A stretch of 64,000 nt of DNA, from positions 32,001 through 96,000 of IMG/VR virus record IMGVR_UViG_3300050343_000255; one strand, 5' to 3'. The position numbers were made by a program, and so were the translations under genes. The stretch's first letter is position 1. Every line of letters starts with the position of its first letter. The notes beneath the pieces were generated by a model that was not told where the DNA came from, did not search any database, and saw nothing but the letters and a program-made list of their open reading frames with translations. Below, piece after piece: positions 1 through 64,000 of this stretch. This stretch comes from a virus.

Positions 1-336
1 TTGAAAAACTTTCTAACACTGATTCTACTGATGCGACTTCAAACTGAAATGGAAGCAGTGCCTGTAACTCAACCTGAGCTGCGCACTGTTTTCGATCCTG
101 CAACATCTACTCCTGTTGATCACCTTGCTTATGACGCTGAGATTCAGTACAAACGCAAGCCACCAGCTGTACGGATGATTATGTGCAGTCGTCTCGACAG
201 AGTGAATGTTGGTGAGCCTGTCATGATTTCCTATCACATGGGCATGCGTTGCTATCAGCACTCTCGACATTTAGTAATATCGAATGAAGAGAATTGTATC
301 GGTGGGTTTTATTTCACTGATGGTACAGAAGCATGA
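1..336 (+). CDS. hypothetical protein (probably 5'-truncated by the window)
   Basis: Open frame from base 1; stop overlaps the next ATG (ATGA coupling). Confidence 0.5.
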   Translation: MKNFLTLILLMRLQTEMEAVPVTQPELRTVFDPATSTPVDHLAYDAEIQYKRKPPAVRMIMCSRLDRVNVGEPVMISYHMGMRCYQHSRHLVISNEENCIGGFYFTDGTEA

Positions 337-503
337 AAACTTTCATAGAAAGTTTCTTACTTGACTACATAGCAGACAATCCAGAATGTCCATTATCTGC
401 TGACGACATACCTGTTGTCACTGAATACATGTGGATGAATTTTGATTGTAGTGATATGTACTATCAGTTTGAACGCTTACTTTCTGCTTACTTTGCTAAA
501 TAA
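333..503 (+). CDS. small hypothetical protein (56 aa, MKTFIESFLLDYIADNPEC...)
   Basis: Read manually; ATGA overlap upstream and TAATG overlap downstream; below ORF-track cutoff. Confidence 0.6.
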   Translation: MKTFIESFLLDYIADNPECPLSADDIPVVTEYMWMNFDCSDMYYQFERLLSAYFAK

Positions 504-850
504 TGATGAAACAGTATCACCTCTATGTTTTTACCCAAGACGGGTGTGCTCCTTGCAATCGTCTCAAAGAGCACGTCAAAACTCTCACGAAAGACGAAGC
601 AGCTGAGCTTGACTTTGTGCCTCTTAAAGCACCCTCAGGCAGCCGTACGGCGCTGGCGGAGGAGTTATCGGTGGAACTGTCACCAACGCTCGTTGTCGTC
701 CACGAAGAGCTCTCGTGTCAGCTAGATGCTGATGGTGATGAAGACTGTGATTATGTCGAACAATCTGTTGAACGTTTTGTGGGTGCAAACTCAATTATTG
801 AGCACCTTCAAGCAACACTTGATGCATACACTTACGCACATCCTGAATGA
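503..850 (+). CDS. thioredoxin/glutaredoxin-like protein
   Basis: VFTQDGCAPC CxxC motif, SPTLVV cis-Pro motif; near the RNR genes. Confidence 0.75.
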   Translation: MMKQYHLYVFTQDGCAPCNRLKEHVKTLTKDEAAELDFVPLKAPSGSRTALAEELSVELSPTLVVVHEELSCQLDADGDEDCDYVEQSVERFVGANSIIEHLQATLDAYTYAHPE

Positions 851-1047
851 CACAAGACGAACGAGAAGAGTTTATATTTGATCTAGCCCATCATCACTTG
901 TCAAAAACATCTGATGCAGGCGTTCATGCTATGGCTGTTGACTATCTTTGTCAGACATTTTCAAAGCAGACGGATGAGCAGTTATATGAGATGGCACCAT
1001 CGAAATTACTAAAGAAAAATAAGTTACAGAAACCTAAGGGGTTTTGA
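847..1047 (+). CDS. hypothetical protein
   Basis: Translationally coupled ORF ending KPKGF. Confidence 0.55.
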   Translation: MTQDEREEFIFDLAHHHLSKTSDAGVHAMAVDYLCQTFSKQTDEQLYEMAPSKLLKKNKLQKPKGF

Positions 1048-1226
1048 TGCCACCAGAATCATATTTACTTTTAATTAGTGAGCTCAATGGATGTTCACAA
1101 CATTTACAAGAGCTAGGTCAGTCTGCTGACCGTGAAATTATTCAGTCAATGATCATTAAGTACAACAAACAATATTTCAAGGTTAAAAAAGCATATGAGC
1201 AAGAAAGCGAATGTAATCGAAGCTAA
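1044..1226 (+). CDS. hypothetical protein
   Basis: Coupled ORF in operon (ATG at 1047). Confidence 0.5.
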   Translation: MMPPESYLLLISELNGCSQHLQELGQSADREIIQSMIIKYNKQYFKVKKAYEQESECNRS

Positions 1227-1422
1227 AGGCACTATCTTCAAAGAAAGTGGCAATGGTTATTTCAATGTTGAACTAGATGAACCAGAAGATCATAAATGTC
1301 TTTGCCGTGCATCAGGTCGGTTAATCACACGTAAAATTCAATTGCTTGTAGGAGATAGAGTCACCGTTGAGTTGTCACCTTTTGATCTCTCACGTGGACG
1401 TATTACCCTACGAGAAAAGTAG
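1195..1422 (+). CDS. infA: translation initiation factor IF-1 homologue
   Basis: MSKKANVIEAKG..NGYFNVEL..SG..IQLLVGDRVTVELSPFDLSRGRIT matches the IF-1 S1/OB-fold signature. Confidence 0.85.
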   Translation: MSKKANVIEAKGTIFKESGNGYFNVELDEPEDHKCLCRASGRLITRKIQLLVGDRVTVELSPFDLSRGRITLREK

Positions 1423-1461
1423 ATTCACTATCTCAGTACAGTTAATAAACACTAGAATTAC

Positions 1462-1881
1462 ATGACACTAGGCGAACAAGCACGGTTATTCCGTGAAAAG
1501 TTTAATCAAGAATTGCTTGCTAATTTCTCAAGGTTTGGTTTTATTAAAAAACAACTTTGGGATATGCAAGTCGGTTTGATTAAAGAAGAAGCATCTGAAT
1601 TTCTTGTGGCAGCAAATGAATTGTTTGCTTCTCCACAAGAGAATGAACTAAGACAAGAAGTAGTTAAAGAACTATCTGACCTTGTATTTGTTTGTTATCA
1701 ATTTGCAGCTACTTACGATATTGATCTAGATGAAGCTATGGCTCGCGTCTTTGAATCAAATATGAGTAAGTTAGATGATACTGGTAATCCAATCTATCGA
1801 GAAGATGGCAAGGTCTTAAAAGGTCCTAACTACACCCCACCAGATCTTTCAACCTGCTTCCGACACTCCAAATCAAAATAA
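1462..1881 (+). CDS. MazG-like / PRA-PH family NTP pyrophosphohydrolase
   Basis: LIKEEASE...KELSDL...VFESNMSKL...GKVLKGPNY motifs. Confidence 0.85.
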   Translation: MTLGEQARLFREKFNQELLANFSRFGFIKKQLWDMQVGLIKEEASEFLVAANELFASPQENELRQEVVKELSDLVFVCYQFAATYDIDLDEAMARVFESNMSKLDDTGNPIYREDGKVLKGPNYTPPDLSTCFRHSKSK

Positions 1882-1886
1882 GAATC

Positions 1887-3308
1887 ATGGAAAAAAATCA
1901 AGTCATTGCTCGCACTGGTCGAGTACAAAATTGGATTGACGATCCTACAAGTCGCCTGCCCGTCAGCTGCACAGTTTTTGTGGTGGATGACAGCATGGAG
2001 GGACCTAACGGAATCGAGGCTAGCTGGCGCTACGTGAGTCACGGTTACGTTTTGGAGCAGGGGTTGCTGTACACCTATCCAATCTCCGTCCTGCAGGACA
2101 TGACAATGGCAAAGGACTAGTAAGTTCCGGGCCATGTTCGTTTGGCAAAATTTATAGTTGTCTGAACGAGCAGTTACGTAGAGGTGGTGTATACAAAAAC
2201 GGTGCCGTAGTGCTGCACCTCGATTTAAACCACAAGGATATTCTTGAGTTTGTCAATATGCCTAGGCATGAAATTCCTTGGGCAAAACGTTGCGTCAACT
2301 TGTCCAACGTAATGTGGGATATGGCAATCCCTGCAGTCAAGGATGCAATCATCAAAGGTATTGCTCGTGGTGACATTTGGCTAGCCAAGATTAGGCATGA
2401 TCAACACGGTGAAAGAATTTTCGCGAACGTTTGCCTTGAAGTCTTCCTGCGTAGCAGGGGTACTTGTCTCTTGGAGCACATAAATTTGGGTGCTTGTCGT
2501 GCTGAAGATTTACCTGCTGCATTTATTTGCGGCATGGAAGAACTAATTGATTTACATGGTAAAACTGGTGTTGAGAAAACTGGCGAGTATCTTTCTCAAG
2601 AAGAAGATCGCCAAGTCGGTTTGGGAATGCTTGGTCTCGCCAATTTGCTTGCGCTGGAAGGAGTTACGTATGCTCAATTCGGAGAAGCTTTAAACGAGCA
2701 TCTGTATCCCTTTAGGTGATTACATCGTGACTCCTGAAGCACGTAATATAGTTAAAGCACTTCAATTAGGAATTGATTCCGCTGCTGCTATTGCAAGTCG
2801 AGCCAATATGGATCGTTGCTTTGCTATTGCACCTACGGCGTCTTGTTCCTATCGCTACAAAGACAGAGCAGGCTATACAACTACCCCCGAACTTGCACCG
2901 CCAATCGGGCGTACAGTTGATAGGGACAGCTCTACATTCGGTGTCGAGACATTTGACTACGGTGATGTTGAAACAGCTGAATCTGTTGGGTGGGACACTT
3001 ACTACCGCGTAGTAAATGGCATCATGACAATGCTGTCAAACACTGGCCTCAACCATGGATATAGTTTCAACAGTTGGTCAGATGTAGTTCAATACGACGA
3101 TGCCTTCATTGAATCCTGGCTAAGTTCTCCGCAAACCTCTATGTATTATTCATTGCAGGTTATGCAGAACACTCAAGCAAAAGACGATGCTCTTGCTGCT
3201 TTAGATGGAAACTTCGGTGAGATGTTTGGATTCAATGATGATGATGCCGACGATGACATTTTAGATGTCTTTAACGACCCCGCATCCTGCGTAGGGTGCG
3301 CCGAGTAA
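1887..3308 (+). CDS. nrdA: ribonucleotide reductase alpha subunit (short cyanophage type; frameshifted near 2045 and 2710)
   Basis: RTGRVQ..LPVSCTVF, NVCLE active-site loop, TCLL, AIAPTASCS, C-terminal CVGCAE; split over three ORFs. Confidence 0.85.
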
Positions 3309-3326
3309 ACCTAATTATTTATACAA

Positions 3327-4058
3327 ATGAAAGCAGAAACTCCTTACATTCATCTTCATCAGCGCAAGCGTACCTGGACTCCAGTTCAAGTATCTGCTGG
3401 TCAACTATTGACTGGTGGTGAAGATGTAATTCAACGTGCACTTGCACTCCGTTGTCTTGAGATTCCAGTAGGTGACTTCATTAGCGATGCTATGAAAGGT
3501 GATCTTCCAGACGTCAAAGGCTGTAAGGAGCTACTTGCTTCTAACGTTGTCGATGAAGAAAATCATGATATTGCACTCAATTTCGCAGCTGCTGCGCATG
3601 GAGTCTCCCCTAAGTTTGAGAAAGAAGCTGCGCACATCTGTAAAACTTGGCTTGAATTGGATAGGCACCCTGTCCTTAAAGCCGTTGTATTGGAGAGATC
3701 CGTCTTCTTCGTTCTGCTACCGATCTTCCGATTCCTGGGAGATACAGGATTACGCACCACAAGCGCCGATATCTCACGGGACGAACAGACCCACGTCGCG
3801 GCTAACACACTCGTCTGTGAAGCGCTTGGACTTAAATCTGACAAGACCCTCAACAATCTCCGCCGCGCTACGGTCGCATGGTGCCTTCAGTCCCTCCAAG
3901 GGGAAGCTGATCACAAGCATCTCTCCAGCAACTTCTGGCTTGCGAGTTCAGATTCTCTATACACAAGAGGCAAAGCTGAAGGGTTAGCTGAGACACGAGC
4001 TAGCAGAATGCCAGCTTTCTTCGAGACTGCTAATCAAAACCTGCCTCAATACGCTTGA
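3327..4058 (+). CDS. nrdB: ribonucleotide reductase beta subunit (ferritin-like, short)
   Basis: Dimetal ligands LEIPV, DEENH, LERS, DEQTH; directly follows alpha. Confidence 0.8.
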   Translation: MKAETPYIHLHQRKRTWTPVQVSAGQLLTGGEDVIQRALALRCLEIPVGDFISDAMKGDLPDVKGCKELLASNVVDEENHDIALNFAAAAHGVSPKFEKEAAHICKTWLELDRHPVLKAVVLERSVFFVLLPIFRFLGDTGLRTTSADISRDEQTHVAANTLVCEALGLKSDKTLNNLRRATVAWCLQSLQGEADHKHLSSNFWLASSDSLYTRGKAEGLAETRASRMPAFFETANQNLPQYA

Positions 4059-4073
4059 TCTTCAAGCAATACT

Positions 4074-4358
4074 ATGGATACACAAATAACTTTTCTACCT
4101 ACAGATAAACTTAAAGTTCAAATACTAGAACAAGAAATTTGTCCAGCTACATTTAATGATAATGAACTTCCTACGGATGTGCATATTGTTACTTACACTG
4201 TTGCCGGAGAAACGTATTACGATGCTGTACGAGCTTATACAAAAGTAGATATCTTTGATGCTTACTACGATAAACTTAAGAGTATTGGAACCATAAAAGA
4301 CATTAAGTCTGGACTTGGTAAAATTAGACCTAACTTATATGGCAAAATCAAAAGCTAA
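4074..4358 (+). CDS. hypothetical protein
   Basis: ORF in operon. Confidence 0.6.
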   Translation: MDTQITFLPTDKLKVQILEQEICPATFNDNELPTDVHIVTYTVAGETYYDAVRAYTKVDIFDAYYDKLKSIGTIKDIKSGLGKIRPNLYGKIKS

Positions 4359-4467
4359 AACTAAAAGTGAACATATTGAAGAGCTGATCGCTCGTATTGA
4401 GGCCAAGGTTAATAAGCTTACTATTAAACAATTAAAACTACTTCACGCAAAACACTTTCCTAATTAA
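4339..4467 (+). CDS. small basic hypothetical protein (42 aa)
   Basis: MAKSKAKTKSEHIEELIARIEAK..., read manually; fills the gap before thyX. Confidence 0.45.
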   Translation: MAKSKAKTKSEHIEELIARIEAKVNKLTIKQLKLLHAKHFPN

Positions 4468-4469
4468 AA

Positions 4470-5102
4470 ATGCATTCAGCAAAACTCGTTTGGATTACAC
4501 CAAATGCAGAAGCTTTAATCGGTAAAATTGCTCGTGTATCTAATCCAAGCAACGAAGAGAACCCTGAGGTTGCCAAACTAATCAAGTACCTCATCAAGCA
4601 CAAACATTGGAGTCCATTTGAAATGGCTTCTATGTGTGTTCAAATTGATACTACAAGGGCTATCTCTCCTCAAATTCTGCGTCATCGGTCATTTACATTC
4701 CAAGAATTTAGTCAACGGTACGCAATTCCTACAGATACTTTTGCAACAGTGTTGCCAGAACTAAGGCGACAAGATTTTGATAATCGTCAAAACTCTATTG
4801 ATGACCTTGAAGGGGAAACACAAGAGTATTACCAGCAACGGATTGATGATCATTTCAGAGAGTCAGTCCGTTTGTATGAATCATTGCTGCATTCTGGTGT
4901 AGCTAAAGAATGTGCTCGCTCTGTACTACCAATCAATACTGTTACCAGGTTATATATGTCAGGCACTATTCGTAGCTGGCTTCATTACGTTGCTCTGCGT
5001 GGTGAAAACGGTACACAAAAAGAGCACATGTCAATTGCTCGCTCAGTTGGTGAAATACTAGATACTGAAGTTCCACAAATATCTCGCGCAATGTGGGGAT
5101 GA
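4470..5102 (+). CDS. thyX: FAD-dependent thymidylate synthase
   Basis: HWSPFE, RHRSFTFQEFSQRY ThyX motif, KECARSVLP, TQKEH. Confidence 0.95.
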   Translation: MHSAKLVWITPNAEALIGKIARVSNPSNEENPEVAKLIKYLIKHKHWSPFEMASMCVQIDTTRAISPQILRHRSFTFQEFSQRYAIPTDTFATVLPELRRQDFDNRQNSIDDLEGETQEYYQQRIDDHFRESVRLYESLLHSGVAKECARSVLPINTVTRLYMSGTIRSWLHYVALRGENGTQKEHMSIARSVGEILDTEVPQISRAMWG

Positions 5103-5138
5103 AGTCTAAGATGAAGACTGGAAAAACATACAGTCATA

Positions 5139-5798
5139 ATGAACTTTATCGCTGCAACGATTGAATTACGATCCTTCATTTCAGATCCAATCAATGCTTA
5201 TGGGCTTGACTATTGCGGGGCTAACGCTGTTGTGCCCGCTGGTAGTGGTGCTTCAGAGGTCCAGCTTCGAATTCTCTGCTACAACCGAGAAGGAGCCAAG
5301 CTATCTCTCTTCAAAGAATGGAAAGAAGGTACACGTGCATTGATCACAGGCAACATTGTCTTCTCAGATGATGTGACCAAACCTCTTGATCTCATCGTCA
5401 CAACGATTGAACCGTCAATCCCAGACAATGTGTATTGCAATCAAGTTGTACTTGGTAATGCATTCTTTGGATCAAATGAAATCAAAGATCGTAAGAACGA
5501 TCAAGTTGCTGTCAAAATTGGTACAACACTAGATAACTCAGAAATTGTTACATGGCTATTTCTTGAAACACATGAATCACGTCGCAAAAAACTTACAGAT
5601 CGAATCCGTAGCGGACGCCCTATCTGCGTTCAAGGCTATCTCCGCGAATATCGCAAAGACGGGAGTGACAGTCCTTATCGAGCTATCGTCGCTTCTGACT
5701 TCACTACTCGTAAGGATAAGGAGCGAACTCAACGGAATCCACAAACGAACGGTTCAGCGGCGGGTTACTCAGAGGTGGATCCGACGCCGGACTATTGA
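5139..5798 (+). CDS. putative ssDNA-binding protein (tandem OB folds)
   Basis: SSB-like pattern GRPICVQGYLRE..IVASDF, acidic tail EVDPTPDY; replication context. Confidence 0.5.
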   Translation: MNFIAATIELRSFISDPINAYGLDYCGANAVVPAGSGASEVQLRILCYNREGAKLSLFKEWKEGTRALITGNIVFSDDVTKPLDLIVTTIEPSIPDNVYCNQVVLGNAFFGSNEIKDRKNDQVAVKIGTTLDNSEIVTWLFLETHESRRKKLTDRIRSGRPICVQGYLREYRKDGSDSPYRAIVASDFTTRKDKERTQRNPQTNGSAAGYSEVDPTPDY

Positions 5799-5859
5799 TC
5801 GAAGCAAGCATCTCAAGTCAGGAAAACTTGGCTGGGATGCACCAGTTTATAAATAGCGT

Positions 5860-6129
5860 TTAGGCGTTTGGAGTGGGTCCACCCATCATTCCAAAATGCC
5901 CGAACGCTTTTTGAGCACCAAAAGCTTTTTCTAGCTCAGGAGACAAACCAAAATTATATGCCATTCCCTGGACTTTTCCTAATGATGGATAGTTATCTCC
6001 CACAACCATACCTGCAATACCACCTGACATATCTTTGCCTAACAAGCCAGGAATAACTCCTTGCGACATGTCTTTGCCAGTAATTGCACCAAGCAATCCA
6101 CCACTTAAAGCATCTGCAAATCGCATCAT
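5860..6129 (-). CDS. Gly-rich small protein, antisense to the replication operon
   Basis: Own TACAATAG -10 box at 6148-6155; composition like the 54-62 kb putative virion proteins. Confidence 0.55.
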   Translation of the reverse strand: MMRFADALSGGLLGAITGKDMSQGVIPGLLGKDMSGGIAGMVVGDNYPSLGKVQGMAYNFGLSPELEKAFGAQKAFGHFGMMGGPTPNA

Positions 6130-6189
6130 TAATTATCTCACATTTAACTATTGTAGTAACTATATTTGAAAGGTCGATATTAACTACAT

Positions 6190-6921
6190 ATGACCCTACA
6201 AGTATTGCCTCCTGAACTTCTAGAGGCACCTAAAGACAGAATTGAAACTAAAGAACCCCAACCATACTGGAAACCTAGCTCACTCAAAGATGGAGAAAGT
6301 GAAGAGTTCCGATTGCTCGGATGCTACGAAACAGGGCACGCCATCATGGGATGGCAATATGCATCCGAAGCACGAGGCAATGACGGTGAACTTAAGTTCA
6401 ACGGTTACGTTGTCACTCGTACTCACCCTGGTAGCCCTGACGACATTGCTCGTGAAACCGACTGGTCTAAGCCCGACCGACCAAAAATTGATGGCTCCTA
6501 CGTCAAGCCACGTCGGTTTTTAGCTTGGGTTGGTACTTCTGCTGCCCGCAGTCGTATGGAAGTTCTGTTCATCGAACAGAAATCCTTGCGTGACCAACTA
6601 ACTGAAATCTTGCAAGAGATTGAAGACTATACCTGGACTGATGAAGGCTTAGCTAATTTCTCAATCAAGATCACTCGCAAAGGTGCAGGTCTTGAAACCT
6701 CTTACAGCATTCTTCCTAAGGTTCGCAAAGTCCCTGAAAAGATTGCAAAAGAATGGGAAACAACACGAGATAGTATCTGGCTACCAAATTTCTTTGAAGG
6801 GAAAGATCCTTTTGAAGGAAAGCAAACTGATGAAAAAGGTATTCCAGCTGGTGGAGTAGATAAACGTGGAAGTACTGTGCTTCCAACAAAAGCAAAAACT
6901 AAAAAACAAGAAGAAATCTGA
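6190..6921 (+). CDS. putative ssDNA-binding/annealing protein
   Basis: LKDGES..FRLL and IKITRKGAGLETSY motifs resemble phage SSB families; next to the exonuclease. Confidence 0.5.
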   Translation: MTLQVLPPELLEAPKDRIETKEPQPYWKPSSLKDGESEEFRLLGCYETGHAIMGWQYASEARGNDGELKFNGYVVTRTHPGSPDDIARETDWSKPDRPKIDGSYVKPRRFLAWVGTSAARSRMEVLFIEQKSLRDQLTEILQEIEDYTWTDEGLANFSIKITRKGAGLETSYSILPKVRKVPEKIAKEWETTRDSIWLPNFFEGKDPFEGKQTDEKGIPAGGVDKRGSTVLPTKAKTKKQEEI

Positions 6922-6927
6922 ATTCTA

Positions 6928-7113
6928 ATGATCGAACTTAAAGTAGCTAAAAATGAATTGGGACTGTTTCAAGCTGATGCAGTTCTTACCTTGCCACCAT
7001 TGTGCATCTCATGCCAAAAAGCTGATCGAGATGATTTGGAGTATCAAATCCGAAATGATTTTCGTGAGCTAGTAGAAGAAATTGTACAAAAACAAATCAA
7101 AGACGAATTCTAA
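6928..7113 (+). CDS. hypothetical protein
   Basis: Coupled ORF. Confidence 0.55.
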   Translation: MIELKVAKNELGLFQADAVLTLPPLCISCQKADRDDLEYQIRNDFRELVEEIVQKQIKDEF

Positions 7114-7460
7114 TGACAAATTCAAATCTACAAAACCTGCCTCCTGAAATGCAGGCACGGTTAGCCGATATCCTTACACAAGCAAATGCTCTTGCTCCAA
7201 GCACTGCAGATAATACTGCTGTTAATAGTGTCGTACAAGCTAATCAAGTTCCTGCACGGGCTCCTTCCCTAATGGATCACACGATTGCTTTGCGCCAAGA
7301 AGTATCACAGCTGTCCCAACAAGTTTATGCAACTGGTCAAGTTGTAGAAGCAGTGGGTCAAGCTGTAGGAGAGTTATATCAACTCTTTCAAGCACAAACC
7401 GAAACTACAGATTACAGCTCAAATTATCAAACGCAACAAGGTGTAGATGGTGACTTCTGA
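7113..7460 (+). CDS. hypothetical coiled-coil protein
   Basis: Q/A-rich heptad pattern; coupled ORF. Confidence 0.6.
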   Translation: MTNSNLQNLPPEMQARLADILTQANALAPSTADNTAVNSVVQANQVPARAPSLMDHTIALRQEVSQLSQQVYATGQVVEAVGQAVGELYQLFQAQTETTDYSSNYQTQQGVDGDF

Positions 7461-8220
7461 TCTTCCATACAGAATACAAACTTCCGCCGGACATAGAAAG
7501 TATCTATGCTCCGGCATTTATATGCCGAGTGTAACTACGGTTCTCTCGGCTACTGAAAGCGAAAAGTCCAAAGCTGGTCTTCGCAACTGGCAAAAGAATA
7601 ATCCGGGTGCGCTAGAGGCAGCATCAACTCGCGGCTCGGCTATTCACTTAGGTTGTGAAAATTATCTCCGTGGTTTAGACCCAGGTGTTCCTGAAGATTA
7701 TCTAGATTTCTGGAATGGTATGTCTTCTTACCTTGATTGGTTTGATACAATTCATTGGTCGGAGCGTCCTTTACGTCCCGATTGGAACCATCTAAGAAGT
7801 GATGATAGAGAAGTCGCATTTGTTTGGAGTACGGAGCATAAATATGCTGGATGTCCTGACCTTATTGGTGAAATCGGTGGAGTACGAGTTATTGCTGACT
7901 TTAAAACTAGCAATGCTCCTTACTGCGCTTCTTTTCCTGATCGTGGAGATCGAATTGGATTCGGTGGTTACCGAAAATATACGAAGTGTGCGCAGCAAAT
8001 GGCTGCATACAGATATGCACTAAACGAAAGAACAGGTTTCCTTTGTGATGTTGCCCTAATTATTGTCTCAACACCTGAGACAACCCAAGGCATCTTCATT
8101 GATGGCGATCAACTTGCGTTGCACGAATCACGTTTCCTGAAACGTTGTCAACAATTCCATGAAATAGATAATGAAACTACGGATTGCAGTACACAAAAGT
8201 TGCAAGAACAAGCAGAGTAA
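7447..8220 (+). CDS. PD-(D/E)XK exonuclease
   Basis: PSVTTVL, RGSAIH, SER, AGCPDL, IADFKTS, QQMAAY motifs. Confidence 0.85.
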   Translation: MVTSDLPYRIQTSAGHRKYLCSGIYMPSVTTVLSATESEKSKAGLRNWQKNNPGALEAASTRGSAIHLGCENYLRGLDPGVPEDYLDFWNGMSSYLDWFDTIHWSERPLRPDWNHLRSDDREVAFVWSTEHKYAGCPDLIGEIGGVRVIADFKTSNAPYCASFPDRGDRIGFGGYRKYTKCAQQMAAYRYALNERTGFLCDVALIIVSTPETTQGIFIDGDQLALHESRFLKRCQQFHEIDNETTDCSTQKLQEQAE

Positions 8221-10417
8221 ACCTGCACGCGATTGGCAAAATATATTAGAAGATATTGATTGGTTACTAGGTTGGGTTCAAAACGGCTATGGATGGTGTG
8301 CCACACACTTCAAAGCTCGTCATCGCAAGGCTGATAACTCAGCTGGCTCCAACATGGTCGTCATTGACTTTGACGGAGACACAACCCTTGCCAGATTTTG
8401 GTCAAGTGATACTGCTCGTCAATGGTGTGTAGCGACTTATACATCAGCTAGTCATACAGAAAGTGAGCACAGGTTTAGAGCCTTGTTCCCGCTTGGCAAA
8501 GAGCTTCTATCTACTGCTGAGCACAAGGGTGCTTATTGGTTAATCGTCAATCGTTTACTTGCAGAGCTAGAGCTCACTGAGCTTGCTGATAACTGTGGGC
8601 AAAAACCTGAACGACTGTGGTTTGGTAATACCAATGCAGATATTCACAAGAATGCTGAGTATGAGCCTGTCCCAGAATTTCTCCTCAATGACATCGCATA
8701 TGACGAGTCTTCTAACTTTGTATCCTCGGATGTAACTGATATAGACATACAGCGTTGCCAATGGTTGCTAGAAAGCTTTCTGACACCGTCTGATGATGGT
8801 CAGTATGAAACTTACTATGTACCAGTCATGGCAGCTTGTGCAGGCATTGGTGAGCCTGTATTTGATGCTTGGGTTAACTGGGTATTAAAAGGCCATCACG
8901 GTGAAAAACCTGAAAATATACAACCATTTAAATGGCGAGGTCTCGGAAACTTTTCAGGTCCAACTACACTATATTCACTTGCTAAAAAGCAAGATGCAGA
9001 CTGGGCACACAAGCTGCCATCACATCTTAGGTTTGGTGCAGTAGGTGCAGCTGCGGGATATACAGAGTTTGATCCAGTACAAGATATTGATCAGATAGTC
9101 CAAGATCATTTACAAACAAGGAGTAGTAGCAAATCAATGAATAATTCAGATGAATCCATTGTTCCAGAACCTTTACCTGATTCAAACCAAGTCAAAAAGC
9201 GTGGTCGTCCCAAAAAGAATGACGATGACTTAGCCAAGCAACGTGAATCAGATGTTCAAAAGGTTAAAGAGATTCTTCTCAACCTACGAAAGAATGAACT
9301 CACAGGAGCGATTGAGTACACACAGCCAGGTGGTGAAGCTGTCTTTCTTCAAGGTCAAGACCTAGACCTTATGACTACCAAGCTTGCTTGTGAAAACGGT
9401 GTATTCATTCCTGAGCAGCGGATCAAGTCTGCAATTCAATATGCAGCAAATCAAAATAGGTATTGCCCGATCCGTACCTACTTAGATAAATGTGCTGATA
9501 CCGCTGAACCTCACCCTGACTGGGACAACATTGGTGAAATTTTCCTAGGCAACAAACACAACATCTCTACTACAGCAATGCAGCGCATGATGATTGGTGC
9601 TGTAGCTAGGGCATATGACCCAGGCTGCACCATGTCTTGGCTGCCAATCCTGGTAGGCCCTCAAGGTGCTGGTAAATCAATGTTCTCCAGAAGCCTTGTA
9701 CCTCCTGCACTGTTTTCTGAGATCACAACACCTTTAGATACGCTCATGCGTGAGCAATATCGATTGCACGTGGCATGGCTGCTAGAGCTACCAGAGATTG
9801 ATAACTACTTCAATACAAGAAACATTGAGAACTTCAAAAACCTTGTTACTACACGAGTAGATGAAGTGCGTTATCCATACGCATCTCTACCTAGCAAACT
9901 ACCTAGGCGCTTCGTATTTATTGGTACTACCAACCGAAATCAATTCTTGGTTGACAGCACAGGTAACCGTAGATTTGTTCCACTCGAACTTGGGGCTGGT
10001 TTCCAAATTCCATGGAAAGAGCTGTGCAATGTACGAGATAGTCTGTGGGCTGCTGCAGTAGCTGCATATCGCAATAATGAAGGCTATGAGTTTACAAGTG
10101 GTGAGATCGCTGCTATATATGAATACATCCAAGAGTTTGGTGATCCAGACCCTTGGTTAGATAAGATCGCATCCTATGTAGCTATCCGAGAGGAAGTAAC
10201 TGCAGCAGATGTTCTTACAAATGCTCTCGAATTAGATCCTCGTAATCAAGGTCGTAGAGAAGGCAGACGTGTAGCTGATGTTCTTCAATCAATGGGTTGG
10301 AGAAGACTAGTAACAAGCAGGAAAGATCCGGCAACGGGTAAGTCCAAGTCTGTACGTGTGTGGCAACGTCCTAAGAATGATCCTCTATTAGAAGATCACA
10401 TTCTTAATGACTTCTAA
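8171..10417 (+). CDS. primase-helicase (AEP/PrimPol N-terminus, PriCT-like region, VirE/VapE-type P-loop ATPase)
   Basis: VIDFD and TSASH AEP motifs; AT-hook KKRGRPKK; GPQGAGKS Walker A; GTTN...DSTGNRRF. Confidence 0.9.
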   Translation: MKLRIAVHKSCKNKQSKPARDWQNILEDIDWLLGWVQNGYGWCATHFKARHRKADNSAGSNMVVIDFDGDTTLARFWSSDTARQWCVATYTSASHTESEHRFRALFPLGKELLSTAEHKGAYWLIVNRLLAELELTELADNCGQKPERLWFGNTNADIHKNAEYEPVPEFLLNDIAYDESSNFVSSDVTDIDIQRCQWLLESFLTPSDDGQYETYYVPVMAACAGIGEPVFDAWVNWVLKGHHGEKPENIQPFKWRGLGNFSGPTTLYSLAKKQDADWAHKLPSHLRFGAVGAAAGYTEFDPVQDIDQIVQDHLQTRSSSKSMNNSDESIVPEPLPDSNQVKKRGRPKKNDDDLAKQRESDVQKVKEILLNLRKNELTGAIEYTQPGGEAVFLQGQDLDLMTTKLACENGVFIPEQRIKSAIQYAANQNRYCPIRTYLDKCADTAEPHPDWDNIGEIFLGNKHNISTTAMQRMMIGAVARAYDPGCTMSWLPILVGPQGAGKSMFSRSLVPPALFSEITTPLDTLMREQYRLHVAWLLELPEIDNYFNTRNIENFKNLVTTRVDEVRYPYASLPSKLPRRFVFIGTTNRNQFLVDSTGNRRFVPLELGAGFQIPWKELCNVRDSLWAAAVAAYRNNEGYEFTSGEIAAIYEYIQEFGDPDPWLDKIASYVAIREEVTAADVLTNALELDPRNQGRREGRRVADVLQSMGWRRLVTSRKDPATGKSKSVRVWQRPKNDPLLEDHILNDF

Positions 10418-10455
10418 CTACACTTTAATTAAGTAAATACATATTTTTAAGTTAA

Positions 10456-10692
10456 ATGAAATCCACAGATATCAAGATTGGTCAACGAGTATTTGTTGCG
10501 CCACATAATCGAATTGCATTAGTCGTAGGAAAGCCAGAGTATTACACTCCTCGTGCTCGTCTCGTTCGGATCAAGTTTGAAAATAGTACTAGGTTTGAAT
10601 ACAAACTCAACCACCAACTAGACCTACTGCCTACTGAGTACCAATACAAAGCACATGGTGGTAGTCACGTAAAGCCTGCTGGTGATTTTTGA
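10456..10692 (+). CDS. hypothetical protein (possible SH3/KOW-like barrel)
   Basis: IKIGQRVFV start; clean ORF. Confidence 0.55.
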   Translation: MKSTDIKIGQRVFVAPHNRIALVVGKPEYYTPRARLVRIKFENSTRFEYKLNHQLDLLPTEYQYKAHGGSHVKPAGDF

Positions 10693-11492
10693 TGCCTGAA
10701 TCACAGCCCAGTAAAAAAGTAGGTGGGCACACTTACGGTCGAAGAAATTTAAACATGTCTAATACCGCAGAAGAGGGAGCTCTCTGTCTCTATAGCGGTC
10801 ACTCCATAGGCAGGTTTAGCTCTTCTTCTATGCGCTATGACAGTCACCAAGCTTGTGTGCGCTGTGTAGCTGCTGCAAGAGAAGGGCGCATGTCTTTCAA
10901 TATTGATCGGCTTCTCAAAAAAGAACGTAAGCGTGCACTGAAATTCTGGTCAAAAGTTGATATTGGTCAACCTGATGACTGCTGGGAATGGCTTGGCTAT
11001 AGGTGCAAAACAAATGGCATGCCTCAATTTCCATGGAGGCGTCCAGGAATTAGTACCAGTACACAGCACCACCCACAAAGAGTTGCTATGTGGTTTACCT
11101 GGGGAGACCTTGGCTATACCGGAGTCAAGTCAACGTGTGGGAACAAGTACTGCTGTAACCCATTTCATCTTATACCCCAAAAGATTGGGGTTTTTGTTGA
11201 CTGCGATTCCTATCTAGAAAGTTTTGAGTTGGCTTGTGAACTTCACACCTTAAAGCAGCAAATTGCGGAATACAATTTAGAAGAAGCAATGAAAGAACAA
11301 GAGAAACTAATTAGTCAACAAGAACTTGAAGACCGATCAAATCTATTGTTCGAACCTGATTCAAATTTCTCAGACAGGTTCCAAGCTGTTGTGGAAGATA
11401 TGTTGAGTGGGAGACACCCAAGTCAACAAATCAAAATCCTAATAGTCTTTTTCAAGATGACGAGGAAAATACCACAGAAAACTTTTAATTAA
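10689..11492 (+). CDS. His-Me/HNH endonuclease-like protein, catalytic His absent
   Basis: FWSKVD..CWEWLG..HPQRVA..VKSTCGNKYCCNPFHL. Confidence 0.7.
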   Translation: MMPESQPSKKVGGHTYGRRNLNMSNTAEEGALCLYSGHSIGRFSSSSMRYDSHQACVRCVAAAREGRMSFNIDRLLKKERKRALKFWSKVDIGQPDDCWEWLGYRCKTNGMPQFPWRRPGISTSTQHHPQRVAMWFTWGDLGYTGVKSTCGNKYCCNPFHLIPQKIGVFVDCDSYLESFELACELHTLKQQIAEYNLEEAMKEQEKLISQQELEDRSNLLFEPDSNFSDRFQAVVEDMLSGRHPSQQIKILIVFFKMTRKIPQKTFN

Positions 11493-11520
11493 TCTATCCT
11501 TAGTAAAGAGTCATAAGAAT

Positions 11521-11943
11521 ATGTCAAGACGAAGCGATCTTATTCAACAACTAATTTCATCCAAGAAATTTGGTCCTGAAAAGAAACAAGAGCAGGAGTT
11601 CCTCATGGCTACTGCAGAGTTGATTCTTTCTGACCTGATTAATATTGCACTTACTGGTGTTGAAAAAAGGGGAACTGGCTCATTAGTCATCAACCTTATG
11701 AATGACTCTACGACGTTCATGTGGCCTGAATCAATTGAGTTTGATTTGAAAACAGCTGAGCGAGAAGAAGACGAGGATATCGTTGACTTTCTACGTGATC
11801 TGCTTGAAGAAATCGAAACCAATGACTGGTCAAAAAATGTATTAATAACATTAATTAGCGATGCTGGAACAAGAACATTTGCAGTCGAAGCAGGTCGGTG
11901 CCAAGAGGGCCTTAGAGCGCTCGCAGAAGAATTTATCGGATAA
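11521..11943 (+). CDS. acidic hypothetical protein
   Basis: Clean ORF in operon. Confidence 0.65.
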   Translation: MSRRSDLIQQLISSKKFGPEKKQEQEFLMATAELILSDLINIALTGVEKRGTGSLVINLMNDSTTFMWPESIEFDLKTAEREEDEDIVDFLRDLLEEIETNDWSKNVLITLISDAGTRTFAVEAGRCQEGLRALAEEFIG

Positions 11944-12529
11944 GCTTGCCGCCAAAGGTCTAAAGCTACCGTTATATCCGACACCTCAGATCATTGATCG
12001 AGCTCGTGCTGTCATGGGCAGTATCGACTTTGATCCAACTTCAGATCCTGTTCAACAGGTTCTTGTTGATGCAACATCCGTACCAAGCATTGAAGTCAAT
12101 CCTTTGCAGGAGCATTGGCACGGAAACGTATGGGTAGCACCTAAAGGAGCTGTACGTGATTGCCGGATTTGGCTTAATAAAACACTGAGTGAATATCGCA
12201 ATGGATATATTAATAGTTTTGTTTTATTCAGCAGTGCTTCAGAATTACTACGGGCTGCACCTGTTGTATGGGATTATCCAATCTGTATTCCGTTTAAACG
12301 GGTAAAGCAACTGCGTGCCACAGCTACTGGCTTTGAGCCAGTTTCTCCTTCTACTTGGAACCTAATCATATATGGTCCACCAATTAATCAAGCGCTAACT
12401 GATATTGACAAAGTCTCTCTGTTTTACGACAGCTTTAGAGACCTTGGTCGTGTCATCTATAGTGAATATGCAGGAGATGGTTGGAATAAAGATCTTGAGT
12501 ACTACGAAGAAAACAAAGGTAGTATTTGA
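11861..12529 (+). CDS. phage N6-adenine methyltransferase-like protein, catalytic NPP(Y/F) absent
   Basis: YPTPQII..ARAVMGSIDFDPTS..WHGNVWVAP. Confidence 0.65.
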   Translation: MLEQEHLQSKQVGAKRALERSQKNLSDKLAAKGLKLPLYPTPQIIDRARAVMGSIDFDPTSDPVQQVLVDATSVPSIEVNPLQEHWHGNVWVAPKGAVRDCRIWLNKTLSEYRNGYINSFVLFSSASELLRAAPVVWDYPICIPFKRVKQLRATATGFEPVSPSTWNLIIYGPPINQALTDIDKVSLFYDSFRDLGRVIYSEYAGDGWNKDLEYYEENKGSI

Positions 12530-12942
12530 TGTCAAAACATATTGCACCGGACTGTCTGTTAACTCTTCCTTCTAACGATCGGGTTCATCCTTGTCGTTTG
12601 ATTTTAAAAGATGGCACACTAATGTGGAAACATGCACTCTTCTATGAAGATAGTCTTGCATGTATCCCAAAATCCGTTGCACATGAGAGGCACATAATAA
12701 AAACTGCTCAGCGCCTAGAGGAACTGAACAGTTGGATATCACAAGGATTAGAGCCTTGGAACTCTTTAACTATCAAAGGGTGGTATCAGCCTTTCAATCC
12801 TGAACTAAGTGAAGGTATATCTGTATGCTTTACACACAGTTCACATGAGCTTGATTTTACGTTTGAGAATTTATTGCCACACATCCAAGATCATGAGAAG
12901 CTTGAACTAAGAAAAAATTATCTATTCTTTCAACGCTGCTGA
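12526..12942 (+). CDS. degenerate peptidase M15-like protein
   Basis: Pattern GTLMWKHA..IP..HIIKTAQRLE..TIKGWYQP..EGISVCF recalls cyanobacterial M15 peptidases without the Zn ligands. Confidence 0.45.
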   Translation: MMSKHIAPDCLLTLPSNDRVHPCRLILKDGTLMWKHALFYEDSLACIPKSVAHERHIIKTAQRLEELNSWISQGLEPWNSLTIKGWYQPFNPELSEGISVCFTHSSHELDFTFENLLPHIQDHEKLELRKNYLFFQRC

Positions 12943-12948
12943 CAACAA

Positions 12949-12967
12949 GGCCGCATATCTGCGGCTT
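12949..12967. terminator. hairpin between convergent genes
   Basis: GCCGCA-TATC-TGCGGC stem between stop codons at 12942 and 12967. Confidence 0.5.
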
Positions 12968-13284
12968 TAATAGTTTAACGAATCAATCAACCTAGTAAGA
13001 TACCATTGTGCTTTTTCAGCATCTTCTTTACTGTTTGACTTATGCCACATACGCAATAAATACTTCAAGACTTGCGCTTGCAAAAATCCTTGCTTACAGC
13101 TCGGAGCTTTATCAATTGCATCTTCAATTACTTCAATTGCTTCATGGCGTCCTGCCGTGTAATGAGCAGGGCTATTTACCATGTCAGTTGTAACGGGCTC
13201 TGTATATTCCCAAGTACTGAACTTGCTATTACTAAACCCAGAAACATAATCACCGTTGCTAAAAAAGCTATTCTTTTCGTTCAT
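12967..13284 (-). CDS. DUF3310 family protein
   Basis: DMVNSPAHY..EAIEVIE..KYLLRMWHK..EDAEKAQWYL. Confidence 0.85.
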   Translation of the reverse strand: MNEKNSFFSNGDYVSGFSNSKFSTWEYTEPVTTDMVNSPAHYTAGRHEAIEVIEDAIDKAPSCKQGFLQAQVLKYLLRMWHKSNSKEDAEKAQWYLTRLIDSLNY

Positions 13285-13342
13285 GAGTTTGTCTCGCGTA
13301 TTGATTACTCCTTACTTAATATAGGAACTGGAATCATATATT

Positions 13343-13909
13343 GTGGATATGCCGAGCCCTAAAGGTGACCCGACTTACATCAAAAATAAAGAACGATTCT
13401 ACATGAACGTTGCAAAGGCAATTAGCCAAGCATCAACACATCCAAAATGTCCAGGTGGATGTATTATTGTTCGTGATAGAGAGATTATTGGAGATGGTAG
13501 AAGCATACTGACGGATAGCATGGTTGAAATCGATTGCATTTCATATGCAGTCGCAGCTGCAGCCAAGGCAGGAACTCCTGCCATTGGTGGTGTGATCTAT
13601 ACAACAAGATATCCATTTTCAACTTCTGTGTTTCAAGCACACATGATGGGTATCAAAAAGATTGTTCTACTTGCCCATGACTGGGAACCGTATTACAAAG
13701 AAGAGTTCAGACGTTCTGCACGTCTAGCTCGTGAATTGAACATTGCTATTGAGCCAATGTTTGAAGACGAAGACCCAAGATTTACTAAGAATTCAAATGA
13801 CAGAGATATTGACGAAACTCTCTTCCCGGAAGCAAACCCGTTTGCGCCAGATGAATATGATCCAAACAATGCAACACATACCTTCGATGAAAACACAACT
13901 CCTATTTGA
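13343..13909 (+). CDS. dCMP deaminase-like protein, Zn ligands absent
   Basis: YMNVAKAISQAS..GCIIVRD..IIGDG..IYTTRYP..GIKKIV scaffold; HAE and PCxxC replaced. Confidence 0.7.
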   Translation: MDMPSPKGDPTYIKNKERFYMNVAKAISQASTHPKCPGGCIIVRDREIIGDGRSILTDSMVEIDCISYAVAAAAKAGTPAIGGVIYTTRYPFSTSVFQAHMMGIKKIVLLAHDWEPYYKEEFRRSARLARELNIAIEPMFEDEDPRFTKNSNDRDIDETLFPEANPFAPDEYDPNNATHTFDENTTPI

Positions 13910-14411
13910 CCTTGAATCCACAGGCTTACTTCGACGTGGCTCCACAATTCACTGCATGGTTATGCGTGATGCTGTTGATAGCAGCACTCATGTCTTTGAT
14001 CACAAGCCTGAACGTGCATTGATTCAAGGCATCAAACAACTAGAAGATGCAGATGTAATCATCGGGCACAACATTATTGGATACGATATCCCATTGCTCA
14101 AAGAGCAGTATCCAGACTTTGAACCTAAGGGTCAAGCAATGGATACCCTTGTGCTTAGTCGTTTGTTCTATCCACACATCATGGATAGAGATCACGAACG
14201 TCGTCCACTTGGCATGCCTCAACGTTTGTATGGCAGGCACTCACTGGAAGCGTGGGGTTACAGGTTGAAGTGCTTCAAAGGTGACTTTGGTAAGCATGAT
14301 GGCAACTGGGCTGTCTATACACCTGAAATGCTGGATTACTGCATCCAAGACACCGAGGTCACCCTCAAACTATGGCAACTTATGCAACGGAGAATGAACG
14401 ACTATGCCTGA
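13887..14411 (+). CDS. DNA polymerase A 3'-5' exonuclease domain (stand-alone)
   Basis: ExoI FDLES, ExoII GHNIIGYD, DTLVLSRL, HSLEAWG, ExoIII YCIQD; likely ATG at 13887. Confidence 0.9.
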   Translation: MKTQLLFDLESTGLLRRGSTIHCMVMRDAVDSSTHVFDHKPERALIQGIKQLEDADVIIGHNIIGYDIPLLKEQYPDFEPKGQAMDTLVLSRLFYPHIMDRDHERRPLGMPQRLYGRHSLEAWGYRLKCFKGDFGKHDGNWAVYTPEMLDYCIQDTEVTLKLWQLMQRRMNDYA

Positions 14412-14661
14412 TAAAAATGCACCACTAACTTCTGAAGAAATTACAGAAGCAGCAGATATCTTTTTTCCGCTCTTTAATATTGTCGATGAGCGTATGCCTG
14501 AAACAGCATCTACAGAAGATACGTTGAAAGTTATGGAAAACATTGCTAAGTTGGCACAGAAGGAACGAATTAAAAAACGAGAAGAAGCTGTAAAGCTTAA
14601 GTTCGGATTTAATAAAACTACTGATTCAGATGAGGATACTGTCAAAGATGAAAGTGATTGA
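14404..14661 (+). CDS. acidic hypothetical protein between the PolA exonuclease and polymerase genes
   Basis: Overlaps both neighbours; 85 aa. Confidence 0.65.
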   Translation: MPDKNAPLTSEEITEAADIFFPLFNIVDERMPETASTEDTLKVMENIAKLAQKERIKKREEAVKLKFGFNKTTDSDEDTVKDESD

Positions 14662-15955
14662 TTCTGTCAAACTTGAAATGCGTATGGCCAGCATTATGGC
14701 CCAACAGGAAGCAAGCGGATTCCGTTTCGATCTAACCGCAGCTGAGCGAGTTCGTGGTGAGTTTGAACAAGAGATGTCTGATCTACAAGGTCAAATTTCT
14801 AAACGTTTTATTTATGTTCCTGGCAAGGTCTACACACCTAAGCGTTCAAATAAAACCAAGGGTTTTTTCGCTGGTGCTCCGATGACAAAGCTGCTCGACT
14901 TCAATGCAACGAGCCGTCAGCATATTGCGTGGGCTCTACAGAACTTCAGCAAAGCCAGGTTTATCAAGGTTACTGAGACCGGTAAGCCTAAAGTTGATGA
15001 AGCAACTCTGTCTGAGCTGCGAGATACCGCACTGCAGCAAGGGAATACCAAGCTGCATGAGGAGTGTGAGATGTTTATCCGCCTGCTGACTTTGCAGAAG
15101 TGGATGGGACAGTTGTCGGAAGGATCTAACTCATGGTTCAACACCATTGAGGATGACGGATGCATCCACCACAGCTGTTCACTGGCAACGATCAGCGGTA
15201 GAAATGCGCATCGGGGTCCCAACTTGGGGCAGGTCGTAAGTGCACCATGGGCACGTCAGCTATTCATTCCACACCCTGGCATGGTCATGGTGGGGGCTGA
15301 CTTAGAAGGACTCGAACTTCGGGCGCTTGGGCACTACCTAGCCGTCTTCGATGAGGGCGCTTTTGCTGATGTTGTGGTCAACGGTGACATTCATACGCAG
15401 AATGCAGAGCGAGTTGGATGTACCAGATCTGAGGTCAAGTCGCTGGTCTATGGGTTCATTTATGGGGCTGGCGATGTGAAGCTGGGTCATATTTTGCATC
15501 CCGAACTTAGTGACGCTCAGAAGAAATCTCTTGGCACAGAACTACGACGTAAGTTTCTTGATGCGATCCCTGGTCTAGAACCCCTGGTTGATGCAGTCAA
15601 AGCAAAAGTTCGTAGTGCTGGTCAGCTCAAAGCACTAGATGGTCGTCCAATCTTCTGCCGAGCAGAACACAGTTCACTCAACTTCCTGCTTCAGTCATGT
15701 GGTGCGATTTTGAGTAAGCGGTGGTGTGTCATCGGTCAAGACTTACTTGATCAAGCAGGGCTTGCCTATGACAACGACTACACCCGTTGTGCCTACGTCC
15801 ATGATGAAGTTCAACTGTCTGTTGTACCAGCAGAGGTAGACCGTGTCAAAGAGCTCCTAGTGGCTGCTGCTCCTCAAGCAGGGCGTTACTACAACTTCCG
15901 TGTTCCGATTACAGCTGCCGCTGATCACGGAGACAACTGGGCAGCTACCCACTAA
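14648..15955 (+). CDS. polA: DNA polymerase A polymerase domain (T7-like)
   Basis: Motif A DLEGLELR, motif B RSEVKSLVYGFIYG, motif C VHDE; likely ATG at 14648. Confidence 0.95.
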   Translation: MKVIDSVKLEMRMASIMAQQEASGFRFDLTAAERVRGEFEQEMSDLQGQISKRFIYVPGKVYTPKRSNKTKGFFAGAPMTKLLDFNATSRQHIAWALQNFSKARFIKVTETGKPKVDEATLSELRDTALQQGNTKLHEECEMFIRLLTLQKWMGQLSEGSNSWFNTIEDDGCIHHSCSLATISGRNAHRGPNLGQVVSAPWARQLFIPHPGMVMVGADLEGLELRALGHYLAVFDEGAFADVVVNGDIHTQNAERVGCTRSEVKSLVYGFIYGAGDVKLGHILHPELSDAQKKSLGTELRRKFLDAIPGLEPLVDAVKAKVRSAGQLKALDGRPIFCRAEHSSLNFLLQSCGAILSKRWCVIGQDLLDQAGLAYDNDYTRCAYVHDEVQLSVVPAEVDRVKELLVAAAPQAGRYYNFRVPITAAADHGDNWAATH

Positions 15956-15963
15956 TAAATACC

Positions 15964-16152
15964 ATGGATATATCTACACAACGTTGTATTGTCGCTCAAA
16001 ACATTTCTAATCTACTGGAATGGACTAAAGGCTCTGTTCGAATTAAACAATTGGTTTATAGCGATGGTAAGTCGCACACTGAACTTATATTTGATATGGA
16101 CTCTGATATGTATGATTTCTTTAAGGATCGAGTTGATGTAATAACATCTTGA
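15964..16152 (+). CDS. hypothetical protein
   Basis: ORF in operon. Confidence 0.5.
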   Translation: MDISTQRCIVAQNISNLLEWTKGSVRIKQLVYSDGKSHTELIFDMDSDMYDFFKDRVDVITS

Positions 16153-16169
16153 TTGATACAATAGTCTCT

Positions 16170-16355
16170 ATGGAAGACTTACATATTGCTGTTGAGTTTA
16201 ATGAGCGTACAGTACGTGCGCTTCATTCTGCTGTGTCTATGACACTAGAGAAATGGACAGGGCAAGGAGAAGTAGATCAAGAAGAGCTATTTAAGTTAAA
16301 ACATTTCTTACAAGGAGCTATATTTGAATTTGATCTAGGTCGTTCGTTAAAATAG
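16170..16355 (+). CDS. hypothetical protein
   Basis: ATG at 16170 just after TACAATAG (16157-16164). Confidence 0.55.
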   Translation: MEDLHIAVEFNERTVRALHSAVSMTLEKWTGQGEVDQEELFKLKHFLQGAIFEFDLGRSLK

Positions 16356-16376
16356 TAGTATTTCAAAGAGTGTAAT

Positions 16377-17030
16377 ATGGCTGCTCCTTTGCTAAGTATA
16401 TTTCGTCCGGCAGGACAACGTTTATTAGATAATCTTTCTAATAATACTTTTATTGGAGGAACAATATTGGCTGCACAAGAAGCTATTCCTGCAGTCTTTG
16501 GGACCAAACGCACGGATACAAATATTGATCCAAAGATGACAACAGCTATTATTGAAGCTAAAAAATTAGCAGAAAAAAGTGGCAGAAAAAATGTAAAGTA
16601 TGAAGACTACAATAACTCAACTCCCGGAGGATTTGCCGCTGCCAGGACATTTGGTCAAATTGCAGACAATGAATTCAAACGAGACGACAAAGGAAATATT
16701 ACTGGAGTAGTTCAACGCTACGATACAAATAAATCACCTACACAAGCTTTGTCTGAATTTAATATTTCTAATCCAAGTACTTATTACAAACCTGTTGAAG
16801 CATTTCTATCTTCTAATCAAAATAAAGGTGTTACAACCCACGATATCAATTTTTCTTCACCTGTCACGATTGAATCTAATAAGCCACCCAAACCAGTATC
16901 ATACAAAGTTCAACAAGGAGATACACTTACTTCTATTGCAAATAGCATGGGTGTAAACGTAAGTGAGCTTGCTAAAAGAAACAATATTGCTAATGCAAAT
17001 TTAATTAATATTGGTCAAACAATTGTCTAA
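16377..17030 (+). CDS. LysM-domain protein
   Basis: C-terminal YKVQQGDTLTSIA..LAKRNNIANANLINIGQTI. Confidence 0.85.
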   Translation: MAAPLLSIFRPAGQRLLDNLSNNTFIGGTILAAQEAIPAVFGTKRTDTNIDPKMTTAIIEAKKLAEKSGRKNVKYEDYNNSTPGGFAAARTFGQIADNEFKRDDKGNITGVVQRYDTNKSPTQALSEFNISNPSTYYKPVEAFLSSNQNKGVTTHDINFSSPVTIESNKPPKPVSYKVQQGDTLTSIANSMGVNVSELAKRNNIANANLINIGQTIV

Positions 17031-17065
17031 TACGTTATTGCCAATAAACAGCTAGAATATAAATA

Positions 17066-17122
17066 CGTTCATCCCCTAACATAAGGGGACGCAAGTACCT
17101 CAGGAATGGAGGGAAGGAACGG
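17066..17122 (+). promoter_or_regulatory. glutamine riboswitch (glnA / glutamine-I architecture)
   Basis: P1 CGTTC/GAACG, P2 TCCCCT/AGGGGA, GACGCAAGTA junction, P3 CCTC/GAGG, E-loop AGTA/GAA; -10 TAGAAT at 17053-17058. Confidence 0.85.
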
Positions 17123-17150
17123 GAAACTACACCTCACTATGGAGTTTCCA

Positions 17151-17336
17151 ATGACCCAATTACAAGCTCGTGCTATCGAAAATGCACGTCGTGATTTTAA
17201 TCGCGCACGCAATGAACTGCGTACCCATCGTCTTTCTGAGACTGCTTACCGTGGAGTTCCCACTATCACTGAGCGTAAGCAAGCATCTGAAGTCCATGGT
17301 AATTTTGTTTATCGCGGACGAACCTACACTAAATAA
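17151..17336 (+). CDS. DUF4278-like small protein
   Basis: Two YRG motifs (AYRGV, VYRGRTY); GGAG RBS; directly downstream of the riboswitch. Confidence 0.75.
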   Translation: MTQLQARAIENARRDFNRARNELRTHRLSETAYRGVPTITERKQASEVHGNFVYRGRTYTK

Positions 17337-17356
17337 TTACTATCTAATTAAACATT

Positions 17357-17384
17357 AGCCCCCTTAACAGGGGGTCTTTTTTTG
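17357..17384 (+). terminator. intrinsic terminator
   Basis: GCCCCC-TTAACA-GGGGGT followed by C and a T-run. Confidence 0.8.
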
Positions 17385-17428
17385 TGTTTTTATATTTATA
17401 CAATAGATAAAGACTATGTAATAGATAG

Positions 17429-18097
17429 ATGCGTAAAGCGGGTGATCTAATTAATGAATTTTTGCGTGAAGGTAAGCTAAAAGATAATCGCTCAGATCCT
17501 ATTGGGAGTGGCGCTTATGGTGTTGTATATGAATCCGATACACCTGGTAATGTAATGAAGCAAGGTGTTACTGGTGGATTTGATAATGACTTTGTTCAAG
17601 AAGCTAACCTGCAGTCAATAGCAGCTGATATGGGCTTTGCACCACGTGTTGCAGGCGTTGAGCGCTTTACTGGTGGCATTGGTGATCGAATCGAAATGGA
17701 AGATGTACGTAGGAATTTTGAACCTGTCCAAGCTATCCAAGGCTTGTATCCAGCAGATCCAATGTTTAATGTACGTTCATCACAACAGATAGGTCAACTA
17801 GCACTAAAAGGTGTGCGTTTAGATGATCGCAAAGCAGATAATATGATGCAAAATAAAATGACAGGCAGACCAATGCAACTAGACTTTGGTATTGCTGATC
17901 GTGTAACAGCAGAAGATCAAGTAATGGCCTTAGCGGATGCTACAGAAGATGGCTTCCGTGCAGCAGGTATTGGTGATATAGGTGATATTTTTAGAGATAC
18001 TGTTTATGATTTGATTAATGGTGGTCAAATTGATGAAGCTATGGATATAGCCAAGCAAGGCTTTAGTCGTTTGCAAAAGATCAAGCAAGTAGCTTAA
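17429..18097 (+). CDS. protein kinase-like (Ser/Thr kinase fold)
   Basis: GSGAYGVV Gly loop, VMK, alphaC Glu, DRKADN catalytic loop, DFG. Confidence 0.8.
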   Translation: MRKAGDLINEFLREGKLKDNRSDPIGSGAYGVVYESDTPGNVMKQGVTGGFDNDFVQEANLQSIAADMGFAPRVAGVERFTGGIGDRIEMEDVRRNFEPVQAIQGLYPADPMFNVRSSQQIGQLALKGVRLDDRKADNMMQNKMTGRPMQLDFGIADRVTAEDQVMALADATEDGFRAAGIGDIGDIFRDTVYDLINGGQIDEAMDIAKQGFSRLQKIKQVA

Positions 18098-18405
18098 GCC
18101 GTAAATTCTTTGTATAGGTTTTCTTTCACCTGAGTTTCAGGTCGATAAGACTCCGCTCTTGCTTTGTCGTATGACGCCATTTGATTACGCATTTGTTGCG
18201 TAAATAATCCCCCTTTGAAGTCACCAAAACCACCACCAGCAGGTCCTCCATAAGGAACTCCCTGCGTTCCTGGTGTTTGCTCAGTTCTGAATGGCTTACG
18301 ACTTTGATTAAATCTATATGCTGCTGCACGTTGTTTTGCCAATGCAGGTCCACGCCTGCTTGGAGTGTAAGAATCACCTTGGCGTAAACGTCTTCGATCA
18401 ACCAC
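18094..18405 (-). CDS. basic hypothetical protein
   Basis: ORF; stop overlaps the kinase stop. Confidence 0.5.
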   Translation of the reverse strand: MVDRRRLRQGDSYTPSRRGPALAKQRAAAYRFNQSRKPFRTEQTPGTQGVPYGGPAGGGFGDFKGGLFTQQMRNQMASYDKARAESYRPETQVKENLYKEFTA

Positions 18406-18424
18406 TATAGATTCCTACTAATAC

Positions 18425-18607
18425 TTATCTATTATACTTTGGAAACCCTGGCTTACATTCATCTTCAGCTTGAAAGCAAGTAACCCATTCTGCATCTGTA
18501 CTCAATAGATGATCAGGCATTTGATCTTGAAGCATTGATATAGCAGCAAGATGGTGTGGATTCTCTGTAAACGCTTTGAAGTATTGCTGAAGCTTTATCT
18601 TTCTCAC
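18425..18607 (-). CDS. stand-alone homologue of the lysin N-terminal domain
   Basis: Ungapped similarity to about residues 9-48 of the 25335 lysin. Confidence 0.6.
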   Translation of the reverse strand: MRKIKLQQYFKAFTENPHHLAAISMLQDQMPDHLLSTDAEWVTCFQAEDECKPGFPKYNR

Positions 18608-18831
18608 TGAATGCCTACTTGTTGGTTCAATACCTTTACAGCTTTTGCTAGAGGAACCATTGTTGCAACAAGCTTTTTAGGAAGTTCAGTCTCACGCTGA
18701 TCCATTGTCTTTTCTACAAGAGCCATTTGCTCTTGCACTGCGGTAACTTTACTTTCAATATTTTTCTGTTTATAGTCAGTAAATTTCATTGCAAGCAGCA
18801 ATGTCAATACTGGTCCAATAATATATTCCAT
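18604..18831 (-). CDS. membrane-anchored coiled-coil protein (possible lysis accessory)
   Basis: N-terminal hydrophobic stretch followed by a coiled coil. Confidence 0.55.
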   Translation of the reverse strand: MEYIIGPVLTLLLAMKFTDYKQKNIESKVTAVQEQMALVEKTMDQRETELPKKLVATMVPLAKAVKVLNQQVGIQ

Positions 18832-18864
18832 TGATATTAATTAACTGAGTAAAGTCTAGCTCAA

Positions 18865-19200
18865 TTAAACAAATTGTAAGCCATCATCTTCTAGATCATC
18901 ATCTTCCCAACCTTCATCCATAATATCTGTTGGCATCTCTTCTGAGTTATCAACTGATAATTCCAACAAATCACAGAAGGTTTCTTCTGAGATGATTTCA
19001 GGTAACCCTGCCTGTTGCTCGTCAATTTTAAAAACAATGCCACTAGCCATTAGTGTTTGTTGAACTCCATTCTTTTGCTCCATCCGTGACTTAAGCAGGC
19101 GCAAGGCCGTTTTTTCCAGAGCAGGTCTGCTCATTCGAGTTACTTCGTATCTTGCTCGTGTGAGAGCAAACCGTTGTTCGATGGTAAGTTGGTTGTTCAT
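18865..19200 (-). CDS. nblA: NblA-like protein with acidic C-terminal extension
   Basis: LTIEQRF..VTRMSR..L..L....M.QKN matches the NblA LSLEQQF..MSREQ..MMIKDN pattern. Confidence 0.55.
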   Translation of the reverse strand: MNNQLTIEQRFALTRARYEVTRMSRPALEKTALRLLKSRMEQKNGVQQTLMASGIVFKIDEQQAGLPEIISEETFCDLLELSVDNSEEMPTDIMDEGWEDDDLEDDGLQFV

Positions 19201-19543
19201 CTAGTTCTTCCTCAATAAATCTCTTGTTTGTAATCCATTCTTCAATTAATTCTTGTGCAACTTCGTTATAGAAGGTTTGTCTTTTAAACCATACTAACCA
19301 AGGTTCTGTACCTTTTGAGTGATTACACTCAAGACATGCAGGAAGAAGATTACTGCGTAAACTTGAACCTCCATTGGCTCGTGGTTTGATGTGATCTAAC
19401 GTTGTTGCTCGTTTAGATCTGCAGTAGCCACAAAGGCCACCCCAACCATATTTAATTGATTTTTTAAATCTGCGCTTGGCACTTTGTTTTGATAAACAAG
19501 TGAGGTCAAACAGTAGGTCCGACCAGTCTTCAGCAATACCCAT
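19091..19543 (-). CDS. HNH endonuclease
   Basis: CGYC..TLDHIKPRANGG..NLLPACLECNHSKG. Confidence 0.9.
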   Translation of the reverse strand: MGIAEDWSDLLFDLTCLSKQSAKRRFKKSIKYGWGGLCGYCRSKRATTLDHIKPRANGGSSLRSNLLPACLECNHSKGTEPWLVWFKRQTFYNEVAQELIEEWITNKRFIEEELDEQPTYHRTTVCSHTSKIRSNSNEQTCSGKNGLAPA

Positions 19544-19608
19544 TCGTTCTTATTTAAGGAACTTACTACGAATGTAACGGAACTGCGTTCTTTATGTGTA
19601 TTTAAGTA

Positions 19609-19851
19609 TCAACGATTGCGTGTTTGAGTTAATACAAGTTCATCTAACTTATCTTCTATGCGAATCATGTGAGCTTCAACTCTTTCCAAAGTAGTAGCAA
19701 AATCAGCTTTTGATATATACGAGCGAGCCATGCACAGCTCAACTTCATCAATACGTTTATCAACGCTATCAATTTTACTATTGATTCTTGAAGTCAAGAT
19801 AAAGCCACCAGTTACAACCGCTAGTCCTGCACTGACAATTGACTCAATCAT
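19609..19851 (-). CDS. small membrane protein (holin-like or lysis-associated candidate)
   Basis: N-terminal TM plus coiled coil (RIEDKLD); TACAATAG upstream. Confidence 0.55.
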   Translation of the reverse strand: MIESIVSAGLAVVTGGFILTSRINSKIDSVDKRIDEVELCMARSYISKADFATTLERVEAHMIRIEDKLDELVLTQTRNR

Positions 19852-19938
19852 TTCAAGTATATGCACTTGGCTTTTTATCTATTGTATCTCACAATTGCTT
19901 TTAATAAACTGTAGACTTTTACTAGAATTATTTAAAAT

Positions 19939-20339
19939 ATGAATCTAGAATTATCCGAACTATATCTAAATCCAATATTGTTATAGCTAGTTCCAAGGTC
20001 CATCGCTGGGGCGTTTTTGCTCATAAAGATATTGCCAAGCACGATGTATTGCAAGAGTCTCCCTATTGTACTTTCTCTACAAAAGAGCTTAAGAAAAAAT
20101 CTGATGTAGTTGTTCGCTATACCTATGACTCATATGACAATCCAGGAGCAGATGACGTTGTACTTGGATTTGGGTTTGCAGCTTTGTATAACCACTCATC
20201 CAGTAACAATGCAGCTTATGAGCTAGATACTGTTAATGAGGTCATGCGCCATTACGCAGTAGAAGATATTCCTGCCGGTTCAGAAATCTTCATTGACTAT
20301 GGATATGAAGATGATGATTGTAATTTTGGAGATTACTAA
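19939..20339 (+). CDS. SET-domain methyltransferase (frameshift near 19975)
   Basis: HRWGVFAHKDI, LYNHS, IPAGSEIFIDYG motifs. Confidence 0.85.
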
Positions 20340-20533
20340 TCTTTCTTTGCTTTATGACTGTACGAAATTGTCCAGCCATCTTGGCCAAACTCTCCAACCT
20401 CTTCAAATTTCCAATCCAACTCAGGATCAGGCTCTGGTGTTGAACGCTTGAAATCCTCCACCGCAGTATCTATCTTGTGCGGCAGAGTTGTATAAAATTT
20501 TCTTTCTTGTATCTTCCGTCGGACAGTTTCCAA
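20336..20533 (-). CDS. hypothetical protein
   Basis: ORF; true start probably further upstream. Confidence 0.45.
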   Translation of the reverse strand: METVRRKIQERKFYTTLPHKIDTAVEDFKRSTPEPDPELDWKFEEVGEFGQDGWTISYSHKAKKD

Positions 20534-20586
20534 TGGACTGCGACTATTGAATTGATATATCCATTTCCCGTCTGACGGTATGTTGC

Positions 20587-20730
20587 CTAAGCCTTTTTTC
20601 CAGGCTTAATTGCATTGACTGCAGAAAGCACAAGCTGTACAACAGAGTTGGACTTCAGTGGAGTCAGTGCAATAATTTCACTTGCAGCAGCAATAATAAT
20701 CCAAAAAATTGGAGACTCAATGATACCCAT
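20587..20730 (-). CDS. small membrane protein (47 aa, holin-like candidate)
   Basis: MGIIESPIFWIIIAAASEIIALTPLKSNSVVQLVL..KPGKKA, read manually. Confidence 0.65.
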   Translation of the reverse strand: MGIIESPIFWIIIAAASEIIALTPLKSNSVVQLVLSAVNAIKPGKKA

Positions 20731-20760
20731 GATTATATATGTAAGTTGATTTTATTCTAA

Positions 20761-20884
20761 CTACTTTGCTACGCAAACTACGAGGTTTTCTATATACCTA
20801 TCTTGTTAATCCTGGCTACGTAGCATCTATAGCCTATTTAAAAAAACAGTATATAAGCAGTAGCGTAGTCAGCGTAGTTTTTGC
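20761..20884. repeat. copy 1 of a ~125-bp iteron/AT-rich element (candidate replication origin)
   Basis: CTACG repeats on the left, CGTAG on the right, AT-rich core; inverted homologue at 62627-62750. Confidence 0.7.
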
Positions 20885-20936
20885 AGCTTTTATCTATTAG
20901 CTCTATGCTGAGTAAGCGTAGATGCATATATAGATT

Positions 20937-21215
20937 ATGGAATTCTCGACAGAGCAGCAATTGTTCCTGGCGATTCGCAGCCTCGACACCAAGCTCGACA
21001 GCGTGCTTCGTCGTCTCAACTCAGAAGAACAAGCAGAGTGGCTCGACACTAAAGACACTTGCTCGATGCTTGGTTGCACCGACCGTCACCTCCGCAACTT
21101 GATGGCAGAGGGCACCATCGCTGGTGACTGCATCCGTAATGTCGGCACCATCAAACGTGCTCGTTACAAGTTTCACCGCAGCAAGGTTATGAGTCAGTAC
21201 CTCAAGCGCGTTTGA
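20937..21215 (+). CDS. excisionase-like HTH protein
   Basis: WLDTKDTCSMLGCTDRHLRNL winged-HTH; convergent with the integrase. Confidence 0.7.
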   Translation: MEFSTEQQLFLAIRSLDTKLDSVLRRLNSEEQAEWLDTKDTCSMLGCTDRHLRNLMAEGTIAGDCIRNVGTIKRARYKFHRSKVMSQYLKRV

Positions 21216-22307
21216 ACTTGTCGCGCTGCTTTTCCCTCAGTGCACGCATGTTTTTCTTGTTGATCCACAGGTGGTAGTGCTTTCTATGTGTCGTTTCTGA
21301 GTGACCCATCAGCCTTGCAGCAGTGCTGATCTCTATCCCCTGCACTAGCGATCGAATCGCATAGGCGTGACGCAGGTTGTACAGCGGCCTGTGCTTGAGA
21401 TTGTTACGTTCCATGTAATCGGAGTACTGCCTGGCGACGTTCAAGCGGTGGCAGGTGGGCTTGTGTATCTCACACAGGTTCAGCTCCTTGATCCATTCTT
21501 CTGGCAACGCCCAAGCTTCACGCGAGTAAGGCTTGCCCTTGGTTTTGTAAGTCATCAGATTGATTACGTCATCCTCGAACTCGACGCTCAGTAATTCGCT
21601 GGGCCTGGTGCCAAAGGCCATGCTCATGCCATGCACCCATTTCCAGCGTGGATCTTCGATGCTGCTCCAGATCGACAGCAGTTCCTCATCACTAGGAATG
21701 TCCCGCTCAGTGAGCTGAGAAATTGTGTAGCCCTTCTCGCCTCGAACAGTGGCTGCTTATCCCACTTCAGTCCCATGTGATCAAGGGTGACTGAGACGAT
21801 CGAGCCGAAGTTTTCCCGACTGCTCGGTGACTCGATGTCCTTAATCACCTGGCAGATCGCCTCTAGATCAGCAGCTCCATAGAACTTGCTGAACAGGCTG
21901 ATCGTCGGTTTGTACTTAGCGGTGTAGATGCCCGCGCCTGTCTTGGGCTTGTCTGGGTAATAGGCATCGAAGCGTGCCTCGATCGCCTGGCACAGCTCTG
22001 TGAACAGGATCGAATCACGTGGAGCACTGCTTTTCTTTGCAGTGATCTTGTCTTTGCTCCAGTTGCTCCAGCTGAAAGTGCCCATCGAAAGCTCCTCGTC
22101 CAAGCGGAACGCCAGCTCTTTGGCCTTATCAGGTGTACTTAAATCGCTGGCCCTTCAGCCTGTCGGAATTTGCTGCTGCTTACGCTTGCTCGGCTCCGTT
22201 TTGCAGGGCAGTGTGGCGACTAAGTACACAGCCTGTCGATCTGGCAGGGTTTTGATAGCGCAACGGTCCAGCTTCTTATTGAGGAACGTGACCCAATTTC
22301 TGTCCAT
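21202..22307 (-). CDS. int: tyrosine integrase (several frameshifts)
   Basis: GTRPSE, KTK, YNLRHAYA, LMGHS, HRKHY catalytic set; N-terminal YLVATLP..GTFSW arm-binding pattern. Confidence 0.9.
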
Positions 22308-22423
22308 CACTGACTTCTCGGCTCCCCCGAGTATGCCCCAAACTCACTGATCCTGTGTACTTAAAAACCGTCTTAAATCCCTGGTTTTGGTGCCGGAACA
22401 GACCGGAACACAGGTGAACCAAT

Positions 22424-22450
22424 AAAAAAGGGACCCTTGCGGATCCCCTG
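22424..22450 (-). terminator. terminator downstream of the tRNA fragment
   Basis: GGGATCC-GCAA-GGGTCCC followed by T6 on the minus strand. Confidence 0.65.
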
Positions 22451-22480
22451 GTATGACTGGTGTTTAAGTCGGTGACTCAA

Positions 22481-22529
22481 TCGGAGCGGCGGGATTTGAA
22501 CCCACGACCCCTACTACCCCAAGGTAGTG
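22481..22529 (-). other. attP core: 3' half of tRNA-Pro(GGG)
   Basis: Reverse complement TTGGGGTAGTAGGGGTCGTGGGTTCAAATCCCGCCGCTCCGA = anticodon loop to acceptor end of cyanobacterial tRNA-Pro; 5' half absent; beside int. Confidence 0.9.
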
Positions 22530-22613
22530 ACAATTCTTTATAAACCCGCTTCGTAACTGGCTTTTGATTCGTCAATTTTGTAAATGTACTTAATTTTGTA
22601 CTTAAGTTCAGAA

Positions 22614-22991
22614 TTAGCTGACGGCTGTAATTGCCGCTCCACGCAGGGGTACTCGGTAATCAGTGCCGACTTTCAAGGCAGCATCTGATGTAACGAAAAT
22701 ACGAGTGACGTATTTACGCTTGTCATCTCCGTCAAAGACATAGGCAGAGCCGTTCCACTCCACTTTCAAATGTGGGTTGGAGTCAGAAACTGCGATGTAA
22801 ACAGACTGGCTGTTGTCACTGTTGTCAACACGCACGCAGCCTTCGTAGATCGTGTTATCCCCATTCCACCACCAACGTGGGACATTCCAATAATTGCGAG
22901 GGCGATCAGTAGTCCTTGGACTGACGAAAGTTAAGTCGCCTGATTGGTCCTCAAAGGAATGCAATCCTGTAATAGTAATTGCACCAGCCAT
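22614..22991 (-). CDS. putative structural beta-protein, paralogue of the gene at 44982
   Basis: Shared motif order with 44982-45480. Confidence 0.6.
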   Translation of the reverse strand: MAGAITITGLHSFEDQSGDLTFVSPRTTDRPRNYWNVPRWWWNGDNTIYEGCVRVDNSDNSQSVYIAVSDSNPHLKVEWNGSAYVFDGDDKRKYVTRIFVTSDAALKVGTDYRVPLRGAAITAVS

Positions 22992-23140
22992 TAACCTTTG
23001 CCTCGCTGCATTACTTTACGCATTTTCTTATCCTTGAAATCTTGAGCATCAGGTTCTTTAGATGCTTCTTTCATAGGTTCTTGTTTGTCCCCATCTCCAT
23101 CAATATCAAGGAAATCAGGTTTCATGCTTTGTCCTGGCAT
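22991..23140 (-). CDS. small protein with EF-hand-like loop (PDFLDIDGDGDKQEPMK)
   Basis: Read manually; coupled to neighbours. Confidence 0.6.
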   Translation of the reverse strand: MPGQSMKPDFLDIDGDGDKQEPMKEASKEPDAQDFKDKKMRKVMQRGKG

Positions 23141-23376
23141 CAGTCTTTACTAATAATGTTTTTATAGAAGTTAGCCTTCTTCTTCATTTTAGATGATGCA
23201 TCTGAATCATTTAAAACTTCATTAGCAAAAGCCTTACGTCCTTCTGGTGTATCTGGATGTCCAGCTTTTGTTGCTGCAGCAGTGAAGGTTCCTTTAGTTC
23301 CACCTTTCTTGCCATGCGACATTTTCTTGAATGCTTTGGCTAAGCCTTTTGCCTGCTTGCGGGGTTCCTTTGACAT
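23140..23376 (-). CDS. small Lys-rich protein
   Basis: ORF track; coupled. Confidence 0.65.
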   Translation of the reverse strand: MSKEPRKQAKGLAKAFKKMSHGKKGGTKGTFTAAATKAGHPDTPEGRKAFANEVLNDSDASSKMKKKANFYKNIISKD

Positions 23377-23631
23377 TACGAACGATGCTTAGAAGTTTTC
23401 TTGGCAACATCTTTAGGCTGCTTACTGAACTGCTGACCTTTACGAGCAGCAGCGCGTTTTTTAGCAGTACTTCTTGCATACTCTTCATCAGTCAAAGCTT
23501 CCCTAGCTTTCTTAGGCAGGTAGCGTTCACCAGTTGCTTTCTTGCCTTGAGTACTGTTTTTACCCTGACTTAGTACCCCAATCTTCTTTAGTCCAACTAT
23601 CTAGAGAATTTTGTGATTTTGCTTTAGCCAT
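23376..23631 (-). CDS. small basic protein (SLDSWTKEDWGTKS..GERYLPKKA; frameshifted)
   Basis: Read manually; DUF5872-like C-terminal part. Confidence 0.55.
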
Positions 23632-23814
23632 TAGTCTTTATACCCGCCACCTTTGGCTTTATATTGCTTGGCTAACATCTGTGCTTTACGAGCAGACCAC
23701 TGACCAGGCTTTCCACCTTTACCACTAGCTTTAATTTGAGAGAATAGTTTCTTACGCATACCTGGCATTGTGTAATTGCCAGCTTCGTTGACTTTATGAT
23801 TTCTTGTCAGCCAT
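23631..23814 (-). CDS. DUF5872-like basic protein (frameshifted)
   Basis: NYTMPGMRKKLF..GGKPGQWSARKAQMLAKQYKAKGGGY. Confidence 0.65.
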
Positions 23815-24230
23815 CAGTCTGCTCCATCATGTATTCATCTGACCCTTCTTGATTATATTCATTTTTTGGCATGCATTCATCGGTAATTGGTCCTCCATGC
23901 ACCCAAGCATCACATGTACGATCGCCTGCACATTTAAATTTAAATAGCTGACAATAACCAATGTTGGCATTCATGATGACCTTACGTGGATCAACGTATG
24001 GCTCTTCATCTGTACCAATGCCTTTGCCAATGCAGCACATGACTTTCCATGTCTGATCGAACGCGGCACAGTTACCACAGCGGGTAGACTTTGCCTCTTC
24101 AACTGATGTATGAAAGATGTCTGCCTTTTGTTCCCAGAACTCATCGTTAGGGAAGGACCATCGAAGGATTGTCCAATTTCATTCTTTGGAACATCTTGAT
24201 AACCTGAAACGTGTCCTAAGTTCGCCTTGC
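23807..24230 (-). CDS. Cys-rich phage protein (frameshifted; start uncertain)
   Basis: CGNCAAFD..GYCQLFKFKCAGDRTCDAW..GGPI. Confidence 0.5.
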
Positions 24231-24539
24231 GTCCTTGATAATTAAAATTCGAACATTTAATATTCAATTTAGTATTCAACAATAATAAGGCCGTGAACAT
24301 CAGTACAAACGGCTGAGTTAGCGTAAAGAATTGCATTAATGAAAGAGTTCCCAGCCACGCACTAATGACTTCACTACTTAGATGATATTAGCTGTAACCT
24401 CGTGACGTCTCTGATGAAATAACAACAATTACTTACTTAAGCTTCTGCAATTGCTTCTGCTTCTTCTAGCTGTGAGCTTCGCGCAATGAAGCAGCACCCA
24501 TCATTAGGCAAACCTTGATAATCCTTTGTCCACAATCAT

Positions 24540-24847
24540 TAGTCACCATTTTATGTGACCAGTAACGTGCACTAAAAATGATCTGGCTTACTATCCTGTG
24601 CATTATGCCTAGCGTAGTAAGACTTCTTACGTGCTTTGTCTTTTGCAGACTTAGGATTTTTACCAGCACCTTTTACGCCTTGCTGACCAAAACGGATGAT
24701 CTTTTCTTTACCGTTTTTACAGGCTTTTACAACGTGTGATTTTGTTGCGTGACCTTTAGTACGCATTGGTTTATTGCACTTAAGTTTATCTTTGTCTAAG
24801 TGAGACTTAGCTTTTGATTTAGCTTTAGCGCGAGCAGATGCTGCCAT
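24540..24847 (-). CDS. Lys-rich protein (KSHVVKAC..KIIRFGQQG..YYARH..SARYWS)
   Basis: ORF 24572-24847 with a frameshifted C-terminus. Confidence 0.65.
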
Positions 24848-24868
24848 GTTATCTACACAATCCTTCTA

Positions 24869-25006
24869 TTATTTTAACGGTTCTAAAGGATCAGATTTAC
24901 CATCTACGATTGCACAAGCACGTTTATAAAAGAAATTATCTGTAGTACCTTTCTCCTCCATAACTTCTTTAATCTTTAGCCAATTAGCTTTTTCTTCGTC
25001 ACTCAT
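24869..25006 (-). CDS. small cyanophage-type protein (45 aa, NWLKIKEVMEEKGTTDNFFYKRA)
   Basis: Read manually; coupled to the upstream gene. Confidence 0.6.
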   Translation of the reverse strand: MSDEEKANWLKIKEVMEEKGTTDNFFYKRACAIVDGKSDPLEPLK

Positions 25007-25275
25007 TGGTTAGCTGCAATGTGATCCATCTCTGCATGCATGAGGTCACTAAGGTTTGACACCTGAGCACAGCAGCTCATAATCAATCCGCGTTGATTAG
25101 GGGTGAGATTGTCTGCATCAATAGCATCTTCTGATAGCACTACTGCTACGTCACCTAGTGCCATGATGATTGCAGGCATTCCCCACTTTTCAACCAATCC
25201 AGACATTACAGATAGAAGTGGATTGTCACCACTTTCTACTGATTGCCAGAATTGTTTGCGTTCTTCCGCAGTCAT
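25003..25275 (-). CDS. hypothetical protein
   Basis: ORF with TACAATAG upstream. Confidence 0.6.
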   Translation of the reverse strand: MTAEERKQFWQSVESGDNPLLSVMSGLVEKWGMPAIIMALGDVAVVLSEDAIDADNLTPNQRGLIMSCCAQVSNLSDLMHAEMDHIAANQ

Positions 25276-25334
25276 AATTAGAGCCCTAAGTATTACTATT
25301 GTAGATAGAATACCTGTAGAGATATGTAGACATT

Positions 25335-26083
25335 ATGGCACAGATATCCGTAGAGAGTTTCAAGAACTTTTTTAAATTTTACGAAGGTGAAGCACATCAA
25401 CAACTTGCTGTTGAAAAGCTATATAAGTTAATTCCGTTAGATGCATTAGAAAATAATTGTGAATGGATTCTTCAGTATCGTGATCAACTGAAAGATCAAA
25501 CGGTAGAAACAAAGCAGTGGCCCATCACTAAAGTGCAAATGGGACTAATCATGAACTGTAGTACTGAAAGTCTTCCTGACTCACTGATGGATGACTTTGC
25601 TAGATGCGTAGATCTATATCAAATGGATCGTTTGAGCATTGCATATTTCTTAGGTCAATGCGGTCATGAGTCAGCAGGACTCAGATATCCAGTAGAAATT
25701 GCATCAGGTAAAATTACGAGGGAAGAGATGATTTAAATAATATTTATCGAGGTGATGGCGTCAAGTTTGCTGGAACTGGTTGGATTGCAAGTTACTGGCA
25801 GATATTGGCATCAGCAGTACAGTCAGACTATCTTCAGAAGAGTGAATTTGACGATAAAATTATGGAAGTTGGAAAGACATATACAAGTGAAAAATATCCG
25901 TGGTCAATTAGTGGATACTGGTGGCATGAAATAATATGAATGATTTTTGCAAAATAAAACCACCCGTTGATCAAGTAGGTCAACGAGTGAATGGTAAGTA
26001 TTTACCTAACGGATATGAAGACAGACGTCGTATATTCTAAAAAAGCTTTTGAAGTATTAGGTTTACCATATCCTGGTAATTAG
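25335..26083 (+). CDS. endolysin, glycoside hydrolase family 19 (frameshifted)
   Basis: AYFLGQCGHESAGL, then in shifted frames EGRDDL..GDGVKFAG.G..QVTGR..GYWW. Confidence 0.8.
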
Positions 26084-26151
26084 TCAAAAGTTACTTCGTC
26101 GCCTCTATCTAAATACCGGCACCACTGCCACAACAATGATTATCTTCAATC

Positions 26152-26624
26152 TCAGGAGTCTTCTGATTTCTCTGGAGCTTCTAGGTGTAACGGTGGCTCC
26201 CACTCTGAATAAGAAGCTGATGTAATATATGCAGCTAATTCTTCAGTCGTTGTTGTTGCACTGATGGCTTCACGTTTGGTGTCACAGTAAGTACGAATCT
26301 CACCACGACGATCAAGAACATCTTGAGGAACTGCTACTTCTGTTTCTTGCTTACGAATGACATACCAATCGCTAGGAGCAAGCAATGTATATGCAGTTTG
26401 ATTGGTGTTATTAATCCAAAGAGTAACTAGATCTTCGTGATCTTTCGGAAGCTCTGGACCCCAGTAGAAGCGTTGGTCATACCAAGGAGCATCAGCAACT
26501 TCTGTAATTCCAATGGCTGTTTTTTCTTCAAGTGAAGCCAATCGTAGCCAATTAGCTGGATACTGAATTCATTATGTGTGAATGCACGATCGTAAGATAG
26601 TGGACGTCCGTCTAAGATAAGCAT
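26152..26624 (-). CDS. tail-fibre assembly/chaperone-like protein (frameshifted)
   Basis: LLAPSDWYVIRKQE..R.EIR; follows the fibre gene. Confidence 0.65.
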
Positions 26625-26669
26625 GACAATTTCTCTGATGTTACTATTTTAGCTATTTAAATTGATTAA

Positions 26670-29600
26670 TTAGTTACGTGCACGTGCAGTTTTGAAGGGG
26701 TTAGAAGCAAAAGCGATATATATGTAAGTATTTCCACTGCCATTGTTTCGGCTTGTAGAGCTACGTAACTTAAATCCATTGCTTAAAATATCATACACTA
26801 TTAATTGGTGACACTATCAAACTCAGCGTCACTGGTATGTGGCTGAAGAAGTTTAGAAACACGTTGTCAGGATCACGAATCATTCACTGTCGTGAAGCAT
26901 CCACATCTCAGTCGTATTGGTGCATCTCAAAAGCAAGAATGCAACTTTAAACCCGGTATACACAAACGGACCATCAGTAGGATCCATTTCCAACGTACGA
27001 ACCCATTGCGCTATAGCCTTCGACAGGTGAGAAGCAGTAGGCGATGTTAAATCACCTATGTATCCGTTACTACTTGGAGTCCATGCAGAATCGGTACCAT
27101 TTAACTTAACGTTTGTGGTTGAAGCTAAAGAACTATGTTTAACCATCCATCCTGTGAGTGACACAGCACTTCTGCTTTTTGTAATAACCATTCCAGGTGT
27201 AGCATTCAATCCGTGCGCAACTGTTGCCGTTGTATTTGTACCGGTATAAGTGCAAATACTGAACCCAGCACTTGGGTTGGCACGTACTGTTGATGCGATG
27301 CTTGGGACGTTGGGTACTGATACGCCGGAGTCAACTAAAGTTTTTCCTGCTACTCTAATTCCATAAATTAAAATTCCAGCCGAACCTAAGCCCGCCGAAC
27401 TATCGTGTGAAGATCCACCAAATTGAATTTCATTTATATCAGCAAATGATCCACAATTTATCCAACCACGAGATGATGGTGTATCCGATGCTTTTGTTCC
27501 GTTTACATAAACATCATAAACACCACTAGAACTCCAACAATTTATTTCAAGAGTTCCGGAAAGTGTATAGCTTGTTGTATCCCAGGTGACGTACTGACCA
27601 CCTGCATTATTATTAATATTGTTATCAAAATTGGCATCAAAGCCATAGGATGGAGGTTGAGCCCCGAAGCCGTTTCCAGAAGCAGTCCAGTTATTACTCC
27701 ACGTCTGACTCTGGTCATACAACGAGCTATTTAAACTACCAGCAGCAATCGTTGTGTTGGAAGATCCGGCGTCCCACGCCCATGCTACGTGAGCTTCTCC
27801 AGAAGGATAGTTTGTGCTATTTTGCCCTATATCATCGCCTAATGTAAATCCGTTCGAGTCAAAAGAATTAAATGTACCTGTACCATAACCAGAACCTGAT
27901 GTTGTGTGCTCAGCGTTTGTTCTGTTAGAGGATAGAAATTGATTTGCTCCCCGAACAACATCAAACAATCCGTGCATTTGTGCAGACGACCGATTCTTAA
28001 TCCATACAAACGATGGAGAAAACTTGTAACCTGTTACTGACAAGCTTGATGAGTTACTTGTATATAACTTCGTATCAAAATACTGACTGCCATCCGCAAT
28101 CGTTGGCTCAGGTAAGTTCGCTGTGCAAAGTGACTTGAATCCTGAAATGTTGTTGCTATAGGCAAACGGTCTTTGTCCCCAATTTGAATGTATTTTTTCG
28201 GCGGCCGAAATTCCAACTGCAAAAACGTACGTCCCGGTCAATCCTGTAAAGGCCGCATTGCTTCCCGAATCAGGGTCGCCTGAAGCAAACCATGTTCCAT
28301 TCTTGCCCCACCAGATCTTGCCGTTATCTAAATCAACAGCCATCATTATTTTGTCGTTTAGCGACATCCCAGACCCGTAGCTAGCGTCACTGCTATTCGT
28401 CCGTTTTGCCCCGCTAAAGCAATTTAAAGCATAACTATTAGCAGTCATGCCGACAAAATTATTACTAAAACTTGCAGGATTAAATTGATCGTTGTCTTCC
28501 GGCACCTTTTGGATGCCGATCATCAAACCACCGTTTTGGCTACCAACTGTGTCAAATTCTGCGTACCATTTACCTGAAAACACTGCCATGGTTGATGCAA
28601 TGTTTCTCCAGCCACTTGACCCAGAGCCACTATGAGTGACAGTTAAATTTGCTTGTGAAAAAGTCGGACCTGTAGTTGATAATGGATTCCAAGTGCAGTA
28701 GTTACCAACAACCTCACCGCCCGCTCCAGTGTCTGTCTGCGTGCCATTGGTTGGGGAGTCAACTAGGGAGTCAATTTCTGCGGGATCAGCAACACCATAA
28801 GACGCAATAGTCACTGCGCTTGACATCTGGGTGTATTGAATGAAGCCAAAATAAAGATCACCCGTAGAAGGTAGGGAAAAGGAAGGAGTAGAACTTGTGT
28901 TAGTTGGGTTTCCACCTCCTACCCAAGAGCTTCCATTATGAGTAACCCATGCCTTATGATTCTTTCTATCAATAACCCAGGTAAGGGTGTCAGTTCCTTC
29001 GGGGTTTGTATCACTAAAACCAGTAATACTTCCGCTGCCGTCTGCAACACCATTAGCAGTCGAAAAAGAGCCAATAGTGCCTAAGCTAGCTGTCCCTCCT
29101 CGCTGTCCGATACTATTTGTGCCGCGCCCTTCATTTGGGTGACTACCACTAAGACTAGTGCTGTTGGAGTCGCAAATAAACCAACCACCATTAGTGTCGC
29201 CGCCAGTCCAATATGTCGTAAAGCCATAAACTTTGTTGGTCTGCAGAAGACCACTAAATACGTCGGCATAACCAGCTGCACTCATGGAGGCTGAACCACC
29301 TCCACTGGCTATCGTCCATTCTGAATCGCCTGAAGTCCAAACTGTGCTGCTGTCAGCAATGCCTGCACCAACAGAAAGATTATTAACAGTCCACGTATTG
29401 CTGTTGCCACTTGTGTCCGTACCAAGCGCAGCGTTTGAACTGTTGTCCGCAAAGTCGAGGTGAAAACCGTTTACGCCTGGAGCGAATACAGCTGGTGTGC
29501 CAGTTGGGCTTGCAAACGTACTTCCGTTAGTAGAAAACTGTAAATTTCCGAGAGCCCAACCATCACTCGCAGATACAATCTCAAATGATGTGATATTTGT

Positions 29601-30572
29601 AGAACTGATTGTTTCAGTTCTTACTGCATAACTACTGTTTGTAGTTAAACCAGAATGAGTGACAGTACCATTAACTTTAATATCAAAAACTGCATTTACG
29701 CTATATCCACCACCATTGAACTTTATGTGAGTTACGTTGCTAATAGCCGGTGAAAACTCTACTTTAATTGAACCCGACCCAGTGTTGCTAGTAGAACTAA
29801 ATACGCCAGAGCTACTGTTTATGCCAGCAACAGTTCCGTATACTCCTGTTGAGCTTGTATATACAGCTGGGTATGTAATAGTTGGAGTATAGTTATAGCT
29901 ACCATTAAACTTCTTCGGCTGCCACACACCGTTGTCATCAGTCTCACCAAAATCTGTTGCTGCTAATGCTTGACCATCGATGAAATGTACGTCAGCTAGA
30001 TAAGCATCAAGATATTCAGAATAAGTTGGAATACGCCCAATACTATTTACGACTCCAGACAAATTTACAAGAGTGTCAGTATTTTGTGCTGCTATCGTTG
30101 CACTGCCAGTTCCACCAGCATCGACTTGATTTGTCAATTCACTATTAACATATATCTTGACGCGTTCGGCTGCTGCTGACTTCGTAAAATCTACAGAGAG
30201 TACTAAATGGTACCAAGCTGCGGGATCTCTTATAAATCTTTCGGTGTAAATATCAGTAATTGTACCGCCGTCATACATCTGAAAACAAAGTTTATAGGAT
30301 CTTGATGCTGTGGGATCATCACCCATAAATCTAAATTCTGCATACTTAGACCCATCATCAGCGGAAAAAAGAGCTTGGTCGTTTTTGTCAATATTTGCAA
30401 ATTTTACCCATCCACTCCAAGTCCACGTCTTGCGATTACCTGTAGAACTTGGGGTTCTATTTAAGTACGCAGAATCACCTGAGTTAAACCTAAGACTACG
30501 TTCGATCTCGTAGCCACCTGCGCCTCCTTGTCCAGAGGCACCAGCGAGTATATTGCTTCCTACGAAACTCAT
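26670..30572 (-). CDS. long tail fibre / receptor-binding protein (LamG-like, SPRY-like and C-terminal repeats)
   Basis: IERSLRFNS..RKTWTWSGW, GKWYAE, FDTKLY, FVWIKNRS, ends NPFKTARARN; frameshifts near the 3' end. Confidence 0.85.
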
Positions 30573-31288
30573 GAGTAATTAAGGGTAGCGACGGCTTGAA
30601 TAGAGGTAGAGCTACGTACGATGTAATCGATACGATCTACCTGACTAGCTCCGGTTGAAAGTGTGGGTGCAGTTCCGCCTGCCCAATCCCAATAGGAGCC
30701 CCAACTTGCTGTACGACTTCCTGTTCCATCCTGTGTAATAAAGATTGAACCTGATTGTCCAGCTGTGATATTTGTTGGGTTAGCAATCGTCCGATTGCCT
30801 GCCAGAACTACAACGTAGTTATTTGAATCATTTAGATCTGGGGTAATTGTTGCTCCGTCTGTAAGAGTTGTAATCTCTGCACGTTGTCCTGCAGTCCAAG
30901 TATTTGCAACTGATAGGGATACACCACCAGCAGGGCTACTCCAGGAGAGTACGCCACTACCATTAGTAGTTAGGAACTGACTATTAGTACCTGTGTTATT
31001 CGGGAGAGTTAGTGTATAACTTGCCGCCGCACTATGTGGGGGACCTTTAATCTTTACACCGTGTGAGTTGTTTTCACAATTTAGTGTAATTTGACCGGAG
31101 CCATTTGTTGCATCGCCTTTCGCTACAATCTCTCCATCAAAGTTGACGTCTCCAGTAAATGTAGCTCCTGCAAGCAGTGCGTAGTTACTCAAGCTTCCAC
31201 CTGCTGTAATAGCAGATACCGTCAGTTCTACATCACTTCCACTGTTGTCATAAACTAAGGTATCAACTTTAATTTTCCCGTAAGCCAT
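30569..31288 (-). CDS. tail-fibre adaptor protein (cassette B)
   Basis: CENNSHGVKIKGP, YTLTLP, QDGTGSRT..GTAPTLST motifs. Confidence 0.75.
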   Translation of the reverse strand: MAYGKIKVDTLVYDNSGSDVELTVSAITAGGSLSNYALLAGATFTGDVNFDGEIVAKGDATNGSGQITLNCENNSHGVKIKGPPHSAAASYTLTLPNNTGTNSQFLTTNGSGVLSWSSPAGGVSLSVANTWTAGQRAEITTLTDGATITPDLNDSNNYVVVLAGNRTIANPTNITAGQSGSIFITQDGTGSRTASWGSYWDWAGGTAPTLSTGASQVDRIDYIVRSSTSIQAVATLNYS

Positions 31289-31357
31289 AATTAAATACTA
31301 GGCATCAATTCTCTAAACCTATTGTAGTAGATATTGGTCCTTACTCTACTTATTAAC

Positions 31358-31862
31358 TAAGAAGGATTAGTAGGCCAAGTAATAGTGTGTGGAAAACCTT
31401 CTGCAGTGGGTACGTCACGTAATGCCTGGCGATATGTAACCCAAGTTGCCTTAACAGAATCAGACAGTGGGCAATCAGCTAATTGTGTCCAATCAGATTC
31501 AGCAATGAGCCTGTCTCGTTGAGCACGTACAGACGTTGCAGCTTCTGCATCAATACGTGCTTTGTATGCAACTTCGTTAGCTGCTGCTGTGGTTACAGCA
31601 CCTTCGTCATCTGTAGTGTCGGTAAAAACTGGACCAGCGATGAACTTGGTAAACCACTTGCCATCAACCTCTTCAATACCGTCACGAATACTGACGCCAT
31701 AAGGGCCGTGACAGTTGCTGCTGGACCGTTTAGTACAGCGTCATAGCCAAAGCTATTTAAGACTTCTATCGTGATCTGTTTCGGAAAGCTGGTAGTGGGG
31801 TGTTCAGACTTGAACTGGCTGACAGTAGTGACAGCGCCTGTGGAGCGGTTGCGGATTTCCAT
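31358..31862 (-). CDS. tail-fibre assembly chaperone (frameshifted)
   Basis: ESDWTQLADCPL..WVTYRQALRDVP..FPHTITWP. Confidence 0.75.
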
Positions 31863-31868
31863 GATTAA

Positions 31869-33860
31869 TTAAGCGATTGCGAGGAATAAGTAGGTGCCGC
31901 CACTAGCGTTAATGTCGGCAGAATTGCTGTTAGCAATAAAACCTGAGGAAAGTGGATCAATATAATCAGTGTTTGTTACTTGTGATTCAGCATGGTTTAC
32001 CTTTAAATATGGATCATTGCCACTACTAATTCCTCTTGTTGTGTCGTAAAGAAACCAGTCAGCGGTACTATCAGTGCGTTTAATCAATACAAACCTTGCA
32101 CCATTCGTAAACCCACAGTCAACGTTAATGTCACTACCAGTTCCAGTGTAACTACCTACTTTACTGATGCCGGGTAGGGTTGCAAATAGGTAGGCGACGT
32201 AGCGTTCTCCACTACCATTGGCTTCACTGTCAGATCCAACATAAAAGTTAGACGCAGTGGGTGCTGAGGCACCATTAAATGCAGACCCTGCTGCTACAGC
32301 ACCAGCATCGTCTAAGCGCAATGCTGTACCAGCACCAAAAATACCAGTGTACTGAACCCTCCAAGGATCAATATTATCAAATCTTTTTACTATTAATAGC
32401 TCTGGTGTAACACCTAAATTATGATCTACAGCACGATTGCTGGCTGCATCTCCTTTATACACCACATTATCCATAAAACCTGGGGCACGTTTGAACATCC
32501 AAGCGTAATTAGCTGAATCCACGCCAGTATCTGTTCCAGCTCCATCCATCCGATCAAATGTTACTCTTGTCAATGCGTTGTCACCTGTAGCGTTTGTGCT
32601 ATTTAATTGAAGGTACTTGGATTTACCGGTCAATCTTGCCCTTGCTTGCCAGTTGGATGCAGTAGTATCTCTAGTCCAAATCCAGTCAAGTGGAAAACCT
32701 GAATTATATGTTGGTGGAGTAGGACTTGTACCACCTCTGGTATCAATAGCAAACACTTCCGTCGCAGCTTCCGGCGGCTTATTCGGACGGCGAATTGCCA
32801 TGTAGATGTAGGTGTCGCCGGACGAATTTACAACATCGCTAGATTGACTATCAATTGTAAATCCAGTACTTGTGACGTGGATTCTATACGCAGAAGTTTC
32901 TTGACCTGCGGAATCAAACTCCAACCGAGGTTGATCTAAACCATTAGATGCTGCTCCACGCATAATATCAAACGTCTGCCAACTAGTAGAGCTAGTCGTA
33001 GAATTTTTTATAAAAAACCATTGTGGCTCAAAGCCCACATCAATGGCTTTAGTACCACCATTACCTGTATAGCTTCCACATTTAATAATGCTTTCATCCT
33101 CATCAGTGCCAAACACTGGTTCGTCATGAGCAAAGACGTAGGCGACAAAATCATCATTATCTTTATTTACAGACCCATGATCACCAAGTGTAAAATGCGT
33201 AGAAGTAGCTGTTGTGCTGTTCCAATAATTATTAGTACTTTCTGCTGTTGCAGTACTATTTAACCGCATGTAATGAGTATTGGCAAGCGATCGATGGTAA
33301 ACAGACCAGTCGTAACTGGAATCAAGATTTTTTATAATTATCATCCCAGGCACACTGCCTAAGCTATGTGCAATGGTTTTACCTGCAATACCATCTCCCG
33401 TCCAAGTAACTACATCAAAGAAACCAGGCGCTTTACGAAATGACCAGGAGACGAATTTTTTTCCACTCTGGTTAATAAGATTTGCAGCATCATCCGTAGA
33501 ATTTGATGTAATTGTGAATCCATTAGAATTATATGAGTCTAAATAAGTATCTGACTGACTCCCTTGGCTCGAGTCCGATCGTAATCTACCACCTCCACCT
33601 GCGCTTCCAGCAGAAGCTCCTGTTCTAACATTATCAAATAAACAGTGAAATTCAAGATTAGTGTAAGGTGAAGATAAGGGCTCTCTAGCTTTAAACCAAA
33701 CTAACCCCTTTTCACCAGCTAAATCAAGTCCATTTGTAATTTGCTTGGATAGCCCTGTACCCTCATACAAATACGTACTAAAAACATCATCAACGTAAAC
33801 CTTCTCTCCACCTGCTGCACCTGCTGCAGCTAATACTGTTTGTTGTGTAATAGGATCCAT
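31869..33860 (-). CDS. tail fibre / receptor-binding protein
   Basis: YVDDVFSTYLY, RKAPGFFDVV, IKCGSYTG repeats; ends YLFLAIA. Confidence 0.85.
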   Translation of the reverse strand: MDPITQQTVLAAAGAAGGEKVYVDDVFSTYLYEGTGLSKQITNGLDLAGEKGLVWFKAREPLSSPYTNLEFHCLFDNVRTGASAGSAGGGGRLRSDSSQGSQSDTYLDSYNSNGFTITSNSTDDAANLINQSGKKFVSWSFRKAPGFFDVVTWTGDGIAGKTIAHSLGSVPGMIIIKNLDSSYDWSVYHRSLANTHYMRLNSTATAESTNNYWNSTTATSTHFTLGDHGSVNKDNDDFVAYVFAHDEPVFGTDEDESIIKCGSYTGNGGTKAIDVGFEPQWFFIKNSTTSSTSWQTFDIMRGAASNGLDQPRLEFDSAGQETSAYRIHVTSTGFTIDSQSSDVVNSSGDTYIYMAIRRPNKPPEAATEVFAIDTRGGTSPTPPTYNSGFPLDWIWTRDTTASNWQARARLTGKSKYLQLNSTNATGDNALTRVTFDRMDGAGTDTGVDSANYAWMFKRAPGFMDNVVYKGDAASNRAVDHNLGVTPELLIVKRFDNIDPWRVQYTGIFGAGTALRLDDAGAVAAGSAFNGASAPTASNFYVGSDSEANGSGERYVAYLFATLPGISKVGSYTGTGSDINVDCGFTNGARFVLIKRTDSTADWFLYDTTRGISSGNDPYLKVNHAESQVTNTDYIDPLSSGFIANSNSADINASGGTYLFLAIA

Positions 33861-33861
33861 G

Positions 33862-34338
33862 TCAGTTCACGTAATCAGCAAGGGCAGCGCCGCGATAACG
33901 CGTACCACCATCATCAGTTACAAAAACAAAAAGATGCGTTTTGCCTGCAGTAAGCGTTGGAGCAGTATCAGCAGGAAACTTAACACTATCAGGCCAAGTA
34001 ACAGTGCCTGATGTATGAGTAAGTTCTAAAGTAAAGCTACACGCAGTACCACTTGCAGGAGGGTTAGAGAAGGTAAACGTAGAGTTAGCGCTGATAGTCT
34101 TGGTAAAATAATTACCAGTAGCAAGATCAATATCAAGAGCACCTACTGCTTCTGCTGTTTGCTTGTAAGGACCGTCAACAGCTACTCCTGCATTCAATGT
34201 TTGTAATGCTGTAAAGGTATTTGCACTTCCTGTGCCTGCCGTAGATCCCGCGCCAGCTAGTGCTGATATTGATACAGTTACATCAGTACCACTGTTGTCG
34301 TAGATGAGAGAATCAACTTTTAAATTACCGTAGGCCAT
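33862..34338 (-). CDS. tail-fibre adaptor protein (cassette A)
   Basis: N-terminus homologous to the 31288 gene; GNYFTKTI..TAPTLTAGKTH. Confidence 0.75.
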   Translation of the reverse strand: MAYGNLKVDSLIYDNSGTDVTVSISALAGAGSTAGTGSANTFTALQTLNAGVAVDGPYKQTAEAVGALDIDLATGNYFTKTISANSTFTFSNPPASGTACSFTLELTHTSGTVTWPDSVKFPADTAPTLTAGKTHLFVFVTDDGGTRYRGAALADYVN

Positions 34339-34340
34339 AA

Positions 34341-34896
34341 TTACTTTAGTACAAATAGAAGTGAGTTCGCTCCGACAGAAATAGTTATCGACGGATTGAT
34401 GGCAACTGTCGGTCCCATCATTCCTGCATTTAGGTTTTCACCAATATCTTTATTAGTGATTAATGCTTTAGGTGTCTCTACAATGGTAACTTCTTTTGAA
34501 TCAACGTACTGTTTTGTAGCAGCATGCAAAATTGCTGTGGGATCTCCATTAAGGGTTAGAAACCCTGTCATAGTTCCACCAGTAATTGGTAGACCCTCTG
34601 CACCTCCTCCCTGCCCCAGACTTACCTGAAAGAGTTCTAAAAGTAGAACTCGAAGGAACTGTTAATACAACACCTGAGTTAATTGCAAGAGTTCCAACTG
34701 CACCTGTATTGGTGTTAGCAGGAACTACTTTATTAATAGTAAGTACAGTAGGTGTCTCTAGAAATTGACCCTCAGTTCCAACAGTTGAGGTTCCAAGTGT
34801 TTTCCACTTTTCACCATCATACGTATAGCGAATGCCATTACCTGCAACAAAAAGGTCACCTGCACTGGGATTATTTGGAAACTGAATAGCGGCCAT
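34341..34896 (-). CDS. tail/fibre-associated protein (frameshifted)
   Basis: IQFPNNPS..YTYDGEKW; LHAATKQYVD. Confidence 0.65.
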
Positions 34897-35005
34897 TATT
34901 GCACTCCCTGCAGGTCCATGACATCAACAATGTATCTTTAGTATATCGAAAATTGCTATTCGACTTCTTCTTTGGTTTCGCTTTGATCTTTAACTTGATT
35001 GTTCC

Positions 35006-35152
35006 TTATTCACCTTCACCTTCAAACTCTAATGTGTCTATCAGGCTTTGTACTAGGTTCACACTAAATGCTAGGAGTGTATTGTCACCGCTAGCTCTAG
35101 CTGCACCGAATGAGTTAATAGCAGATATTAGATCTGTTTTTTTGCAAGGCAT
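35006..35152 (-). CDS. small hypothetical protein (48 aa)
   Basis: MPCKKTDLISAINSFGAARASGD..., read manually. Confidence 0.55.
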   Translation of the reverse strand: MPCKKTDLISAINSFGAARASGDNTLLAFSVNLVQSLIDTLEFEGEGE

Positions 35153-35194
35153 TTATATAATTCAGCTATAAAGATTCTACTGTATTTATATTGA

Positions 35195-37640
35195 TCAGAC
35201 TGCAGCCACTGTAAGACTTCCTGCGTTACTCACAGTAATTCTATATCGTGTGCTATCTGGGGATCTAATAATAATCCCAGCACCGTCTCCATTAATTTCA
35301 AGACGATCTCCTGGTGTTGCCGTACCAATTCCTAGATTGCCAGACGTATCCCAGTTAGGACCACCTGTACTTAAGTAGCTCGGAGTAATTGAACCAGTTG
35401 GAATACCACCATTCCAACTTGGATTCCCTTCTACCCATTGTGCAGAGTCTGTATCTACATAGTAAATATAAGTACGTCCCTCATCCGAGTCATACCACTG
35501 ATCACCTTCGTTAGCTGATGTTGGAGCAGCTGTCCCTACAAATGTTTGACGGCTACCAACTGTGATCCAACTTCCATCAGCACGCAGGAATTTCTGTGTA
35601 CCTCCTCCAGAGAAGGGAACTAAACCGTTGTAGTTAGAAGTGAATGTAGGTAGAGCAACACCAGTGCCTGTACTCGATGTAATAGTGGAGCTACTCGTTG
35701 TAAATCCAAGATTAGTTGCTGTACCAGGAGGAGATGCCCATGTTCCGTCTGCTCTTAAATAGTTAACTGATCCACCACCTGATGCTCCAGTAAGTCCTGC
35801 GGCAGTGCTGGTAAATAAAGGAATTGTTGCATCTGTACCTGTATCTGATTCAACAGTACGTGTACCGATGTTATAACTCAGATTAGTCGTACCAGTAAAA
35901 CTTGCGCTGGTATTAATAGAGACATCAGCGGAGCCATCAAAACTTACTGAACCTGTCAGATCTCCTGTTAATGAAATTGTGCGAGCTGTTTCAAGTGTTG
36001 TTGCAGTTGATGCGTTACCGATTAAGGCTGCTGTGATATTACGAGCAGTAAAATCACCCGAACCATCCCGAGAAACAATTGCATTTCCTGAGTTTAAGTT
36101 CGTAGCAGTAGTTGCAGAGTTAGCAACCTTACCTGCTGCAGTAATAGTTGCCAAGTAGGTGTCTACAATTTCAGTTCCCTGCCAGACACCTGTACTGATT
36201 GTCCCTAGTCCAGTGAGGCTTGATCCTGTAATTCCACTTCCTAGTGAAGATGTATTTAATACTTCAGATCCATTAATATAATACGCTTTCCCTGTTGCTA
36301 AATTAAAGTGCTCACTAGACGTCCAGGCATCTGTACTATTCACCCATGACAATGTTTTATCTGTCGAACCTTTAAGAGTAATTCCTCCACCATCGGCAGT
36401 TGTATCCGTTGGTGTACTAACAACACCTAGCTGAATATTTCCATCTTTAATAGTGACGATATTTGCATCTAGTGATACTGTCGAACCTGTGACAGATAAG
36501 ATTACCCGCAACGCTTACATTGCTATCAAACGTGTTCCTATCCCTGTTACATCAAGTGTTCCAGGCACATCAATATTCGATGACCACTCAACATCGTTGC
36601 CAGCGGCATTAGTTTGTAGTAGTTGATATGCATTGCCATCAGCTAATTTACTAACTTGGATTTCAGCTGATCCACTGATGTCAGCATTGACAATACTTCC
36701 ATCAACAATATTTGTAGATGTGACCGTCACATTGTTTGGTAAAGCACCAGCTGCAATATCACTTGGAGATACTCCACCAGCAATGCCAGACGAAGTAATC
36801 GTGATACCTGACGGCAAGCACCTGTCCCGAGTTTGGTTAATGCAATTGCTGCTGATGCATTAATGTCTGCATCAACAATTGTTCCATCAACAATATTTGA
36901 ACTAGATACAGTAATCCCTGTTGGCAAACTACCTGTTGCCAGCTTTGACAATCCAATAGCTGCACTATTACTTACATCTGCATCTTGAATTGTCCCATCA
37001 GCAATCATGGTACTGGTGACAGATCCTGTATCTCCAGTAGATACTAATGTTCCTGTAGTATCTGGCAGAGATAAAGTCCTGTCAGCAGTTGGCTCAATAC
37101 TGTTAAGCGAATCTCATGAGCGTTGGCATTTGCCCCCTCAAAACAACCTTACCGTTGTTGAGATAAACATCTGATGAGTTAAGGTTTACACCTGCATTCA
37201 GGACAAGATTGCCTGTCATTGTGTCGCCGTTAGAATTCACATAGCGATCATCTAATGTCCCACTTTGATGACTAAGATTTGTAGGATCTGGAATTATAGT
37301 TACATCAAATTTTTCAGTACTAGCATCTACCCATTGAGTAGTTGTGCCATTATTGTAGTAGTAGTAAAGTCTATTATCGTCAGTATCAAAATATAGATTT
37401 CCTGCTTCTAATCCTGCAGGAGGTGTTGAAGCTGCTTGAATTGATGCCTCATATCCAGTAAATGATAGGTTATCTTTACCTGCAATTCGTACAATATTCA
37501 CCATTACTATTTTTGATGAAGATAGCAGGATCACTAGCATTAAAGTTAACAGCTAATTCACCATCCAGCATGTTAGGAGCTGTTGGTTGTTTTGCTGAAC
37601 TACTGTCTAATACATTAGAGTGCTTTAATTGAATCTTCAT
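35195..37640 (-). CDS. proximal tail fibre (multiple frameshifts)
   Basis: MKIQLK..LDGELAVN start; IVDGTIVDADI repeats; ADGGGITLKG; LETARTISLTGD. Confidence 0.75.
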
Positions 37641-37677
37641 CGAAAACGCCCTAGACTATCTTCTTGATATATCTATT

Positions 37678-37911
37678 TTAACTGTATCTGTTAATTGGAC
37701 TTTCTTCCTCAAACATCTTTGCTAAGTTTGAATGGATCTGATCTTGCAAGACTTTGCCTAGCATGTGTTGATATGTCATTAATAACTTAGTTGTATCTTT
37801 CAGACTATTTTGTAGTACCCCAACGTCTTTGCATGACTCAATGTCATCAGTAATTACTCGTAGTGTTAATACCTTTTCAAGTGGAAGCTGATAATCTTCT
37901 GACTTAAACAT
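37678..37911 (-). CDS. small helical protein, weak NblA-like pattern
   Basis: LPLEKVLTLRVI..IE..L...LLM. Confidence 0.5.
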   Translation of the reverse strand: MFKSEDYQLPLEKVLTLRVITDDIESCKDVGVLQNSLKDTTKLLMTYQHMLGKVLQDQIHSNLAKMFEEESPINRYS

Positions 37912-37955
37912 AAGAATCTATACGCAACTCTTATTTCTCACGATAACGTATATCT

Positions 37956-39846
37956 TTATTGTTTGCCTTCAAATACTATATATGCTGTCTTGGTTGGATC
38001 TAAGTTAAGACCTCTAGATAATGCAAATACAATTTCTGATATTGAGATACCAGTACGTCTATACGAACGATCAAAGTTGTCATAACTCTCTTGTATTTCT
38101 TTAGCTAGTTTTTCTTCAAACCCTTCTCTTGCTTCTAATGTTGGATATTTATTCGGCTCGATTACTTTTATGTCTTCATTGAACATTGTTGCAATTGTAT
38201 GCTTGCAAAGCTTGAAGCTTAATCGATGAGATTCTGATTCCCAACTACTGACTTTACCTGCTGCTAATGATTGTCCTGCAATTCCATAGTCATCTTGTCC
38301 CTGTGCAGTAGGCAATGGATATCTTTTTTGCCTATTTGTTTTTCTTGTATCCTCATTCTGATTTGCTTGAGGCATACTCAACATAGACTGTGAATGGTTT
38401 GGACAGCTGCATGAGTACATGTCTGCTGGAAGTAACGTAGCACCAACAGTAAATACTTCATCCATCCATGGATTTACATCTGTATCTAAGTTTGTCCACT
38501 TAGTATCAGTTGTAGTATGACTTAGTAAAACTGTTGTCTGAGAATACTAATGTAGTCCCATTTGTTAGATCTGGATATAAATTGATCTCTGAAAAATATG
38601 GTTGAGCTTCAAATATAAAATTACCGTTTACAATATCTGACTTTTGTACTACAAAAGGCAAGATCGAATAAGAAATATCTTGTACTTTTGGTGATATGAA
38701 ATCACCAGTTATATAGATTCCAGGAAAAAACTTTTGATAATCAGACTTTCTAAATATGTATGATCCATCAATTGTAATAGATGCATTAGTCGTGCTAAAT
38801 ACTGTTGGCAGTGCAGTTAGATCTAGCATCGCTGGAGGCAGTGCGTTCACACCTTGATCTAGTCCAACCAATGTTTGACTTGTTTCTGTCTCTCGCATTG
38901 AAAATTCAAAGAAGCGATCATCATCTGTGTAAGCTGAACTATCAAGTGATGCAATTGACTTTTCAATAAAAAGTTGTCTACATAAATTACTTTGCCATCA
39001 AGCAAACTGGGATTGCTCAAGATATCTACTGAGCTTGTTCAGGCTTGTCTTTATAGTTGATACCTTGGTTTGGTACAAAACTTCCTGTATTATCACTAAC
39101 AATTACATCTGCAATTGGTATGCTTACGTTTACAGTTGTTTTACTTTGAGTAAAACTTACTATCTTTTCTAATTCTGTCGATAACGTTTTGCCTTTATAT
39201 AAACTTGGTAAACCCTCTGATGTCAATACTCTTTTTAATGTTGCTTCAGTTTTACCATTTTGAGATAGTGGTCCATCAGCTATCCTGTCACCAATCATTT
39301 GAGGAAGTAAGTCTCTATTAGTAGTGTCTGGATTTATAGTTACATATATTTCTCCGTTTGCTTTGTTTGTTGGATAACAAGTGGATCGTTTTGAATACTG
39401 ACAATTGTTCCTAACGATTTTGCTTCTGTGATTTTTTAACAACGTAATACGTATTGGTATCAGCATTGGCTGTGGGATACTCATATCCTGTGTAGGTATT
39501 ATCAATCTCGTACGGCTTTCCTTTGTATAGTGTTGAATTAATTATTGCATCTTTAAATGGTTTGTTGGTGACTGACTTTGGTAAGACCTGGATCGTAGCT
39601 AGTATCTTTGACTTTTAGATTTTCCCATGCAGCACGATTATAAATTTCAAAGCCTTTTCTCCACTTCACCCAATCACTATCTAGGTTCCATTTTTCAATA
39701 ACAGTACGTTGCACAATGGATCCGTACTGACGATTACCTGGATAATATCCAGCAGCGCCAGTACCTTTACCTTTATCTAATCGTCCAAAGCCTTTAAATG
39801 CAAATGACTCTGAACTACCAAAGCCGTTCTGCTTTCTTGGCATCAA
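37956..39846 (-). CDS. large late protein with C-terminal SWIM-type Zn finger (frameshifted)
   Basis: YSCSCPNH...LCKHTIA; four consecutive same-strand ORF fragments. Confidence 0.55.
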
Positions 39847-40353
39847 TAGAATCCGCCGTGCACTCCAAGCAATGGAGCAGCTGTTGCAGTATCGTTTGCA
39901 CTTTGTTTCTTAACAGCTGCCCATAGAGCTTTCCCTTTAGGAATATAAAGCGCTTGGAACTGAGTACCAATAACAATACTAGAATCTGTAGAACCTACTC
40001 CTGGTACTGGATTTAATACAATAGGCATTCCACCATAAACAGTCTTAGATCCTTCAGTTGTAGCTCCATTAAAGGTACCCAAGAAACAGCTTGAGAAGGA
40101 ATCAAGAATATCCTTCACAGTTGCCAGATACATGTTCACTGTATAAGCAGTAGTTGTCTGCCTTGCAAGTGTATAGATCTCACCAAGGATTGCACCATCA
40201 TTTGTGGTGCAATCAACGATCAGCTTAGCTCCGTTTGAACCACCAATGGTGATAACAGATGTTTGCTCAACTGTTGCACCGGCAAGGTCAACAATATTGT
40301 GCAGTACGTTATCAACTAGTAAGCGGTTGCTTATTAGTAGATGTAGAAGCCAT
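39843..40353 (-). CDS. putative structural protein (frameshifted)
   Basis: MASTSTNKQP... to GVHGGFY. Confidence 0.55.
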
Positions 40354-40862
40354 TATGCATTACCTTTGTTTGATTTACCTTTCTTGGCGATAGTTGTTTT
40401 AGTGCTACCAGGAACCATTGCCATTGGGTCCGGCATCATTGCTGGCTGACCAGTTAGTCCCATAGCACTCTGTGGTTTACCATCATTGAGGTCCTGAGTT
40501 AATACCAACTGCTGCCATGTATAGTCTGCAGGAGCTTGCAGTGGTTTACAACCAAATGGTGTGTTGCCTTGATTTTGCCAATGGCATTGATGTAGGAACT
40601 TCTGAACGTCCAATCATTGATGGGTCAACAGCACCCAATTGTGTTGCATTGACTAGACCTTTATCTTGATAAGGGAATTTATTTACAGTCATGCCATTTG
40701 GTCCCTGTGGCATTGCACTAATTGAGGACCAAAGCTAACAACATTGTCTGGATTGTTATTCTGTGTTGTTGGATCCCCTGGTGTCACTGACATGTTCATT
40801 GACAGCATCGCCCGTTTTGGATCCAGGTTGATTGAATTCTGTTGTGCTTTACTTAGAGCCAT
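40353..40862 (-). CDS. Pro/Gln/Met-rich hypothetical protein (frameshifted)
   Basis: Coupled ORF fragments. Confidence 0.45.
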
Positions 40863-40864
40863 TA

Positions 40865-41170
40865 TCAAATCCTCGTAGTTTGTTGACGATCATTGTTGCC
40901 ATCGTCTGAATTACCAACAGCATTCCGATACATGGCAAGCTTTCTGTCTAGAGCATCTGAGGCCATATCAGTTTGTTGCTCTGCTTGAGGTTCAGGTTTT
41001 TCAAACCTTTCGTCAGGCATGGGTTCGCCAGTTGTAATTTGTGGCTGTACTCCTCCTACATAAGGATTACCATCTGCTTGAGCTTGTGCTTGCTTAAGTT
41101 TCATCTGATAGTCAGCTTCCTGACTATTCATGGTAATTTTAGGAGCACCGTGTGTATTTACGGCATGCAT
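40865..41170 (-). CDS. hypothetical protein
   Basis: ORF with TAGAATAG -10 upstream. Confidence 0.6.
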   Translation of the reverse strand: MHAVNTHGAPKITMNSQEADYQMKLKQAQAQADGNPYVGGVQPQITTGEPMPDERFEKPEPQAEQQTDMASDALDRKLAMYRNAVGNSDDGNNDRQQTTRI

Positions 41171-41205
41171 AATTGTATGGTTTAAATCCTAAGACTATTC
41201 TACAC

Positions 41206-41702
41206 TTAACACCAACTTGTGCTGAGCATCATTCGAGTTCCCACAGCAGTATCAGCTGGTCCAGGTACTGCCAAGATAAACTCTGCACCAGCACGTTCAA
41301 ATGCATATCGACGTACTTCTGGACGTCTGTAGTTTGGTACGTACAAGCTTTCAGCTAAACGATCAATTTCTCGAAGGTAGATCTCTCTAAAGTAATCATC
41401 ACCTTTGAGTGGATCTGACGTTGAATTGTCCGATCAACGTCACCAGAAATAATTTCTTGACGTGATGGATTCAAGATCCTGCTTCCATTTGCATCGAAGT
41501 AATCATCTGGAATAGCAGCACTTGCTCGCCATGCAATATCACAACGTTTGATGTGATACACAATTTGCTCATACCAGTAGTTATCTGGAATAAGTGCCAT
41601 CGCCTCTTCTAGGCGGGAACGATCACCAGCAGGAATCTGAGCACCAGCATTAAAGCCTAAGTGAAATCTAGTTTTTGACTTTAGATAATCGTCTAGTTCC
41701 AT
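41206..41702 (-). CDS. putative head-completion/adaptor protein (frameshifted)
   Basis: KTRFHLG..RLEEAM; position downstream of the capsid genes. Confidence 0.5.
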
Positions 41703-42147
41703 TACGCAGCTCCAGTGATGTTGCTGTAGGTATCAGCAAGGACAGATTGCAATTGCTGTGTTTCAGAAGGTGTTAGTGAACCTTCTGTCTGGAGTTTTGC
41801 TAGAAGTACTGGCTGCAGGATTGTCTTGCATTGCAGCTACCCTGTGCACCTGCTCCAAGTGCTCCACCTAGGATTGCTCCTACCAAACCCCCTGCAAAAC
41901 GTGGTCCAGGTTTTACAGCTCTTACGCATTCTGCATTGGACCACTTACTACTAAGCCTTCTCCACCTGCTAAGCCGATCTTTAATTTATTAATTTGATTT
42001 CCACCTTGCATATGGAACTTCACCAGCTGCAGCACCAACAATGCACCTGCACCACTACCTAATAAAGCAGTGGTGCCCAGTGCCCATTTGATTTTGTTGA
42101 TCTTGCTGCGCTTTAGCTAGTAACGCCTCTTCAATACTAATTGCCAT
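41702..42147 (-). CDS. Gly/Ala-rich protein (frameshifted)
   Basis: MAISIEEALLAKA..PRFAGGLVGAILGG. Confidence 0.5.
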
Positions 42148-42176
42148 TACTATACTTTGACTTTAATATTACTAGT

Positions 42177-42611
42177 TTAACTAATAAAGATTAAGTCCTC
42201 TTCAATCAATTGATCCCAGTTAACCCTAGGAATATTTTCTAGTTGTTTGAGATTGGCAAAGCGCTCACCACTTAAAGACATACGTAGTTCAACAATTTTT
42301 TTAGCTGTTGCAAATCCAACGCCAGGTAGACGTTTGGCAATCTGCTCTGCTTGTGCTGCATTCAGATTCAATCGCATATCTTCAATAGGAACAATTGGAT
42401 CAGGCAATGGCTCTTCAGGAAGCTCTTGTTCTAGTTGTGCAATCTTGACCATCCGACCTTTTTCACGGTCATAAGGAACAAGTTGTTCCAAGGTCATAAA
42501 TGTGACGTTACCTCCAGCATCTTTAACCATTGCAAATTCTTTATCGTGAGTACTGATAAACTCAACTAGTTTTCCAGTCTTACTATCTTGAAATAACTTT
42601 TGTTCAGCCAT
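42177..42611 (-). CDS. helix-hairpin-helix (ComEA-like) DNA-binding protein
   Basis: LNLNAA..LPGVGFATAKKIVE..F..L.NIP. Confidence 0.8.
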   Translation of the reverse strand: MAEQKLFQDSKTGKLVEFISTHDKEFAMVKDAGGNVTFMTLEQLVPYDREKGRMVKIAQLEQELPEEPLPDPIVPIEDMRLNLNAAQAEQIAKRLPGVGFATAKKIVELRMSLSGERFANLKQLENIPRVNWDQLIEEDLIFIS

Positions 42612-42644
42612 ATTTTTGGGGTATTCCTTTTCATATTATAGGCA

Positions 42645-42673
42645 CAAAAAAAGCGCCTCATAAGAGACGCCTT
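42645..42673 (-). terminator. intrinsic terminator after the capsid operon
   Basis: GGCGTCTC-TTAT-GAGGCGCT followed by a T-run. Confidence 0.75.
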
Positions 42674-42692
42674 AGTTATCTGATTGTTATTA

Positions 42693-43334
42693 TCAGGTGC
42701 CTTGACCAGCTTCAATTCCATAAGGAATGTGAGCGTCGCTTGCATCAGGTGCGGGAGCGGGACGGTAGTAGCAGATCTCGACCAAGATGGCAGAGGGGCT
42801 CTTACGGTCTGCACCAGCAGAAGGGTTCTGCTCAGCAGTGAAGTTGGCAGAAGTGATGACTTGAACAGCAGTGTCAGCAGAAGTGCTGATAGCAGTGCCA
42901 TTGACAATTCCCAACATTGCGGAGGCAGCGCCATCAGCAGGGAAGAACTTGTCAGAGCCTGCAGTCAGGGTTACTTCACTACCAGTGTCACCAGGAGCGT
43001 TACTACCAAGAGCAACGATCTTGACGGTGTTACCGGAAGCAGCAGCTTTGACGCCAGGTGCGTTCAATGCGGTGCGATAAACAACGGAATTCTTAGGAAT
43101 CACGAATGCTTTATCTACACGTGGCTTGTCATCCTGACGAAGATCAGGGGACAGAACCTTCAAGTTGTAGGTGCCAGCCGCCAAAACACCACCGGAAAGA
43201 ACTCCAGCGTTATCGGGATCTAGAACGAGAGCACCGACGATGCGGTAGAACTCAACACCTGGGAGAGCCTCAACACCCTGTTCGCGATATGCGTTCAGGT
43301 GGGCTACATAATTACCGGGAAAAATTACGGACAT
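42693..43334 (-). CDS. putative minor capsid/decoration protein
   Basis: Directly after the major capsid gene; followed by the terminator. Confidence 0.6.
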   Translation of the reverse strand: MSVIFPGNYVAHLNAYREQGVEALPGVEFYRIVGALVLDPDNAGVLSGGVLAAGTYNLKVLSPDLRQDDKPRVDKAFVIPKNSVVYRTALNAPGVKAAASGNTVKIVALGSNAPGDTGSEVTLTAGSDKFFPADGAASAMLGIVNGTAISTSADTAVQVITSANFTAEQNPSAGADRKSPSAILVEICYYRPAPAPDASDAHIPYGIEAGQGT

Positions 43335-43350
43335 AGTTAGTTAGCTCCTA

Positions 43351-44498
43351 TCAATATACGAAAGAGTAACCAACCGTAATGAAATCGCGGTTAAGCGTTT
43401 CAAAACCGGCAAACAGCGACCAGATCATGATGATGAAACGGCTGAAGTCGTCGTTGTTGTTCAACAGAATCTGTGCGTTGTTACCACCAATACCCACGCC
43501 AACAGCCTGAGGGCCGAAGAAGACAAGTTGAGATGCTGTGTAATCAGCAGCGCCTGCGGCCTCATCAGTCACAATCAAGTTGTAAGTGGTTTCGGGCAGG
43601 TTGGTGGACTCGAACCAACGGACACCCTCAAAGAGGAAGCCAGTAGGCATAACGGGTTGACCGGCAACAAAGCCAGCTTGACCGTAAGCAGGACCCATGC
43701 CTTGGTAGAAGTTGGCATTAGGTGCTTCACCAGGGTTCATAGGATTAACAATCCCTTGACCTGGATAACGTGCGATTTCGCGGAAGTCGGCGTTCTGACG
43801 CAGATGCATCATTGCGGTCGGATCCACGATGCAACGGTAGTAACCATCAGCGAAGGTAGGAACGTTGCGCTTACGCATGTCCTTGACCACTTCGAGGAGG
43901 TCAGTCTTGACATCGAATTTGGCGGACTCACCAGCGGCGTACGTCACACCCAAGGTTCCACCAGCGCCACCCTTAGGCTTACCGCCGGGCAGGTAGTAAC
44001 CACCTTGATCTTTGCTGGCTTGACCAGCAGCTTCTGCCTTCAGCAGTTCGTTTGCGAAGACACGATCACGCCAACGACGATAGTCATCCAGCAAGGTCAA
44101 AGAACCGATGCTTTGGTGGAAGACATTCAGGTTGCCGGTATCAAGCAGCAGACGCTGAGCAGTGATCAGGGTTTCACGAGCCACCTTGAAAGTAGAAGGC
44201 TGTGAAGCATCGCGAGAATCAGCAGGGCCGGTGTACTCACGAAGAGTAACGAGCACTTTGTCCTTAACGATGTTGCGTGCGGAGGCGGATCCAAGTGTTT
44301 GATCGGCAGTCCGCTCACGGGACTCCTTAGTACCAGGCTTACCCCAGAAGCGATACCGGTCAACTGAACAGTTTGACCAGGTTGCTTGGAGAAGTCATGA
44401 ACAACTACTGGCTCAACTGCCATCTCAATGATGTAGGCAGGATGAGGACGGTAAAGTTCTGCACCAAGAAGCTTCGGAAAATCATTATCAATCCACAT
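43351..44498 (-). CDS. major capsid protein (frameshift near 44360)
   Basis: About 380 aa; PGQTVQL, VTLREY, YRCIVDP, GFLFEGVRWFES, DDFSRF; HK97-like pattern. Confidence 0.8.
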
Positions 44499-44612
44499 AG
44501 GATCGTAACTCCGTAAGCTAAAAAAGTTATAAGTGACTTCGACTTAGTCACATATAACGATAGTACTTGTTATTGCTATACTTTTAACTATATACCCCAA
44601 TATTTTGTGGTT

Positions 44613-44989
44613 ATGGAATTTATAGACGATAAAATTTGGACACCTATTCATTTTTGCCTGGATATGAGTGCTGTATTGAGTACTACATAAACTCAGTAGG
44701 GTGAAATAAAAAGTACCAAAGGTAAGTCAGAAAAGCTTCTAAACAACGTAAAAATAAGAATGGATATATGCAGGTTAATCTTGACGCAGCGTATTGGTCG
44801 AAGAGAACTATAACTGTTACAGTTCATAAGTTAGTTGCCCTTGCATTTTTAAAACCTCCACTGACAATGCCTGGTAGAACAAAAGCATGCAGTCGTGTAG
44901 CGCATGTTGATGGACATAAACATAACAACTCAGCTTGTAATCTTAAATGGACTAAAATAGAAGAAAGTTGTAATAGCAAAAATGGCTGA
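44613..44989 (+). CDS. NUMOD4/HNH homing endonuclease (frameshifted)
   Basis: LPGYE..GYMQVNL..VHKLVALAF..HVDGHKHNN..NLKW. Confidence 0.75.
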
Positions 44990-45480
44990 TAGTCTTATTC
45001 TTACTGGTGTGAAAGATGTTACAAAAACACACCGGCAAGGAACTCTTGCTTACTCGCCCTAAGCGGGGTGGTGATACTCACAAGATCAAAGAATGGTGGC
45101 ATGGAACAAATGGTGTTCAGTATGTTGACTGCACCATTTTTGATGTGACTGCCAAAGGAGAAAGATGAAGCTTGCTGTAGCTTCTACAAACGGAACCTTT
45201 GTGCGCATTGATCATGACGGTGAATTGAACTTCGCGTTCTATGCCTCACGCAATGTCACTCGTGCTGCTCTATTCACTCAAGAACTTCAGCTTGTAGAGC
45301 ACTATGTTCTACCTTCTATGAGCGGTGGCAAAGTGATGACTGTTACTCCTCATGGTGCAGTAACCAAGCCTGTATTTGTAATCAAAGAGGCAGTCAAAGC
45401 CTGCAGCACCTGTTAAAACAAAAGCCACAAAGAAAGTAGTTACTAAAGAATATAAGTCTGCTATCAAAAAAGAAGACTAG
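44982..45480 (+). CDS. putative structural beta-protein, paralogue of the 22614 gene (frameshifted)
   Basis: MADSLILTGV..EWWHG..YVDC..LAV..VTR..YVLP. Confidence 0.55.
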
Positions 45481-46166
45481 AAGCTAGGACGATCTGAAGT
45501 TCTCATAATATAATTCTTGTCACTGATTGATTCCAGTGACTTGTATTCATTACCAATATCAATTTGAATGTTATAAGGCAATCGTCTTAGTGTTTCTTGC
45601 GTGAATGCCAACATAGAAAAAGTCACGTGGTTTGATATACATCAAATCGTAAGGATGCTCTTCATGCTCACTTGTATATAAACGTACGTCTAAGTTTGCA
45701 TCGTTATACATATTAGAAGTTTTTAAGTTAGTGAAGATCAATACTTAGGTAAGCATCTAAACCAATTGCAGGCAATGTAAGTGGAGGTGTAGCAGCAGAT
45801 GAATATCCTGTATCTAGTTCTGCTCCTGCTCTGATCAAGGGCACTAGTTACAAATCCTGTATCGTCTTCTGTTTCAAAAAATTAATATCAGCTTTTATAT
45901 AACCTGGCTCCATATATTCTTTAAGAACAATGTCACCAATAATATTTAGCTTTACTTTTATAAAGTGATTCTCTACTCCGAATAAACCAACAGCATCAGA
46001 ATACGCAATGAAAAAGGTACAACGTTTACTTCAGCGAGTTCCGCTTTGTAATGCTTGCACCTGTTGCATAGTTAAGTGATCGACTAGATGAGTAGCGATC
46101 AGGGTTTGTATTATCACTAGCAGAATACGTTTGGTTTTGCTTTAGTAATTCTGTTGTGACATCCAT
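45477..46166 (-). CDS. hypothetical late protein (heavily frameshifted)
   Basis: Fills the gap; TACAATAG upstream at 46188. Confidence 0.35.
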
Positions 46167-46195
46167 GTCCGCATTGCTTCTTTACCTCTATTGTA

Positions 46196-47135
46196 TTAAA
46201 GATAGTCATTGACAGATTCTGATTCCTCACGCAAGTTCTTAAGTGCTTTGTGCTCTAACGTTCTTACACGGTCACGGCTCATGTTCAACACTTGACCAAT
46301 TGCTGTCATTGACATTGGTTCAAGAATATCCTCTCCAATTCCATATCTCATACTAATTACAGCAGCTTGCATTTCAGGAAGCTCACCAATTAGTTCTCGA
46401 ATATCATCTTTAATGAACTGTTGCTCTAGCAGCATTTCTGGTAGTTGTGTTTTATCTTCTAATAGATCAATCAATGCTGTATCCCGATTCTCTCCAATTT
46501 TAATTTCTAATGATGTAGGTTGACGAGCCTTACACATTAAATCTTTAATTTCATCTACCTTTAGATTTAGGTATTCAGATAATTCAAATACATTTGGAAG
46601 CTGTCCATTGATCTGACTTAATTCACGTTGGGCTTTCTTAAGTTTGTTGAGGTTCTCAGTAACATGGATTGGTAACCGGATCGCCCTCGATTTCTCAGCG
46701 ATTGCGCGAGTGATCCCTTGACGGATCCACCAGTAGGCGTAAGTAGAAAACTTGTAACCACGGCCAGGATCAAACTTCTCGACGCCACGTACGAGACCGA
46801 TCGTGCCTTCTTGGATAATGTCCAGAAGGTCCATGTTCCGCTTGGTGTATTTCTTAGCAACGGACACCACAAGCCGGAGGTTGGCAGTAACCATTTTGTC
46901 TTTGGCTTTTTCACCATCTCTGATTTGTTTGCGTAGATCCTTGTAAGGAACATCCAGCACTCGTGATACATCTTTGTGTCATCTAGCTGTAGTTCATCTT
47001 TAATGTTTTGATTTCCATCAAACGTTGAACTTGTCTGCCTAACAAGATTTCTTCGTCATGCTCAAGTAAAGGAATTCGTCCGATATCACGGAGATATGCA
47101 CGGACAGAATCTCCTGTACTCTTTGTAGATGCCAT
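46196..47135 (-). CDS. rpoD: RpoD-family sigma-70 factor, group-2-like (frameshift near 46990)
   Basis: [16 protein letters not shown] (1.2), [31 protein letters not shown], region 4 HTH; no region 1.1. Confidence 0.95.
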
Positions 47136-47176
47136 ATTTGTCTTTTCGCTTATATTTAATTCTATCAGCCTAAGTG

Positions 47177-47475
47177 TTATTTATCAACTATAGATTCCAG
47201 CAAACCTAATGTACTTTCTTTTGGATTTTCTCCTGACTCAAGTGATTCAACTGCCATCGCTTGTGCAGCATGTTCGTTATATCCTTTCTCTTTATAGTTA
47301 GTCAGATTTCGTTCGTACTGCTCAATCGAACTTTCAAAGTCTTCACCATGGTGAATCATCTCAGCTGCCATTTGATTTGCAGCTTGATCTTCTACACCAT
47401 CAGATTTCAGATGTTTCCATATTGCCTGAAAAATATCAGGATCACTTGCTAATCACCAGCCTTTCTTGTATTCAC
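47177..47475 (-). CDS. hypothetical protein (frameshifted; begins MNTRKAGD)
   Basis: GTG start; restoring one T opens the frame into ORF 47177-47371. Confidence 0.5.
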
Positions 47476-47521
47476 TTGGCAACACTATGAATCTCTATTT
47501 ATTCTATCAATTACTACTAAA

Positions 47522-47814
47522 CTAATCCTTTAAGTCGAGACTGTTGTGCAACAGATGCCAATGCTGCAGCGTAGTTTGGATCTGCCATTCTTGCCATTTC
47601 ACTATCTTTTCACCTTTGGCAGCAAGAATTGCCATGAAATTTACGTGACCTGACTTCTGTTGATTTGCAATTTGTGCAGCACTAAGTCCTTGAACCTTTT
47701 GCATGCCTTCCATGGCTACACGTCCTTGGGTTTCATTGGTAATAGCTTGTTGACCAGCATTACTAACAAGTTGCTGATCTGAATGCCTTGTTGAAATTCT
47801 TGTGAGTTAAGCAT
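47522..47814 (-). CDS. Gln/Ala-rich hypothetical protein (frameshifted)
   Basis: ORF fragments. Confidence 0.4.
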
Positions 47815-47857
47815 GTCTACAATTAGCTTTAATTCTGTTATCTATATTGTACGTAAA

Positions 47858-48222
47858 TTAAATACGTCCTTGTTCAGGACCATCTACGTAATCAACTGCT
47901 GCCAATAAAGCAGCTAGTCCACCAGCTCCGGCTAGTACTTCTCCAGCCATGCGCTTTTCCTTGTCTTTCTTCAGGGCGTATGAACCACCTTCTCTAAGTA
48001 GTTCTTTGACAAAAATGTCAAGGTTTTTGTTCTCAGGTCGTGAGGCAAGCTCTAGTGCCTGAGCTACATCTTCTGACGTTGGCTTACGACCTAAGACTTT
48101 TTCTAAAACCTCAGGAGTAGTTTGCCGTGAAAGACATAATCCAAATCTGGATTAGAAGGCAACGACCCCGAAGAGCCGATGCCTAGTTCTCTTGCACGTC
48201 TGCCAGAGTTGTAGTAACCCAT
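47858..48222 (-). CDS. hypothetical protein (frameshifted)
   Basis: MGYYNSGRRAREL..KRMAGEVLAGAGGLAALL. Confidence 0.45.
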
Positions 48223-49210
48223 TACATGTCTTGAATAAGAGCCTTAGCTTGCAGGGCACCTTGAGGAGCCTGTGAGAGGTAACGCCATGCGTTCTCAGGG
48301 GAGCTATCCATCATTTCGCTGAAGGAGCCCCAGAAGTCATTTGCCTGGTTGACCTGACGGCCAGGGGTAGGCATGTCCATTTGAGGACGCTGGAAGTTCT
48401 GTGGGACTTGTCCTTGCTCTTGAGCTTGGATCTCAGCTTCGAACTGTGCACGAGCTTCTTGCTGCTGACGGACTTGTGTCTCATCAGCGGTCTCGGTTGG
48501 GTAAGGACCCTGAGGACCGAAGAACTCATTGACGTAATCAGCCAACACATCAGGGTTGGTGAGCATCAGGTTCATTGCACCGTTCTCTTCGGTAGAAGCT
48601 TCGAATGCACTAAGGACATTGTTGCCACGCTGAACTTGCTCGATCAGTGCGTCTTCAACTGCACAGGCATAGGTGTTCAGGAGAGCAGGGGCTTCAGCAC
48701 CAAAGTGCTCAAGAACCTCAAGACTTTCTCCGCTGATTCCGCTTAGGTACTGATCCTGAGCCTGACTGGCTCCGTGCTGCACCGCTTGCTGCACCAGGCT
48801 GCTGACGTCGGATTCCGTATAGCTCTGGGTTGAAACTTGGGGCTGCGAAATCTGCTGAACCTGTGGGGCCATTGAAGCCCAACTGGGTTGAGTAGTTGCC
48901 TGCGGCGTCGGTGTCGTCTGGTATGCCGAGGGTGAAACCTGGGCCTGGGAGGGGCTGGACGTATTCAGGCTTGCGCTGAGCGCCTGGAACGCCTGCTGCC
49001 ATGGATTGCCCTGAGTTGGAGCCGAAGGCTGCGGGGCCGGGGCCGATGCCTGGTAAGCCGGTGCCTGGGGTGCCATTGGCTGACCCATTGATGCCGGGGA
49101 GGTTGGGACTGGCTCGTCGCGTACTGGCTGGCCGCGCTGGGCACGTAGTTGGTCGGCGCTGCTGAGCTCGTCGGGGATACTTGTTGTGCTGGCTGGCTTG
49201 TAACTTCCAC
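48222..49210 (-). CDS. putative capsid scaffolding protein (1-nt indel near 49106)
   Basis: AAGGAG RBS plus GTG at 49210; P/Q/A-rich N-terminus, helical C-terminus; follows the portal. Confidence 0.6.
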
Positions 49211-50975
49211 TGTAACTTAACTCCTTACGTAAGAATTCTAAAGATCGATATAAGAACCCTGTCATATCAAGGTTCGGGTCAGAAGCCAAAGGCATGTCTG
49301 GCATCTGTGGATGAGGCAATTGATAGAACTGCCCAAGTAAACTAATAAAACTATTAATACTGCTTTGTGTTTGCTGGACCATTCTGAAGGGGAAGCCACT
49401 TAACATTGCAGCTCGTTCTTCATCAGTTTTTCCAGGGAATAAGTATTTGAGAGCTTCAATAGAATCAACTCCCAATTCTTGAAGGTTGCGAACGACGATA
49501 CTGTTATTAAGCAGATCTTCAGTGCTTTCTTCAAAGACTTCTCCCATCCAACGCCAACTGACTTTTGATGCTCCGTCAGGAACAAGGCCAGTAACACCAG
49601 GGGGTATTTCACCTGCGTCTAGTTTAGCACGCATCTCTTTATCACGTTTCTGAATAAACTTCTGATAGTTGTCTTGATATTTACCATAAGCTTTTTCATA
49701 TTCTTTCTCATCTTCAAACTCTTCAGGCAAAGGAAGTTCTGGTTCTTCAATCCATTGCAGCAGCGAATGAATCATTAAAGTTACGCTCCTCTGCATAAAT
49801 CATCATTGAGAACAGAGGACATAAGCCATATGTAAATAAGTGCTCTTGCTTTCTTTTCAGCAGTAGCTGCTACACGTCCATATAGTGTTTTAATTTCATA
49901 TGCTGTAGCAGCAGTATTAATGTCAATATCGTCTACGCCACCAAGGCAAGTCGAATTTCAGATCGGTACTGTTTGACGTATAAATTCTGGTCACCAGATA
50001 CACTGTCAGGTGTCATATAACCAACTCGATCAGTTGGCTCTAGGTTTGCAATAACTCGTGGAACTTTGATCTGTCCATCAAGTGTTCCAGCCACCAAAAG
50101 GTTGACTTACACGTGTACTTGCTCTACCTGTGCCTCCAATAGGAGCAAATCCTGCTTGAGAGCTAATCGTAGGACGGAAACTATTGTCATCTCCACTATC
50201 AAGGATGTCATGACGTGGACGACTAGAGATAAGTGTTGGGTTACCGAAGAACTTCATGTTCTTACGGATGTTGCGCACTAATTCATCGTGATACAAGATC
50301 TGATGTGCTAACCAATCAAATTCACCATTACCTGTTGCTTCACCTGTGCAGTCCATGTGGTTAAACACTTCAACCGCAGGAATAAATCCAAGACTGTTAG
50401 TCAATACTTCTGTTTGACCAGGCATCTTGAAGGGCATTGCACCCATTTGATTTGAGAACTCAATTTTCTCGTCTGAGATCGTTTGCTCAATACGATCTTT
50501 GTAGACCTTCAGTTGAATCCACTTCTTTTTACCATTCGATCCATTTGAACCTGGCAGATTGTCTGCTAATCCAATGGTTTGCTGAACATTAAAGGAATAA
50601 ACAAGAACTAATGACTCAAGATCTCCAGCTTGGTCGCGATATGCCCTATAACTGTCCTTAGGGAAGTAGAGAATCTGATAACTTTCTCCTGCTGGTCGGA
50701 AATAAAATAGACCTTGCCATCACATAGGAAGTAATCAACAATGCTTTCGAATTTCATCTCAAGCATGTTCTCTTCACAGAGTTTATTTATAAATTCCCTA
50801 CGTTTCCAAATGAATCTTGTTCTGCATAGAACTCAATGCCTCTGCGAAGCATAAATGTTCTCATCTGTGCTAGATGAGAGGACACAATCATTGTGTCTAC
50901 AGATAAATCTCCTCGCCTTTCTTTGGCAGCTAATAGTATTTGTTGAAATTCGCTATTAATTGAATTCATTGACAT
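48718..50975 (-). CDS. putative portal protein (multiple frameshifts)
   Basis: Large gene between TerL and scaffold; NSLGFIPAVE, FFGNP, ATAYEIK..YG, SIVVRNLQELG. Confidence 0.65.
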
Positions 50976-51001
50976 ATTTCATGCTGTCTTATAGTTCAAT
51001 A

Positions 51002-51929
51002 CTACTTGATTTTGTCTAATGTGTCCTCATAAATCTTCTCAGCATTTGATGTGATTGGTGAGGGCATTCCAGGAATCTCAAAGTTGAAATCAAACGGACT
51101 CTTGCCTTTGAAGATCTTTTCACGTCCAGCATCAGGCTCGATTACGTGACTCTTGAATTGAATTTTTAGTCCAGCATTTAGTTCAGCATCACGCTGAGGA
51201 TTGTTCGGACTATAGTCAACATTCTTGTAAGTATCATACTCTCTACGATTAGCCCGTTGTGCTAAACGGTTGGAATCAATGTACATATCCATAAACTTTT
51301 GAGATGCTGCAGGACTGTCGTCCACATCATAGAATCCACCCATCGTTGCACTAGATACAGGTGTGTCATAAAGCTTACTTTCACCATCTCCACCTGTGTA
51401 ATTAAATGTGCGAGTACTGCCTCCATAAAAACGTCTTGAATTATCTGTGTTATCAACACTATTATCTATAGTCTGGGTAATGGAGTTATCCTGATTTGCT
51501 TGATTATTATTACCGTTGATGGTTTGTGGATTTGCTTGTGAAATTGGTGAATTAATAGATCCATCTCCTAGAATGTTCCAGCACTAAATGGTACGGGAGT
51601 TTGTGCAGCAGCTGGATCACTGTCAGTACTTTCTGGCTTATTAAAATGTAACACCACTGCTTTTCTAAGTAAGATCGTTGCTTGACCTATTAAACTTGGC
51701 ACCGTCATTAACTAGCCCTTGATATTTCGCAACCATACTATTATCACCTTCATCAATAGATACTCCTTCAGGACGTTCACGGAATTCAGAAATTACTTCT
51801 TTAGCTGAGTATCTGCCATCTTTAGTTGGGTCTTGCTGACCTTCAGCTGAAATACGATTGTATTCTTGATGTGCCAAGACGTTCTTCTAAAGCGTTTCTA
51901 AATCCATTACTACCTGCTTTACGAGCCAT
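51002..51929 (-). CDS. hypothetical late protein (frameshifted; begins MARKAGS)
   Basis: Same-strand fragments; TACAATAG upstream. Confidence 0.5.
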
Positions 51930-51937
51930 CTCACTAT

Positions 51938-53478
51938 TTATAAATTAAAGCTGTCACTATTGTAGTCCATTTGTAAACTACCTCTTCTTAGTAGTCCACC
52001 CATTGTTAGTACCATTGAATCTACAGCGTCATCATGTGGTGAATGTCCAAAGTTAAGTAGCTCTTCTTCTAGTACATCCCACTTACGCCATTTATTCCAT
52101 ATAACTTTCTTGTGTTCATATAAACCAAGTACACCTCGAAGCCTTGCAAGTTTATCTCCTTTAAATCCTTTAACTGGAGAAACAGATAAGGTTATACAGT
52201 GCACGTTGTTCCAAGAATTATTCTTTTAAAATCACCTTCAAATGAGTTTTGATAAGCAACGGCTTCAGGCCATATTATGCACGGCGACATTGTTGGAAAA
52301 AATTGACCTTCGTCATTCTCAAGGACTATATTCCAATCAGCAAGCATTTGGCAGAGCAGATCCATCTTATCGAGATTGCCCATCGTGCGAGCACGCCGTT
52401 GATCGATCATGTAGATTTTGCCTTCTTTAATTCCACCAAGAGTCATGACAGTCCAGTCATTCTTCTCTTTTAATCCAGCACTTAGGTCAATACCTACACC
52501 AAGACAATCGTAATCATCTGGTACTTCTCCTTTAATAATAAGTTCTGGTGAGATGCCAACATCAGTTGACTTAACTGCTGTATTCAAGTACTGATATGCA
52601 AAGGCAACACGATCTTCTAACTTACGATCATTAAGATATTTCATTGACCAAAACTCTGGCCAATAGGAACGCTGCTTTCCGTCAGCGTCTGTTATGACTG
52701 CTCGCTGAACAATCTGTTTCCACTTGTTTTTTGGAACGAATAACGTGGCGTGAATATCGTCAAAGTGGAAGCGGGTTCCCAAACAGATAGCCCGTGCACC
52801 TTGAAACATCGTTGGTGCGATAACGTTAGACCACGTCTGCTCCATCTCACGGCGAATGTCTGGGTTGTTGATCGAAGCGGCAGATTTGATAGGGTCATCA
52901 ATAAGCACCAGCTGCGATCGTTTAGAGGTGATTGCACCTTTGAGACCACCACACGCAATTGTGAAAGCTTCTTCACCTGCTGTGTCAATTCCTGCAAACT
53001 CATAATCAATAGACCAGTATTCATCCGAACGTTTTATTTTTGAGAGTCTGACCATTGGAAAGATCTCTCGATATTTGTTACTTATAAGTATCCCTTTAAT
53101 CGTTGCTGACTTGGCACGACTAATGTCTACCATGTAAGCGATGTAAAGGATACGCAGCATCTGCTTGGCAGCTGCATGTCGTCCAATCATCCATGCTGCA
53201 AACAAACCAAGGACAGTACTTTTGGCAGAACCACGTGGTGCAAGGATCGATGTATTCGGACCTGCGATTCCTATTAAGCATTCACTATCTTCACCAGTAC
53301 ATAACTCTGCATGCCACTCCAGCATATGTTTTGCAGGAGCTTTACCCATGAACTTACAAAAGTCTTGGAAATTATCTCTTGCTTTTAAAACTTCTTCACT
53401 AGGTGGTTTTACAGTTACCTTCGTTGCGTTCATCAACGCTATTCGTCTGTATGCTAATGAAGCGCTAGGTATTGCCAT
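51938..53478 (-). CDS. terL: terminase large subunit (frameshift near 52200)
   Basis: APRGSAKST Walker A, VLIDDPIK Walker B, LGTRFH, GIDLS..DWTV, HDDAVDS nuclease. Confidence 0.92.
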
Positions 53479-53509
53479 AAGTTAGCCTTTCCTTAAGTCT
53501 AACTAATAT

Positions 53510-53797
53510 TTAAGCTTTTGCTAAGCCAAAACTCTTTGCCATACGATCAGCAGCTTTGTCTTTCATCCTTCTAATTGCTTTCATTCTTGCTTCTCTTGCC
53601 TTACTCTCTGCAAACGATAACCCCATATCTCGTAAGAAAATAGCAGCCTCTTCTGCTCGTGCATTAGTTCCCGAACTACCATCAGGCATTCCTGGCAATG
53701 CTTTAGGTAAATTACTTAGAGACCGAATTGTAGTTACTGATGCATCTGATAATGCAGGTAATTCTTTTGATTTAGGTAAGTATGGAGAAACGCTCAT
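53510..53797 (-). CDS. hypothetical protein
   Basis: Coupled ORF. Confidence 0.6.
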   Translation of the reverse strand: MSVSPYLPKSKELPALSDASVTTIRSLSNLPKALPGMPDGSSGTNARAEEAAIFLRDMGLSFAESKAREARMKAIRRMKDKAADRMAKSFGLAKA

Positions 53798-54336
53798 TAG
53801 CCTAGTTCACTATAAATCTTGGCAAACACTGCATTGATTGCGTTATCAATTGGTTCAGCTAGGTGTGGATCATCTTTAAATATAGAAGTCATCTCACGCA
53901 TCACACGATCAGCACCAGCAAGGATTAACCCACGCTTATCTGTTGTACGATTCATTCGATCAGACGTCTCAATGTGCGAACGTAGTTCCTTTTCAAGCGA
54001 AGCAAGGCGTGCCGCACCATCCGAACCTTTGATCTCTCCCGAGGTAATGGCCATTCGTAAGTCTTGTATATCGGAGTGGAGAGCAGCAATCTCGCTATTG
54101 AGTATTTCACGGCGATTGAGTTTCTTAAATTTCATCTTGACCCAACGGGCCATATCATTGAATGTACCAGGATAGTTAAGGATTCCGGCATATACCCAAA
54201 TTTCAATGATCGATGGAGTTACTTCAGCAAATTCTTTGAACTCTTCTGATTCAGACGCTGGCAAAGTATCCAACCACTGATCGACATACGTCATATAAAC
54301 TTTACCAGTTTTGCTATTAGTTGTTGACGAGGTCAT
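53797..54336 (-). CDS. helical protein, possible terminase small subunit
   Basis: Size, helical/coiled-coil pattern and position upstream of terL only. Confidence 0.4.
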   Translation of the reverse strand: MTSSTTNSKTGKVYMTYVDQWLDTLPASESEEFKEFAEVTPSIIEIWVYAGILNYPGTFNDMARWVKMKFKKLNRREILNSEIAALHSDIQDLRMAITSGEIKGSDGAARLASLEKELRSHIETSDRMNRTTDKRGLILAGADRVMREMTSIFKDDPHLAEPIDNAINAVFAKIYSELG

Positions 54337-54969
54337 CAGAAACCTCTAGCTAAACCAAGAGCTCGTGATTTATTCCGTGCTTCTCCACGTGCATTAATGT
54401 TGTCTTCAAATTCATAACTCTTTCTATCTTGATCACCTTGTGCTGCAATACCCAGTCGTTGCTGCTCCCCTTGTGTAACTGTACCTAAACGATTTTCAAC
54501 TCCTTGTGCTCGGTAGTTTTTACGGGTCTGCTCGCCTTGAGCAGCCATTGTTCCAATGTTCCTTCCGTAGCTCCTATCTGCATATTCATTAGTCAATTCA
54601 AACTGCTTATCTAAACTGCGCATTCCATATTCAAATGTATCAGCTCTGTTTTCACGGTTATTGCGCATTTCAAGGTTTGCACCAAATAGTGAATTATCCT
54701 TATACAACCCAGATCCAAAGTCAGCTTGTTGCTCTGACCTAGCCATATCCATATTTTTTCCAACCTGATCCGCATACATACCAGTCTGCAGATTAGTCAT
54801 CCTGTCATAATCTTTATCTACTGGTTGAAAGAAGTTATCACTAAAGGTACTACCAAAGTTTGCATAACCACTAGAAATTTTATCAATAGCTTCTGATCCG
54901 CCTCACCTGATCGTTATTGTCATCTACGCCATCTTTATTTACGTCTACAAATTCTCTTGGTCTAGTCAT
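54336..54969 (-). CDS. putative internal virion protein (QGEQ repeats; frameshifted)
   Basis: AQGEQTR/TQGEQQR/AQGDQDR repeats. Confidence 0.5.
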
Positions 54970-55039
54970 TGTTCTTTTTAACCACTGATATAAATATTGT
55001 ATCTAACTACAATAGATATATAAAAGACGTAGACGTGTC

Positions 55040-55357
55040 ATGCAATTTAACTATGGTAATTCCGCAAACTACCTTGCTGGTGGTGCAGCTGTAGCTAATA
55101 CTTATCTTGATACCTATGACACGTCTCAGAAGACTGGTACTGATGTTAATAAGTTAGTACAAGCGGAAAGCAAGAAACGGAATCAACAGAGGGTCAATGC
55201 AATTGATCAGGTGACTACTGTTGGACAGTTAATACAGATACAGCTGTAGACATTCAGACTGGGATGAAGATCACAGATATGGATGCAAAGCTTAAGAAGG
55301 ATATTGCAAAAATACAGAAGCCTGCGAAGATGGCTGGTGCATTGGCAGCAACATTAA
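55040..55357 (+). CDS. hypothetical protein (frameshifted)
   Basis: TACAATAG at 55008 upstream; divergent from the 54969 gene. Confidence 0.5.
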
Positions 55358-56154
55358 TAGTTCACCAAATTATTACTGACATTACCCAGCCCTTGCAGAA
55401 TTAAAGCCAACGCCTCACGTTGATCCCTACGGTTGCTACGAGCGTTTTCCATATCTAACCTACGGTTGTTCATTCCCATCTGACCCATTTGCAGTTGGAA
55501 ATTATTTTGCGATTGCATTTGTTGAAATTGACGGTCAGCAAGATTCTGCTCCATCAAATCAAGATACCTAGATTGTTCTTTAGACCGATCTTCAAGTAAT
55601 CGATTTTCTTGTCGTTCTGCTCTTGATTCTGGACTGCCTTTTTGAGATTTGCGGAATCTTTCACCTTCAGCATCAAGTTCATAACTACTCTTACCGAGTA
55701 AGCCATCAACTGCTAAACCTGGATAACTAGCTTTAAGGTTTTGCAAAGAGTTTAATTTCTTTAGTTCATCTTGAACACGTAGTGATGCTTCAGAAGTACC
55801 CTCACCCTCTCTGTAGCCAAGATTAGTTGGCATCCGATCTTTATAGCCAAGGTTTGTGTATCCTTGTTCAATTTGTTTAATACCCGTTCTTAGGCTGCTA
55901 TTTACAGCATCAATAGCTTGTTGCCTAGCAGCATCTTTTACTTGTTTTGTAGAGATTCCTGTTCTTAATGCCCTTAAATTATCACCAATATCATCTTTGT
56001 AACTATCAGGCTTGTTTAGATCAAAGCTTTCACCTTTGGCAATTGATTCTGGTGTATAGCCAATTGATTCTTTTAATCCTGGAATTAAATCAATAGCCGC
56101 TTTGGTAGCTAATGCACCGCCGGATAGAATTCCTGCTCCTGCTAAAAATGGCAT
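55354..56154 (-). CDS. putative internal virion/ejection protein
   Basis: Gly/Ala hydrophobic N-terminus, Gln-rich coiled coil. Confidence 0.55.
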   Translation of the reverse strand: MPFLAGAGILSGGALATKAAIDLIPGLKESIGYTPESIAKGESFDLNKPDSYKDDIGDNLRALRTGISTKQVKDAARQQAIDAVNSSLRTGIKQIEQGYTNLGYKDRMPTNLGYREGEGTSEASLRVQDELKKLNSLQNLKASYPGLAVDGLLGKSSYELDAEGERFRKSQKGSPESRAERQENRLLEDRSKEQSRYLDLMEQNLADRQFQQMQSQNNFQLQMGQMGMNNRRLDMENARSNRRDQREALALILQGLGNVSNNLVNY

Positions 56155-56697
56155 CAGACTAATCCTCGCTGTTGTAGCAATTTAAGCGCTTCTTCTAGTT
56201 TACGATCTTCTGCAGACTTACCTCCACCAAGTAAGAACTGAAGTCCATCACTTGCAGCTTTACCAAGAGATGCACCACCTGCAGCTACCAGAGGATTACC
56301 CATTCCAAGTACTCCACCAATAGTTCCACCAAACCCCATTGCCGCAGCATCCATAACTTTATTACCAAAGACTGTCGTCACCTAAGACAATATCTCCAAC
56401 ATCACCAACAGCTTGAACGGCACCAAGTACAGGTAACGCTCGTCCTGCAAACCTCATAGGTGCGGATCTAACAACACCCATTGCTCCTGCACGAAGCCCT
56501 TTAGGTAGAGCCTTAACTCCTGCTGCAACTAGCTGATCTCCTCCCATAACCCTGTTGGCATCATCAGCCATATTGCCGATGCCACTAAGGGTTTGTCCAC
56601 CTAAGTTTCTTAGTGCTTTGCCTTGTACAACACCACCCATAAATTCAGGATTATTTTGAATGGCTTTTAGAAGTAGATCCCTTTCAAGTGGAGTCAT
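56154..56697 (-). CDS. Gly-zipper putative ejection protein (frameshifted)
   Basis: Two overlapping ORFs; GFGGTIGGVLG. Confidence 0.5.
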
Positions 56698-56717
56698 GAC
56701 ATTGTATTTAATAGTTT

Positions 56718-57150
56718 AATTAACCGAATAGATTGCCGAGCATTTGCCCGCCTTTAGATGCAAGTGCACCCACCATAGGATTGCCACCGGAAAGGATTGT
56801 TCCACCAATGCCAGCTACGGCACCAAGGCAGAACCCCACATGGATTTACTAGCGGCATCTTTAGCATCCGCCTTCAGTTGCTTAGCTTCCTTTTCTGCAG
56901 CAGATACCAGTCCAATCGAGCCTAAACTTTTACCCATTGCATAAGCATCTGCATTACTTGCTGCAGTTTCTACTGCTGACTTATTGGCAATATCTTGCGC
57001 AATAAAATCAGAGGGGCTAAAGGACTGACCTCTATTTGTTTTCCAGATCTTACCAAGATCTACAGCATTTCCATAACGAGCGGCATTGCTGCTTGGCTCA
57101 TTAAATGTTATAGGACTTAAGTTAAGACCTGTAGAAAAGCTGGTAGCCAT
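56718..57150 (-). CDS. Ala/Gly-rich putative ejection protein (frameshifted)
   Basis: ORF 56815-57150 plus shifted tail. Confidence 0.45.
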
Positions 57151-57185
57151 ATCTTTTTAATTAGCCTTTATTAAGTGTATCAATA

Positions 57186-57596
57186 TTATCCAATGTAACC
57201 ATGCATGTCAATTCCAAAACCTAAGGATTCTAATGTTCTTTCCAAAAATATCCGCAGGGCTTCTTCCAAATGATTGTAGTTCAGATACACCACTTGATCT
57301 GTTCCTCCACCAAAGTTACCAAACCCACCAGCTGCACCAAAAGATCCAACATTGCCGAGCCAGTCAAGACCTGCCACTTTACCGCACCTGCTGATCTGTT
57401 GTTGATTTGCAGATTGCTAGCATCATCCATAGATTTCTTTGTTCTCATTTTTCCAAAGATGTCTACACCTGCTCCACCAACCATAGCAGTATTAAGAAAT
57501 GCATTAGCACTTCTTTTGCATCTTTCTGAGCACTAGTGCCTACTATTTTCCAGTATCAAATGAATCAAGAAAACCTGTGAAAACTCCAAAAGCCAT
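57186..57596 (-). CDS. Gly-rich putative ejection protein (frameshifted)
   Basis: ORF fragments. Confidence 0.4.
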
Positions 57597-57604
57597 AGTA
57601 ATTA

Positions 57605-58839
57605 CTATAAATATTGTTCAGCGTTTCCGCCTTGCATTTGATTCTCTAGAGAATTCCTGCGACGTCGCTCTCCTTCAATTATATTACCTCCAACTTGACC
57701 TGCTGCTAATCCTCCAAGTCCACCAAGTAGTCCACCAATTGCAGCTTGTTTAGATCTTGCACCATACTTAGCTCCTGCTAAGTCCACCAGCCAATGCTGC
57801 TGTATAAGGAACTATTCCTGTAGTAACTGGTAAGCCTCGACCAAGGAACTGAACCTCAGGTCCGTGAATACCTTCGTCGGTAAACTTCAGTGCTCCTGCA
57901 CCAATAGTTAGATCACCATCTGTTGGATTGTAGTCTTCACGCTTGTCATACTTAAAGGCTTGATAACGCTTGTACTCATCTCGGCTTACATCAGGTCGTA
58001 CTTTTTTGAACTCTTCGTAAGGAAGTAGTTGACCTGTACGTCCCATCAAATACTTAAGACCAACCTCACCAAGAACGTTTGAACTCTTTGTTGGATCGTC
58101 TTCTGAAGGTAGTGCCGCTTTGTATCCCTCAGCCCCACCAAATGGGCTCATAAGCCCTAGTCCGGTGTTAATTGCAATACCTGTAGGAATTGCTAACGAC
58201 TGCACCATACCGGGGCTGTAGTTGCGCTTTTGAAGATCACCTGAATCATCAAAGCTATAGCCACGTGATGCTTTAATTTATCGTCAACATACTTTGCCTT
58301 TTTTAGTATCCACCATTTCTTTGATGGCATCCTTATCACTGATGTTTAGATACCTTGGTGATTTTCCTTCAGGGGTAACAGTGAATGGAATCTCAGCGCT
58401 TTGTACACGAGACTTTTTGTATAGCTCTGGTACTACACGGGATAGTGCTTGCTCATTGATCACTTCACCTGTGGCCTGTAGTGCATTCAATAGCCAGTAC
58501 ACACTACGGGTAGTGTCTTGGGTTAAGTCATTAGCAATATCTCCTGTTAGCTGTCCACTCTTTCGTGCAGTACTACCTTTTAGCTGCATATCAAACTCTT
58601 CAAGAGCTTGACGCTTCTCAGGTCTTAATGTGCCAGTAAGCTCCTGTAACCGAAAGGCAGCAGGGTGGGTTCCCATAAGAGAATCTGCTTTGGTTGATTC
58701 TTCTGTTAGACCACTTAGCTTGCGATCTCGAAGCATCACATTTCTACGATCCTCACGACCTATCCCATAACTATCTCTAAAGCCCTTCACCAAAGTCGCT
58801 AAGGATATTCCGTATTTGCTGCATGCGATCTTTAGCCAT
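57605..58839 (-). CDS. putative internal virion protein (frameshifted)
   Basis: Three same-strand fragments; C-terminal Gly zipper IGGLLGGLGGLAAG. Confidence 0.5.
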
Positions 58840-59344
58840 TAACCAATACCTTGATTTCCGTATAGAAGCTTTGTGTAGATCCAGGCAGTAGTCCTAATTC
58901 AGCTAACAGCTTTCCTGTTTGATCCTGTCGGATCATGTTCTCCAGTGCTTCACGATCCTGTGCACTTAGCTTTTCATAAGGTGTCTGACCTTTTCCACCC
59001 ATAGCAAGGTCTTTACCTTGTTGTAGTTTTTCAGAAACTACTCGACCACCCATATCTCCACCAATTGATCCAGCCATATCTAGCACCCTTGCTAGGTTTA
59101 CATTTGTACCACCAAGTCGTCCTAAAGCTAATCCACCTAAGCCTCCACCCACTACTGAACCACCAGCAATTAATTTGTCTCCAATATCGCCAGGTGTCAT
59201 TGCCAGCTTCCATGCCACCAAATAACATGATTCTGGAAGAAGACGTTCTCCAAGAGCCATATTGCCCATATATTTACCTGTAGCTGGATTACTGAATAAA
59301 CCTTTGACAGCACTACCTGCAAATCTTCCTACTTTACCAATCAT
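58832..59344 (-). CDS. Gly-zipper putative ejection protein
   Basis: GGSVVGGGLGGLALG..AGSIGGDMGG. Confidence 0.5.
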   Translation of the reverse strand: MIGKVGRFAGSAVKGLFSNPATGKYMGNMALGERLLPESCYLVAWKLAMTPGDIGDKLIAGGSVVGGGLGGLALGRLGGTNVNLARVLDMAGSIGGDMGGRVVSEKLQQGKDLAMGGKGQTPYEKLSAQDREALENMIRQDQTGKLLAELGLLPGSTQSFYTEIKVLVNG

Positions 59345-61656
59345 TATTTCTTACGCATTTTGTGGGTTGTTCATATTATATCTAGGCATGAAAGAATTGT
59401 TCTCCTGGAGGAATTGACCTTGTTGAAAGTACTCCATGAATTCATATATGATCTGTTTTCCATCATCATTGTCCGCGTACTTTTGTGCAAGAAGTTTTGC
59501 ACTTTGATCTGTTCTGCTGAAGCAGGGCGGCTAGGTCACGAGGTGTTCTTGATTCAGCTGCACCACTACTTGTTCCAAACCTTGTACCTTTCCTGAATCT
59601 CTTTGAACGTCAGCACCTGCAGCTTACGTAGGGATCCAAGGTCTACTCTTGCTTTACCTGGATTATTACTGTTGCGCATGATTAAGCTCTAGGGAAACGT
59701 GAACGACGGCCTACAGGGAGGCAGTTGGGAAATAATTGAACTCATCGCATCTGCACGACGAGAGAGATCTTCATCTGCTCTGCGTTGTACAGCTTGTGCA
59801 CCAATGATGTTGGATTCATTGCGCTTACGGCGAATAGCCGCATCTGCTCTGGATTCAGTCTTCTTGGCACGACCTTCACTCAACTGTTCAAGTTTTGAGC
59901 GAATCGCGGCAGGGTCTGTTTCACCAGTGCGGTTATAGACCTCTTGCTGTCCAAACGTAGACAGTGGGTTTGTTGAGCGCTGCGCGGGCATCCCGATATA
60001 TGGCTTTGCGGCTCCAGGGCTTTGAAGCTTTGCCATTGCAGCAACTACGTCCTCACCTGTGCTCTTCACACGAGTTCCACCCTTCTGTTGAGCAATACCT
60101 ACGTTTCCGAAGCCCTCTTGTGGGGAATCAAAGGTGATACCAGCAGTGGGACCACCGGTACGGTCTAGGTAAGTGCCAGTTGGGTTCTGATTTACCGAAG
60201 AACGGCGTGCAGCATCCAGTTGGAACATGGAGTTAGCCAAACGTTGCTCATCTCCACTGCTCATACCCAGTTTCTGCATGAGACCACTAACAACCTGTGT
60301 TCCTGCAGGGATGTTCTTACGAGTTTCGGGATCTACAACAAACAGTGTGTCTCCTTTGCGCTCTAGTTCCTGATTAACGAAGGTTGCAGCCTTCTCAAGC
60401 TCATCGATTGAACGAATATTGCCTGATACTTGCTGCAGAGAAGGGGAATCAATACGAATACCCAGTTCTCGCAGTTTGTTTGAGAAGTTTGTCGTCTCTT
60501 TAGAGATATTTGCCTGTGGATACCGAGGAGGAGTGCTTCCTGTGTCCTGAACCATGGCAGGAAGGTTGCTTGCAGTCCACTCACGTGCAGTTTGTGGATT
60601 CTGTGGAGAGTTCATCATCTGAGCAGTGTCAGGTGTATTAGCTCCTTGGGTTGAGAGGCTGATTCCCAAAGCAGGATCCAAAGCAATAGGTGCCTTGGTC
60701 ACTGGATCTGCGTATCCAACAATCCGTCCGGTGTTATCGACGATCTCTTCTGCATTAGACATGACTGCTTTAGCACCATCGAAGTCTTGCTGCGCTTGCT
60801 CCATACCTCCAAGGGAGCCTGCGGCTCCGAGGCGGCGAATTTCACCAATACGGCCAATAGCTTCATCAGCCATGGCACCATCACTGCCACCTAAGAATTG
60901 AGTACGAGCAATGTTCTGTGCTTCTGCATCAGCACGGTTGTCGTTGTACTCCATCATCTCTGGATTAAACCGAGCACGGTCACGACTTGCGGTTGCTCGT
61001 CCAATCGTGCGTCAGCTGCGCGTTCATTCCCTAAATAAACTTTGAGAGCGTCCATTGCTGTGGATGTTTCGCTATCAACCCCAGATCCACCGAATACACG
61101 GGCAATAGATCCACCAATTCCTTGCTGTTGACGTTCAGCAGAGCGTTGAAGGTCCGACTAATGCATCAGTAAGCACTGATTTAGGTGCCATTACTGGAAA
61201 ATCTTCTGGATTCAGCGCTAAATGTTTTCAGCACTCAAATCAGCGATTAGCCCTTTTTACTCCTAGATCCTTTGTATTCTTTGGCATCTAGCAGGTCTTC
61301 TTTGATTCTTCTTGCGTTCTTGATCAGTCATATTGACTGTCAAAACCTCGATATTCGTAGAATGTCTGCTCATTGATCTCTACCAAATCCTGCATCTAAT
61401 TCGTCATCATCTAGGAACTTAATACCATCAAGCTCTGGACGTCCCACATTTGCAGTAGTTGTCTTCTCTGACTGTGCAATCTGCCGTAGATATTGGTCTG
61501 GATCAAACTGTTGGTCAGCCCTGGCCTGGCGACGTTGCTGACGAGACACAGCAGAAGCATTTCTTCTTGCGACAACCCAAGGGTTTGTCGGGCGGCCTGG
61601 AATTGTGCACTTTGGATTAATGCATTATTGAGGCTTTGTTTAGCTTCTAGTGACAC
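59345..61656 (-). CDS. large putative internal virion protein (frameshifted)
   Basis: ORFs 61411-61656 and 59689-60957 plus intervening frames; TACAATAG upstream at 61681. Confidence 0.5.
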
Positions 61657-61709
61657 TATTTCTACTGCGTAAACCTACAACTATTGTAGATAATTTAAAT
61701 ATCTTTTAT

Positions 61710-62592
61710 TTACCTAGCATGCTTGTTCATAAAAAGATCTTTCAAACCCTGGGATGCAAATCTTTTAGTAGGAATATCTAAACCTTTTGCTAATTGATTC
61801 ATTACTCCATCTTCCATCTCAGCTTTGTAATCAGGTTTCACAGCTGTAGACAATTCAATGCCTTCAATCATTGGAGTGACACCTGGAATAATTGGAGTGG
61901 ATCCTGCATTCATCGAAGAGGGCAGTTGACCTTTTGCAACTAACTGGGCAGCAGCATTTTTAAAAGCTTGAGCATCTTGTGGAGTTGAATTACCAATAGA
62001 ACTGCCATCAATTACAGTCTCAAGTCCACCATTGTTAATAGCAATAATGTCATCACGGGATCTACCCGTATCATCCATTTGATCTTGGATATCAGCATTT
62101 TTCATACGAGTGCTTTGGAATCCGCTTTTGGCAAACTCCTTTTGTGCCAAAGCAGGGTTAGCCTTTGCCCATTCTTGAAGATCTTTACGGTCGGCATACA
62201 TCTCTTGGATGTCACTCATATTTGCCTGACCGGCTTTAAAGTTAGATGCATACCTTGCTCTGTAGCATTTGGATCTAATTTTGGACCCTTTGCAGTATCT
62301 GGTGCTGATTGATTGCTTAGTTAATTGCTTCTTGTGTCTCTTCAGGTGAGAGCGTATCAAAGCCTTGAATAGGTTTCTTATCTTCGATTTTGTTTTTTGA
62401 GCTTACCTGCCAAAAATTGCTTGAGAAAGTCGTCTTGCTCTAGTCCTAATGCTTGACGTAAGTTTTTACCGTATTCACCATATGCTTGTGAAACTGCAGC
62501 ACCTGCATTCATCAATGGATTAATTATTCCTGCATTTATATTTTTGACGTTCACACCTGGGATAAAATTTCACCAAAATATTTAATAGCCAT
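61710..62592 (-). CDS. hypothetical late protein (frameshifted)
   Basis: LQEWAKANPALA; ATG at 62592. Confidence 0.5.
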
Positions 62593-62626
62593 TGTCATTT
62601 TTAATACTGAATCAATTGTATCTAAT

Positions 62627-62750
62627 GCAAAAACTACTCTTGCTACGCTGTTTCCCTATATTGTTTATTTAAAAAGGTAAGAGTAATAGGTAGCTAGGAA
62701 TTAACAAAGGATATATACAAAACAAGCGTAGTTTGCGTAGTTCGTAGCAA
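62627..62750. repeat. copy 2 (inverted) of the ~125-bp iteron/AT-rich element
   Basis: Reverse complement aligns end to end with 20761-20884. Confidence 0.7.
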
Positions 62751-63272
62751 GGATTCAAACAAAGCAGCGTTGCCTCGATATTCCCACGATTGTCAACGTC
62801 CGCTCACACAGCCATATATAGTATGTACCCTAAGTTATGGGACATATACCCAAATTTAAAAGGGTAGGAGTCGGTCAATATTGACATATGGCACAAAAGA
62901 GTTCCCTATAGGACCCTAAATTAGTTAGAAAATTTTCGACACGTCTAATCCCTTCTGTACCCCGGTAACCGGTGGAACAAAAAAAATATACACACGTTTC
63001 ACATGTGATTAACATTTGTTTTGAACACAAGTAACAACAGAAGGATTCAACTCAAGTTAACAACAGTAAAGTTTACACATAATGTTTCACATTTGTTTTA
63101 CTTATGTTGTAACAGTTGAGTTCTTACACACGTCACGTTCGCTTTACAGAAGTATCACTTTCGTTTATAGGAACATCTGTCGTTGACGTATGTGTATACA
63201 TTGTTCCCCTGTGAAATTCATGGGCGTCATTTCGAGTCACACGATGACTACGATACACGAGAGCTGGAATGT

Positions 63273-63814
63273 AACACAATGGCGTCAATGACGCCTCTAA
63301 TTGTGTTCTTTATGTGTCACACATGCAATCACATGATCGGTCTTGTTCACTTAGCTGGCTATTTACCTTGTCCAGATTGGTACACAATGGCGTCAATTGA
63401 CGCCTCTATTTCATTGTGTTCTTTCGATACTAAGTATCTCATGCGTAAACTCGCTACCCTTACCAAGATGACTGCCAAAGGTCTGTCAACTTGGACATTC
63501 GCTCAATGTGACAGTGTCTACGTCGCATTCGGTGGTACTACTAACCGATGCAGAGTATTCACTACACATGCACAGCTTCAGGACTGCATGCTCAACTATG
63601 CGTCCTATGGCTATCAAGTAGAACGTCATACGACCAAGCGTCGTTGGGACGGAGCTACTCCTAAGCCTATTAAGCGTGTACCACCATCAATGCAGCAGGA
63701 GCTTGCACTACTTGAGACTATGACTCAAGAGACTGCTCCCCGTCCTGCAGAAGATACCTTGGTGGCACTCTATTGAGCAACAAGAGTCTTGGCGTCTATC
63801 GACGCCTTTCTCTT
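63273..63814 (+). repeat. three GGCGTC-N3/4-GACGCC hairpins
   Basis: At 63281, 63389 and 63791, each with an outer stem. Confidence 0.75.
63441..63776 (+). CDS. early hypothetical protein
   Basis: ATG at 63441 after hairpin 2. Confidence 0.55.
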   Translation: MRKLATLTKMTAKGLSTWTFAQCDSVYVAFGGTTNRCRVFTTHAQLQDCMLNYASYGYQVERHTTKRRWDGATPKPIKRVPPSMQQELALLETMTQETAPRPAEDTLVALY

Positions 63815-63855
63815 TCTATGCCCTTTTGGGCTTATTCACTTATTCGTTATCACTT

Positions 63856-64000
63856 ATGCGTATCAAAGTCCCTGGTCAAGATTTCAACGTCCGTCTCTTC
63901 GAGCGTGTTGAAACTGTTGACAACCAGTACGACATCTTCGATGTAGGCATCGAGCAAGCTGATGGCACTATCGACAGTGTCTGTGTCGGTGGTTCCTTTG
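63856..64000 (+). CDS. early hypothetical protein (3'-truncated)
   Basis: ATG at 63856 after hairpin 3; MRIKVPGQDFNVRLF. Confidence 0.5.
   Translation, partial: MRIKVPGQDFNVRLFERVETVDNQYDIFDVGIEQADGTIDSVCVGGSF

Follow-up and report, generated by a model that had tools for sequence, protein, structure and literature searches.

What keeps the descendants of four unrelated enzymes side by side in a phage replication operon when the residues needed for catalysis are missing from each of them? The question is raised by a stretch of 64,000 nucleotides (the window) from IMG/VR record IMGVR_UViG_3300050343_000255, in which an earlier note, made from the sequence alone, had recognized a degenerate His-Me nuclease, adenine methyltransferase, M15 peptidase and dCMP deaminase within about 3.2 kb.

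A conserved replication and nucleotide-metabolism module

The region belongs to a module for replication and nucleotide metabolism that is conserved in an uncultured, S-EIV1-related lineage of marine cyanophages. Five co-oriented ORFs (10689-11492, 11521-11943, 11861-12529, 12526/12529-12942 and 13343-13909), encoding HNH267, o140, MT222, M15_138 and DEAM188, are located between a VirE/D5-type primase-helicase (8171-10417, forward strand, C-terminus ...LNDF) and a split T7-like family A DNA polymerase (13743-15955, forward strand) that consists of an exonuclease ORF, an 85-aa ORF and a polymerase ORF. They are preceded by o78 (10456-10692, forward strand), which encodes a 78-aa protein with the C-terminus ...KPxGDF and is always found immediately 5' of the HNH-like gene. 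A DUF3310 gene of the PHROG 'nucleotide kinase' family (12967-13284, reverse strand; PF11753 E 1.7e-14, phrog_236 E 1e-23) lies inside the cluster at 78 of 80 loci, on the reverse strand in nearly all of them.

Orthologues were taken from 80 syntenic marine viral contigs, yielding 41-59 distinct sequences per gene. The gene order primase-helicase, o78, HNH, o140, MT, M15, DUF3310 (reverse strand), DEAM and PolA was observed at all related loci of sufficient length. The four degenerate genes are under strong purifying selection (dN/dS 0.04-0.18), with values of 0.043 for HNH267, 0.042 for MT222, 0.098 for DEAM188 and 0.175 for M15_138, the corresponding figures being 0.055, 0.058 and 0.118 for the polymerase, primase and exonuclease genes, and 0.18 and 0.19 for o140 and o78. 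Moreover, the canonical catalytic or zinc-binding residues are absent from all 41-59 orthologues, apart from a lone first-position His in 1 of 57 M15 sequences. Fixed synteny, low dN/dS and consistent residue loss thus bear out the earlier description of genes kept in a degenerate state: within the window clade the motifs are not retained, evolution is not neutral and the fold assignments are supported. For the nuclease, methyltransferase and deaminase, that description had also held that indels do not explain the losses. The HNH267 copy in the window is itself frameshifted, a 1-nt deletion near 11426 placing its last 21 residues out of frame. Once this is corrected, translation stops at 11486-11488, and the C-terminus in the clade is ...DDEENTTENF.

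Four enzyme scaffolds that have lost their catalytic residues

The four genes were shown to descend from an HNH_3 nuclease, a Dam-type adenine methyltransferase, an M15/LAS zinc peptidase and a CDA zinc deaminase, and all four to have lost the residues required for the ancestral reactions. All the scaffolds proposed previously were supported, through PHROG 826 for the nuclease, tblastn and VIA for the methyltransferase, VIA and BFVD for the peptidase and a RibD profile for the deaminase. No second CDA, Dam, HNH_3 or M15_3 gene was found in the 106-kb genome, of which DEAM188 is the sole CDA-fold gene.

HNH267 (10689-11492, forward strand), a degenerate HNH_3/His-Me nuclease homologue, matched PHROG 826 'HNH endonuclease' (E 2.5e-11) and three further HNH PHROGs in profile searches; its ESM features scored 0.92, with PF13392 accounting for 29 of the 30 named ESM clusters, and the Pfam PF13392 model itself gave no match to it. 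With phage HNH_3/His-Me endonucleases (PF13392; PHROG 826) such as that of Corynebacterium phage StAB, whose gene adjoins the DNA polymerase just as HNH267 adjoins replication genes, it has in common the scaffold 'CW.W.G ... RVA ... C.N..C.NP.HL'. The structural Cys/His cluster 'C.N..C.NP.H' is kept, C150, C155, C156, N157, P158 and H160 being invariant in 29 sequences. In contrast to those enzymes, the column of the catalytic His (the general base in '[DR]H.C') holds Ser, Thr or Pro in 41/41 clade sequences, as seen where 'VRHTCDN..CVNPTHL' of the StAB and Forrest HNH genes aligns with 'VK[ST]TCGNKYCCNPFHL' of HNH267, and the downstream metal-binding Asn/His segment 'H..N' is deleted, StAB 'LLGTHADN' lacking a counterpart in HNH267, which reads 'IPQKIG'. 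HNH267 also differs by an additional C-H-C-C segment at its N-terminus, which resembles a zinc ribbon, and by a C-terminal half that is long, helical and acidic and finishes in an acidic tail ending in F/Y.

MT222 (11861-12529, forward strand), at 69-99% identity better conserved than any other protein of the module, has a Dam-superfamily (PF05869-related) class-I methyltransferase fold. It matched phage Dam/MTase genes by tblastn (E 3e-8 to 1e-4), and its model, with a pLDDT of only 65, matched CAPAM (VIA Z 9.5), E. coli Dam (8.5), M.TaqI (8.1) and T4 Dam (7.8), nearly all of the top 50 VIA matches being MTases. Homology to Dam (PF05869) is transitive only: Pfam PF05869 gave nothing at E<1 against MT222 and no match anywhere in the genome. 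As in the T1-type Dam N6-adenine methyltransferases (PF05869; PHROG 111), with which it shares the fold and a motif I of the form 'IDxDPxS', the SAM-binding motif I ('DxDPA[SC]') is kept as 'IDFDPTS', with D56, D58, P59 and T60 invariant, and 'W.G.V' ahead of motif IV and the 'C.P..R' segment after it are also present. Motif IV, however, which aligns column for column with 'NPPY' of Vibrio phage Dam genes, is [AS][PA]KG in 52/52 sequences and not (D/N)PP(Y/F/W), so that [AS]PKG stands in place of NPPY, and an N-terminal helix of 35 residues has been added. The nearest relatives are likewise degenerate ('FPPN' in S-EIV1, 'NHPF' in Alteromonas phage PT11-V22, 'APTG' in P0140), and in the wider family a gradation runs from NPPY by way of a large 'NPPG' subfamily to the degenerate forms. 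The start of MT222 is overlapped by 83 nt by o140 (11521-11943, forward strand), a 140-aa protein of no known family (no match in Pfam, PHROG or NCBIfam) that is co-inherited with MT222 and M15_138.

The stop codon of MT222 and the ATG of M15_138 (12529-12942, forward strand) overlap by one base (TGATG). The M15_138 model (pLDDT 91) has the fold of the Peptidase M15A/LAS zinc peptidases, which include phage endolysins, the S. albus DD-peptidase 1lbu and the Hedgehog N-domain. The best VIA match was 1lbu (Z 9.7, 107 aligned, rmsd 6.3), followed at Z 3.8-6.3 by Hedgehog-N, VldE, DacB, Ply500, LysB4, VanX/Y and T5 endolysin, and BFVD returned a 'Peptidase M15A' with a TM of 0.68 (rmsd 2.5 over 135 columns). 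No Pfam or PHROG profile matched M15_138, and none of the 120 listed members of its family (of 925) carries a Pfam domain. It has the 'WY.P' strand and the 'G' of SxHxxGxAxD in common with LAS peptidases, but the H, D and H zinc ligands (H-x6-D of that motif and the C-terminal His) are replaced by L93, C/Y/T100 and F134/Q135, with H at the first position in 1/57 and D at the second in 0/57; this register comes from a weak hhalign alignment to the LMM01 M15A peptidase and the fold match, not from residue-level superposition. A further difference is the location of the gene, in the replication operon instead of a lysis module.

DEAM188 (13343-13909, forward strand) has an apparent CDA fold of the RibD/dCMP-deaminase kind, its clade profile matching RibD deaminase (1.7e-6) and dCMP deaminase (7.6e-4) in the PDB; against Pfam PF00383 it reached 22-23 bits, which is below the cut-off of 25 bits. 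The zinc-binding His and two Cys are missing: HAE occurs in 0/59 orthologues, no His being found in any of three possible registers, and both Cys of PCxxC in 0/59, the segment reading 'PFS[AT]S'. The invariant E62 falls on the catalytic Glu in just one of these registers, so the catalytic Glu may be retained, as judged from the alignment. The C-terminal tail is acidic and variable, ending in I/L/V/E.

Recurrence in distant clades and the function under selection

What had been presented as a cluster of four is indeed a side-by-side arrangement of degenerate genes; these are not, though, four independent items but belong to a larger module that includes o78 and o140. New here is that they are members of a co-inherited set (o78-HNH; o140-MT-M15; deaminase; ThyX; NTP pyrophosphohydrolase) recurring, at ~30% identity, in two further distant viral clades, where it adjoins ThyX, dCMP deaminase and a PF18909 NTP pyrophosphohydrolase. 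An o78-like gene is located 5' of the HNH-like gene in L093-L102, and o140 homologues immediately precede the MT-like gene in L092 and L093-L105. The deaminase is intact in L093, L097 and L100 (VHAE, TCSQC) and degenerate in L103 (LSAE, TDARS; 31% identity, E 3e-22), as in the window clade; L100 (KHLC) and L103 (DHIC) have the HNH His, which is absent elsewhere; and none of the three clades has an intact motif IV in the methyltransferase. As the catalytic state varies between clades while the presence of the genes is constant, these data suggest that the selected function is independent of catalysis.

The reading that we favor, with a probability of about 0.5, is that the four proteins are non-catalytic accessory proteins of the replisome or of dNTP supply. 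They would have been retained for binding and not for catalysis, as accessory subunits of a T7-like replisome and of the enzymes that supply it with dNTPs. HNH267, together with o78, would probably be a zinc-stabilised DNA-binding protein, whose acidic tail ending in F/Y could dock on the split PolA in the manner of T7 gp2.5 and gp4. As o140, MT222 and M15_138 are translationally coupled and co-inherited, they probably act together as one functional unit, and DEAM188 would probably have a structural or nucleotide-binding role for which zinc is not needed. Of the options raised by the earlier note, that of subunits of a replication complex gains indirect support, from synteny with primase-helicase and PolA, from the T7-like acidic/aromatic tails of HNH267 and o78, and from co-inheritance with ThyX, deaminase and NTP pyrophosphohydrolase in distant clades. 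The C-terminal residue is F in 32/40 o78 orthologues and F/Y in 30/40 HNH267 tails. Within the genome, (D/E)x(F/Y) C-termini were found in 8 of ~115 ORFs and are concentrated in the replication region, five of them in consecutive genes at 5139-10692, beside which the frame-corrected HNH267 provides a sixth.

Synteny, selection, residue loss, recurrence, variable catalytic state, tails and the lack of an active paralogue speak for such an accessory role. Against it, the acidic/aromatic tails of HNH and o78 are not retained in the distant clades, the Glu of DEAM188 is possibly kept, the M15 register is weak, and motif I of MT222 and its many invariant polar residues (K95, E111, R113, E128, R131, D138, R147, K149, D183, R193 and D194) would also suit a retooled active site.

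This last point leads to a serious, though less probable, alternative, in which part or all of the group would still catalyse a different reaction with non-canonical residues, MT222 being the foremost candidate, perhaps together with o140 and M15_138. The reaction could, for example, be a step of SAM-dependent or nucleotide/DNA-base modification connected with thymidylate metabolism. MT222 is constrained like the polymerase (dN/dS 0.042), keeps motif I 'DxDPxS' and the invariant, subfamily-specific 'PICIPFKR' and 'YGPP' that are common to distant relatives, and belongs to a family with the graded NPPY series described above; moreover, the o140-MT-M15 trio adjoins ThyX and NTP pyrophosphohydrolase in three clades. 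To our knowledge, however, no methyltransferase chemistry operates without a (D/N/S)PP(Y/F/W)-type pocket, no set of His/Asp/Cys residues is conserved at the metal site of the M15-like and deaminase-like proteins, HNH and the deaminase switch catalytic state from clade to clade although the genes are retained, and a search for PurZ or another known base-modification marker found none.

An extension of the accessory role, which we regard as speculative and rather unlikely in this full form, is that the domesticated dead enzymes (HNH, Dam, M15 and CDA, with o78 and o140) form a physical scaffold, common to several clades, that couples thymidylate/dNTP synthesis, in the form of ThyX, deaminase, NTP pyrophosphohydrolase and a gp1.7-like kinase, to the T7-like split-polymerase replisome. 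Catalytic residues would then have been lost repeatedly because only binding surfaces were selected, and the module would be a pseudoenzyme-built counterpart of the T4 dNTP-synthetase complex.

It is improbable that the four are anti-defence decoys or sponges, dead mimics of host or phage enzymes that soak up defence effectors, signalling nucleotides or inhibitors, as had also been proposed. The deaminase and methyltransferase folds bind nucleotides and could in principle sequester them, but counter-defence genes are typically variable, accessory and fast-evolving, and those studied here fit this pattern poorly, being deeply conserved within a core replication operon, in fixed order across 80 loci, with recurrence in clades of ~30% identity and dN/dS as low as that of the polymerase. 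Similarly improbable is that misleading alignments hide ordinary enzymes with canonical chemistry on shifted residues: similarity is remote, three of the four have no Pfam match over threshold and three registers are possible for the HAE region of the deaminase, but none of these yields the deaminase-helix His or the two Cys, HNH267 and MT222 align without gaps around their motifs to bona fide enzymes, and the M15 register is backed independently by hhalign and fold matches.

Significance and comparison with known systems

Pseudoenzymes are well studied in eukaryotes and animal viruses (review PMC7605207); in the literature searched, no comparable phage case of side-by-side dead enzyme folds was found. 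Here, four unrelated folds have lost catalysis next to each other in a cyanophage core replication operon under constraint like that of the polymerase, and the distant clades, with catalytic residues present or lost, form a natural series in which to ask what such proteins contribute to a phage replisome beyond chemistry. Six conserved 'hypothetical' families gain testable roles, and caution is advised with annotation, since deposited phage genomes carry relatives of these genes under the names 'methyltransferase' or 'HNH endonuclease'.

Flores-Uribe et al. (bioRxiv 10.1101/325100) reported a split DNA polymerase for a lineage of uncultured marine cyanophages described as widespread in the oceans at low abundance. 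The present phage is putatively akin to this lineage, given the marine metagenome origin, the split T7-like PolA and S-EIV1 as nearest isolate in both, but the genomes are ~86 kb there and 106 kb here, and that report holds no description of the present module. S-EIV1 itself has homologues of HNH267 and MT222, and the M15-like and deaminase-like profiles gave no match in it.

DEAM188 resembles the non-catalytic deaminase-fold subunits Tad3/ADAT3 in keeping a CDA fold without catalytic competence. Tad3 is the inactive partner of Tad2 (PMC3239186). Its zinc site is retained and its partner is an active paralogue, whereas DEAM188 lacks all three ligands and is encoded by the only CDA gene of the phage.

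In T7, the polymerase has a basic patch that is contacted by acidic/aromatic tails (PMC12339929). Unlike gp2.5, HNH267 and o78 are not OB-fold SSBs, and unlike in T7 the polymerase is split, docking on it being proposed from the tail alone. The two systems have in common a T7-like family A polymerase and, as in the gp2.5 SSB and the gp4 primase-helicase, the tails of HNH267, o78 and the primase-helicase are acidic with a terminal F/Y.

Locus organization and fold assignments

The window covers bases 32001-96000 of a record 106,357 bp long and rated complete by CheckV. Its four degenerate-enzyme genes are flanked on one side by a primase-helicase of the VirE/D5 type (8171-10417) and on the other by a family A polymerase, T7-like and split (13743-15955); thioredoxin, MazG, ribonucleotide reductase and ThyX all lie upstream of the cluster. 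The small gene o78 (10456-10692) is followed by the HNH_3 nuclease homolog HNH267 (10689-11492), the small gene o140 (11521-11943), the Dam-type methyltransferase homolog MT222 (11861-12529), the M15/LAS peptidase homolog M15_138 (12529-12942), a DUF3310 gene on the reverse strand (12967-13284) and the CDA deaminase homolog DEAM188 (13343-13909). MT222 and M15_138 are predicted to be translationally coupled through a stop/start overlap, TGATG. An apparent o140-MT222 fusion in one related locus, L027, was dismissed as artificial, an N in that contig being its cause. Elsewhere in the window, homology to the ribonucleotide reductase large subunit covers at least two adjacent ORFs (2210-2719 and 2727-3308), a division of the 2210-3308 stretch that may be genuine or may come from an indel in the record. 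In the split PolA, the exonuclease and polymerase ORFs are separated by an 85-aa ORF (14404-14661), for which 60 of the 80 related loci gave tblastn matches. Shortly after the polymerase comes a 217-aa protein (16377-17030) that carries a LysM domain at its C-terminus and may be the region's real cell-wall-binding or lysis-related gene.

The earlier note had recognized four enzyme scaffolds, and profile, tblastn and structural matches (VIA for solved structures, BFVD for viral models) support the HNH, Dam, M15 and CDA folds. HNH267 matched four HNH-endonuclease PHROGs (best E 2.5e-11), and 29 of 30 named ESM-feature neighbors were PF13392 clusters; against PDB sequences its profile found nothing real, the sole match being a coiled coil in plant NRC2a. 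MT222 had no match in Pfam or PHROG, and tblastn led to annotated phage Dam/methyltransferase genes (E 3e-8 to 1e-4). Its AlphaFold model, of middling confidence (pLDDT 65), found its best structural matches among N6-adenine methyltransferases (CAPAM, Z 9.5; E. coli Dam, 8.5; M.TaqI, 8.1; T4 Dam, 7.8). The M15_138 model was confident (pLDDT 91), with the S. albus zinc DD-peptidase as best solved match (Z 9.7), Hedgehog-N, DacB, Ply500, VanX/Y and the T5 and RB49 endolysins next, and a 'Peptidase M15A' as best viral match (TM 0.68, rmsd 2.5, 135 columns). Foldseek against the PDB was weak for both models, whose matches rest on VIA and BFVD, and both profiles gave only chance matches against PDB sequences. 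A homolog search with the M15 family returned close relatives only, without Pfam domains among those listed. The DEAM188 clade profile matched the RibD deaminase domain (1.7e-6) and dCMP deaminases (7.6e-4). NCBIfam held no name for any protein of the module, and ESM Atlas gave no result for o140.

A whole-library profile search with MT222, yielding 3,391 representatives, revealed a gradient, with canonical 'NPPY' Dam (PF05869, phrog_111) at one end, a large 'NPPG' subfamily in the middle and, nearest MT222, the degenerate forms. The majority of the top 150 representatives belonged to a Dam-like subfamily (P0148-P0270) in which 'NPPG[GK]' replaces 'NPPY', and which scores under the Pfam Dam cut-off, yet is labeled 'DNA methyltransferase' by PHROG 111.

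Catalytic residues and conservation in the window clade

The polymerase served to identify 80 related marine viral contigs, whose orthologs were collected, and distinct sequences were compared. The catalytic residues reported as missing from the window copies proved to be absent throughout. The general-base His of the HNH motif '[DR]H.C.N..C.NP.HL' was S, T or P in all 41 sequences, with the downstream 'H..N' segment deleted, and motif IV of the methyltransferase read [AS][PA]KG in place of NPPY in 52 of 52, with motif I ('IDFDPTS') retained. Neither HAE nor the two Cys were found in any of 59 deaminase-like sequences: the zinc His was missing in every register tried and PFS[AT]S occupied the PCxxC position, while an invariant residue, E62, aligned as the catalytic Glu in one register. 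For M15_138, an hhalign register to the M15A peptidase of Microcystis phage LMM01, gap-free through SxHxxGxAxD, aligns the three zinc ligands with L93, C/Y/T100 and F134/Q135, a mapping drawn from a weak profile alignment and fold matches.

Both the synteny and the selection check proposed earlier came out in favor of conserved genes. Gene order did not vary among the loci that were long enough to reveal it, and dN/dS values (pairwise NG86, pairs with dS of 0.2-1.5) were 0.043 for HNH267, 0.042 for MT222, 0.098 for DEAM188, 0.175 for M15_138, 0.178 for o140 and 0.188 for o78, alongside 0.055 for the polymerase, 0.058 for the primase-helicase and 0.118 for the exonuclease; the cluster genes are therefore not decaying. 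As no second CDA, Dam, HNH_3 or M15_3 gene occurs anywhere in the genome, none of the four is the regulatory partner of an active phage paralog.

The suspicion of indels in the read was right at one place: compared with the near-identical contig L003, the window copy of HNH267 lacks one G near 11426, so that the frame is lost for its final 21 residues. This deletion could be genuine variation or an error of assembly. In the clade, and in the other frame, the C-terminus is ...DDEENTTENF, with the stop at 11486-11488. An acidic stretch with a terminal F/Y is found in 30 of 40 HNH267 and 32 of 40 o78 orthologs, and such tails occur in 8 of about 115 window ORFs, five of them consecutive at 5139-10692: three small proteins (5139-5798, ...PDY; 6928-7113, ...DEF; 7113-7460, ...GDF), the primase-helicase downstream of them (...LNDF) and o78 (...GDF). 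HNH267 (...ENF) becomes the sixth after frame correction, and outside this run (5139-11492) only 3 of about 106 other window ORFs end in this way.

The module in distant viral clades

An MT222 relative about 30% identical, P0140, gave entry to more distant loci. An alignment of distant methyltransferase relatives was too divergent for a locus scan. Two further viral clades carry the set (L093-L102 and the high-GC L103-L105), and another high-GC scaffold, L092, has the o140-MT-M15 trio. The distant order begins with a dCMP deaminase or deaminase-like gene, followed by o78-like, HNH267-like and two or three unknown genes, and continues with ThyX, o140-like, MT-like and M15-like genes and a PF18909 dATP/dGTP pyrophosphohydrolase. 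ThyX and the o140-like, MT-like and M15-like genes recur together as a compact unit (L092:344-3895; L093:4601-7706; L103:4608-7172), followed by the PF18909 gene in L092 and L093. A Z-genome, suggested by these PF18909 neighbors, was rejected for the window phage (no PurZ).

The deaminase zinc site, lost in the window clade, is intact in L093/L097 (VHAE and TCSQC; PF00383, E 2.6e-19) and L100, and lost in L103 (LSAE and TDARS). The HNH His is absent from the window clade and L093/L097, and present in L100 (KHLC) and L103 (DHIC). Motif IV of the methyltransferase is degenerate in all of these, and the distant M15-like genes align weakly with M15_138 and showed no H/D/H ligands on a cursory look. 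Retention of the genes while catalytic residues come and go suggests a selected role without need for catalysis. The L103 deaminase-like gene (2035-2577, + strand) likewise lies upstream of o78-like and HNH-like genes, and its homology to the intact L100 enzyme is clear (31% identity, E 3e-22). Together with L104 and L105 it shows that all three zinc ligands of a phage dCMP-deaminase homolog were lost a second time, independently.

Possible roles and relation to known phages

The most likely reading of these sequence data, to which we give a probability of about 0.5, is that the four proteins are putative non-catalytic accessories of the replisome and the dNTP-supply machinery. The acidic tails of HNH267, o78 and the primase-helicase offer a hint at mechanism: in T7, acidic tails with a terminal Phe on gp2.5 and gp4 contact the polymerase (PMC12339929 and references cited there). 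A serious rival, though a tentative one, is that at least MT222, possibly with o140 and M15_138, would be a retooled enzyme; retention of motif I, numerous invariant polar residues and constant proximity to ThyX favor it for MT222. Decoys or sponges against host defence, an option raised in the earlier note, are unlikely given the deep conservation and fixed place in the core operon. It is likewise unlikely that ordinary enzymes were misaligned; the motif IV region can be matched to Vibrio phage Dam genes one column at a time.

Against isolated phages, the only blastn match was 89 bp in the polymerase. A scan of genome contigs returned one distant scaffold and otherwise just phage contigs that had been mis-binned, and did not find the Synechococcus WH8016 island. 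Three phage-clade contigs (L089, L090, L091) were binned in MAGs labeled Rhodobacteraceae, 'bacterium TMED88' and Blastopirellula, which is probably mis-binning and not host evidence. With its split polymerase, the window lineage resembles the uncultured marine cyanophage family of Flores-Uribe et al. (bioRxiv 10.1101/325100), to which it may belong; no mention of the degenerate-enzyme cluster was seen in that preprint. The nearest isolate is S-EIV1, in which neither the M15-like nor the deaminase-like profile had a hit and which encodes degenerate homologs of both HNH267 ('RTC') and MT222 ('FPPN').
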